From Azolla caroliniana (Eukaryota > Plantae > Polypodiophyta), in NCBI GenBank assembly GCA_043228905.1, contig JBHGNT010000016.1, positions 1,054,001-1,118,000 of the forward strand: DNA of 64,000 nucleotides. The letters are read 5' to 3'. Position 1 is the stretch's first letter; each line of letters starts with the position of its first letter. Shown one piece after another: positions 1-64,000 of this stretch. A program made the position numbers and the translations under genes. The notes under the pieces are model-generated. The model made no database searches and was not told the origin of the DNA. It saw nothing but the letters and a program-made list of their open reading frames with translations.

Positions 1-867
1 GAATCACTCCCCCAAAAGAGAATCAAGTTGAAATAACTGGCATTTCTGTACACGGGAATAGTAGGAACAATAGCTACTTCTAAATCATTAAAAGATAATA
101 ATGTATGCTTATTTATACTAAGCATCTCACTGTTACCAAGCAAGCATGCATGTTTATTTTGCATAATGCCAAAAAATCACAGGCAAAATTCCATGAACAA
201 TTTTACCGACTTTATTAACTGATTCAAGGCATTTCACATAACAGAAAACATCAATTTCTTATTCTTTCAGTCGATGTCACGAGAAATGACAAATGCATCA
301 TCCATGTAAATTTTGACAGTAGTAGTTTCTACCAAGCCATTGCCTGTAGTCTTTCCATGTGGAGGAAGTATGTCATTATCCATTGAAGTATTGCTGTACA
401 ACTTCACAAAATCAACAGCAAATGCTGTATTTTGTAAATCTGATCAACCTAAAGTTATACATACCTTTAATTCTTGTACCTAACATATTTGCAGCATAGT
501 CATCCAAATAGTCGTTGATGAATGGTTAGATGTGATTATAGAACTTGCCGACAAGTCCCATCGCAGTTCATTGAAACATCATAACTATCCTGAAGCTCAG
601 TCAGTTATCTTTATTCCATCATACTAATCACTTAGGTTACAAAGTTATGACACAATCAACTGCAATATTGGTACCTACGAAACTAGAATCGAGGAGATTA
701 TCTGCGCTAGAATGTTGAGATATCTCCATATATGAGTGGTTTGATAAGCTCAGATAGTATAGTGGGGAACAGGTTAGCTTGCCTCTAACAACTCAACGTT
801 TCTGTATAGCTCCGAATCTAGGTTCAACAAGTGAACAAGAACTTTCCAAGAATAGTTATATGGTATA

Positions 868-3800
868 TCATATCTCTTGCCTGCCACCTTGGAGTCCATG
901 AGCTAAATTAGCTAGATAAGGATCGGTTTGTGAACCGTTTGTCAGGAGAAGCACTAACTTGTTCAGCTCCTTGTCAAACTCCTCTTCAATTTTCCTACAA
1001 GAAAAGGTAAAGCAACATTAAAAAAAATGAAATTTTTCATTCAAAGAAGAGCATAATTGGTGATTTCAGTTCTGGCTAGACCCCAAAGTAGTTCGGAAGG
1101 TGGCCTCATCCGATGGATTAAACACCCTTGTAGCTTGATCCCGTCCTTGTCGGCTTCTTGAAGCTTTTATAGCCTTCGCTGATTTCTGTGCATCCATCTG
1201 ATCATACGTGTTGATATCCGGTGTGAACATAGAAGGTATCAACCACTGTGTTGCAGTTGCATATTGCAGACAGATCGATTTCAGCTTCTCTATTTTCTGC
1301 ACGTACATATTAATTAGTCTCTCATCCAGAACATCTAATGGTAGTCCAGTATAATTATGAGCGTAGATGAAACTCCACAAGCTATCCACTCACCCTAAGA
1401 ATACTAAGCCAAAGCAAGAGACATTCTTTGAGGCATTTATCCAAGAAAAAATCATGCTGTGCTATAACCTGGACAAGAAAACAAATCTTTTGATATTGTA
1501 TAACAATTCCATTTATGGCAAAACAAAGATTTATTAAATACCATCTCAGACCTCATCAATGCTTTTAAGTGACTGCAATTTTCCATACATTACATGCCAG
1601 TTGGGCTCAATTACCTGTTATTAACAACCAGCTACTATCAGAAAATTTACAAATGTTTTACTTTGCTCGGCAGACCAAAGCATTATATTAAACTCTAAGC
1701 ATTCCAGAAAAAACCAAGTTCTTTTTTTAAACGGCTCTATTTCTGTTCTTATTTTTCAACTTTTCACCAATCCCTCACATAGTTCTCATTCACGTTCAAA
1801 ACTCCTCCAAACAACAGTTGTCCACACACATTCTCTCCACATAATTCACATTGTGATATGTGTAATTGTTTCTGATCTCAGATGAGCATGCACGTCAAAT
1901 CTGCGTCCTGGATCTGATACCATGCTTCACTGCAGCCGCCAGATTAGTTAACCTCATTCACAAGTTGAATTCTCTAATAAAAAGTAAGCACGCACATAAT
2001 CTAATATTTATCTTGAAAGATTCAGTAGTCCAAGGATATGTCACAAAACTGGCATTCCTGTGAGACTCAACATGAGAATTTGCAAAATCCACAATATATT
2101 CCCCAGATACGGTTTGTTAAGAAAAACAGTCAGTTTCAGAGATAGATGCATGAGGCATCCTTAAAATAAGCAGTCAGTGCTATGTTTTTCTAGGTGACGG
2201 TTATGAAACAACATGGGCAAAACCAGGTTATTTTTCATTGTTCTTTGGTGGATAAAGTCGGGTTAGGAATTAATATGAATAATGCACTACGTGTTCCTTT
2301 AAATGGATATTTCATACTGCTGAGACATGCTTAAAATGAGCAATTGGGACAAGGTGAGGATTACAAAAAACAAGCAGGAAATTTTTGTTTGGTTTGCTGG
2401 TGCATACTGCTAGTGTTAAGAATCAACATAGATATTGCACTATGTGGTTACCCTAAAAAGATTTCATACCTTTGGAGAAAGTTTTGTATCAACAGAATAA
2501 TGGTGGATAAATAGCAGTGTATTCAGGAATCTAGCAGTTCTTAAAAAAATGTATGAACAACGGAATTAACCCTGACATTTTTAACATTCATCACCTCGAA
2601 TGTCAGGTAATGTTCAAATGTTTGGGTGAAATGTAGCATCCGTTGGCAAAGAACATAGGATTGTGGCATTGATGTCCCAATAAACTGTAGCCCACGTGTT
2701 GCCTGTGCCAGAGAAGCAACCCAATAAAGTAATCTCTTGAGTTTTTTCACAAACTAAATGCAACACCTACATAATGTATAAAAACATAAAATGATACCTT
2801 ATGCACTTGCCAAGTGCCACAGAGTTGCCGTTCTATATGCTTACAATGGAATAGAAGTCTGAATATAAGCTGATACTTCATTAGTGCTTTCCTTGATATA
2901 ACAAGTGATAAAGGCCACTGTACCTGTTTACCTTCCAAATTGAAATTCAGTCTATTGGACGGAAAGTATCATCCTAAGCAAGAAGCAAACAGGATATATG
3001 AACCTTATAGTTCAGCGTAAATGTATCTAGGCCTGTTATAACACCCGATGACAACTGGCTGATAGTAGGATCTGAAGCCCCTGAATCTCCAAATTTTTCA
3101 ACCCACAATATATCTGAAATGCCATCAGCTCCAGTCTTCAGATTTTCAATATGTTTAAGCAGTGGAACCTCCTCCTACGCATTAAGTACAGTATGTAAAT
3201 ACTGCCAAAGAAACTTTGTGTAAAATAAAAAGTTCTCAGTTTACAAATTTAAGCACAGTTGCAAGACTGCTTGGAATCACACAGACTCTAGCTTCCACAT
3301 TGAGATACCTAATCTCTAAAGCACTATAAATTGTTGACAAATATGCATACCACATTGCAAAACAAATCTTCATAATAAGGATCTGATGCAGTAACTGAAG
3401 TACGCAATGCAAGGTCAAGTAGGGACTGCAAATAAGAATATGGAAAATAATTATTTCATATTAACAAAAAGAAATTGCATATTGTCAGAAGCAGACAACT
3501 TCACTCGGACTAACAAGATCTCATCTAACCTGTAACTTCTCAACAGATATTGTTGATGGCCTTTTTGCTAGCTCATCCTTTGCAATATCCATGAAGTGAA
3601 CAAGAAAGTCCCCCTATGTTATGAGAAGCCCACAAATGAGAAACAAGTGCCCAGAATCTATTGAAATTCCTTAAGATGCCCTGGAAACCACTTTTGCACC
3701 TCTCAGATAAATGCGATTTGACGCAAAACATATACCTGATCTACCAGAAAATAGTGTTTTACAGAACGGAGCCGGCCCATAAGATCAAACTGGTAGACAA

Positions 3801-6800
3801 ATGAAATACAGATGTCAATGCACAATGAGCATCAGTGAAGGACGTCAGGATTGGTAGTCAATAGTTTATCTCACCTTTTGTATAATCAAATTTAGAAGCT
3901 CTGCACTGGCAAAATTGTATGCAACATTGATTCTCTCAAGATAATAGCGGGTCCCAGTGTTTGATTGTTTGGCCTCATCTGGGAAAGGAATCTGCATACA
4001 GAAGAGAACCAATTATGAGATCCAGCTGACACAAAATATGAGGCACTGATGTAGATACAGCTTTATTATGGGTGATTCAACCAAAAATATATATTCTCAT
4101 TTCATCATTGCGAGAATTTTGTATCTATGTAGTCGTCACCAAGTGATTGTACCTGTACACTATGACCACACTCCCTCATTGCATTCAAGTACTTTCCAGT
4201 TGTAAGAATAGTCTCAGCTGCACTTAAAAGAAACCCTGGCAACTCGTGTTTCAGGCTGTACCGCTTTTGCCAATATGTTGCATTATAGTCTTGACTTAAG
4301 CTCTCCTGATGGACATGCAATGTGGACACATACATTCAGCTGAAAAGACAGATATAATGAAGAGTGTCACACAACTCACCTTCTGAAGTGATTTGTTCTC
4401 ATCGATGAAAAATTCCCCATATGGATCATCAATTGCTCCTTCATATACCCATCTTCATAACCATTAAAACTTCTTAGTGGTATTTTTAGAGAACAAACTA
4501 CAAATGGTTTTTCGACAAATTGAATGTTCCTGCAAATACCGTTCAAGTATCCCCAAATATGGAGCACTGGCATACTGAGAGAGTTTCTGTAGCAACGACC
4601 TTGCAGCATTATCACCTGCTATGGCCGCAGCCTACATGTGTTACACGATAAGAACGTAATTTTCTACAGACTCGTGACTACAGCTTTGTGAGTCAAATAG
4701 ATGAACTTGTTTAACTCTGATGAAGCATTTAAGTGGAGATCACCTGATTTTCTAACAAGTTTAACAATGCAGCCCCAGAAAAATTCCCCCCAGTTGCTTT
4801 GTGGACAACAGTTGTTAGAGCTTGCATTGCACTCATCATTGGCTACACCAAAAGATAACAAAAGTTGGAACTGTATCCATGAAAGTTAATCAGCAACAAT
4901 CCCTCACGAATTCAGATTTTACCTGGCAGAAGAACCATAGCCCCTGAAGAGAAAGTCGACCAAGTCGAAACTGATGCTCTAGTTGTGCGACCAATGCATG
5001 ATAATCCTGTCAAGAAGGGTTTAAACAGATGCTCTATCATTATTTGAGTATATTAAAAAGAAGAAAGATTCCACCGCTGGGTATCTAGTTTCGGGTCAAA
5101 CTCAAAATGGCCTGTAAATACACCTAATGCAAGTGAACCAGGATAGCAATAACTCTAAGTGAAGAATCAGCAAGCACCAAATATTTCATTTGTTGCAAAT
5201 GTACTGTGTTATTATTGGGGACAAGGCCTCATATTTATATAGATTGTACAAGGCGGAGAATGCTTGCGAAGACTATTACAAGTACTCAATAACATTAGAT
5301 TAAGTAAACTTCATATAATACAAAGCATGTGCACCTTATTTCTCCACACTGAGTGAAACCCATAGTGCATAGTGGTGAATCGCGATCATCTGACTAAGAT
5401 AGACCATTGATGCACGAAAAGAATAAAGGTTGTGTCCTGCATTTGGTCAATATCTGAAAGATTGTACAAAGTTTGATAGGCTGCCTATTATATGCTTGAG
5501 ACTATTCCTATATGTAACATGGTCTAAATGCACAATTTAGCAGTTAAAAAAATGAATAGAGACTCGATCTAATAGGCTCAAACTCCTGTTCAGTGTATAT
5601 GGCATTCTGGCCTATAAATGAATATAGTTAATAAATTTGCATCTCTCTTTCTAGACTTTTCAAAGTTAACCTCCAACCTGTAGAATAGCCCTCAGTGCAG
5701 CAGCAAATGCATGGTTCACCAAACCATGTTTGAAATGTGAACGTGACTCTACAAACTGGCTGACAACTATATAGTTTTCGCACAGCGGCAAGATCCTCTT
5801 AGCTAGTTCCTTCACCAAAACTGTCAAAGATCAGCCTCCAAAGTTTCATCTTACAAGCCCCTGATATGATAATAAGTTGCACTTGCCTGAAGGGATAAAT
5901 CCATTGATGGATCAATGTGAAAACTTAATGATGTTTCCTTCAAGTTTCCCCTCTTTACTGAAATATATTTGCCTTCTATGCCCACCATTGAAAACAACAA
6001 GTCATCGATAAGGAGAAGCTCCTATAATCAACAAAAGTCAAACCACTTTTAATATCGTCAGCAGTTATACAAACATGCTGACCGCACTTTAAAGGCGGCA
6101 TCATTGTATATAGATTAGAAGGCTAATGCTAAACTTTTTAGCAGGGAAATAAATATTTAACTGTTTACAACCTGAACTGATGGGCCAAAAATGCCTATCG
6201 CTTTGTTAAGCTCGTCCATACTGCAAACAAGAGAATAAAGTCTCAACACCAATATGTTGTGTAGAAATATAGGGGACATGAGAAATCACAATGTCTCAAA
6301 TAAAACACAAATATTCACCAGAGGCTCTCTGATAACGGTCCTTTTTTTCTGTGTTGATTCATTCTGCTCTCTTTCATCTTTCATGTGCAGAAATTTCCTA
6401 GGTTAGGCATGCTATTATAAGTTGAATGGAAAGGAGAGCACCAATAGCCGTCCATCAGTGCAAAATAATTACCTGACAGAAAAGTTGACCTGTCAAGAAT
6501 GGCCGTTCACTGTTCCACCTTGGTGTTGCTGGGTATGAAACCCCTTCAGTCAATAGTTTGGAGACTTTTCTTGAATCTGTATTTTACAATTTTCTTTTAC
6601 TTTTGCTGATATAGGGAAGGCATTAAAAAATTGCTGATACAGGAAAGGTGTTAGAACATTGCATTCCTTTTCCTCCTGAGAGGATAATCTAGCAAAATTA
6701 CAAAGAGAATCCACTTGGGACAGCATGGAGAAACCAGATTCTAAATGCAAATAGTTAATTTCTGACCGCATCTGGTGCATAATTACAAAAAAATCATCCA

Positions 6801-7639
6801 AGTGATCTAGTTACATTAGGCCCTGGATTTGGCACTCCAAAACATTATGCTGATCTTACAGGCTTGATTTCAGTAAGTCAAATATGATACAGACTTTGTT
6901 TATTTTACTTCTGCAAGCATTCTCTAGCAAACTGAGAAGTGAGTAATGCAGTGAAGAGAATGCAGAGGCTAACCATGGAGACCTGTATGTTCAATAACAT
7001 CGGGTACACAATCAGGGAAAAACATATGATCGATCTCTAGGAAATCTATATACTCCTCTCGTTGTTTTGATCTTAAAAAGTTAACCTGTTACAAATTTTG
7101 TTCCTTTTTGTTGATCAGAAAGCAATCTCTAGAGAAACTAGTGTATGCACTTGGAACAGATTCGCCCCAAAGGCAACTACTTTTGCAGGTTTTCCACGAA
7201 CCAGCACCTAATGAAGCATCTAATGAAGCACGTAATGAAAACGGTATATTTTTCAGAAACAATCACGTAAGAAGACCCAAAAAAACATACATTTTCCAAG
7301 GCAACAACAAATTTCGCGCCTTTTTACCATGAAGGAGCACCTAAGAAGCCAACTAATTCCGTCCATTTTCCCACAAAACGAGCACCGAAGAAGACAATTG
7401 ATTTCATACATTTATCCACAAACAGAAATATATATCGATCAATTCAAGAAGAAACACAAGAATCGATGGATCTTACCTGGGGGAGAAGTCATGGGAGGCG
7501 ATAATTCGAGCTTCTGCAAGAAGATCGCATTAGAGGTGGAACGAAGCTGACGAACGTGATCTCTGTCGTGGATTTGAGGTGGTTTCGTGGACATGTCTGA
7601 GCTTCGTCGCGATTCTTCGTTTACAGTGGAAGGATCCAT
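868..7639 (-). CDS. GCP2: Gamma-tubulin complex component 2 (Spc97 family), multi-exon
   Basis: Exons read by eye give [29 protein letters not shown]...[52 protein letters not shown]...[50 protein letters not shown] and [14 protein letters not shown], all typical of plant GCP2. ATG at 7639; first donor after 7477; second exon starts at 6576 in matching phase; stop TGA at 868-870. Not every internal boundary was checked. Confidence 0.93.
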
Positions 7640-8036
7640 GAGAACAGAAAATCAGAGGATGTCTCTCCCTCCAAAAGAAATAAAAGAGAACCAAAAAGAA
7701 ATAAAAATTAAAACCTTCTTTTGAAAGAGAGCAGAAAATGCGTCCTCCCTCCTTTCTTCAATCGAAGCTGGGAGGGGCCAGATTTGTAAATACCATTTAT
7801 TATATCTGCCCTTCAATTTCCAACAAATGCGGGCCGGAGTGCCGGGGCCGAGTCTATCGGCAGTGGAATCATATGTAGCAATTGATGCATGCAATGCTTG
7901 GCATTCAAACATTCTTCACAACCCTAATAATTGCTCCTAAAATTGTATATGACTCTACCAGGTGGTGATAATGTATGTTGTGTTTCAAACTCGAAAGTAT
8001 TTATGTTTACATATCAAAATTCTGTCATTAGAGGCA

Positions 8037-8480
8037 TGTGATTGATGCGGATGCAATCGGAAAGAACAATGTTTCTGACAATGTCAATAAACCATAGATG
8101 ACTCTAGATTTGCATTGGTATCGCCACCCAAGTTGTTGGATTGGTACTATTTGTCACCTAAACATACACTAACATACTAGCTTATATCACCTATAGGAAT
8201 ATATGAATAACATTTTAGTGTGGTGAATCCAAAGAGAGTGTTGTTGTAATTTCAAGGTGTGATTGATGTGGATGCAATAAGAAAGAACAATGTTTTTGAC
8301 AATCTCAAAAAACCATAGATGACTCTAGATTTGCATTAGTATCACCACCCAAGTTGTTACGTTGGTACTATTTGTCACTTAAACATACACTAACATACTA
8401 GCTTATATCGCCTATAGGAATATACGAATAACATTTTAGTGTGGTGAAGCCAAAGAGAGTGTTGTTGTAATTTCAAGGTG
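8037..8480. repeat. Imperfect tandem duplication, two ~220-bp units, in the GCP2/PPR divergent intergenic region
   Basis: The unit tgtgattgatgcggatgcaat...gttgttgtaatttcaaggtg starts at ~8037 and again at ~8257, with scattered substitutions. Confidence 0.9.
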
Positions 8481-10405
8481 ATCATATTCCAAAATGTTCA
8501 ACCGATGTCATGTTGCCATTCATGTCTAAGATATCAAGTATTCCTTCTAGAATGTTATGAGTGTCGATGTTGAAGCAACAAGAACACCTTGAAATGGTTG
8601 GTCTCAAGAAACCCTGACCTTCAATGAGATACATTAATGTAAAAGAAGGCTAGATTCCGTTTTCGGTAAGAAAGTCCCTATGTAACATTGGTAAGAAGCA
8701 AATTACAAGAAAAGGAAATAATACTTTAAAATTCTCAGATTCAATGGGAATTTAATCGTTGCATTATGCATATATGAGATTTTAACTGGGTCATCGATTG
8801 GTGATTGTGTGTTGTCTACAAAATGGCAAATGTTTGTAGATGCACACACGCACACTTTTCATTTACTTAATCGTGATGCTTGCATATTAGTTGACGCGCA
8901 CAAAACAAAATCCTCTAGATCAACGTGTCCCATTGAGAAAGTGAATGTGATCGGTGCACATCAAATAGATTATAGGATATTTGGTTATGAATATACACAT
9001 AGACATAACTTATGATGGAATACGTAAATTTCGATGAGTTCATGTGGATATGAAAAAAGCATGTACATTTAATAAACAGAGACTAAGGTAACAAATTTGC
9101 ATGAAATGTAGAAGAACATGGAACATGCTTCATTTTGGACAATAAGTGTCAAACAGGAGACATGACCCATCGGGACAACAAAAAAACGATGCATTTTACA
9201 ATAGACGCTCTTTGTTGGTGCAAATTATACAACATGTGGTTGTGTGCATGTCTAAGGTTGCTTCCATTCTTTATGTAAAATTTAAATAGTATATATACAT
9301 ACATAGATACATACATACATGTGTGTGTGTGTTTAAGAGACAAGCTGAAGTTATATGTGGATAGTAGATCGAAGTTGTATGAGGTTTGCGTGTTAGGCAC
9401 CAATGATAGTAACTAGTTTACAAAGGTAGCTTGTTCCTTCAAAAGAAAATAGATCAAACAATAGCAAAGTATTAGAGTTCATGAAGTCATTATTTCAATA
9501 TATAGATACAATTCCAGACTCCAAAACAAATAATTGAAAAGAGGAAGAGGAGAAAGGAGTGGACAAGTTTTGACTAACTCGTAAAGAGAGTCAACCAAAC
9601 ATTACTTAAATTGGTTGGGATTCAACACATGGTTCAATGCGTGACCCAATATGGAAAAGGGTGCGAGGAAGTTGAGAAGATAAATCAACCAACTCAAAAG
9701 AATTGTGTGTGTCAGGGGGTGATGAGTTTAATATAAAAGCAACTTGATAATAAGGGAATATTTGAACAAGATTGCTTGAGCATGCTAATATAATTACTTG
9801 TTAGGCAGTATTCAAAACATTTATCCCTAAATTTTGAAGAAGAAGGTAGGTAGTTGATCGATGCACACAACAAATTAATTCATCACGAACTATATTAGTA
9901 TAGCTAAACGCAATGTGGGCATGCCTGTTAAGGTATTCGAGCAATAGTTGATTTCTCTATGTCCCTAATGATGCATAAGTGAGGTGTATACGTGGTACAT
10001 AATGTAGGGAACTACAGAGGGCATTCAAACAATAATTACGTAGTTCATGTCAAACTATTGGGGAGTCGGGGGATCGTTAGTTCAATACATTGACAATCCT
10101 GTCTTGAATTTAAGAAGACATAAAGCCTAATGAGACCAGGATCCAATCTGACATTGTTAAGCAGCAATCCGATATTATCACTCGAGCACTAGAAGTGTTA
10201 TCATTCGGTTAATTTGTTTACTATGGTTGTAGGAAAACTCTAACCATGGTTTGAAGAAATTCTAACCATAGTTAACTATTTCCAGAGGGTTTATGACATA
10301 CCTAGGCTGGCCGCCGTATGTATACATACTGATACATATATACTCTGTTATGCTCTTTTGAGAGAGAGAGAGACAAACAGACAGACAGAACTAGACTAGA
10401 CTAGT

Positions 10406-12826
10406 ATGTGGAAGGTCTTCTCCATCAGAAGAATCACCAATAGGTCCTCAGGAGACTCTCTGTTCCAATGGAGAAGCTCCTGTGAATCCAGCCTTACCGC
10501 AAGAAATGCGCTCTACTGTTTGAATAGAGTGAAGGACCACTTCCAAGATGACATTAAAGACGGAGAAGGAAAAACAGTTCTGGTAGGAAATAGACACCGG
10601 AGCTTCAGTACAAGCGTTTCTGAAAGGAGCACCATAGCTTCAACTAGCGATCCCACAGAAAAATATAAGTTCTCATGGAATGAACCTTTTGAGAAGGAGA
10701 CACAGGCATCTGAAATCTCCTCTGTCGCAGAAGGTTTCCGAGGTGATTCTGCTGATTCCAGTACTGAAAGTAAGCCAATGGCGGCAGGAAGGCTCGGCCG
10801 ACTCCTTATCAGACTTGGCCCCAATGAGTCTGTTACACCTATTCTCCAGCAATGGGCTGAAGAAGGCCATTCTTTCCCTAAGAATGCCATCATTGTTGCT
10901 CTAACGAATTTGAAGCGGCATCGTAGGTACAAACAGGCGCTAGAGGTATGCAAGGGAAGATAATGTAGAACTTATATGTATATGATTTATTGTTTTTGCA
11001 GGTAACTATGTATATATATATACCATGAATATATATTTTTATAATATACATATATGCGTGCTATGCACTATGTATATTATGCATGCATATGTATGCACGT
11101 CTGTTTATGTACACATATATGCACTATGCATTTATAGATGTTCGTGCATATGTGTGTATGTATGTGCTTTTATGTGTCTGTATGCTGGCAAATTAAAACC
11201 TGGCAATTATCTATAAATAAAAAATCTCTCATCAATCAGTTTAGGATGGGTTTCCTGGGGATCTGGGAATAAAGGGGTTGCTTTCTACAATATAAATCAG
11301 TGCTTCAACCTCATACATGTGCCTGCATCTAATATAACTCTATGTTGTCATAAAAGAGGCACTTTGCAATTTTTTTCCCCTTTGTGTTAATGATACAGGA
11401 ATGAAGGGATTGTGTTAATATTAAGTGGCTGATGCTATTTCCTTGTATAATATGCGTGATTTATGAGAATTTATGCTTCGTATTATCTTCCTCGTTTATA
11501 AAGAGTAATATAGTTTTTCGAAGCTATCTTAGTTTCTTAATGCAATATTTCCATCTATTGATTTTACAGCTAGCAAACTATGTAAAAACTGAGAATCTGT
11601 TCGAGATGGATGATTTTGACCACATGTATAGACTCTATTTCACTGGCCAGACTGGATCGATAGAGGATGTTGAAAAATGTTTTGCAGAAGTTCCATCCAA
11701 GTGGTCAACCGAGCTAGTATACAACCAATTGATGTCTTGTTATATTGCAAGGGGTATGATTGCAGAAGCCGAGCGAATGTTAGAGAAATTAAAAGCATCA
11801 GGAAAACATCTTTCAGCGCTACCTTTTAGTCAATTCCTTGCATTATACAGTAATCAGCGTGAGTTCGACAAAGCTTTGAATTTGCTAAGTGAAATGAATG
11901 CTAGAAGTATAGTACCTGATACGAGGACATATAACATCCTTATGAGTATGTCTCATAAACAAGGGCATACAGACAAGGTATTGGGGTTCTATGCTGCCAT
12001 GACTAATGCAGGTGTTGTTGCTGATAGTTTTACTCACTCTTTGGTCATAAAAGCATATACATCATCTGGGATGGTTGAGGAAGCTCAGTTGTTGGCTGAT
12101 GAAATGATGAAAATCAATCCTGCGGATCGCCATCTCGCAAATGATCTGTTACTCACTGTTTATGCTGACTTGGGGAAAGAACAAGAGCTTAAGAAGCTTT
12201 GGAAACGAATGTCGAGCTTTACAAACCTCTCTGCTCGCTCATATGGTGTGATGATCGAGTCTCTTGGGAAGCTTGGTTTAATCCAAGAAGCAGAAGAACT
12301 CGCCACTAGAGCTGAGAGGAAGACAGGAGGGTTAGTAGCAAGAGTATACAATGCAATGATGAATGTTTATGCTAGACATGGGAAAATGAAAGCAGCTGAA
12401 GAGCTTCTTATGCGCATCCAGAAGGATAGATTGAGGCCAAATGCTGTGACATATAGGCATATTATCGAAGGCTATCTTAAATTGGACCACATGGAGAAAG
12501 CATTAGAATATCTCCGATTATCGAGAGAGAGTTTAAGCTTTGATCATTCAAAGCCATGGTTAGCATCCTTTCTTCTTGTTATTGAAAATCTGGCAGAGAG
12601 GGGTGATGTTGAAAGTGCTGAACGCACATTTGAAACGTTCACTGCGGAGGGTCCTTATAGGAGCACGTCGATTTACAATGCCTTGCTAAAGGCTTATGTT
12701 AATGCTGGAAAAAAAACAGTTAATTTTGTCGAACGAATGTCGAAGGATGGTTTTGAACCCGATTCAGAAACTTTGGAGCTTCTGGAGAAAATCGAATCTT
12801 CAAGAAAGGATGCGTCGATGAAGTAG
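10406..12826 (+). CDS. P-class pentatricopeptide repeat protein, probably organelle-targeted; exons 10406-10945 and 11570-12826 (~598 aa)
   Basis: R/S-rich N-terminus and a WAEEG...LKRHRRYKQALE motif. GT donor at 10946 and CAG acceptor ending at 11569 are in phase. Repeated 35-aa PPR motifs (VYNQLMSCY, TYNILMSMS, VYNAMMNVYARHG, TYRHIIEGY, IYNALLKAY). Confidence 0.92.
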
Positions 12827-14617
12827 GTGTTTCCTTTTTTCTCTTGCAAGGCTGGCTACTTTTAGTGGATATCGTCGAGTTTTTGGGCAACTGGTATTAA
12901 TTGTCTGCACTCTTGATGGACAGGAAGTCTTAATGTCACGCATTTTGTCCATCTTATGTATGCAATAGAAGCAAAGAGGATAAAAACTAAGAGTTTGTTG
13001 TGTCTTAAGGAATATATACATGAGACAGTGTCTCTATCCATGTGAGTGCTATAAGCTTATGTAAAGCTTGTAGATATCACACGCAACACATCCACACATT
13101 TCTAGGCTCATAACATGGCCAGCTAAGAAGAGTTTTGACTTATTATCTAAGAGGATTCTCATTGAAAATTTTAAAATTGTTGTGTAGATACTAAAATTCC
13201 CGCATATTTTGTATCTTTGACTGTACAATATTTGTAGAATATGAAAAAAATGTTGAGAGTAAAACTTGCCTCCGTGCTTGATTTGATTATAGTGTTTGCA
13301 TGTGAAGTCATATCGATGAGTTTTCCATCTATTGATTGTTTCATCACATACTGTAACCAATTGTCATCATTTGAAAGTTCATGCTCTGAAACTGTCGTTC
13401 AATTGTTCATAGTTCAAGTTCTCTTCTTATGTTTAGAATTTCAATTATGATATCTGGATATATGACAATTCTACGTTAAATTATAGTCAAATAGGGAAAT
13501 TATCCTATTTCTTGGTATATTATGAACATATGAAATAGGTGACCAGCATCGAGTGCAGAACGTCGTTTCTGGTTTGTGATCACCGCATATATCTCAAGCA
13601 AATTCAATGATGAAGCTCTATGATATTTCAAGTTGATACAAGGCAGGAAAGCCCTTCATTTTGTTATTGCAATGTCATTTTCACGTGGTTCTCCATTCAT
13701 CCAGTACCACTAAGCAATAATCTGTAACAAAACATTCACAAGGGAAGGTAAAACTTTGAAGAGGTAAAGTGAGGATTCTCTAGCGACCTATATCATTTGT
13801 TGCAACAATGTGTCTGTGGTTTACGAGTTTCATATAGTGTTAGTTTGAAGTCACAATTACACCTGGCATAAGACTATGTGCTAAGCTCAATGTGAATGGA
13901 TTGACAAGTGAACTGCCTTGAAAATCTTTGAATGCCGATTATAACAACACAATGGTGTGCAACATGGGTTCAAATCTCGAGCATTCGCCATGATAATAAT
14001 GTGTTAGTTCTTTGTACATTGAATTTGAAACCAGATATTGATATGGCCTTGCAACAATTGGTCACAAAATAATAGAATTGGATAATAAATTGGTGACAGA
14101 TTCATCGACTTCTAAAAAAAAAAGTATGGATATTCATACAAACAATTGGTTTCCATGTCAATCCATGTTTCCAACGCGGTTTCATCTAGTCCACTATTTT
14201 ATCCTTTTGAGATGCATAAATTGAGCTAGTTCCTTCATTTTTAATGGTATTGTGATTTGTAGCTCTAAATTTTATCAAGTATTACTAGGTGGATATGGTC
14301 CCATCCTCATGAATAACTATCTAGATGGATATTATAGGCTCACATTTTCCAACATGATCCCTATCTTTGATCCTCATGAATGACCCTCTTCGACTCAAAT
14401 TTGGATATTGCATGATATCGTGGACAATTGGTCTAATAATTCATGTGATCATATCCTAGACATCAATCACTGTACCCATTCCTGTGCTCATATCGTCGAG
14501 TCTAATTTTTTCTTTACAATAGGTAGCCCCTTTGTAAATAGTAAGGAATTTAGAAATTTGGAGGCAGTCAACCAAATTTCGTCACCTTATATGGTTCACA
14601 CCTTCTTGTGACAATGT

Positions 14618-14758
14618 GTCTTCAAGCTCAACCATTTTGTTATCTATGAGAAAGAAAAAGGCTATAAGAAAGAGGCCACATTTTTTAAGTCTTCAAGCTC
14701 AACCATTTTAATATCCATGAGAAAGATAAATGTTATCACAAAGAGGCCATATTTTTTA
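14618..14758. repeat. ~70-bp imperfect tandem duplication
   Basis: gtcttcaagctcaaccatttt...aagaggccac/tatttttt occurs twice in tandem. Confidence 0.75.
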
Positions 14759-16289
14759 ATAGCGACGAACTAATATATGCACATGTGCATGTAATGGATT
14801 GTTGTGCATACACCTTATTACAATGTTGTAACTTGTAAACTAAGCACAAGCTGGTGGGAATTTCATCTAGAGATTACAATTTCCACAAAGATAAACATGT
14901 GAAGGTAGCTTTCCACAAAAAAAAACCACAATCATCGTGTTAGATGAGATGCAAATTGTTACTTGTTCTCCCAATACTTTAAAAGAATGTTATTCTCTTA
15001 GCCATAACATGTTTTGCAAGGATACAAAGTTCCTATTGAGTCAATTTGCTTTAGTAGTTGTCAAGTGGGATTGATGCAATGGGCATTAAGCACAATGCAC
15101 GTGACATATTTTTCCTAACTTCCCAGTTGTTAGTAAACAGGCCCAGATAACATTTATAAGAAGAGTTGTACACACAAACATCAAAACCTCCGCAAAGATA
15201 AACACGACGCTCAAGAAAAGGATCAGGTCATCTTCACTGTTATGATGAAGTTCATGTTTTTTTCGAAGTGATTTTTAATGTCCAACATGTTTTGGGATGG
15301 AGACGTAGAATTGGATGGGAGTTCTCTTGCTTTAGTAGGTATCAACAGGGAGTAATTGCAATGAAAGCTTTGTTGGTCAATATTTAATAGTGAGATGGCT
15401 AGTAAAGAGCCCCATATAGCATTTATAGGCGTTGATATAGTTACATATATACAAACATATTACAACTTGGGGCAAGGGTAGATGGGATTATGGACCAAAC
15501 TCTCAAAAATTACCATGGAACACAAATTAAAGTAAAATTACCAAGCAAGCGTGTCTCGTGTTCTCTCGATGCTATTAAAAGGGATTGCTTTCAACCTCTT
15601 CACTTGTCGCACCATGTCTTGGGATGGAGAGATATATTTCTAGTGATATCACTCGCTTTACTAAATGTCAAGTGGGGGGGGGGGGGGGGCGATGCACTGG
15701 GTATCGAGCACAATGCACGTGGCAACATCAATTAAAAAAGGTTTAAATTATATCCCATACTCACCCCCATTCTTCTCCTTTTGGTTAAAGAGTCATGTGG
15801 ACTATAATTATGATATATTCAATATTCATCGTGCTTTTCGATCCACCCCCACCCCCTCCTCCAAAAACAATAGTTTCCCGTTGATGGCAAAAGATGCGAT
15901 GTTGATATTGAACGCTGCTTTGTTGGTGTGGCTGATAATCGTGGTAAAATTAAGACACGACTCGATCGCGAGCTACGAAACGAAAGTCATTGATCATTAA
16001 TTGGTGAGCGAGAACCCGGGGGGGGGGGGGGGGGCTTCATGGAGCCATAACGAGACATGCACGTTTGCTAATGGTAATCGCCACCGATGGGCGGATGGAT
16101 GGGTCCGGTGGACATGAACAAGACACGTTTGCTAATTGGGAACAGGCCGACAGCCGAGAAGACTCGAGCCCGGGAAGATCGGGCCCCTGGGGGGGAGAGG
16201 GTTTCACAGGCACGTGTGAACCCACCCTTATGAAGGAGGTATTCTGCAAGCGTCAAACTAAAACAGAAACAGGAAAAAGCTAATTAAGC

Positions 16290-16900
16290 ACTCCTCTCTC
16301 TCTCTCTCTCTCTCTCAGTCTCTCCACGAATTCTCTCTCTTCACACACACACACTCTCTCAAGGGCTTCCCTCTCTCTCTCTCTCTCTCTCTCCACGGAT
16401 TCTCTCTCTTCACACACACACACACACACATTCTCAAGGGCTTCCCTCCCTCTCTCTCTCTCTCTGTCTCTCTCCACGGATTCTCTCTCTTCACACACAC
16501 ACACACACTCTCAAGGGCTTCCCTCCCTCTCTCTCTCTCTCTCAGTCCCTCTCCACGGATTCTCTCTCTTCACACACACACTCTGAAGGGCCTCTCTCTC
16601 TCTCACACACACACACACGCTCTGTCTATTTCAAGAGCTTCTCTCTCTCTCACACACACACACTCTGTTTTTCTCTCTCTACACACACACACACACTCTG
16701 TTTTTCTCTCTCTACACACACACACGCTCTGTTTTTCTCTCTCTACACGCACACACACAATGTTGTCTCTGTCTCTCTCAAGCAATTCTCTCTCTACACG
16801 CACACGCACTCTCTCTCTAAGGGATTCTGTGTATACATACATATTACACACACACACACGCACGCACGCTCCATTCTCTCTGTCTGTGTCTCTCTGTGTA
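16290..16900. repeat. Compound (CT)n/(CA)n microsatellite-minisatellite array upstream of the TCP gene
   Basis: About four units of ctctccacggattctctctcttcacacac...tctcaagggcttccctctct, followed by units of ctgtttttctctctctacacacac. Confidence 0.95.
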
Positions 16901-17244
16901 TTTCTGCTGTTTTTCCTCTTTAGATCTGAGAAACAGTGTACTTTCCGAACAGACTCTCGTCTCTGGGGCGTGGGGGAGGGCCAGGCCTCACTTGCCTCTC
17001 AGATCTCCGTCGTATAAGTAGCAGCAGCAGCACCTCTGTGTCTCTCTCAACAAACTATCTGTTCTGTCTGTGCAAGAATTAAAAGCCATATCCATATTTT
17101 GGCTGGGCCCATCAGTCATATGCTTCCTCTCCTCAAAACATATAGATCAGAAAAATCAACCAATCTCTCTCCCCCATCTCCATCTCAGTGGGCCCTCTCT
17201 GTCTCTTCCTCAGAAAACTAATTCTCTGCGCCCCCCCCCCCCCC

Positions 17245-17630
17245 TGATGATTAGAGAAGATCTGCGGGCTCAAGGAAGCAACAACATAATCTGCGAAAAT
17301 TTTGGGGGGGTTAATCTCTGCAATTCCTGATTAGTGAAGCGTAAATATGTCGTGGGATAATTAATCCTGATGATTACAGAAGATTTGTGGGCTAATAACT
17401 CTGCAAACTGACGATTAGTGAAGGTGTGTGGGCAGCTAACCACTTTGTGCAACTGATTGATTAGTGAAGGTTTTCTATTCTGCAACCGATTGATTTGTGA
17501 AGATCTGAAGGCTAACAATCTGATGTCACTGATGGTTAGTGAAGATTTGTGAGCTAATTACTCTGCAACTGATGATTAGTAAAAATCTGTGGGGTAATTG
17601 CTCTCTGCAGCTGATTGATTAGTGAATAAA
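17245..17630. repeat. Degenerate ~40-bp tandem array (about 9 units) upstream of the TCP start codon
   Basis: Recurrent tgatgattagtgaagatttgtgggctaattactctgcaac-like units. Confidence 0.85.
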
Positions 17631-17971
17631 TCTTCCGTGAATCAGGTTCAATCAGAGACCATACTTTTTGGTGGAGCATTCTTTGATCTATTCCACTCCA
17701 TTACAGACTCGGTGCAGAAATTTGAAGGATTGAAAAAAACGAAGAGCCGAAAATTAAGATAAAATTGCACAACACATCAGAGATTTTGTGAAGAAATTCG
17801 AGGAATTCAACCGGGGAAATTTTGTTTGTGTAAAAATTGATTCCCTGTGAATAGATTGTGGCAGGGCATCAACTCAAAGAAAGTACTTCAGTTTGGGCAA
17901 AAGAAAAATTCAATAAGTTGTTTGCTCCTATGATGAAGCTTCCTGGTTAGATAGATTCCAATTCAAATTGG

Positions 17972-19441
17972 ATGGATCATAATTGGAGCCAGTCACTGGC
18001 AAACACATCAGTGGAGTCAGAAACCAGGTATAATACTTCGATGGCGGAGCAATCGACACGCATTGCAATGTCGGGGCCCGGATATAATGGCAAAGAGGAG
18101 GAGGAGGAGGAGGAGGAAGAGGAAGAAGAAGAAGAAGAAGAAGAAGAAAGATCACAAGGACATACAAATGTTTCTCACCCATCTTCGATGGCAGCCATAC
18201 TTGCCGGTGCAGGGAGCAGTGGGCGGAATGATGGAGGAAAGGCAGCTGAAATGGACACTACGAAAACAATGTCGGTGGCTGGAACTGGCGGTGGTGGCAA
18301 TCTGTCGGTGGCCAAGAAGCCGCCGCCCAAACGTTCTTCGACCAAAGATCGGCACCGGAAGGTGGACGGACGAGGCAGACGTATCCGGATGCCCGCCATG
18401 TGCGCGGCCCGGGTTTTCCAGCTCACCAGAGAGCTCGGCCACAAGTCCGATGGCGAGACGATCGAATGGCTCCTCCGGCAGGCGGAGCCTGCCGTCATCG
18501 CCCACACCGGCACAGGCACGATCCCTGCATCAGCCATGGTCACCTCGGGGAGCACACCCTCTAAAAACCCTAACCCTAACCCTAGCTCCAACCCCAATCC
18601 CAACCCCAACCCCAACTCCAGCTCCAACTCCAACCCTAACCCTAACCCTAACCTAAATCATAGCCCGAGCCCCAATCCTAACCTGAATCATAACGCTAAT
18701 CCCAACCCTAACCTAAATCATAACCCTAACTCTCACAATAAAGGTTCGACAATGGCTTTGCCGCCGTCGTTGTGGGCGAGTGCGCCGGGCACCGTGTGGA
18801 TGCTGCCATACGTGCCCGATCCACATCATCAGCACCCGCTCGACTCCTCAGTAGCCTCTCACATCATGACACCTGGCAGCCTCGAGCATCATAACATGTG
18901 GGCAGCAGCGTCGTCGCCGGCCATGATGCTGCCACGTCAGCAGATGCACCACGTGGCGGCGCTCCCGTCAATGCTCATGCAGCCATCGGCCTCGTCGTAC
19001 GTCGCATTCCGGCAACCGGCCGAGGAAGGGCATCTAGGCACGCTCGATGCGTTAAACGCATACGGGCACGGGCACGGGCACGGGCACGGACAAGGACACG
19101 GACATGGGCACGAACATGGACATGGACGTTCGGGATTACCCGTGGACTACCCACGTCAGCTGCCGCATCATTCTCCGACCAATGAGGGGGCCCGTGAGCA
19201 TGCGTGGGGCCGGTCGGGTTTACATATGGATGAACCGGCGCGTCAGCTAGGACATCGGTCCCCGACCAATGAGGGTAGTTGCGAGCATGCGGGTTGGGCA
19301 CGGTTGGGACTACATGCGGACGATTCATGCCAGTTGCCACGCAAGTCACCTGCTAACGATAGAGACGGTGGGGAGCGTGATAGCGGGGACCACCCGACCG
19401 CGACCCCTGCTGCTGCTGCAGAGACAATGAGCTCTCCCTAG
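17972..19441 (+). CDS. TCP: Class I (PCF-type) TCP transcription factor, intronless, 489 aa
   Basis: Contains [62 protein letters not shown], the class I TCP domain. Flanked by poly-E, (NP)n and (GH)n tracts and C-terminal repeats. Confidence 0.97.
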
Positions 19442-22400
19442 CTTTTCCCACTAGATGTGTATGTCTTTCTATTTGCTTCTTTCTCTCCATTCATACTTTC
19501 TCATATTATATATTGAGGCAACACCAATAATGCACACACCATTTCAGATGTACAAAGGCAAGTGACTTTGCATTGCATTGATGTCTAAAGGAAGGAAGGT
19601 GTTAATATTTCATGAATTCTTACGTTTGGTTTGGAAAATTAGGATGCTCATATATCTAGCGGATAGATAGATAGATGATATATGTAGTTGTGATGGATGA
19701 AGTATAAAAGAACTACCCCTCCCCCACCTTTTGTTTACTTTACTTTGTTGTACGTGTTAGCATCTCTCTTTCTCTATTCATTTGACTTGGAAGTTGGCAC
19801 TCTAAATGTGGATACATACATAGTTAGTGTACATGGGAGTGAAACAACTAAAAGAAGGTGCAATGAAACATTTGTTACCAAGGGTCACACACCCTTCTAG
19901 ATATGCCAACAAAGTTTTTTTCTTTATCTTTCTTTTTTTCGCTTGGGTTTTCGGGAGGCTGGGTTCTGCCTTATTGTAGTTTGTCAAACCACATGGGTCA
20001 AACCATGTGGTGTCAGTCACTTACTTTTTTAGGTTGTTTCCACCAAGTCAAGAAGTTGTGGAGTAAAATCTTAATTCCATATACCACCCATTCTCTATCT
20101 TTGCACGCCGCCCTTTCCAAGGTAAGAAACTTTGCATTTCATCTTAATATTGTATACAATCCATTCTCACCTTATTGTTCTTTCTCAAACTATAAAACAC
20201 CACTTGATTTTTACACCATTATACGCTAGTTTACACTTTGCTGTAATTGCATATATGACCCATTCCAAGTAAACAATGTTGTAGAAAATTATTGATAGAG
20301 AAACCCCCAAGGCACGAAGGACCATATCCTATTTCATTATGTAAGATAAAGCCTCAGTATACATATTGCCCTTTAACAACATGTATGACCGCGTCTTGAT
20401 CACATCACACTTTCATCGTGTAATTTAAAGTCCTAGTACGGCCTTACACTTTATCATTGTAACAATGTTACTTATAGCCCTTTCCTTTACACTCGGCATG
20501 GCTACAATGATATATACATCACCTCATTCTTACATCACATCATAATTCCATTATATAAATTAAAGTCTTGGTACACCCTTACACAATCGTTGTAACAAAG
20601 CTACTTATAGCCTTTTCTTCCTCGCTTGGCCACATCGATATATACATCACATCATTCTTACATCAACAAGAAATTCACATTGTTTACCTATGTGTTCCGA
20701 CGATAGCTATGCTCCATATGTGTTGGACTATCTATGACTTGGACAAAGTTCTCTAGGTTTAAGGCAACATTTACATGAGTCAATTGGAAAATTACAATCA
20801 AAAGGGATGAACATTGTCCATTGTTGAAATTCAAACATGCACACTTGGATACTTTGCCGATAGTTTGAAAGAGAGAGGCAATTAGTGCTTGTGAAGCTTT
20901 GAGAGTGAATATCATAGTGAAGAAATCTACAAGTGTGAGGCTACAAATGCTCCTTGGTCATCTTTACTCATGTCACATGTTCATGAACATTCCAACTTAC
21001 CGCATGTACATTAGCCCAACCAAGGATACAATACATACTACTTGATGCTTGCGCTTTTGACAAACCTATCATGACACAAGTACGAGAGAGCATGTAAATA
21101 GACACTAGCTTTATAAAGAACCTACTCTTACACAAGCATACAAATAGATCTATACAAAACTTAAATCACTTTATTGGTAGGTCAAATAATGCCAATGAAA
21201 TGTAGTAACTTGAAAGCAATGCTAACACACGAAGTCCATTGCGTGATTTGTTAAAAAGCAAGGATGTTTGTAGAAGAAACATACAAATGAATTGATCTCA
21301 AGAGGCAAAGATGAAGAAGAATCAACAAATCTTGTTATCTATATTAGAGGTTGTAATTGGCCCATGAAGTGATGGTAAATGCAAGTGTGAAAACCTAGAA
21401 AGGACAAAACCACTCACGTAAAATGAAGATGAGTGGCAAAGCCGGAAGGGGATTGGGGGTACTTCAAATATTCAAATTCTACACTTATAGACCTGACAAC
21501 TTCACAAGAACAGATGATGCCCCCAGTTATGTGCACATCACATTTTAAGTTGATTTTTAAATGTTCGAATCAAGGAGATGATATCCTTTCAAGTATAACT
21601 TTTTCTTTATATTTGAATTGGAAGTATATGCCATTATGTGCAACCAACCTTATTTTAACTTGTGGTTGCATTATGTGCCCTCTATTTATTATTGCACTCC
21701 ATTCACTTTCATGTTATGAGGAGAAAAAAGTAGTTTTGGTTTAACACCCATAAATGTATAATGTATTCACTGTTGCATTCTTTAATAACACCGTCATTAT
21801 CATTATTGGATTTTTACATATTCGATAGGGAAACATGTTACCTTTCCAAACTAGCATGTGCAACAAGCTTTCCCCATTGCTATTAAGATATTGTTCATGT
21901 CAAGTTAAAAGCATTATCTAGACACTATCATTGCGAGCTGAATAAAAGCTCTCCATTCTTCAATGATATTACTCAGTTTTTATATTTTACATCACATTAA
22001 GTCGTGACAAATGAAGTTCGTAGCAAGAAAACAACAAATCAATGAACAATAAATATGTCGCAAAACACTTAAATGTACTATTTTTCATGTACAGTAAACA
22101 TAATATTACTATCCAATATTCTTAGATTTTCCTTCACTACCATTATAAAAATCACTAGATAACCATTCGGTAAATCCCTCATGTCAAATTGTCAATCACA
22201 ACTTTGAAAAATGCTCAAAAACACCATCACCAATTCATCTTCTTAAATAATGGTAACAAATTAACAAGATCACGTCATGCCAATATTAATCTCTTAGCAA
22301 TAATTTGTTCATTGGGGGTATCAAGCAATTGGAATCAGACGACCGTGGTATACATTATGAATGAGGATTGATTGACATGATGCAAATACATGCAGCTCTC

Positions 22401-23487
22401 ATGATTCAAATATCACTACCATGCTAATCAAAAGGACTTTCTTGCTAAATCTATGTGGAAGCAATACATGTTAAAAATCATACATCTCCATTGTTAATAT
22501 ATCATTCCCATCATAACCATAAGGAATATTACTAGGAGATTTGTCACTATTGGTTTCTGGAAGCATTACAATGTGCAAGGTTTTGTTAGATACCATAAAT
22601 TAAATAATCCAACATTTGAGCACTTATAATAAATTATAGAGTAAGCACATCACTACATTTACCTATTAGTTGGACACAAAAATGAACACATTTCAACATA
22701 AAATGGGAATAGAAGTCTTAGGATTTTGCAATGAGCTAAGACTTAGGAATAGTAGCCCTAAAAAATGCTGATATATTAATATTCTCAAACTACTAATTCT
22801 CTAGACATTTGCTGTCTACAAATGTTGAACTTAACTTCATTCTGATAGAGGCAATATACACTACTAAAGGCTTTTTAAAGTAAAGGAATCATCAAAATGG
22901 TTGTTAGTCATAGATACCTTGCCAGGGTTATCTAGGTCAAGAAGAAATGTTTTGGCTACCAATGGCAAAAAGGATACTCGTGATTATCATGCTTGTAACC
23001 TTACGTAGCAAATTTAAGAATTTTGTTAGTTTCAACGAGTTATTCAGTCCACTGGTTTTGAGCATTGCACAAAGTCAATTGCTTTTTAAAACCAGCATGC
23101 CATATGAAGCATACATAACATATACACGAAAACATATCAAATTGTTAAACATGTGTTATCATGACACTTATCATATGAAAACCAACAATGTTTTGTTCTA
23201 GATCTGGAAAATTGAGGCAGAACAAGCATAAAATATCAATTCTTTGGTTATCAAAGCACATTAAAACGTGAAAAATGAGGTTCACTTCGGAAAACATGAT
23301 TACAATTTCGAAGAGATCATGGTAAATTTGATTTTTGTATCAATGGCTATGTTACAACTACAGAACTTGTTTGCTGAATACTGACACAATGATGCAAGAA
23401 GAAAAACATCAAAAGCAACGAATTCAAGCCTCTTGCAACAACTCAAAAACTTATCAATATATAAGCATATAAACATCAACGCTTTTA

Positions 23488-26400
23488 TCATGACCGCAAG
23501 ACAGCACCAGATGTGATTTTCCAGCTCTTATCATTTGACGTAAGTTCATATCGAGTGGTGTATGCGCTTTCGTATGAGTCTATAACTTCACGTTTTTCTG
23601 CATCATACAAATTCGCTGCCTCACTTAGAGTTGCTTCAACTATGGCCTTCTGACCATCTGTGCTTATCGTCACACTCTCTATATTAAGATCAGCCAGTTT
23701 GTATTCCCAATACCACCCATTCTTGGACACATCCCTCGCACGCTCACACCAGCTCTTCAGCATTTGTCCATCCAAAACCTTCCCAAATTTCAAAAGAAAC
23801 AAAACATTAGCATGTAGGAACAATGTGGTCACACAGGATTGCTTTTAAACATATAACCTCAATATCATAATGAGGAACAAAACATTCACCAAATTTTGTA
23901 TAATTTTAGCGAAAGCAAATCATGTCTCTTTTTCTAGGATGAATATAGGTGGCTCACTTTTAGTTATATGGAACTGCTATTTTGCTAGAGTATATGTATT
24001 TACCATGTAATCGAAACTTAATGTTTTCCTTAGTAGCTTATATAATGAAGTCACGCTCATTGACCAAATTGCTTTTTTGTGCATGCATCTTCTTGAATTA
24101 CAAATTTCATTGAAGATTCAAAGAATGGCATAAATTACCTCGGAAAGTTTTTCAACAGCATGATCTTGACCAAGAGCATGAGCCTTGGCAGTTTGCCATT
24201 TCTCAACAAGCTGTTCTGCGAGCTGTGCATTCATTTTTGGAGTGATTTGATTTTTTTTAACTGTAACTCGACCTGTTAAGAAAATACTAGCCACCATTAT
24301 GTCAGAAATTTGGAGCACATGCTAAATAACCATCATCATCTAAATCATAGTTGTACAAAAATGAGTACATTCAGAATATGGATCAGAATACTCTCAAGTA
24401 TTGTACATGTATTCTATGTTTTAGAGCTGTCATTTTATAATATGTTACGTATTCTAAGAATACAATGTATTCTACGCATTCTTCATATTTAAAAGGTATT
24501 TAAAATTTCTAAAATGCTAAAAAAGTTTAATTTAATTATTATTATTTTTAAAAAGTTTAAAATTGATAAGTATCTAACATATTTTATCTGGAGAATATAT
24601 ATTCTGAGTATTTTAAAGAAGCTAGAATATTTAGAACACATATTCTCTGGATATTGTATGCTAAGTATTCTACAACAATGATCTAAATCAAGTGGGAAAA
24701 TTTGAACACAAAACCCAGAGCTTAAGTATCATTAATGATGTGTTTTGCTGGATTCTTTACCTGCAATCTTACTAGACATTGTTTTTTTCTCATGCTTAAA
24801 TATAGTGTTTCTCATAAAATAGATCTTCCAGCCAGCAAAAGCTAGAGCCCCAAACAAAGCTGTGATTCCTACAATTTGAATAACAGAATTTCTTGATGTT
24901 CTTGTATATTCCGTGTCTTCTGCTACTTTATGATCATCTGAAGAAAAATGTAGACCACTTTTTCTCTCTGTATTAACTGGAATAGATGGATTGTATGGGG
25001 ACAAATAGTCCTTATTCTGCTCATGTTTGATATCAGTGATAACCGGGGATTCAACATTGTTTTTCTGCCGTTGCACTCCAACTTTACCTAGTGGAAAAAC
25101 TTTCTGCAAAGTCTCCTTCATGCTATCAAGAGCAGCACCTGCCCCAGCTCCTAATTGCACAATCGCCGCTGCAGCTGCTAGTGGTGACTCACCTTTCTCT
25201 AGCTTCTCCAGATAATTCAGTACACTGGAATCATCATAGTAATCTCGCAATTTGACATGCAATTGATCTGTTTCACGGAAACTTGGGAAAACCACCTCCC
25301 TAAGCCAACTTTCCAACAGTTTGCAAAGGCCAGGTAGATAAACATCTTCATCAGTTCCATAGGAATTTGCAATAACAAAATCAGTCACAGCAGGTTCGCG
25401 ATATGGAGAGTTTATATCATCCAACCCTAGCCATGCACGGCAGTCATCAAGCTCGCCCAACAGAAGTTGACACATTGCTCTCTCAAATGCAAAGTCAAGT
25501 TGTTGATCTGTTGAAGCATTTGACCCACCCACTGCAAATGCATTAGAAGATGCATTTGTTTGTTGAAGTTGAAGGAATAAATTATCTGCTTCCTTGATAA
25601 GGTATGGTTTCTTTGAAGAAAAACCTTCAGCAACATGTGCAAGAGCAACAGAGTAAACCTCCGAACTCTCTGCTGGAATGTTGCTTGGAGTGGAAGTAAA
25701 TAACGCTACTTGCTCAGCAGCTGTCATATGAGTAAATGCTTCTTTCATATAGTCCTCTCGCGTGTACCCAGGTATATGTGCAAAAGCGCCACCTTCACCA
25801 ACAGCCCACAAAATGCTTTGTAATCCTTGTAAGCCTTCTTCTCGCTTCCCTCTATGCTCCTTATCAAGTGGAAATGCAAGAAGTTCTAAGACACAATGGG
25901 GATTTAATTTCTGCAATGTTTCATCTATTTGTTCCTGCAAGGCTGGAGCTAGGCTACTGCCACCTTCCTCCTACATAAAAGTAATGGCAGGTTATTGGCA
26001 CGAAGTATTAATTTAGAAAAGCATGTATTATTTGTTCCTGCAAGGCTGGAGCTAGGCTACTGCCACCTTCCTCCTACATAAAAGTAATGGCAGGTTATTG
26101 GCACGAAGTATTAATTTAGAAAAGCATGTATTATTTGTTCCTGCAAGGCTGGAGCTAGGCTACTGCCACCTTCCTCCTACATAAAAGTAATGGCAGGTTA
26201 TTGGCACTAAGTATTAATTTAGAAATGCAAACTCTATTCGAGAAATAACCTGGATGAATCTGTATTTCTTTACAAAGTTTTTCTATCTTCCATTTCTTAT
26301 TTCAAAGTAGTTTGAAATCACATTTTTGACATCCATTCATGCTTTGACTGTCTTTACAAATGCACATGCAAATGAACCTATAATTCAATAACTATTCCAT

Positions 26401-29400
26401 ATCTACTGTTCACATTCTTGACAAGTGGTCTCTAATTACATTCCTTATCCAATCAATCCGCTTCAATAATCAGTCCCAACCTTCAAATCAAACCTACAAA
26501 TTTGTCCTGCCAAGTAAAGAATGACATTCTAGACTCTAGACTGGCATATCGTAGTAAGATGAATTTGTAATGATACCGGAGGTCATTTTATAGGATCTTC
26601 CATGCTCAATAGACTTCATAAAGCATGTTTTGGGCTTGATTTTGTATATGAATTATATGCTAGGAATAAGCCTTCATTGAAACTAAAGTGCAGCCCCCAT
26701 AGATTTGGTGGGCAAGTTGCAAACATCAGAATGAACTAGATCAAGCAGATTAGGCTTACAAGAGACACCAGAGTAGTAGGAAATCTTTACTTGCTCACCT
26801 TATTGGCACTCATTACAAAAATCAAATTTTGGGCCTTTAAATCTTAGTGGAGCATGAAAGAACTAGCCATTAGAGTACTGAATGCTCATATGACATTCTT
26901 AAGTTCATACTTCTTTTCAATGAGCCTATACAACGAGGAAACTAACATCTACAAACATATGTAAAACTATGTAAACATTTCTTCTCAACAAGCCTATTCA
27001 AGGAGGAAACTAACATCTACAAACATATATAAAACTATGTTCACAGTAGTCTGTATGCAACAATTAACTGATGAAGTTTTGAAATTCCATTTTTTAATTA
27101 AATGTTTGAGGTTTCCCCAACTAAAGATATATTTCAACTCATCTTCAAGGCAATTATAGCGTTTCATCACAAGTTTTATGCTGTTTCTTTCTTACCTCAA
27201 GAAGCTTCAGTGCTCTTTCAAGAAGTTCACAACTATGCACAATTGCAGGGGGTGTCTCTGCCATTGCCTCTCGAGAAAGCTCTACATATGACAAAGCCAT
27301 TGCTAATACAAGATCACGCTGGAAAAACTTTCCAAGTCGTTCTCGTAGCAAATCCTCTCCAACTTGCAAGACGACCTCCATCTCCCCAATTTCATGAAGT
27401 AAGCATAATGCTCCAGGTACCTGAAATAATGTTATGATGACAATTGCTATGTGCCTAAAAAGTTGGAGTCTCTAAATAAAAAAAGGAATTCTACCTTGCT
27501 CAGAGGAACGGCTACCATTATTGTTTTGTTTTCATCAGTTATAAGGCCTTCATTGTACTCCCCACGCAATTCTGGATCTGCTAGAGTCTCGCATGCTCCT
27601 TTGAGAATTTCTTGGCGAGAAATCAACGCCTCTTGACTAAAACCTTCCTTTGGTAGATTCTTTATGCGGGACTCGTAAGCTCTGACAATTGCATCTGCAA
27701 GAAAGTGTGTGTCTGCCCCAAGCACCTGTCAGACTAAAAATCATAAGATCATGGTCTTATACATTGCATCAGTAAAGAAGAATGGCGTTTACTCACATGT
27801 TCTCAACAGAATATGTTCCAAAGATATTATCAATGTGACTGGAAACCATGTTTACCACAACTTATCATTCTTTTCTTAAGATTTTGTTTCTATTCTTCAA
27901 AACTAAACACCATATACTGTTCAATCTGAAGAACGTTATGTATGTCACTGGCCTGTTTTCTATTGTTGCCTCTTCAGCCAAGGAGTTGGCTCACTACATA
28001 AGGTAATGGGATATGACAACCAACAGTGTTTGGGGCTATGCTTGCTAGAACTCAAGAGACACTAGGAGCAGTTGTTCTGGCTAGAACAATTGGAGCAAAA
28101 CAAGGATGCCCACTTTCACCCATACTGGCTAACACAAGGATGAGGTACAACATTACATAGAGAGATTTGGCAGTTTGGGAGCATGCCCAGCAGGTATAAC
28201 CATACAAATATTACTGTATTCTAATGATATTGTGCTGATATCTGACAGTCCGTAGGGACTACAAAGACATCTAAAAGCCTTAAAAAAGTATTTTGTATGA
28301 ACAAAGGTTTGTTGGTAAATATAGATAAAACTCAAGTGATGGTGTTTAACACCATTGAAGAATGGGTAATAAAATCAGAACCAGAATCCCCATCTAAACA
28401 TGACCAAAAAGGAAAAGCTTAAGCGATCCAAACTGAGATGGAACAGCCCCAGAACATCTCTTGGCTGTGAGATGGCCCACTATAAAGCAGTTTTTACACA
28501 CATTGGAGGATGGATTCATCATCAGGCCCTCTTATATGGACATACATCTATCCTATGTGCTGGCTAGTGTGATAGGGTAGTTGCAAACTTTTTCCCATCA
28601 GTTTGAGATTGATCTACACAAATATGCACAAATACCTCTAGAAGAAAAAAATTGCCAATTGTGTCATCAGGGAGTGCATTATGAAGAATGCCATGTTTGC
28701 CATTGTACTGTTTTTTATGAAATGAGAGGGAGATGTCATTGCCTCTTTAAGCAAAGCTTAGGCCTAATACACAAGGTAAGGAAATATGAGGACCAACGGT
28801 GCCTGGGTCTTTCTTGCTAGAACTCAAGAGACACATAGAGGAGTTGTTGAAGGACAATAATACAACTACACAAGCTCATTGATAAAGAACTATCACAACA
28901 TCCTTTCGCCCCATTGCTCCTACTCATGCTACAAATCAATCAAGGGCTACACAAGGGGGCTCCCGACCAGGACCTTGCAAAGGGTTACAATGGATCAGAC
29001 AATAGCATGCATGTAGGCGTTGCCTTGGGGAATACGATCTCACCACCCTTGTCACTGACAGATAAAGACCATTATCTTCTGCCATCGCAAGTGGTTTTGT
29101 TACTTCAGAGATCTCTCTATTTTGGATTGACCTATGTTACACATCTTTTGAGGAATAAGGACTATATCTGATGTGAGAATCTTACATGTATAGAAAATGT
29201 GATTCTGTAGTCATTGTTATTTTTGTTTATTTATTTACTTCATTACATTTATGTTGTTTTGTTGTTCTTGAAGATGAGGATGAAAACTAACAGTAGCAAT
29301 AGGATGTAGATGGAGATAAGATTAGCAATAGGATTAAGAAAGAGATAAAAATAGCAATATGATTAAACGAAAGAAAATATAGGAGATTTCATTGACATTA

Positions 29401-32400
29401 ACCCTTTCATTGATTTCCTAAATCCCTTAATTGCACTCTGCACAAACAACCTAAAACCTGCTTGCCTGTGCCATCTCTCTCTTCTCTCCACCTGGCTTGT
29501 CTAAGCTCACCACCTTCTTCAAACCGGTATCAAAGCCTTCAGATTTCCTCATGTGTAAAAGGTTTTATACAGAGTTTAACAGTCTAGGTTCATAGCTGAA
29601 CCTGACTCCAATGTCAAGTGGAAGATAGCATTTATGCAAGAGAATCTGTGGGAAATTGCTGGAATTTGTCATAGTAGGTTTTGTCATCCGCTAGAATCTA
29701 CAAGTCTGCATGCAGCAAATCAGGCATTTCTGTTCCAGTTTATTTTGATTCTTTACCATTGTGGAATGTATACAGAAACTGTTGTAAAAACATAAGCAGA
29801 GAATTTCACTTTAGATTTTCCCCAAATTGATTTCAGGAGTCCAGGCAAAGGTCCTTGTCATTATTGGTGCCATGTTGACAATACAGAATGCTCTCACACT
29901 TGAATTGTGAACTTGGATATATCTTTTCATGTGATGCCTATCAACAGGTCATGGCAATGTTTTCTTGGCTGTTGTATGATAGCCAAGTGCTTTTATCGAA
30001 TTATGACAGATATGTATTCGGTATATATGGGACATCTAGATGTGCATGAATATAGCATTGTGTTCAATGGTAGTTCTTGGAAATTGACTGAAGATTTTAT
30101 TCTTGTTGTCATGGACAGCAAGAGAGGCAGTCTGTTGCTTGCATGAATAAACTTTGCTTTGAAAATTTATTGTTGTTGCAAAGGTATATTGACATCTGGA
30201 ACTTTGGCACAAAAGGCTTGGTCATATGGGCCAAAAAAGCCTAGATATCACCATCCGGTTGCCAAGGGCCAAAAACTACATTTTTGTAATGATCGCCAAC
30301 ATGGAAAGCAAGTGAGGAATTCTCATTGCTCTGATATGACTCAGAAGCAGAATTTCCTTGACCTTGTTCATTCTGATGCCTATCAATTCAATGAAAGGTG
30401 CTTTTTACTCTCTTTTGTTTGTGATTACTCAAGACTTACTTGCTGAAAATTAAGACCAAACACTTGTTGAAAAGTAAAAGTGATACATCATTGTTGCGTT
30501 TCAGAAATTTACGAGTAGCTAAAAAGGTAGAATATTGAAATGACAGCATCCGAACATTGTTGGGGAGTGCACAAGTGCTGAAGCTCAGAAATTTTGGGAT
30601 CCTCATGATATAAAGAGGGATTTAACAGCCTCATATAGTCCCTCTTCCGATGGTGTGGTTGAACATTATGGCAAGAATCTATGTGAGGAAGTGACATGCA
30701 TGCTTCACATTTTGAGAAGCTGCTATAAAAACCACAAGTCATATTTGCAATAGCTCTCCTCATAGAACATTAAAAATGGACATCCCTGAAGAGGTTCGGT
30801 CTAGCAAACTTGCTTTATACGACTACTTAGGTGCATTTGGTTGGCATGCCTATCGTATACATTAGTCAAGATTTGCAAAATAAGATTGATAGTAAGTCTA
30901 TTAAAAGCACTTCCATGGGATATGATGATGACGATGAAATGGGCTATAGATTTTGGTTGACCAGTTTATGGCAGAAGTATGCAGTTAATATGTTTTTATT
31001 GGGGCAAAGCTACTCAGAGATAATGTTGCCTCAAAAGATGACTGCAAAATAGTCTAATTTCAGTACATACGGTCACCCATAAGCACACAAACAGATTCAT
31101 GATGCACCACAAAGGGCTGAAAATAGCATTGAACTTGTGGTAATTGTGCCAGAACATGTTGGACAGCCATTGAATTCACCTGATGATAATAAAACACCTG
31201 TAGAACATGATCAACACATGGCTGTAAATGATGGACAGCAGTTCCAAAAGAATGATCACGTGGTTCTTTGTGACAGCAGTTCCAAAAGAACAAATGTTTA
31301 ACTTGAAGATAGTTTAGCTCTATAGGTGCAAAGGTCTGAATCTCTAGATGTGATATACGTGTTGGATATTGAATGTGTATTATGCATCCACATTCAGCCC
31401 TTGTAAAGCCTATTGAGAGATATTGACAATAATTGGATGGTTTAGCATGGCGCTTTGTGTGCACATCATGTGGCAACATGTGAATTACATGCAAAAAGTC
31501 TTTTGAGAGGTACATATAGTCTCTCAAGAAAATTGTAAGAGGAGAAGAAAAAGGAAAATTGATCAACAGGTTCAAGAAGAGCTAAAGAATCTATAATTGT
31601 AAGTTATATTTGAGTTTTTGAATCTTTAGGGTTACAATTTCACTACTCTATTGTACATTTACAGCTATTAATAATCTAAGTAATCTCTTGATTTTCCAAA
31701 ACCATCCATCTGTTTCTCAAATTCTATTATCTCTCTTTCTCACTCCCAATTCCTCTCAATCTATCTATTTCATTTTCTTTCTCACTGATCACGAACTTTA
31801 CAATAAAGGGTACATTTAAATTGCAGAGATTCTGTGAATGAGACATGGCTGGTGATGTGGATACCAGTAAATCCATTAGGGGCAACACTTATACATTGGC
31901 AAGTGGTCCTATTTTTACAATCCTCCCGATTTCAGAAAATAGTTGCACTATCTACAAAGAGGTTGAATATATTTCAGCCACTCATGGAGGATGGTGAGAC
32001 AGAAACTGTGAAAGCGATATACTATTCGATCTCTACTGGGATTACAGCTAGAACTGGGTAGAGTGCCATATGTCTAGCTAATAATGCTACATTTCATTCA
32101 TGTACAAAACACATTGATGCAAGGTACCACTTCATCAGGGACATACTCGAGGATGAGCTGATCTCTTAGATCAATATCAACACATCCCAAAATCCTGCAG
32201 ATTCTCTTACTCTCAATGGGTGATTACCAAGGGATTACTCCCCATCCAATTACACTTTTTGCTATATCCTACAATGTAAAGTCCTGTGCAGCCCCCAGCT
32301 CCCTGACATTGTCTTTTGCCAATGGTTTGTGCCACATCGACATGGAGGTTCAATCAAGCACACAATTTTTGTGCCACATCTGGTTGGATTTTCCTCTTGG

Positions 32401-33643
32401 CAAACCATCCAAACCTAGACAATTTTATTCCACATGTACATGGACAAGGAACAATCCCCCCTATAGTGTACACGGCTAATGTTTTGTGCCACATCAGCAT
32501 GGGGTTTCATTGATTTTGGTTCACATCCAAGATAGATTTTCATTGAGCACACAATTCTAATATACCGTACATGAAAACTGGGAATCCGAAGGCTTCCCCA
32601 TTTCATACAAAGTAAACTTGGAAACTTATGGAGATGCATATGAAAAACATAAAAACAAAGAAAAAAATGGATTTATAAATAAGGGAAGAAAGCTAGAAAA
32701 ACCTGATAGTAATCCAACGGAAGAGAGACTGCTCGTTCTGTTAGGGCCGGGAAAGATGATGCAAGTGCACCACTAGTTTTCCCATTTCTATTCACTTGCG
32801 AAATGGCCTCAGTAAGGTCTTCGATATTGGGCTCATTCGAAACATAGAGGTCATGAGAGAGACGGTCTGTCCATTTCGCTGCTTTGCAAGTGTAATCAAA
32901 GTTTCTTCTTCTTCTTTCTTCTGAACGTAAAGAAAACCAATATTATGAAAAGGAAAGGAGAAAAACTCTGAAACATGCTCAATTTTCTATGTATTATGAA
33001 AATACCCTGCATTTTCATTCTTTCCTAAATGCCCAGACTTTTTGATCGAAAACCCAAAAGAACAAGCAATCATTTGGTCAATTCTTCCCCTTTTTCTCGA
33101 TTATATGACTATTTGAGAAATTAAAGCGTCAATTCATTTTTCTCTTCAGGAGGGTGACCAAGGGTATTTGGGAAATAACGAACCCTCAGGGACATTTGGT
33201 GAAATAAAGCAAATGTGAAGAAGTATTTCAGAGTTTTTTTCCAAAGAAAAACCATAGATATTGACACCAATAGAAGATGTATGTGAAATGAAATGATTTG
33301 TTGGCGGTCATTTAAGGGTTTAAAACGCATATAAAGTATAAACATAGTAATAATTAACAAATACGATATAAAAGGAAATCCTTAAGTTGATATTCATGAT
33401 ATGCGATCAAAAAAAATAAGGAAAAAAAGACTAGAGATATGGAAAGAAAACTCCCATGTTTTGCAATAAAGAAGCAGACACCTTACCTTGAAACAAACGC
33501 TTTCTTGAAGAACAAGAAGAACAGGAAGAACAGGAAAAAGGCGAATGTGTATTTCCAGCTAAAGCTCTGAATTTTCTGTTGAAAAACGGTGAGAAAACTT
33601 CTGGTGCAAGTACCAAAACCTCGGATTTATATGCAATATTCAT
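23488..33643 (-). CDS. ARC6: Plastid division protein ARC6 (Ftn2 family). Exons approx. 33643-33487, 32920-32702, 27726-27496, 27420-27196, 25970-~24770, ~24272-24139, 23779-23488
   Basis: Transit-peptide-like first exon joins in phase (CAAG|GT ... AG|AA) to AAKWTDRL...PLDYYQ. J-like domain VLGADTHFLADAIVRAYE. Central CVLELLAFPL...REEGLQG...ILWAVGEGGA segment, a TM helix, and a C-terminal DUF4101-like KWQTAKAHALG...YTTRYEL...WKITSGAVL. The start codon is the least certain part. Confidence 0.93.
24346..24680. mobile_element. AT-rich non-autonomous hAT-type MITE in an ARC6 intron
   Basis: Imperfect TIRs CATAGTTGTA / TACAACAATG, perfect 8-bp TSD ATCTAAAT (24338-24345 and 24681-24688), and repeated subterminal GTATTC motifs. 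Confidence 0.8.
25926..26228. repeat. Three tandem 103-bp copies spanning an ARC6 intron/exon acceptor junction
   Basis: gttcctgcaaggctggagct starts at 25931, 26034 and 26137. Each copy contains the minus-strand acceptor TGTAG|GAGGAAGG. Confidence 0.97.
27990..29200 (+). mobile_element. Degraded non-LTR retrotransposon (LINE) 3' remnants in the long ARC6 intron
   Basis: ORF 28581-28820 has a C-x2-C...H-x4-C pattern (NCQLCHQG..EECHVCHCTVFYEMR) like the C-terminal knuckle of LINE ORF2. The segment cttgctagaactcaagagacac occurs twice (~28040 and ~28813). Boundaries are approximate. Confidence 0.55.
29523..32215 (+). mobile_element. Old, internally deleted Ty1/copia remnant in the ARC6 intron
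   Basis: PBS-like cggtatcaaagc at ~29525. Degenerate WHKRLGH (~30205), LDLVHSD, integrase tail KIDSKSIKSTSMGYDDDDEMGYRFW and RNase H SRFQKIVALST...HSCTKHIDARYHFIRD. Many stops and frameshifts; no RT recognisable. Confidence 0.85.
31598..31802. mobile_element. Possible short solo LTR inserted in the copia remnant
   Basis: TGTAAG...TTTACA termini with flanks ATAAT/ATAAA (4 of 5 match). AT-rich and sits just before the RNase H-like segment. Confidence 0.4.
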
Positions 33644-34381
33644 ATTTTTCACAATAGAAACGATACATAGGATTCTGCAAAATCAAAAACCCTAAACCCG
33701 AACCCAACGGATACAGGTAAAATCTTAAGCCCTAAACCTGATGGATGCAGGTAAGTTCTTCAACCCAAAAGCCTAAAATCTAAAACCTAAAATCGTAAGA
33801 CAAAAGCCTAAAATCTAAAACCTAAGCCAACAGATAACCCTATCACAACAAGAACGGAAGCTTTCCATAGCCTTCCTTCGACAGTGTAAAGACTATTTAT
33901 AAATATAACCCTAGCAATTTTGATCAATATCCAAAATACCCCTGGCTGTGCTCATATAGAATAATCCTTTATATACCCTTGATTAGAGTCGTGTCGAGAC
34001 AAGTTGAAGACGATAATCGTGTGTAAATTTGTGATTAGACATATCATTAAGAAAATTCGATAAGCAATAAAGAGTGCGAGATATATTTGGTAGTTTGTCT
34101 CCATTAATTAGGAATAACATGCTAGTCAACAAAATAATCATAATTGGGAATAACATGCTAGCTTAATATGTCTCCATTAATTTTAATCATCAAAATTAAA
34201 TCAAGTAATTGGCTTCTAACGTAAAGCAAAGGGAGCAATGTCGCAAACTAAGATTCCAATTATCTCAATTGGGTCACTCGTTTGAAATTTAACTTAAAAA
34301 ATTAGTGATTAAATATTGTAATTATCGTTGTCACGTAAACACACATGCATGCGTTGATACAATTGGATTGGGCAGGGGACC

Positions 34382-34992
34382 TGTTGAGATATCAAGCTAA
34401 ACTAGATTTAGTTAGTCAACACACGTAACTTAGTAGTTACCTAGATAAAATCTAATTAGTGTCTTGACCTTAAACCCTTAAATAGGTTTTTATGCTTTAG
34501 TGGGATACATTGTAGATCCTCCACTCCCATGTTCATTTAATATAGGACTTACACCTTTGTACCTATATTCTACTCACACATGTGCACCTTTGCACATGAG
34601 ATGTATAATGTATGTACATATATATATGTACCTCATTGTGGGTATTTTTTGTATTTGATGATGCTTTTTTTTTTTCCAAAAAAAACATCTACTTCCATTA
34701 GTTAAGAATGTACAAAGGAATCATTTACAACTCATATCTTACAAGACATCTTGCATGTCAAAGGAAAACAATGTGAAGATGAAACAACATAATAAAAAAA
34801 CAACATTTTTTGTATTTGATGATGCTTTTTAATATAGTTAATCATCCCCTGTCTTGTCTCGTTGTTCATGAGTGTTCTTTCTCTTTTCCTCTCACACTCT
34901 CACATACATGCACACACATCACATAATCTTTCGCTGCTTAATCACATAATTAGGTACTAATTAACCCGTGCTTAATAACCTAATTCTTAACA
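34382..34992. mobile_element. Solo LTR upstream of ARC6
   Basis: Termini TGTTGAGA...TCTTAACA with a perfect 5-bp TSD GGACC (34377-34381 and 34993-34997). Confidence 0.8.
34665..34804 (-). mobile_element. 5'-truncated poly(A) retroposon (LINE/SINE 3' end) inserted in the solo LTR
   Basis: T11 tract at the left edge. Direct repeat ATTTTTTGTATTTGATGATGC of at least 21 bp at 34644-34664 and 34805-34825. Confidence 0.75.
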
Positions 34993-35549
34993 GGACCTAA
35001 ACCAAGAGGGACATGATGTTCTGTGAGAAGACCTTCAAACCCTTATGTGGATTGTCTGGTGTAATTTCCCTCTTAGTGAATTTGCAGTATTAGGGTTGAA
35101 GATTTGAGTCTAGGAAAACCTAGACTCAAGGAAGCTTAGGCTTCACCTGAGGAGTGCAATGTACAATGAGTACTTAACAAACATTTGTTTCAAAGACTCA
35201 TAAAGTTCCAAGTTATTCGCTATGAAAACTTGTTTCTTGTGCGATTAATCAAAAGATATAGCAAATTCCAAATTGACCATGATTTACCACCATTTCTTTG
35301 TTTTGCCATTGCACACATTTAGCTATCTAGAGTTTGAGGGTGATGACAACTCATGACGCCATATTCACACCACATTGTCTGCAACTCGTGGTTTCATACA
35401 ACACTAATGTATTGCCATAGAACATTGTTGTCTACAAACCCTATAAACAAATGTGTTTAATTCCAAATTTAATATTAGTCGTTAGTCATAACACTGAATC
35501 ACACGATGTCACAAAAACTAGAAGGATGTGTCCTAGGAATATGGCTATA

Positions 35550-36225
35550 TGTTAGGAATTGACGCTTTCAAACCTTCACCTCTCGGCCACAACCGAGGAA
35601 ACACGGATCAATGCAGCAGTAAATCGAAAAACACAGAGAGAGAGACTCGAATGCACAGGGTTTAGCGTGAAAACCCTAGACGAGAAAAACCACGGGAGTG
35701 AAAAATACTCCAACTATCACTATACGCAGGGAATGTACAATGGCGAGCTGCAAGGCGACGACCTTGAGCTCGCTGTCCTCGCCACAGACGGCGGTATTAC
35801 ACAGAGGCGTCTACCTCTTCCTTTATCTCTCTCTCTCTCGCTCTCTCTCTCGGCTGCTCTCACTTCGCTCCCTCTAAGTGGAAAACAGAAAAATGAGCAG
35901 CAACATACAGCAGTTTGCCCTAAGTCATATTTATACACATATGACTTTCGGGCTATTTACAAATATAGCCTCAAGGGCCCTTGGCAAACATATTCACACA
36001 TATGTCCCCGCATCTGGATCTCTCTCCGGGTACATTCGTCATCCGGCTCCGTAACCGGGGTCTTCATCATCCGGCTTCGTAGCCGGGTCTTTATCCGGCT
36101 TCATGCCGGGTACTCTTCATCCGGCTTCATGCCGGGTACTCTTCATCCTCTGGTTCCGTAACCGTAACCGGGCTTGCCGTCATTCATTTCCGGACATCCC
36201 ATCCGGAGGGACCGAAATCCCAACA
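35550..36225 (-). repeat. 3' LTR of the copia element
   Basis: Direct repeat of 43849-44524, adjacent to the PPT. Confidence 0.97.
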
Positions 36226-36235
36226 AACTCCCCCT

Positions 36236-38547
36236 TCACTTCGGCATGGGATGTCTTTCCAGTCCGATCCTCTTCCGGCATGCATCCAGCTTGTCGGGTG
36301 TGAGAACCTTGGTCAGCATATCCAACCCGTTCTCGTCCGTGTGGATCTTCGTCAGCACGAACTCCTTGTCTTCTATCCTTTCCCGGATCCAGTGATATCT
36401 TCGCTGGATGTGCTTCGTCCGGGAGTGATAGGCCGCGTTCTTCGCAAGGTGGATGGCACTCTGACTGTCGCAGTAGAGTCGGTACTCCTCCTGCCGGATA
36501 CCGAGCTCTCTAATGAAGTCCTTCATCCATATTATTTCCTTGCCGGCTTCAACAGCCGCCATGTACTCCGCCTCCGTGGTTGACAACGCAACCGTCTTTT
36601 GCAGCCTCGACTGCCACGAAACAGCTCCCCCTGCATACGTCATCACATACCCTGATGTGGACCGGCTGGTATCTGCATCAGCCGACATATCCGAATCGGT
36701 GAAGCCGTCGAGTTCGGGCTTACCGGAGCCGAATCGGAGGCACACGTTTGCCGTGCCCTTCAGGTATCGGAGTATCCACTTGACCGCGTTCCAGTGCTCT
36801 TTGCCGGGATTGCTCATGTACCGGCTCACCACTCCGACTGCATATCCTATGTCCGGTCTTGTACACACCATTGCGTACATCAAGCTTCCGACGGCAGAGG
36901 CATATGGTACTTTCATCATGTCCTCCTTATCAGCCTTTGTCTTGGGGCTTTGCTTGCTGGACAACTTGCAGTTTGCCGGGAGGGTTGACCCGACCGGTCT
37001 TGCTTCCGACATGTTGAACCGTTGAAGCACCTTTGTCACGTACTTCTCCTGTGACAGCCACAACTGCTTCTTCCTCCGGTCCCGGATGATGTGCATCCCT
37101 AATATTTGCCTCGCCGGACCCAAGTCCTTCATTGAGAAGGTTCGGTGAAGAGCCTTCTTCAGCATCCGTATCTTGACCTGGTCCCGTCCGACGATCAACA
37201 TGTCGTCCACGTACAAGAGGAGTATTAGAAAGTCTCCTCCTTCGAACTTCTTCACAAACACGCAGTGATCGGACTGCGTTTTGTGGTACCCTTCGTCGGT
37301 CATGAAGGAGTCGAACTTCCGGTACCACTGCCGGGGAGCCTGCTTCAGTCCGTAAAGGCTCTTCTTCAACCGGCATACCAGGTGCTCCTTCCCTTTCTTC
37401 TCGAATCCTTCCGGTTGCTGCATGTAGATCTCTTCTTCGAGGTCACCGTGAAGGAATGCCGTCTTCACGTCCATCTGTTCTACCTCGAGGTCCATGCTTG
37501 CCGCTATGCTCAGCACCGTCCGGATGGAGGTCATCTTCACTACCGGGGCAAATATCTCATCGAAGTCGACGCCCTTCTTCTGCTGGAACCCCTTCACCAC
37601 GATTCTGGCTTTGTATCTCGGGGGGTTTCCGGCATCTCCCGGTTTCAGCTTGAACACCCACTTGTTTCGAAGTGCCCGCTTTCCTTTTGGCAACTCCACA
37701 AGTTCATATGTGTGGTTCTCATGTAGGGAATCCATCTCCTCCTGCATGGCACTTAACCACCTGCGGCTATGGGTGTCAAGCTTTGCATCTTCGAAACTCT
37801 CCGGCTCCCCCTCGTCGGTTAGCAGCATGTGCTCTGGTTCCGGAAATCTCCGGGGGGCCCTTCTCTCTCTTAGAGGATATCTCCATTCCGGAGCTTCGGT
37901 AACCGGCTCCTCCGTTTCCTCTTCATCCGAATCCATTTCGGGATCGGGGCCGGTTCCGGTATCAGTTTCATCTTCCTCGGCCGGTTCTGTTTCTTCACCG
38001 TCTTCGGCCGGATCCTCGAGTGCTAACCGGTCCCTTGCCGGTCGGGACTGCTCTTCGTAGAGTTGATTCTCACCGGTCGACTTGGAGCTCTTCATCTTCT
38101 TCTCCGACTCCCAGTCGGCGAGTGTCTTGTCCTCCATGAAGACTCCTGAATATCTTCTTGTCGACCGGGTCCCATACTCGGTAGCCGAACTCATCGTTGC
38201 CGTAACCGAGGAATATGCATGGCCGGGTCTTTGGATCTAGCTTTCCTCTCCGGTCCTTTGCCACATGCACATATACTAGACACCCGAACACCTTCAGATG
38301 CCGGTAGGACACTTCCTTACCGGTCCACACTCTCTGCGGCGTGTCTCCGTCCAAAGGTACTGAGGGTGATCTGTTTATCACGTATGTCGCCGTCGACATT
38401 GCCTCAGCCCAAAACCCCTTGGGTAATTTCGCATGCGCCAGCATACTCCGGACCCTCTCCATTATGGTCCGGTTCATCCTCTCGGCCAGCCCGTTCAGTT
38501 CCGGCGTCTTCGGCACAGTAAACTCGAGCCGGATTCCCATCGAACGG
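36236..38547 (-). pseudogene. Copia pol: integrase C-terminal part, reverse transcriptase and RNase H (frameshift at ~38140)
   Basis: TPELNGLAERMNRT and GKLDPKTRPCIFLGY in one frame. YKARIVVKGF, QMDVKTAFLHG, SLYGLKQAPRQW, LLYVDDML, TDSDMSAD and HSRTKHI in another frame. Confidence 0.95.
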
Positions 38548-38667
38548 TGTCGTGACGATTTTCGGCTACGGTGTGAAACCGAGTGAGACGAATAAACCAA
38601 GGATGTGCAACATTGCACATGCACTTAGCAAATAAACCTAGCCTAGTGGCACTTGAGTTCATACAGA

Positions 38668-38740
38668 GGGGTGCAAGCAAGGATTGAACCTTGCACCTCT
38701 AACATACAAGATAATTGCCTTACCACTAGGACAACTATCA
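38668..38740 (-). promoter_or_regulatory. tRNA-derived sequence (Pol III A/B-box-like) in the 5' LTR of the nested element
   Basis: The minus strand reads TGATAGTTGTCCTAGTGGTAAGGCAATTATCTTGTATGTTAGAGGTGCAAGGTTCAATCCTTGCTTGCACCCC. It has an A-box-like TGTCCTAGTGG and a B-box GGTTCAATCC inside a GCAAGG/CCTTGC stem, at tRNA-like spacing. Acceptor and anticodon stems are degenerate. Confidence 0.7.
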
Positions 38741-39194
38741 TATAGTGTAGATTGTATGTATTTCCTTTTCATATACAAATTATAGACGAAACAACCATAG
38801 AAAACCATGTGCACAAAACCATGGTTTTAAACCCATGGTTTGTGCATGACATAAGCAAAACCGTGTGCACAAAACCATGGTTTTAGCCCATGGTTTTGTG
38901 CATGTCACGAGCATGGAAAGACCTATAAAAGCCTCTAGTTGGGCTTGTGTAAGGGGGGCTCAATATGTGATATCACCAACACCATTATCATCAATATAAT
39001 TATATTTGTCTTTATCTTCTTCATTATTTTCTACTTCTCAAGTGTACAATCTTTCTTCTTCTCAAGTGAACAAATTCCGTCTAATCTTACATTGATCGTC
39101 ATCTCTTCGATAATTCCGCGAACATCCTCCCCAGTCCAAGACCCCGGTGGTCGCTCGAGTAGCACACGCACGCGCGAATCTTCGCGACATCATT

Positions 39195-39212
39195 TGGTGA
39201 ACCCGACGTGAA
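39195..39212 (+). other. Primer binding site complementary to the tRNA-Trp 3' end
   Basis: TGGTGAACCCGACGTGAA is the reverse complement of TTCACGTCGGGTTCACCA, which I recall as the plant cytosolic tRNA-Trp(CCA) 3' end. Confidence 0.85.
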
Positions 39213-39233
39213 GAGCAGCAGGGGAGGACGAAG

Positions 39234-41459
39234 ATGGATGTCGAATATCTCATGGAGGCAATGTCAAGAAGGATGATGGAGTTTCTGAGAGAAGAGAAAA
39301 GAAGAAATGAAGCCCAACAAGCCGTCGACAAAGTAGTCGAACGAATGAGCTATTTCAATGGTGCCGAAGTCCAAAGTTTCCTAAAAGTCTACAATGCGGA
39401 GATGGATTCAAGAGGTGTGGACAAAGCTATGAGGCTAGAGTACTTTTGTCGGGTGGTGTCTCAACCGATCTTCAAACATGTAACAGAGCTTCTAGAAGCT
39501 CATGATTCGTGGGCGACTTTCGAGAAGGCTCTATTGGAGGAATATGACTATGAGAGACTAAAGGGACAAGATCGACGCAACTTCGACCAATGGGTGACAT
39601 CAGCGAAGACCCACCAAGGCGCGACACAAGCATTCGTAGACTTCGAGCATCATTTTTCTCAATTGTCGGAGCGGGAACAAAGATTGGTGGGGGTCGATAA
39701 GGTCCTTATGTTCGTGAAGTCAATCGATCGAATGGAAAGGATGGCGATCGGCCTCAAACTCGAAGAAGATGATGGTGCAAATGGCCTCATCGAGGATTGG
39801 AGCAAAGTGGAAAGTGTATGCCGACTACACGATAAGGGGCAAGCGAGAATATCGACGACAACAAGACGGCCCATGAGGGATGATCGAAGAGGGACGAGAT
39901 GCAACAACGCACCACCAACAAAAGAAATGAAGCTTAGAAGGGAGACAAAACCGAGGCGAATGGTGATCGAGGAAGAAGAGACCTCCCAACAAATGCGGGT
40001 TAATGAAGTGGCCAATGCAAAGGCTAAGGTTCGGTATGACGGTACCGAGAGAGAAGGTGTGAAACAAGTCACCTTCTTGTCTTACAAAGAAACGACGGCG
40101 AAGGAGGAGGCCGATGACTCGAGGACGGCGAACGCCACTTCGAGGGAGGATAAATGTTTTGGAACACGCATTGTGTACGAAACATCGGGTGATGACGGCG
40201 CAAGCATGAGAAAAGCTTGCATGATCGAGGGAGAAAAAGTGTTTGAGTCTGAAGAGATTGAGGAGGTAGCCATGACAAACGACATCAAGTCGGAGGTGGC
40301 TATGGACGAGTCGACAACGGATAGCCATGTCAAGACTTTCTCCACGATTGTTCCAAAGACTTCGGCGGTTGCGCCCATGTGCCAACGTGAGACCGGAGAG
40401 ACGGAAGGTGGTGACGGGAAGACAAAGGCCCAACACAAGGAGGAAGAAGATCGAGGAAGAAAGGATATCCCCACACCTATTCTAGAGACTTCGGCGATTG
40501 TGCACGTGCGCCAACGTGAGACCGGAGAGACAGAATGTGTGGACAAAAAAGAGGACGACCGGAAGGGCGATGAAGAAGACAAGGTAAATGTAAATGAACG
40601 AAGGGATTCCTTCACACTGGTTCCGGAGACTTCGGCAGTCGAGACCGTGTGTCGACATAAGACCGAAGATAAAGGAGGTGGCGAAGAGGAGACAATATGG
40701 CTCAAGGCGAGCATACACAGAGGGAAGGATATGGCCGACGTGGAGGCCAAGGATGAAGCTGCGGTTGAGTTCGATGGAGAGGTTGCATGCGGGAAGGAAG
40801 GAAGAGTCGAGAACCGGTTGAACCGGAAGACGATCCGGCCGGGATTCCGACCCGAACGAAGGAAGATCCACATGGGAGCCGATCGACCGGGGCCGACCCG
40901 GCCGAAACCTGATTCGGCGAAAATCGATCGGACGATTCCGATCCAAAAGGAGGCCGACCCAGCCAGAATCAATCGGTCGAGCCCGACTCGGGGAAATGTG
41001 AATGAAGACGAAGGCCAACCAAGCCAAGAAGCGATCGGTGGAGACCGATCCGGACAAGGGCAAACCCGGCCTAATCGGAGATCAACACGAACGATCTACA
41101 ATACCCAGTTGAAGACGGTGAGCGTGAGGAGTGGCCAGGAGTCCAATCGAAGGACACGCGCGGTGGACGAAGGAAGAGCGGTCGTATCGACGACATCGTT
41201 CGGTAGATCTACTACAACCGATCGGGGAAGAAGGTGTGAGCGCCGGATATGGTGGATCGGGTGGCTACGGTGGTTCGGTTGGAAAGATTGCGCATACTCG
41301 AAGTGGAAGACGAAGTCGACGAGCGTGCAGAGGAACTCGGTTGATCACCGTTGCCAAAGATCTCACCTCTTCACCTTTCTCGGCACATACCGGAGGATGT
41401 GCGGGTTTGGTGGGGGTGGATGTCGTGACGATTTTCGGCTACGGTGTGAAACCGAGTGA
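39234..41459 (+). CDS. Gag-like protein with a long acidic, disordered C-terminal extension (741 aa)
   Basis: Uninterrupted ORF starting ~20 nt after the PBS. The N-terminal ~200 aa look like a helical retrotransposon capsid (YFNGAEVQSFLKVYNAEM...SWATFEKALLEEY). No PR, RT, RH or IN motifs and no CCHC knuckle. The stop lies within the 3' LTR. Confidence 0.8.
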   Translation: MDVEYLMEAMSRRMMEFLREEKRRNEAQQAVDKVVERMSYFNGAEVQSFLKVYNAEMDSRGVDKAMRLEYFCRVVSQPIFKHVTELLEAHDSWATFEKALLEEYDYERLKGQDRRNFDQWVTSAKTHQGATQAFVDFEHHFSQLSEREQRLVGVDKVLMFVKSIDRMERMAIGLKLEEDDGANGLIEDWSKVESVCRLHDKGQARISTTTRRPMRDDRRGTRCNNAPPTKEMKLRRETKPRRMVIEEEETSQQMRVNEVANAKAKVRYDGTEREGVKQVTFLSYKETTAKEEADDSRTANATSREDKCFGTRIVYETSGDDGASMRKACMIEGEKVFESEEIEEVAMTNDIKSEVAMDESTTDSHVKTFSTIVPKTSAVAPMCQRETGETEGGDGKTKAQHKEEEDRGRKDIPTPILETSAIVHVRQRETGETECVDKKEDDRKGDEEDKVNVNERRDSFTLVPETSAVETVCRHKTEDKGGGEEETIWLKASIHRGKDMADVEAKDEAAVEFDGEVACGKEGRVENRLNRKTIRPGFRPERRKIHMGADRPGPTRPKPDSAKIDRTIPIQKEADPARINRSSPTRGNVNEDEGQPSQEAIGGDRSGQGQTRPNRRSTRTIYNTQLKTVSVRSGQESNRRTRAVDEGRAVVSTTSFGRSTTTDRGRRCERRIWWIGWLRWFGWKDCAYSKWKTKSTSVQRNSVDHRCQRSHLFTFLGTYRRMCGFGGGGCRDDFRLRCETE

Positions 41460-41540
41460 GACGAATAAACCAAGGATGTGCAACATTGCACATGCACTTA
41501 GCAAATAAACCTAGCCTAGTGGCACTTGAGTTCATACAGA

Positions 41541-41613
41541 GGGGTGCAAGCAAGGATTGAACCTTGCACCTCTAACATACAAGATAATTGCCTTACCACT
41601 AGGACAACTATCA
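41541..41613 (-). promoter_or_regulatory. Second copy of the tRNA-derived A/B-box module (3' LTR of the nested element)
   Basis: Same sequence as 38668-38740. Confidence 0.7.
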
Positions 41614-42062
41614 TATAGTGTAGATTGTATGTATTTCCTTTTCATATACAAATTATAGACGAAACAACCATAGAAAACCATGTGCACAAAACCATGGTTT
41701 TAAACCCATGGTTTGTGCATGACATAAGCAAAACCGTGTGCACAAAACCATGGTTTTAGCCCATGGTTTTGTGCATGTCACGAGCATGGAAAGACCTATA
41801 AAAGCCTCTAGTTGGGCTTGTGTAAGGGGGGCTCAATATGTGATATCACCAACACCATTATCATCAATATAATTATATTTGTCTTTATCTTCTTCATTAT
41901 TTTCTACTTCTCAAGTGTACAATCTTTCTTCTTCTCAAGTGAACAAATTCCGTCTAATCTTACATTGATCGTCATCTCTTCGATAATTCCGCGAACATCC
42001 TCCCCAGTCCAAGACCCCGGTGGTCGCTCGAGTAGCACACGCACGCGCGAATCTTCGCGACA

Positions 42063-43826
42063 ACGGCAATACTCCTCAAATTGCCCTCGGTATTCTCCTC
42101 CATTATCCGCTCGTATCGCTTTCAGCTTCTTGCCGGATTCCCTTTCCACTCTCGCGTGGAGTTCTTTGAAGACGCACAATACTTGGTCCTTTGTCTTCAT
42201 CGGTGCCGTCCACAGCTTCCGGCTATGGTCATCTATGAATGTCACGAAGTACTAGGCTCCGCCATGTGACTTCGTTTCTACTTGACACACGTCAGTGTGC
42301 ACCAACTCCAATGGTGCGCTACGTCTCGTCGGTGGCCTTGAGTGGAAGGAGGTTCGGTTCTGCTTACCAGCCAGACAGTCGGTACACTTCCCCAGGTGTA
42401 CGTGCTTTACCGGTATCAGATTGTCTTCGGCAAGCCTCTTCATCCCCTTCTCGCTCATGTGGCACAGTCTCTTGTGCCACAGCTCACCGTCAGTGTCAGC
42501 TGCCACGTTCAGCTCCTCCGGACATAGCCAGGAATTCATCAGGTACAGTGTGTTGATCTTCCGGGCCCGAGCTACTATCAGGCTCCCTTTGCTGAACTTC
42601 ATGACACCGTTCCGGATGCTACCCGTGTAGCCTTCATCGTCTAGCCTCCCGGTCGAAATCAGGTTCAATCGAACCTCCGGAACGTGTCGGACATCCTTCA
42701 ACAGCATCTTGCATCCGGTTGATGTCATCAGCCACACGTCTCCTATGCCGGCAATCCGGCATGTACCTTCATTTCCCATCCGGACACAGCCGTGCTCACT
42801 GGCTGTGTAGGATGAGAAGTATTTCTTCTCGGGGGTCAGATGGAACGACGCTCCGGAATCGACCACCCAGGTCATCTCTTCACCGGCAAGGTTCAGCTCC
42901 CTCTCTTCGGTAATGAGCATTATCTCTTCTTCACTTGCCGCGAGTGCCGTCGTTCCTTTCCGGTCCTGCCCTCGCCGATCCGGACCTCTCCGGTCCGTGG
43001 CTCCCCGGTATGCACCGTTTCGCTCCGGTGACTTCTTCGAATCGGTGTCGTCGGCTCCGTTGTCTTTTCGGTAATGCCGACAATTCTTTCGGAAGTGCCC
43101 CGGCTTCCCACAGTGGAAGCATGTGGGCCTTCCTCTTGACTGCGACCGGGTCCCCGACTTCTCCCGTCTTTGCGGACTCCGGTTCCGTTGTCTTCCCCGA
43201 TCCAATTCGGAAAGCAGCATCTTCGGATCGGAGGCCGGTTCTTTATCTCTCCGACGCGCTTCTTCGTTCAAAATGCTTGTCTTTATCATTTGTAGGGACA
43301 AGTTATCTTCGGTGCAGGAGGTGCTGAGAGTCACCACCAAGTTCTCCCAGCTTTCCGGCAATGTACACATCAGGATGATGGCTTGCATTGCATCTTCCAA
43401 CGGGAACTTGATCGCCGCAAGCTGGTTCACGAAACCCATGAACGTGCTTACGTGTTCCACCATACTCTCGTCGTCCCGGTACTTGAGGTTCACTATCTTC
43501 CTCATCAGGGAGGTCCGGTTCAACGCATTCTTCCTCTCGTAGAGGCCCGACAGCTTCCGCCACATCTCATATGCGTTGGTGTCGTTCGCCACATGTTGTA
43601 GAACGCTCACGTCGACGTATTGCCGAATGGTTGCAACGGCTTTCCGGTTCAGAAGCCTCCATTCCGTCTCAAGTACCCCCTTGGGTATTTCCGACCTGTC
43701 GATCGGTTCATACAGGTCCCGAACAATGAGCAGATCCTCCATCTTTATCTTCCAGTCGGCGTAGTTCTGCGCATTCAGCACCATCATCCCCGGCTGCCCG
43801 CTGCTGCCGCCTTCCATTTTCTGCAC
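42063..43826 (-). pseudogene. Copia gag-protease-integrase N-terminal part (in-frame TAG at 42252-42254)
   Basis: LNAQNYADWKIKMEDLL, knuckle CFHCGKPGHFRKNC, protease WVVDSGASFH, LWHKRLCHMS, LELVHTDVC; after the stop, YFVTFIDDHSRK...IRADNGGEY in the same frame. Confidence 0.95.
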
Positions 43827-43848
43827 TGCCGTCGCTCTGATACCACTT

Positions 43849-44524
43849 TGTTAGGAATTGACGCTTTCAAACCTTCACCTCTCGGCCACAACCGAGGAAA
43901 CACGGATCAATGCAGCAGTAAATCGAAAAACACAGAGAGAGAGACTCGAATGCACAGGGTTTAGCGTGAAAACCCTAGACGAGAAAAACCACGGGAGTGA
44001 AAAATACTCCAACTATCACTATACGCAGGGAATGTACAATGGCGAGCTGCAAGGCGACGACCTTGAGCTCGCTGTCCTCGCCACAGACGGCGGTATTACA
44101 CAGAGGCGTCTACCTCTTCCTTTATCTCTCTCTCTCTCGCTCTCTCTCTCGGCTGCTCTCACTTCGCTCCCTCTAAGTGGAAAACAGAAAAATGAGCAGC
44201 AACATACAGCAGTTTGCCCTAAGTCATATTTATACACATATGACTTTCGGGCTATTTACAAATATAGCCTCAAGGGCCCTTGGCAAACATATTCACACAT
44301 ATGTCCCCGCATCTGGATCTCTCTCCGGGTACATTCGTCATCCGGCTCCGTAACCGGGGTCTTCATCATCCGGCTCCGTAGCCGGGTCTTTATCCGGCTT
44401 CATGCCGGGTACTCTTCATCCGGCTTCATGCCGGGTACTCTTCATCCTCTGGTTCCGTAACCGTAACCGGGCTTGCCGTCATTCATTTCCGGACATCCCA
44501 TCCGGAGGGACCGAAATCCCAACA
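43849..44524 (-). repeat. 5' LTR of the copia element
   Basis: Adjacent to the PBS. Minus-strand TATAAATA at ~44227-44234 and CCGG-rich ~25-bp repeats in U3. Confidence 0.97.
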
Positions 44525-47076
44525 CTATAGACCCATTTGAAGAAGATTATCACTCAATTGCAAGATTTTCTCAACTCTGAAATTTATCAGGGGTTGAGTC
44601 TAACTTGACCAATTGTAGATATTAATTCCCTTCCATTGACATTTTTAAGTGCAATGATGGATGCACATTGATTCTCGATCAATGCTTCACACATATATGT
44701 ACATACATATATGCGTAGATATAGATTAGGTGTAAGCATTGACATGCATACATAGGCAGTATAAGCATGTGCTTTTGTTTATCTATAGATGTACTATCCA
44801 TTAACGTATGTGTCATATCTATGTCAATGTAAAAATGCAAGACTCATCTTACTTAGCAAAGCAATTTTCATGTAATTAGGCCACCTATTATTATATATAA
44901 AAGAGGAGGTAGTGAGTTCATGTAGTCTACTTTGTAAAGAGATCCATAAAGTCATAATGCAACTCAAACGATGCAAACTAGAGCATCCTCACAAGATTCC
45001 AAAACATCAAATTTTTTGACATATTTTGCTTGCTCCATAACTTGCATAATAGGGGAATCGGGATCGGATATATGAATCCATGACTTTATTGTGCATGTGT
45101 TTTCATTTCACGTATGTTACAAGTCCTAGTGTCCATTTTCTTCTCTTTCAATGCATACTTATGTTCAATCTTGCTTAAATATTCATTTACCTCCATTGAT
45201 GTTGATTACATAGTTTCAATTCATCCTCAAGTTGTGCAAGTTATGTTGATCGCATGTGAAACAAATTTTTTATGGATGCTCAATTTTGAACAACAAGAAG
45301 CTTTATTTTCCATTGTCCATCATGAATTTCCACAACTCTTGGATTGGTAATAATGGGTGTGTTAGGCTTTTCAATAATCCATGTATGCCTATTAGAGCTT
45401 GCCATTCTTCTTTAGGCCAATCATACAATAGGGTGTAGCAACTATATCATATCGTTGAGTGGCTGAATGAAGTCTACATGGGGAAGCTTAGTTATATCCC
45501 CCTTTACTTTCACAACATAATAAGGATTTAAATGATACCAAGGTGTTGAGCTAGGCCACTTGCATCAAATTTTTGGTTGGAATTTATTTATGACGGTCTA
45601 GTCAGGGGAACCAATCCCTGCATTTCCTCGTTTTACTAGGTGAAACACACCCTTGCATGCATTATTCAAAGATGTTGATGAGTTGTTGTCAACAAGGGCA
45701 CCTATAGACCCATGGTGATGTGAATGAACTGGGGATATCTACCCAAATGTAGCAACACCTTCCACCTCTCTAGACTAGAAGGCCTTGAAATGAAGACCAA
45801 TTGCATCTATAGAGGCCCAAATGAAGTTCCTCCACAAACATACAATACATAAAAAGCTCCCCCCATCTTTAAAAAAAAAATAGTCCTCTAATTTTGCCTT
45901 TACCACACACTCTATTGTTATACTTGAGAGTTTACTTTCATTTTTATCATGCATTGCGTCTAATCACTTTTCTCCATTGTTTTACATTTTTTGTCCCAAT
46001 GGGGTTTGAACTCAATACCTCTAATTTGACCATCATATCCCCTTTCTACATTGTTTTCCATTTTTAGTCCCAATTGGGTTTGAACCCAATACCTCTAATT
46101 TGACCATCACACACTTTAAACAATTGAGCAAGTATTATATATATATGAATCATTATGTATATTCATAATCGAACAAGTTGCTAGATACTAAGCTTTATTA
46201 ACCTAATAAACATTTTGAACGAAAATTCTACATGATTGAAGATGGTCATACTAGAAGCACATTGAATAATAATTGTCTGGCATATTGATGTATTTATTAA
46301 TATATGTATATGCCAACTTACAACTCTAAAGCATTCTATGGATGTATTTATAATTGTCAGTTTGTCACTCAAGGGTTTGCATGCTGTAGAAGCAAAGCGC
46401 AAATAAGAGAGTGAAAACTCAATGGTACCAAATGCCTCATTGAATATGGTCTGATATGAGATCTAATTTTCAGTCTAGGCAGAACCCGAGAAATACTAGA
46501 AACACCAATTTATATCCCTAGGATACTCCCAAATGCAGGCATACAAGCATATATCCCAACAACGAAGTAATACATAATTTTGAACATATAGCAAGTGGAG
46601 ACAAATCACAATTCTACTAGTTAATTCATCCTTTCATCCTCAAAATGTATTTTGAAAATGCAATATGCATTCCACTTTGAAACAATGTTGGCACTTATAC
46701 AATTCTCAAGCAGGAACATATGTACCAACATTCTAGTATACATCATCCATCCTCTAGTAGATGGTTTAGAATTTATGTTCAATATTATACATGTGGATTC
46801 TTGAGAAGAATCCAAAAGAATCTTTATATATTCTTTCCAATGCTGATCACTTCAAAAGCTGTTAGTTTCACACCAGAATGGGTATCATTGAAAGTGTGAT
46901 TGATTTTTTGAAGAGTCATGTGTTGAGACATTTCCATTAATTGCTTCCAATACACATGCAATAACTGTGAAGAAATCAAAATGTTACAACAAAAATCAGA
47001 ACTTTTGTGTTCGTATGAGATTTCAGACTTGATAATTACCTTCACAAATGAACATTTGATGACTTCTACGAAGCAT

Positions 47077-49342
47077 TTAATCCCAGCCACCTTTTCGATT
47101 CGCTTTCTTCAATGAAGCCTTTTTCTTTGTATCTAGCCTTCTTTCATTCTCAATTCTTGCCCTGAAAATTTTCAGATATACATGCAGATATCAAGTTTCA
47201 CAACAACAAGAAAGCACAGATTTCCACTAACAATCACTAGCATTATCTGTAACAAAAGAAACATTGGCCACTTTATATGACATAAATGGACAAGACCGGT
47301 ACATCTGATTGTAAGTCATTGAGGATCCAACATCTCTTGACAACTACTGCTCTATCAATCAATTCATCATTGTCATCATCATGCATACCTATGTGCATCA
47401 TATCATTCCAAATGCATTTAGTTCTACTGATATTGGTCCGAAAACCAAACGTCAAGTCACATTATGAATTTTCTCATTCCATCCATATGAAAACATATTC
47501 TTTACTTACAATCTATTTATCTTGCTTTTTGTCTGCTCTGAAGGAGGTGGTGGAACATAAGCGGCGGCATCAATCAAATCCTGCATTCAAACAAGTAAAC
47601 ATCTTCATCATACTATTATGATTCATTTCTAAACAGACATATGTGAATCGCACCTCCAGATATTACCTGAAGCTTAGAGAGAGCATCTTCAATGTTCCCT
47701 CTGTTATAATTAATTGAATAAAAAGAAAAAAAGCAATCAAATATCAAATGCAAATATGTGGGCTGGAAGCTCAAGGAAAGCGCAACTCAAACTTACTTCT
47801 GCGTCCTAGTTTTTGTTGACGTTATGACCAGTTCACCTTGGCTGTTAATTCGATTCTTTTCCTGCATGAAACATAGATGGTAAAGCTTAATAAAATAAGC
47901 AACATAAGATCAAGCTTTAGGAAGAAAAAAAACAAGATCAGCGCAATAGCTAGCATTGTAGTTGAGCTTATCGACAGAAAATTTTGCAAAATTTTATATA
48001 TGGAACTACTAAGCTAGTGGTAAATATATCTAACAAAATGGACAAATAAAGATTTGAGAGTAAAACCATTTGTAAGAGTTTCTCCCTGATCTTTTGAGGT
48101 AACCAGTCCGCGGTCTCAACATTGAAGCGCATATCTACTTTTGTATTCACTGTATAGACACAAACAGCGAAGAATGTGAAAAGGTAAAACAAACCAAAAA
48201 TAAAACAAGGCAGATAGACATTAATCAGCATTCAGACCAAAAAAAGGGACTCTTCAAAACCTTTATTAACATTCTGCCCTCCAGGTCCTCCACTTCTGGC
48301 AAAATTCACAGTTACATGCTCTGCACATAAAAGTGTCACTCTCACATGAAGCACTGTTAAGACTGAATTGTATTATATTAATCATCTTAACCATGTCAAT
48401 CCTGTTCTCTCTCACTCTATCCGTTATTAATAGTTTCCTTCGCTGTATATATTTCCATGTTAGCCTTGTATCATATTATGCTCAGTGAATAACACCAATA
48501 AGAAAGAAAACACTATCGACTGGTAGTTACATATGTTTTAGCTGTAAACAGCACAATCAAACTGTTAAAACTAATGCTAATGAGCATATCATTCAGCTAT
48601 TTGATTTCTCCCCCAGACTCACTTGCAAACACCGCATTTGAAATAAGTTAATGCAAATGCTAAACAAATATGCTGATAGCTATTCAAATTTCTCCCTCCT
48701 TGGTGTAACTGAACTGAAGCTAAAGAGGAGAGTAAGAGACGCACGATTTCATACGAAAGAAAAGTAAGGTTCAAGCCAAATGAGGATACTGTTGAGCAAG
48801 AACCACCTCATTTTACATGTCGTGTTTGTATAGTCCATAAATCTCCAGTTACATGACTAAAGCAAATGATTTATGGCATTGATCATTGTTGTTGCCTCCT
48901 TGGGAGAAGTAATATTGAATTATTGGTGACGAAATGTTGACCTCAAAAGAGAGAGAGAGAGGAGAATGACCTAGCTCTTAAGATTGATTTACGGTAGGGA
49001 TTAAGCCACAGGTGAGCATTTGATAAGAAAATAAAGAAACATTTTCACGGGATATAAGTATGTATTTAGGAGAATTTTTTTGTCAAAAACCAGAGTAGAT
49101 GAGAAGACACCTAGAGAGACTTTGGGTATTTGCACGGCTTCGGAGCTCCGTGATTCGGAGTCCTCGAGGAGGCGCCGGGTCTGCGCGAGCCGAGAAGGTG
49201 CACGTGGCTGCTCCGACGCAGAGCAGAAGCATCGCAGTGTCTTGTATCGAGGAAGAAGAGAGGAGAAGGAGGAGCGAGCGGCGATGGAGGTCGTTGCTGG
49301 GAAGGCGAGGCGGAGCAGAGCAGCCCTCGCGATCGTGGCCAT
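47077..49342 (-). CDS. ICT1: Codon-independent peptidyl-tRNA hydrolase, ICT1/ArfB (YaeJ) family, organelle-targeted; 7 exons
   Basis: Transit peptide MATIARAALLRL.... Then [28 protein letters not shown] (GGQ motif), EKNRINSQGELVITSTKTRTQK, NIEDALSKLQ and a basic tail ERRLDTKKKASLKKANRKGGWD*. Introns are GT-AG. Confidence 0.93.
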
Positions 49343-49552
49343 GGAGGAGGAGGAAAGCAGAGAAACAGAGAGACAGAAAGAAAACAGAGCATATATACAT
49401 TGTACATAATACATATATGTATATGTTATTTCGTGTGTTGTGTTTTTTTGTGAACAAAGTGGAACAGGGGATTTCGGGACACAAAAGAACTTGGCTTGGC
49501 TTTGTTTTTGGTTGTGTAATTTCCGTTCCGTCTGACCTTCGGAGCGAGACAT

Positions 49553-49632
49553 TCATCGGTCATGGGTCATCAGTCTCCAGGTCATGGCTCATGGGTCATG
49601 GGTCGTCGGGTCGTCGGTCATCGGTCATCGAT
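49553..49632. repeat. Degenerate 7-bp tandem repeat (GGTCATS) upstream of ICT1
   Basis: catcggt/catgggt/cgtcggt units repeated about 10 times. Confidence 0.75.
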
Positions 49633-52600
49633 CTCCTTATGTCCATCTTATCATCGATGGCCAGCCACTCGGAATCTTCATTGCTTGTATATCGTGTGCA
49701 ACACATCGCTTGCTCACTTGCTCCTTGACATCTTCTTCGTCTCCATCCATTCTTTCGAACCATCCAATTGTCGGCATTGTTCTTTTCAACCGATCGGAAT
49801 ACTACCCGAAAGGGCAAAGGATATTCTTAGATATGATTCTCTTAGATCATGTGGAATCGATGAGAATCATATACATTCTTTCCAACTTAGATGAAGGGCA
49901 TAGAATTTTGTGAATGTCAACTCTTCACGTATCTAGCTACTGACATATGCCCTATATGTGTGAACCTTGGTTGACACTATTACTCAATCATTGGGACTTT
50001 TCCCAAGTCTACTTATTGGGAAATTTCTGATGTTCTTGGAACTACTTACTAATTGTGCTCCTTTTGAGAGCTATATCTTCGTAGTAGACAACATGTTGTG
50101 TGATGATCATTAGCTATTAACTTGGTCTTTGAATAGTGCACCCACAAACCCCCACAAATACTCTCTTTTTGGTTGGACACCCACCCAATATGAGATTATA
50201 TGCTTGTTACATAGCTTATGAGAAGCATCCAATCCAAATGCCTATTATACCACACCATATGAAAGTGTCCTCCAAGGGTTACTACATTGCAAATCTAGAT
50301 ATTTACTTCAATTTGTCTATCTAGAACACACATAGGCAAGAGAGTCATTTCTTTATCCAAGACAAAGATTTAATACCTTAGAGAACACGTCAACATGGTC
50401 AAAAGGAGAAAGGCTCCAATTTTGCGAATTACGACAAAGTTAAATTATCGATATAGGGTTGTGTGTACATATTATTATGTTTGAATACTAAATTCATTGA
50501 AGTGGTAAATTCTTAATGAGAAGCCTACGTAGTTTTTTTACATCAAAGTTGTTCCTTGATTGAAGATATGATAATTGTATTAGTAAGTTATTGAAATGCA
50601 AGAGAAATTAGGAAAATCATCATCCCAATTTTATCACCTTCACAGAAAGCACATGATCATAATAGGCCCAGTTTTGATAACCCATATAATGAGATCCTAT
50701 TGTAAATTCTTGTAAATGAAAATTAGTTCATATGGACCTCGTATTCTACTGCTTAGAATACTTCCAATGATTTTCCAAATCATGATATCATTTTTTTACA
50801 TACTTAACTAATGGCACGGGCATGATCAATTAAATACTCCACACCTATAAGTGTGTATGCATGTATAATGATGACAAAGAAATTCTTGGTATTTAGTCTC
50901 ACACAATGGATGTTGAGAGTTAAAGATATTGTAACACCATGCTCATGGATCAATGTAAGTTTGAGGCATGCAATACATTTCATGAATCATAAGCATCCTC
51001 CAATAACAACATAATCAACTTAATGGTCATTAACACTAATAACATCATTTTCTTCCATTGTAATTGTTAATATTAACATTTAAAGCTTCTCAAGGAGACA
51101 TGAATTTGCTAACCATGGTGCACAATGGAATTTCTAGGTCATTTCAAAATGTAAATTCATTTGATTGTCGATAGACTAACTCACCTACTTTAGTTCAAGG
51201 GTCAAGAATAGACTCAACAAAATAATGTCACTCCCCCTAATCATTCTAAGGGTTTTGCTTATGCTCATATTTACGAACAAAATGCAAATAAAAAAATCAT
51301 AATATTAGTGATCTATTCATGTTGGCATAATTTTCGTGTGGATGTGTGAATGCATCTATAATGTGGGGATATTGTAATAGGTGTGGGGTGGTTTCTCTAC
51401 AAAGGTTCAGAATTAGGTACAACTTTTGTATGTCAAGATCTAACAGAACCTCACAAGCATCCTTATTCGGAGATGCATAGGAATAAATGCTAAACTCCAC
51501 TATGACTATCAAAATCACGCTACTAATTGACAAACTAAACATCATTAACCAAGTAATTATGATGAGGAAGCAATAGTGAAGACATTTGAAGACTTCTATT
51601 TAATTAGAATGAGATGGTCATAGCTTGGTGTGGTGGTGCACTTGAGATTGAGAGTTGTAACATTGCGTCTACAAACTCTCACAAAGAGATGGAAAGAAGC
51701 TTGGGAAGAAACAAAATCAAGGGGGCCTTGTAGGCCTTGTAGGTTCATGCCCATACCATAACTCATGACATGGTGAACCCACATTCAAGCATGAGAATTG
51801 TTAACCAAAATCTTGAAATGAATATGTCAATCGCCAATCCCCATGAATCCTCGGTTTATGTCCATCCAAGCCATGTGTGTTATACTATGTCAAATGTTGA
51901 ATAGTTTCTAGAGGCCAAAAGCCTTTATTTTAATGAAGTCATCTAACGGTAAGCAATATCTCGGGGTCATAGATGGAATAACTTGAATGCGGGATTATTA
52001 GCCTAGTAGACTCATTTGAATTGGTCTCTCCCAATGGTCTTAGTGGTTTATCAATCTAATCATCTCTCTCTCTAGTCCTTGGCTTGATGGCTTACATCAT
52101 AGCATCAAAGTCAAAAAATTGTAAGAACTCACATCACCATGAACTAGGCCTTGCCCTAGAGCTTGCAATGAATCCCCTATGCACATAAAAAATGGGGCCT
52201 AATAGATATGGCACAATGTCATTCACCAAATGAGAATTGGGCAAATCTCCACTACAAATTGGCCCATTTCCTTGGAATGTGGACATATTATTAGTGTATC
52301 AATCCATGACAAGTGTGAGATGTACAATGTGTTATCATCATTAAGGTGAGAACTATATCATCATGTACATTAATTTAGAAGCAAGAAAAAACTCTAAAAA
52401 AGTTGCAAGGTTTTCTTTTTATTTCCCAAAACATAGTAGGTTTGCATTGTTTCCCAAAACAGTCCTGTTGCTCTCCCTTGACTTGTATATGTTAATCATG
52501 GGTATTTGAGCATATATTCAAAAACTTACCAAAATTTGGCAAATTAATGGAAAGTTGCATGGGTAGTTGAAGATTCATCGAGTTTCTTTTCATTACAATT

Positions 52601-53198
52601 CATTGTATGTGTGCAAGACAAACCTTAGGAACACAAGCTCATGTATGTGATCTATGAGAAACCAAATGTTTATAAAACAAAGGGTATAGCCCCACCTTCC
52701 TATTGCACCATTGATTTTCAACAATGAAATGTGTGCATGTATTGAGTGTGACATCCATGTCACATCAGGTCATATACATAATTGAATCCATGATTACGCA
52801 ACGAGCAACCACTCGACATCATATTCACAACAAAGCGACAAGTAACACATACATAATTGAATCCATGAGGCTTGAAACTAACATACATATTTGTAAAATC
52901 CATGTGTATTTAAGGGGAAGGGGGGGGGGTCCTTGTAAGACTTTTGAAGGTAGACATATTGATGGGCAACAAGATTGGCACGCTGAAACCTTTTCTTACA
53001 GCTTCGACAACCAATAAATCATCCTCGAAAGCAAAGTGCCAATAATGTATCTTAAACAATGCTTCAGCCAGTCTTTCTTTGCATGGAAAATACCCATTGA
53101 CACATTATACCAGATGAGTTACAATGGGCCACACATGAAAGCAACTTATAGCAACTACCATATCTTCTATATGCAAGGTTTTCACTATTATATTTATG

Positions 53199-55761
53199 TT
53201 ACGCTAGTTGGTCTCCTGAGCTTCTGAGTTGTAAGGGTGATGCACATGAATCGACAACTTGTGGCCTCACAAATGTCCTCCTCCACCATATCTCAAATGC
53301 TCGTTGCAAATTCGGGCAATCATCACCATTCTTCAGGAATCTGTCGAACCAAGCAATCATAATACTTTGTTGTTGCTTCAGTGGTAGTGTCAAAATTGTT
53401 TGGCTAATACCTTCCTCCACAACTTTCCGATCAAGGCCTTTACATGCTCTTTGCATCCATCCGAAATCATCAATAAGAGGTTGTAACCAATTATGCAACA
53501 GTGTGAACCTAGTTTCCTTAGGAGCCAAAACTTGTCCTTGTCCTAGAGCTACACATAATCTTGCAGTTAGCCTACTCACTTCATATTTACCTAAAGCAAT
53601 GGGAATCTTTCCATGAAGCAACACAAGCTCATCTTGATAAGCCCATATCCTCAGAAAGTCATCAGCAATATGTCTGTCGATCAAGATATCAACCAACCAG
53701 TTTAAGTTATCAGCTTGCCGCACAATTTGTGTTGTCAAAACACTCTTGTCTTGAACATTGGTATCAGAGCTTGTCGTTGCTTGTGTGTAAAAATGGAAGA
53801 GCGAGTCAAGGCATCTATGGCAAGCTTGATAGAGACTCTCTTTGCTTAGATCGATTTGATGCTTCCCTTGGGCAGCATTCTCTCGGAGCATTCTTGACAC
53901 TAATCTCTTCATCTCTCGTCTCGCTTTGTCATCTGTGCCTTTGGTTACAAGATGCAAAAGGCGAACCAATACATCCTTGGAACCACTAAAATCATCACTC
54001 GAGAGCCTTTTGAGTACCTCACAAGCTCCTCCAGTGTTCTCAAGCTGGAGCTGGGATAGAAGTGAAGCCACTTTCTCCTCTTCATCTTCAGCCCAAGGTA
54101 CTGCTTCCAAGTACTCAAGGCAAGATAACACACCAGCCTCAAACGAAATAGATGCAGACACCTGCAAAGCATCATTATGGAATGTAGCGTTGACCATTGA
54201 CATAGGTAGGGGCTTAGAGTTTATAGTTTCAGGTATCTACAAAATAGATTTCCAGGGTATTGATTCTGAAAATATTTCAGCTTGAGCCATATTCATTTCC
54301 TATGCATAACAAAATATGTGCAACATGTTTAGGGTATAGGGTTTTTATTTGATACATTATGCATCTAAGGCCATGCTCATGTGCTATGCAGAAAATAATT
54401 TATTCGACGAGTTTTGAATTTGGAGCTTTAGAGTATGCACATTATTTATTTATTGAGCATAACAGAATGTGCATTATGAGTTGGCTTTTAGGTTATCAAT
54501 ACTGTGCAGTTTTAGCCATGTCCATTTCCTATGCGAAGGAAGCGGGAACAATGTGTGAAGATGTTGTGCCCTAGATGTGGTTACCGCCTATAATCCAAAT
54601 CATGTCACGGAACGCTTCTTTTACTAAGAAGAAAATCTAAGCAGTTTACTTTAAGAACGTCAAGCACCCTCTACCATACAAATATCCAAGATGCCACAGC
54701 CACTTCTTTCATTAAAGGAAGAGAAAACAAACAAAAAGAAAAACTAAGTAGAGTTATCTTACCTTGAGAATACAGAGAACCCTCGAGACGCTCTCTCTAA
54801 GAAGCTTCTTCCTCATATTTTTGCAATACATGAGCCGAAGAGTCTCAACATATGCCTCCACATCCTCACAATCGGAGATTTGCACGATATTATTTCCAGC
54901 CAAGGCTAGTTGGGCAGACAACACCGGACTATAGGAGGAAATAATGTGAGCATGAACATAAACAGAAACACTAACAATGTCTCTTTTAGTACTGCTGAAG
55001 ATGTCTTTGCTAGCATTACCATTACTATTGCTAAGGATAAGCTTGGCATCGCTCGATGAAGGGTCATTAAAGAGACTTCCGGGGCTGTTCGCACCCGGCG
55101 ACAGGATTTGTTCAAGCTTTGTATGCGACTGAGGGGAGCAAGATCCAATGGTGTCTTGTATCTCATGTTCATTTACCATCATCTCAAAGAGTGTAGGAGA
55201 GGCTCTGGTTTTCTCCATGTTGTTCGCAAGAGGCGGTAATGGTAATGGTGGTGGTGAAGACTGACAACTGGTATCTGGGATGGTGTTACCAGGCATAGAC
55301 AGGGTATTGTTACCAAGAACAGGAGTGATGGTGTTACAAGAAGCAGAAGGTGCTTCTATAAGGGGAGATACTCTCCCTGGAGATAACCTAATTCTGAAAG
55401 GAGACCCACTACTACTACTACTACTACCTCCTTTCTCCACTACCACTAAACTAGAATTGCTCTTCTTCATTGTAGCGTTATGATTTGATCCATTCTTCTT
55501 CGTCAAATCACGCTTAATGCTATTGTCTGCACTTTTTGAAGATCTCGTGAGCTTGTAGGCGATTCTAGAAGATGAGGAATGAGAAAAAGAAGAAATATTT
55601 GAGGAAGAAGGAGAAGAAGCCATAGAAGAAGAAGAAGGACGAGCCATACAACACCATAGCCCCTCTGAACTCACAGTTTCGACGGATTTAACAGACCTCG
55701 GCGTTCTCAGTGTATTGCTCGGAGATGGAGAAACCAATCCTTGGTCGTGATTTGTCGCCAT
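53199..55761 (-). CDS. Plant BTB/POZ domain protein (At1g63850/At5g60050-like); exons 55761-54763 and 54161-53199
   Basis: Ser-rich N-terminus, SPTLFEMM motif and BTB region (FNDPSSSDAKL...DCEDVEAYVETLRLMY). Exon 2 has CLEYLEAVPWAEDEEEKV and ILTLPLKQQQSIMIAWFDRFLKNGDDCPNLQRAFEIWWRR. The intron is phase-0 GT-AG. Confidence 0.92.
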
Positions 55762-58208
55762 GTGTATAGTGAGATCAGGGAGGAGGTCCTGCCTGTTACA
55801 AGAACAGAGGAATTTAGACACGGAGGGAAATTGAGAAGAAATGGTGTTTTGGATTAATCAGCGACTAACCTGGGTTGGGTGGAGCCCAAAATCAGCAGCA
55901 AACGGATTATTGATCCATAACGGGTGGGTGGGTTCTGCCTTATTAGAAGGATGGATGGATCCTGTCGACAGGATTTAGTTGTATTATGTGAATGGGCGAT
56001 TTACTCTGTTTCTGAAAAGGCTAGGAAGGGAAAGGTAAGGAGAAAGCAATGTATTATCTATGTATGGGAAAGAAGAGACAATGGAGTATTTTAGTAGTGA
56101 TTTTGTCCACTCAATATGGGCAGTCTAAAGAGTATATACATACATACATACATACTTACAAGTTACATACATACATATTGTGGCCATACAAAGTGAAGCC
56201 TTTTATTATTATGTTCACGTTTTGCATTCGGCTAAATTGAAGTCTTGATCGGATTGTCATGGGTCAGACACTGCCCGTCCACCCCGCATACCCATCCATG
56301 ACGCATGTGTCCCCCCTTGTGTTAGTTCCGCTCTGCCCATAGGTTTAAATCTTAATTAAGGGTTGAACATATCGGTCTCCGTTGGACTAGACTGCCTTCC
56401 CCATCAAGCAACATCATTTTGGTCTTCTCTCTCGCTCACTCACTCTTGAATTATACAAGCCTAGCTGAAGCCTCATCTCTTTTGGTAGAAGCACATAAAT
56501 CCATATATTTTTACTATATTTTCATTGGGAGCACAAATAATGCCTTTTTAGGATGTCACATTGGGACCAACAATGCTTTTTACCAAGCCCCATTGTTCAT
56601 TGTCCTTCCATGGATGTTATGTATCGCAATCATTATGTCTTCACTTAAACTTCTCTTCGTGTCTGTATGTTCACACTTTCTATCGCCAATAAGCGTAGCA
56701 AGTTGTTAGGGCCAGTGCTCTTTGAAATATTAGATTAGGTGCAAAACATTCAAATCTTGGTTCATTGCATATGTTGCTTTTTCTTCGTGGGGAAGGGAAT
56801 ATGAACAAGTGTTAAGTAAATGGTAATAGTGAACCAGCCTTTAACATTTCATGGGGCATGCTTTATTTAATTTAAGTTACATGAAGTATATTGAAGTTTA
56901 GTCAAACTCAAAAAAATCAACATAGATCATAACAGAATTAGTTATGCCAAAACAAAGAGTTTTAGCAATTCAATCCATGCTCTACGCTTTCATGAAGAGT
57001 AGACTCCATGGAACAAAGCAAATTTCTTTGATAGCAATTACGGAGATCAAATTTCAGGAAATAGTGTATCAAACAGTATGACACAATACATTATGTACTA
57101 AACAACTAGGTGAAAGCCTTGGCATTGTACATAATCGACAAGTTTAATTAGACATTCACGAAATTACTTACAGATTATGATGATATGTTTTATGAAACTC
57201 GCCTACAAATAAAATGCACTACTACATTTGTTCCTACAAACACCGCCTTGCAACATTGACATTGACATTGACTCTTTAACTCTTCCTCATTCGAATTTGG
57301 GATTGCTAAAAATGGGTTTACCACAAAGACATTCTTTTCCATGATGTAAGTAGTTAAAACAATAGCATTGCCCTCTTAAAAGGCGACACTGACAAAGAAA
57401 AAGATGTTGTAAAATCACTCTAATTCTAGAAAGGTTAATTGTAGAATGCCGAAAATTTGTTGTACATCATCGTAGTAATAAGTGACTATTAAGTGTCTTG
57501 GGACAATCATATAAGATTGCTCTAATTCATATTTATGAGAATGGATACTTGCTTCATGCATTGTAATATCTTTCCTAAAACAGCTATCTAGATAATTGGC
57601 ATATATATAACATTCTTTAGATTTTGAAACAGTCATTCAAGTGTTACATTCACTCACTCCTATGTGAAGTTTACGACACACAAGCTACACTTACTATGGG
57701 TAAATCCACCCACTCATCAATATTTCCTATTTCTTATTGGCGTCCTTTTCGAAGCAAGGTAAGATCTTATATGAATGGGCAAGGATGGGATGACTATCCT
57801 TGGGGTTTTATTTGATTTCCAAAGCAATGGCTGAAGAAACCGAGGATATACAAGACATACATTGTAAGTGCGGATACATATAATGTTGAGTAGGAATCCG
57901 AAATTCCTCTCTACTTCTTGATTTCAATAGTAGAACTTAGAAGGCATGGTTTTTAATGACAAAACGAGTTCTTTTTGCAACATCGAAAAGCGAAAAGATA
58001 GGAAACCCCTTCTATTTCATCGTGGTAAAGAAGAAGATCATTTGTCCTAGTAAAAATATAGAATAGAAGCAAATATAACATTTTTGTTGCCTTGCTTTTA
58101 CTTCCAATGTAGAAGGCACACTGGTTTTGTCATCGAGCATTTGCATACACACAATAGTACTAGGTATGTTACACAAGGGAAATGAATGAACTTATTTATT
58201 TTCTCTGC

Positions 58209-58262
<54 letters not shown>
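58209..58262. repeat. Compound (CT)n(AT)n microsatellite
   Basis: Read directly from the sequence. Confidence 0.95.
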
Positions 58263-58265
<3 letters not shown>

Positions 58266-61200
58266 CATGCAGTTATTGATGAGAAAAGGCTTGGTTCAAG
58301 CAAGGAAAATAAAGGAATTTGAATGCTAAATCGTATGCATTCATACTTTATACGAAGATGAGAATAGTAGATCCATCAATCTAAAGTCGCCATGATGGAT
58401 TTCTTTCGTAATTCACCTCTCGCTATCGAGCCATCGTACTATAGTTATGTATGAATTCAATTTCAATCGATTTCTTCATTCTCTTGACATGATACAAGTC
58501 ACAAATTTATATCTTTATTTCTCTTTGGCACAGTGACATCTTGTAGCATTGTTTATCTCAAATAATTCATGTGCTTTACTTCCGACGATGATGATGACAA
58601 CATTATCAAGCTTTCTTTAGTGTGAATTTTCTAAAATCAAACAACTCTTCTTTACATGCTAGAATTACACTTAGTTTTCAACATCAAGTAACAATACATT
58701 ACTCCCTCAAAGTTGAATGTGCATTATATGTTGAAGCCAATGCAAATTTCATGATGGTTTGGAATTTATAAAATCGATCTCCAAAATCTATTACATGTTT
58801 AAACTCTCGCTTTCTCTCATAAGCATATATGTGCAAACTTTCAAGTCTTGTCTCCGTCACTTTCCAAATATCTGCAAAATGATGAAATTATTTCTACAAG
58901 AAAATGTATTGGATGGCGATGTTTGCTCATTCTAGTTCAACTTTGTAACAAATGATTGGCTAGCGTAATAATGTGTTCATCCTTCCTAATATTGTTAGCC
59001 ATCACGGGCAAGAACATGTCCTTATTAATATAACTAAGGTTGGTGGAACATACATGAATTATGGGATAACCTCCACCAACCATCCTTACACACTCAAGCA
59101 TTGCCTTTATGTAACACGATAACATTACTTAAAAGGTCCAACTAAGTTTATGTTCGATGTGAACTTTAATTGTATACGATTTTATTTGCTAGTATCACAA
59201 TGATGTAATCTTTATGTGCATGAGGCTCTTGTTTATTAAATCTAAGTGATTAGGTTCACTTTAAAGGATGTTCTTGTTGATTTTAAGAAATATAGGTGCC
59301 CTTGTTTATAATTTCATTTGATCAAAATATCCAATGATATGCATTCAAAGTCGGATAGGTAGTTGTATCGAAACTATTCTTGAACCATGATGGATGTCTT
59401 CTTATAGTATCTAGAAAATGGAGAAGCTCAAACTCAATAGTTGATACGTAAATATTTGGCAGTACAAGATTGTCACTGACTATAGGGAACTGTGACTACC
59501 TTTTATTCCAGACACCAAAAGGAACATAATATTATTTTTGAAGAGAGTTCGTAATATTATAATGTTCTAAGTCAATCTAAAATCAATCATATTTCCAAAA
59601 CACACTTGCTTTCACATTGTAATCCATGGCACATACATTATAGAGTCACACACACAATATATATATATATATATATATATATCATAACTTATAAGTATGG
59701 GAACCATGTTGTACTTAGTGATGTTTCTCATAATGGGGGCGATACCCTCAAACTAGAGAGTGTGATGACAATTCACAAATATGTGGCAAAGTAAATGTCA
59801 TGGAGGTACCTTATTGATAGATGTTTGTGCAATAAAGATCCATGTCCAATTGCTCACGTTCTGATGTTCCTAATAAAATGTCACCTAACCTTCCAATATG
59901 TCCGTAGTGGAGTGACATCTACTTGGCTTCTCTTGTTTGCAATTAGGATCCAATTGCTCAATGCATTGGGGTTCTTTTTTTCCATAATTTAGAACCAAAC
60001 TTGGAGAGACATTTGAACATCCACACCCTTGCAAGTGCCTCCCTTCTTTTGGTTGTCGCTACGTATTTTGGTCTAGTAAAGCATTCTAGTCATCATCTCT
60101 CTATCATTCTTATGTTGACCTAAATACATTGAAGAAGGGGGGCACTTTACATGGAGATTCAGATAATCACCGGAGGATGTGCTCCCATCCAAGGTGGTGG
60201 TCCATATACTTCCAGAATATGATGATGGGCATGTCTTGCATTTGCATTCACTTTTCCTCTATTTCTTTAGTTCTTATGGATGTGTCCCTTTGCCAAGTCA
60301 CCAACTAGCCACATTTAGTTTATTATTGTGGTGGTTCGTGCTTATCATGGAGAGCAATTGCATGTGTCCTTCATTGCCACTGGGTAGAATTTTTTCCCAT
60401 GAGTCCACACTCCATTGCTTAGCAACCTCATTATGTTATTGATGTATATAACGCATTGTGGTGATTTGCTTTTGATCTTTGATTCAATTTGCTCCCACTC
60501 AGTTTCACTACCTTTGTGAGGATCACCATAATGTTCTACCTCTAGGTGAAATGTTCCTAGTAAGACACAACTGTTAATCAATACCCTAGTCTCGTGGTCG
60601 ACTCCACAATGACAAAAGATGAAACCTAGGCTATTTGTTGACACATTGGCCCCTCCATACTACAGTCAAATTCTTCTAACTACTTTGGTTGTCCCTACAA
60701 TGTATGTTGGTTGAAGGTATAAACTTATTGTCTATAATATACTAATTGACTTACTCCCTCTCCAATCGTTTGGGTAACAAGGAAGCATGATGTTAAATAC
60801 AACAGAATTTAGAGTGAAAGAGTTAGAAACAACTATATTTACTATTAGTGTGATTAGGAGAAGATGATCAATGATACTTCACACATGTGATACCATCTTT
60901 AGGAAGTCTAGTCAAGCCTTCATCAGATTGAGGTAAGAACTTCACAATGATAGCATGTAAGTTTGAGATACAACTAAGACTTGGAAGGAATGAAGGGGAG
61001 ATGTTTTTGCAAGAACCCAAGGATTAAACAAGGAGATATTGTGAAAGATGACATTATGTTGTGGATCATTGTATAGCACCAAGTCATGTGAGAGAGCCAG
61101 TGAAAGGTTACAACCATCCTCATCATATTGACCTTTAAGAGGTGTCGGTAGAACACATTCACATTCACATAAGGATTATATAATTATCTAATTAACAACA

Positions 61201-62436
61201 TATATGTTATTGACCACATTACAATTAGAAAAATTTGAACCTATTTTGAAACATAGGGGAACCTACATTGAAAGCAATTGAAAGCTCCATAATTGTTAAG
61301 GAAAGAGTTTTTTCTCTTGAATTCTCTAATATAGAAGTAAAAAATTGTGTTAAAATTCAACGACATAAAAATAGAATGACTTATTTAGACTTTCTGGCGA
61401 AGCTATATGTTAGAATCTCCCTACTTTAAAATCAACGAGAGATCATGTTATTTCTATATTCAAACATGGACTAAAAATCATGGGGAAATAGGTGGTTGTT
61501 CCAAAGCAAGCCAACAAGAAGAGCTCTAGCATGAGTTGAGGGTACACTCATTAAGAACATTGTAAGGTTAAAGGAAGTAGAAAGGTAAGGACACATACTT
61601 TCCAAATGAGAGTTCTACTGGTATGTCAACTTTTGGAGACGTCTCTAGTTAATAGTAGAAGCTTTATGAAACTTATGATGACATATTTCGTATGAAATCG
61701 AATGGTACTACTTTGGAGGTGTTGTGGGGATTGGAGAGCAATGATGCACTCTTCAGTGATTACCCTTGCTAGTAGGGACAAATCCCAAAGATCCCGCATC
61801 AAGTGCCTCCTCATAGAGACAAAACATTTCCCGTGTATCGAGAGTATGCGCTGATTGAGGTCACATAGCCTCTACATTCATCATAAAGATGATTACAAAA
61901 TTCAAATGAGAATATTTATAGCCCTCAAAATGAATAGTCCTTTTCAAGTAGGAAAAAAGAATATTCCTATTTGAAATCTATCTTTCCTCTATTAAATGCT
62001 CGTGGGTCACAATATTAGAAGCATATTATACATACATGGATTTTAGGTACATGAGGACCTTCTTGATGAGGCCATGCCTCATTATTATACTGATGATTTT
62101 ACTTATATACTTCTATTATGGTGTGCATATTCCTCAATGAATTGGCTTCGACATTTGGCAAACTCACAATAAATCTATATGTGGACCTATATTGGCAGTA
62201 TGGGCAATTTTAAATGGAGATTTAGAGAGAACCATGTCATCCTCGAATGTTTGAAATAGGATTTCAATTGTTGTGTTGGCTTCATGCAATTTGGCATGCT
62301 TCTTGAATTATACAATCTTTTTGAAGACAACAATGAACGGTTCTTGGACTCAAACAATGTGTGGGTATTAGAGATATGTGGAACATGGATTTAGTGAGAC
62401 AACACTCTCCCTCTTTGTGCAAATGCAAAGACTTGT

Positions 62437-62713
62437 GTCACACTTGTTTGCTGCCTGAAAGCATGTGGTAGCATTAGAGCTACATTAGCAGGCAATGAAA
62501 TTCACAAGGATATTGTACAAAAAGTTGTTGAAATATATTATTTCATTGGCAATACATTAGTAGATATGTAGGCAAAATGTGGGTCACTTGCTGAGGCATA
62601 GGTAGTATTTCACAGGCTTTCAGCCTAGGAACAAGTCTCTTGGAATGCATGATTGCAAGATATGCTGAGAATGGGAAATTTGAAGAAATGCTCAATCAAT
62701 TTCATCAAATGAA
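62437..62713 (+). pseudogene. Degraded PLS-class PPR gene fragment
   Basis: Translates VTLVCCLKACGSIRATLAGNEIHKDIVQK...FIGNTLVDM*AKCGSLAEA*VVFHRLSA*EQVSWNA-(frameshift)-IARYAENGKFEEMLNQFHQMK, i.e. L-S-P motifs with three stops. Confidence 0.85.
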
Positions 62714-63565
62714 GGATCCATGGCTAGCCATTGTCTTACACAAGATGGGCTTGAGAAGGATAGTCACTTCCTTTCCAACTATTTTGTATTTTGTCGTTGA
62801 TATGCCTTTTTAAAAACTAATGGAAGGATAGGTTGTTTAGAAAAAAAAAAAAATCTATATGTAGGAGTTCATATACTTTTTTGTCTAAACAAATTATGGG
62901 CTCTATAAAGATGATTATTCTTCACTCTATCTAACATGCTTTCGTAACTAAACACTTGCAAAAACATGGTCTCTCTTTATGTTTCAAAACAAATTATTCA
63001 TGGCAAGGGATCATAATCCTAAAGTCAACTACCCTAGATTCATGTCAACTTTTGGCGACGAATGTTTAGATCTAAATCTTATGTTGATGGAAAGTGATCA
63101 TTTATATTTGCGGATCAAGAACAAGTCCTAATTTTATTCCAACACTCACTCTCAAAATCTAATTATTGTTTACCATTCTCTTTCATATACCAATACAAGA
63201 AATAGATAATGATTAGCTCTAAAGTAGCCTTTATTCAATGGAAAATCTAAAGTGATGTATAAAACCCTTCAACTATCATTTAAATCCACGAAACCGATAG
63301 ATAGGTATATTCATAGACACACAAATTCGTCCAACTTAGTTGTACAAATAAGTACCATAAAAGATATCCGACAACAAATACTTATCAAGTCTACAAATAC
63401 TCATATCAAAAGCATTCTTGCATCTTAAAGATGAGAAAGAAATGCGTTGTACGATAAAAATAACCTTATCAAAGATGGCTTAAGAAATAGTAATCATGTT
63501 ATAGATATCACAATGAGTTATTCTTTAGCGATACCCCAAACATTGTAGCATCAAAAGTCATGATT

Positions 63566-63567
<2 letters not shown>

Positions 63568-63613
<46 letters not shown>
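63568..63613. repeat. (GA)n microsatellite
   Basis: Read directly from the sequence. Confidence 0.97.
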
Positions 63614-63615
<2 letters not shown>

Positions 63616-64000
63616 AAGTACATCGTAAATGGAACATTGGAAACGAAGTCCATGTGTGGATAATTATTAATTTTGGATTGTGAAATAATCGAAGATCACA
63701 TATAAAACTACTTCAGGTTCATTGTCTTGTAAAGTACATATATCAATTAGCGCTTGGTTCAACTCTAATGTAGAAACTTAAAAGGGAATTTACAAATGTA
63801 TTGAGGAGAAAATTTTCAATTGGAAACACCAAGGGATACATTGGAAGTGATGCATATAGCCCTTGAGGCTCTACATGTTATAGTAACAATGTTTTTGCTA
63901 ATATTTTGTTAGACTCACGATGTTTTCACATTACAATCACGAATCTTATAGGAAATCTTGATTATGATTGCTTCAATATCATATATTATTGAGGATTTTG

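What the first reader, a model, noticed from the sequence alone, without database searches (positions are those of the whole stretch)
38548..42062. Very young Gag-only LTR element with a tRNA-Trp PBS and apparent 4-bp TSD, nested antisense in a copia integrase
Seen: LTRs identical by eye, an intact PBS and PPT-like tract, and one 741-aa ORF filling the 2.2-kb interior with no pol. With TG...CA termini the TSD is ACGG (4 bp). A 5-bp AACGG reading is possible only if the LTR loses its terminal A. Known: TR-GAG elements were described mainly in angiosperms, and most plant LTR elements make 5-bp TSDs, many priming with iMet. Inference: this is a recently active parasite of an autonomous Trp-primed, non-chromovirus gypsy lineage of non-seed plants (possibly Phygy/Selgy-like), supplying its own capsid and borrowing RT/IN.
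Basis: partly seen in the sequence, partly recalled or inferred. Interest (0 to 1): 0.72.

Follow-up and report, generated by a model that had tools for sequence, protein, structure and literature searches.

The report
Capsid-only jumping gene targeting CG sites
This is a young, many-copy plant jumping gene that encodes only a capsid protein, inserts at CG sites with a 4-base duplication, and likely borrows its copying and insertion enzymes from full-length relatives in the same genome, a known parasitic lifestyle that we did not find described for this lineage.

Summary
Observation confirmed: a 3,515-bp element with identical 642-bp LTRs, a tRNA-Trp PBS, a PPT and one 741-aa ORF lies antisense inside the integrase core of a young copia. 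It is not a single-copy deletion: 50 of 61 examined copies have the same two-LTR, pol-less build; 42 of 50 show an exact 4-bp TSD, none 5 bp, and 49 of 50 have CG at its centre. 4-bp NCGN plus tRNA-Trp is the published signature of the Phygy gypsy lineage, so these traits are not new. Residues 1-205 fold as a two-lobed retroelement capsid under purifying selection; there is no zinc knuckle or protease, only a ~530-aa likely disordered tail ending in a Trp-rich motif. Its capsid belongs to a deep Gag-only clade (three further pol-less families in this genome), only 22-36% identical to Gag of the autonomous Phygy-type families that share its PBS, pre-PPT hairpin and LTR termini. Mosaic ends suggest helper switching. 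Closest precedent: TR-GAG and wheat RLG_Quinta. Expression and co-assembly untested. Interest 0.42.

The parts
38544..38547 (+). left 4-bp target site duplication ACGG (NCGN type)
38548..39189 (+). 5' LTR, 642 bp, TGTCG...CGACA; TATA-like CTATAAAA near 38924; last 65 nt 81% like autonomous family E
39195..39211 (+). primer binding site, 17 nt complementary to the genome's tRNA-Trp(CCA) 3' end
39234..39848 (+). capsid domain (aa 1-205), two-lobed Arc/Ty3-type CA fold, under purifying selection
39849..41249 (+). charged low-complexity tail of the ORF, likely disordered, with three ~84-nt internal repeats; no zinc knuckle, no protease
41250..41306 (+). Trp-rich motif (aa 673-691) kept in frame with the capsid in related Gag-only proteins; function not shown
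41383..41402 (+). predicted hairpin just before the PPT, shared with all Trp-primed families examined, two compensatory pairs
41409..41420 (+). polypurine tract
41421..42062 (+). 3' LTR, identical to the 5' LTR; first 20 nt 90% like autonomous family F
42063..42066 (+). right 4-bp target site duplication ACGG
35550..44524 (-). host Ty1/copia element (gag-PR-INT-RT; LTRs 676 bp, 1 mismatch; 5-bp TSD CTATA), interrupted in its integrase core; its pol also has an in-frame stop near 42252 and a frame shift near 38.1-38.2 kb

Best explanation
It is a young copy of a multi-copy, pol-less LTR retrotransposon family that encodes a capsid with a long tail and is likely mobilised in trans by autonomous Phygy-type gypsy elements of the same genome. 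Shown: structure, copy number, 4-bp NCGN insertion sites, capsid fold, selection on the capsid, shared cis signals with intact autonomous families. Inferred: the LTR drives one RNA that is both mRNA and template; host tRNA-Trp primes minus strand at the PBS; helper reverse transcriptase uses the hairpin-PPT block; helper integrase binds the TGTCG...CGACA ends and cuts at CG with a 4-bp stagger, which in a CG-poor genome drops copies mostly into other repeats such as this copia. The capsid protein is most likely kept because it helps the element's own RNA into particles that also carry helper Gag-Pol. The family is a long-lived parasite that has changed helpers by template switching; by 3'-end match the likeliest recent helper is family F (my odds about 0.4), otherwise the abundant young families A, B or C'.
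For: 50 of 61 examined copies (window plus 60 of the 151 Gag matches, picked from the best-scoring) have two LTRs and a pol-less interior, 47 of 50 of 2,219-2,245 bp; 16 of 50 have identical LTRs, 37 of 50 at most 2 mismatches; 42 of 50 exact 4-bp TSD, 49 of 50 central CG against 6.4% CG in flanks. REXdb lists Phygy as 4 bp (100%) NCGN, tRNA-Trp 81% (PMC6317226 supplement 3). Model of aa 1-210 pLDDT 86; best match dArc1 capsid Z 11.2, rmsd 7.5, 160 aligned, N-lobe rmsd 1.8 over 69, the first 31 rows all retroelement capsids. Capsid variants shared by 2 or more copies 26 N/24 S versus singletons 60 N/20 S, Fisher p 0.008; between-family dN/dS 0.21-0.39. Autonomous families with the same PBS, RT-RH-INT order, 4-bp NCGN TSDs and young LTRs: A (at least 150 RT matches at 99-100%; LTRs up to 100%), B (LTRs 99.9-100%), C' (0-2 LTR mismatches, 14 of 15 exact NCGN TSD), F (15 of 23 loci examined; 7 of 7 complete copies NCGN). 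F matches the element at 85-86% over 111 nt spanning the end of the interior and LTR start; E matches the U5 end at 81%. Gag-only capsids form one clade, 100/100, stem about 1.0 change per column. L058 and L068 are pol-less mosaics: capsid N-lobe 67-75% like A, C-lobe 60-70% like this element, A-type LTR ends. Flanks of 42 of 50 copies hit a repeat library, 1 of 100 control pieces from this window.
Against: Capsid identity to any helper Gag is only 22-36%, so co-assembly is not a given; the ORF has no CCHC knuckle, which the helpers have. No Pfam family hits the ORF and Foldseek gave no match at E<=0.001. Family F is mostly older than this family (5 of 7 complete copies have 13-18 LTR mismatches; only 1 of 15 has both long ORFs) and E is older still (95.6-98.7%), so best cis match and best age match point to different helpers. 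The tail shows no significant selection signal (p 0.31). Copies were chosen by similarity to the window copy, which inflates youth and intactness. The repeat-flank control came from one gene-rich window, not the genome. Phygy membership of the helpers was not tested against REXdb reference sequences.
Confidence: 0.78

Rival explanations
1. RNA-level parasite with an accessory protein: the RNA rides in particles built only from helper Gag, and its own capsid-tail protein acts as a competitor, lattice modifier or RNA shield rather than as the shell.
For: Low capsid identity to helpers; no zinc knuckle; long tail; all needed cis signals are shared with helpers. A Ty1 capsid fragment acting as restriction factor appears among the fold matches (9rxy title).
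Against: Both capsid lobes are intact and conserved across a deep clade; recombinants join a helper N-lobe to a Gag-only C-lobe in frame, which suits a shared lattice.
Confidence: 0.14
2. Recent internal-deletion derivative of an autonomous parent with the same Gag that I missed (unassembled, low copy or lost lately), or one half of a two-part system with a pol-only partner.
For: Genome searches score only the best candidates, so absence is not shown; 10 of 110 PPT-junction matches were not listed. The two youngest F copies have an open pol but a broken gag-pro.
Against: 20 PPT-junction sites lacking Gag at the usual distance were fetched; 19 match the family and none has pol as its own interior (pol-like sequence was nested or flanking). 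No protein of 1,298-3,705 aa with this capsid was found (weak). Relatives down to 55% identity also lack knuckle and protease. The tail has no match in families A, B, C, E. The gag breaks of the two F copies lie at different places.
Confidence: 0.07
3. Single-copy post-insertion deletion or an assembly artefact.
For: Identical LTRs alone could come from collapse in assembly.
Against: 50 complete copies at different sites with different TSDs; 40 best LTR matches at 97-100% on many contigs.
Confidence: 0.01

Closest known systems
Phygy lineage, Ty3/gypsy non-chromovirus (Neumann et al. 2019, PMC6317226; passages and supplement 3 read)
   Same: 4-bp NCGN TSD, tRNA-Trp PBS; the capsid profile hits a Physcomitrium patens protein (A9U5C3) with the helpers' DUF4100 architecture.
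   Different: Listed Phygy elements are 7.7-10.0 kb and polyprotein-coding; elements lacking the polyprotein were filtered out of that survey. This one is 3.5 kb, capsid-only. Related pol also occurs in Riccia and Adiantum.
TR-GAG (Chaparro et al. 2015, PMC4350172; passages read; mobilisation shown in Arabidopsis, PMC8704663, passages read)
   Same: Under 4 kb, LTRs, PBS, PPT, one Gag ORF, no pol, many conserved copies with distinct TSDs.
   Different: 4-bp sequence-specific TSD instead of 5 bp; capsid without zinc knuckle plus a 530-aa tail; no close autonomous parent. The words moss and Physcomitrella do not occur in that paper; Selaginella was the only non-angiosperm surveyed.
RLG_Quinta with RLG_Cereba, and RLG_Sabrina/WHAM with RLG_Wilma, in wheat (PMC11302176, PMC9744471; passages read)
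   Same: Old semi-autonomous gypsy lineages with Gag plus an unknown domain, Gag diverged from the helper's, only PBS, PPT and LTR termini shared, recombination by template switching proposed.
   Different: Other lineages (CRM-type and others) in grasses with one named helper each; here several co-existing helper families, mosaic cis ends and CG-site targeting.
Selgy and TatI (PMC6317226 supplement 3)
   Same: 4-bp TSD; TatI also uses tRNA-Trp.
   Different: Selgy uses tRNA-Ala; TatI carries an archaeal-type RNase H, for which the helpers' pol showed no Pfam hit.

Membership tests
TR-GAG | LTRs TG...CA, PBS, PPT, length under 4 kb | tested here: met
   3,515 bp
TR-GAG | single ORF similar to Gag capsid, no PR, RT, RH, INT | tested here: met
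   Capsid by fold and by 22-36% identity to helper Gag; no pol domain. No Pfam Gag hit, so HMM-based TR-GAG finders could miss it.
TR-GAG | at least two conserved copies with distinct TSDs | tested here: met
   50 complete copies of 61 examined
TR-GAG | 5-bp TSD as described for the coffee elements | tested here: not met
   0 of 50 five-bp, 42 of 50 four-bp; TSD length is set by the helper integrase, so this makes it a variant
TR-GAG | transcribed | tested here: inconclusive
   no run on record as RNA was listed
Phygy | 4-bp TSD with NCGN motif | tested here: met
   for the element; for the autonomous families
Phygy | tRNA-Trp PBS | tested here: met
Phygy | RT-RH-INT phylogeny grouping with REXdb Phygy references | not testable with these tools
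   The element has no pol; REXdb reference sequences were not at hand for the helpers. Helper A RT-RH is 67-70% identical to Riccia proteins.
Phygy | no chromodomain, no aRH, polyprotein fills the interior (helpers) | tested here: met
   Pfam on pol of A and B: RT, RH, INT only; ORFs fill the 5.7-kb interior. C, E, F pol not scanned by Pfam.
Phygy | size 7.7-10.0 kb with polyprotein | tested here: not met
   Element 3.5 kb, pol-less; helpers 7.0-7.9 kb (A, B, C, F), E larger. Filed as a Phygy-type dependent, not as an autonomous member.
Selgy | tRNA-Ala PBS | tested here: not met
   PBS is tRNA-Trp
TatI | archaeal-type RNase H in pol of the helper | tested here: inconclusive
   no extra RNase H family hit in A or B pol; absence of a Pfam hit is not proof
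Semi-autonomous partner pair (criteria of PMC9744471) | same PBS and conserved LTR termini | tested here: met
   PBS shared; 5' 6-8 nt and 3' 5-8 nt identical with A, B, C, E; F 90% over first 20 nt
Semi-autonomous partner pair (criteria of PMC9744471) | overlapping insertion ages and matching subfamily structure with one named helper | tested here: inconclusive
   A, B, C' overlap in age, F only partly; samples small and biased; subfamily PCA not done

The most novel reading that the evidence does not exclude
An ancient capsid-only lineage of Phygy-type elements that has lost the nucleocapsid knuckle, survives by hopping between helper families through template switching of its LTR and PPT ends, and uses a new tail with a conserved Trp-rich C-terminal motif to capture helper Gag-Pol or its own RNA into a hybrid particle whose two capsids are only about one third identical.
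Probability: 0.2. Interest if true: 0.7.

Novelty: new variant of a known kind. Interest (0 to 1): 0.42.

Why it matters
It extends Gag-only semi-autonomous retrotransposons to the CG-targeting Phygy-type lineage and shows a class of elements that Pfam and polyprotein-based classifiers miss although it has over a hundred copies here. The compact system (several young helper families, at least four Gag-only families, natural capsid chimeras) makes two open questions testable: what a pol-less element's Gag is for, and how little sequence a parasite must share with its helper. Strict CG-centred insertion also offers a natural case of sequence-directed integration that steers copies into other repeats. 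The life style itself is known from coffee, Arabidopsis and wheat, which limits the surprise.

Tried and rejected
5-bp TSD reading: rejected by siblings; the empty-site frame test could not tell 4 from 5 bp. Selgy: rejected by PBS. Pfam on the ORF: no hit at E<=1; PDB sequence search with the capsid alignment: none; Foldseek: none at E<=0.001, though the top rows were capsids. Longer fused homologues: none found, weak. ESM Atlas on aa 600-741: no usable hit; on aa 20-210 the nearest clusters were Retrotrans_gag at 0.93-0.94, a lead only. Full-length model: tail under pLDDT 50 from aa 179 on, consistent with disorder but also with a shallow alignment. Complex prediction of this capsid with helper A capsid: no answer (score 0.01). 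Expression: no RNA holder listed; contigs of four runs of unknown kind were laid and are not interpreted. Bipartite reading (pol-only F copies plus Gag-only element): dropped, only two copies and different breaks. Helper A as partner looked best at first (31 nt identical at the hairpin) but E and F match the ends better. The AU tests reject pairing the window capsid with any single helper, but this mostly reflects its close Gag-only relatives. First tRNA pattern found nothing; the relaxed one did. PPT replaced by a tRNA copy, as in other notes on this genome: not the case here, an ordinary purine tract is present. Literature: 10 searches listed no paper on a Gag-only Phygy element; subscription papers and bioRxiv supplements were not searchable, and repeat libraries of non-seed-plant genome papers may hold such families unnamed.
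Full report
Observation. The element spans 38548-42062 exactly as given. Its LTRs are 642 bp, identical, TG...CA, with ACGG on both sides. The PBS at 39195-39211 pairs over 17 nt with the 3' end plus CCA of a tRNA-Trp(CCA) gene of the same genome. A purine tract (41409-41420) precedes the 3' LTR. One ORF of 741 aa starts 44 nt after the 5' LTR and ends 39 nt inside the 3' LTR. The host is a minus-strand copia at 35550-44524 (gag, protease, integrase, RT by Pfam; LTRs 676 bp with 1 mismatch; 5-bp TSD CTATA), and the insertion sits between the second D and the E of its integrase core. Since the host's LTRs differ by one base, the nested insertion is younger still; with a recalled rate near 9e-9 per site per year that is of the order of 100,000 years or less (rough).

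Family. The LTR search gave 40 scored matches at 97-100%, the capsid search 151 matches, an exact PPT-LTR pattern 110 sites; all are lower bounds. I fetched 60 of the best Gag matches; with the window copy, 50 of 61 had both LTRs inside the 4 kb fetched. Of these, 47 have an interior of 2,219-2,245 bp, 16 identical LTRs and 37 at most 2 mismatches; 37 keep an ORF of 682 aa or more. 42 have an exact 4-bp TSD, none 5 bp; one is a tandem and seven differ by one base. 49 of 50 have CG in the middle of the right-hand 4-mer against a CG frequency of 6.4% in the flanks. Flanks average 49% GC against 37% for the window background, and 42 of 50 hit a repeat library built from other fetched loci (control 1 of 100 pieces of this window). 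The sample is biased to young, intact copies. Twenty PPT sites without Gag at the usual distance (picked by eye from the 100 listed) were fetched; 19 match the family and none has pol as its own interior.

Known signature. REXdb (PMC6317226; passages and supplement 3 read) gives Phygy as 4-bp TSD (100%, NCGN), tRNA-Trp PBS (81%), 7.7-10.0 kb, and notes it as the only plant lineage with a target motif; Selgy uses tRNA-Ala, TatI has an extra RNase H. PMC6911290 (passages) also reports 4-bp TSDs and nesting for Phygy.

Protein. Pfam finds nothing. Residues 1-205 are 22-36% identical to the N-terminus of gag-pro of the autonomous families below (E to 1e-32). A model of aa 1-210 (pLDDT 86) matches dArc1 capsid at Z 11.2 (rmsd 7.5, 160 aligned), with separate matches of both lobes, and the first 31 rows are retroelement capsids; Foldseek ranked the same capsids first without a significant E-value. 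The helpers carry a CCHC knuckle, DUF4100 and a protease after the capsid; this ORF has none. Its tail is charged, low in hydrophobic residues, basic towards the end, unmodelled by AlphaFold and without match in A, B, C or E; only its last codons resemble the end of F pol (E 0.017). A Trp-rich motif (aa 673-691) is in frame in L068 and in 5 of 7 related database proteins scanned. Variants in the capsid shared by two or more copies are 26 N/24 S (pN/pS about 0.29) against 60 N/20 S in singletons (0.81), p 0.008; the tail shows 119/67 against 178/80, p 0.31; between-family dN/dS on the capsid is 0.21-0.39. All four shared indels fall at codons 692-696 and a stop at codon 699 is in 11 of 50 copies, just after the Trp motif; against this, two stops shared by 2-3 copies lie upstream, and that spot may be a slippage hotspot.

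Helpers. A PBS pattern gave 478 sites of many families. Sampling found autonomous elements with RT-RH-INT order and NCGN TSDs: A (7.3-7.4 kb, at least 150 RT matches at 99-100%, LTRs 93-100%), B (7.9 kb, LTRs 99.9-100%), C and its young branch C' (7.0-7.2 kb; 0-2 LTR mismatches in 15 copies), D (one nested copy), E (LTR 1.76 kb, 95.6-98.7%) and F (7.7-8.4 kb, 15 of 23 loci examined, LTR mismatches 2/982 to 18/962). They share with the element the PBS, TGTCG...CGACA ends and a short hairpin before the PPT. For that hairpin 22 of 49 variants were aligned; 98.9% of cells pair and two pairs change on both sides, but the variants were collected with a stem-like pattern and 328 of 500 shuffles reached two such pairs, so support is modest. 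Identity to the element over the 45 nt before the 3' LTR, the first 20 LTR bases and the last 65 LTR bases is A 82/45/60, B 78/60/51, C' 76/65/66, E 91/68/81, F 91/90/63. The element's two ends thus resemble two different helpers.

Age of the life style. In capsid trees all pol-less families of this genome (this one, the 5-kb family, L169/L055) and database proteins without knuckle or protease form one clade, 100/100, on a stem of about 1.0 change per column, weakly sister to C and E (mosaics left out of the last two trees). Pol-less structure was seen in DNA for this family, 7 of 17 loci of the 5-kb family, L169, L058 and L068; the database proteins have no DNA context. One of them (P0009) is at most 61% identical to anything scored in this genome, so the clade likely spans other genomes. 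Named relatives of the helpers are from Riccia, Adiantum and Physcomitrium; the host is therefore likely a non-seed plant, which I did not test with host genes. L058 and L068 join an A-like capsid N-lobe and A-type LTRs to a Gag-only C-lobe, the expected product of template switching between co-packaged RNAs (inference).

Mechanism. Shown: repeated integrase-type insertion of a pol-less unit at NCGN sites, and selection on its capsid. Inferred: transcription from the LTR, priming by tRNA-Trp, reverse transcription and integration by helper enzymes, and a capsid protein that favours entry of its own RNA into particles with helper Gag-Pol. Which helper acts now is open: F fits the 3' end best but is mostly older; A, B and C' fit the age. 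Expression and co-assembly were not shown.

Comparison and novelty. TR-GAG (PMC4350172, passages) defines the structure, and mobilisation was shown in Arabidopsis (PMC8704663, passages). Wheat RLG_Quinta (Gag plus an unknown domain, 28-35 million years old, recombinant; PMC11302176, passages) and Sabrina/WHAM (PMC9744471, passages) are precedents for old semi-autonomous lineages with diverged Gag; sugar beet shows many without a traceable parent (PMC13570524, passages). A survey of active Physcomitrium elements (PMC7466625, passages) does not use the term non-autonomous. Ten searches listed no Gag-only Phygy element. Three look-ups in this scan's notes found none on this family; notes on another lineage led me to inspect the pre-PPT region. 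Verdict: a real, well-supported new variant of a known kind; interest 0.42.

Noticed in passing
L031, L032, L153, L148; also L017/L019: In 3 of 7 one-base TSD mismatches the last base of the left TSD is A (the base before the 3' LTR), and in 1 the first base of the right TSD is T (the base after the 5' LTR); three of these four copies have identical LTRs. Possibly one base of the cDNA overhang is sometimes kept at integration.
   Followed up: no
L154-L157, L164, L165, L171: Second Gag-only family, about 5.0-5.2 kb, 488-aa capsid ORF plus about 2 kb of further interior without pol, LTRs 90-97% identical; at least 90 matches in the genome.
   Followed up: partly
L058:348-4031, L068:418-4059: Pol-less mosaics with family-A LTRs and capsid N-lobe joined in frame to a Gag-only C-lobe and tail.
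   Followed up: partly
L110, L071, L096 gag-pro ORFs: Helper protease motif reads DHGSEIN, with His where D-T/S-G is usual (usual motif recalled); ORF1 holds capsid, knuckle, DUF4100 and protease, pol follows in an overlapping frame.
   Followed up: no
G000:C8:17796786-17823371 and G000:C16:4989495-5105637: Clusters of tRNA-Trp-like 3' ends (16 and 19 pattern matches); 64 matches genome-wide; three loci elsewhere were confirmed as tRNA-Trp genes.
   Followed up: no
L017-L019, L122: Tandem three-LTR copies of the element; L011 and L012 are solo LTRs with 4-bp NCGN TSDs.
   Followed up: no
window 38801-38913 and 41674-41786: Two 56-nt palindrome-rich repeats inside each LTR upstream of the TATA-like box.
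   Followed up: no
window 11405-12826 (+), 17951-19441 (+), 24732-25970 (-): Host genes in the window: a PPR protein, a TCP transcription factor and an ARC6-like plastid division exon.
   Followed up: no
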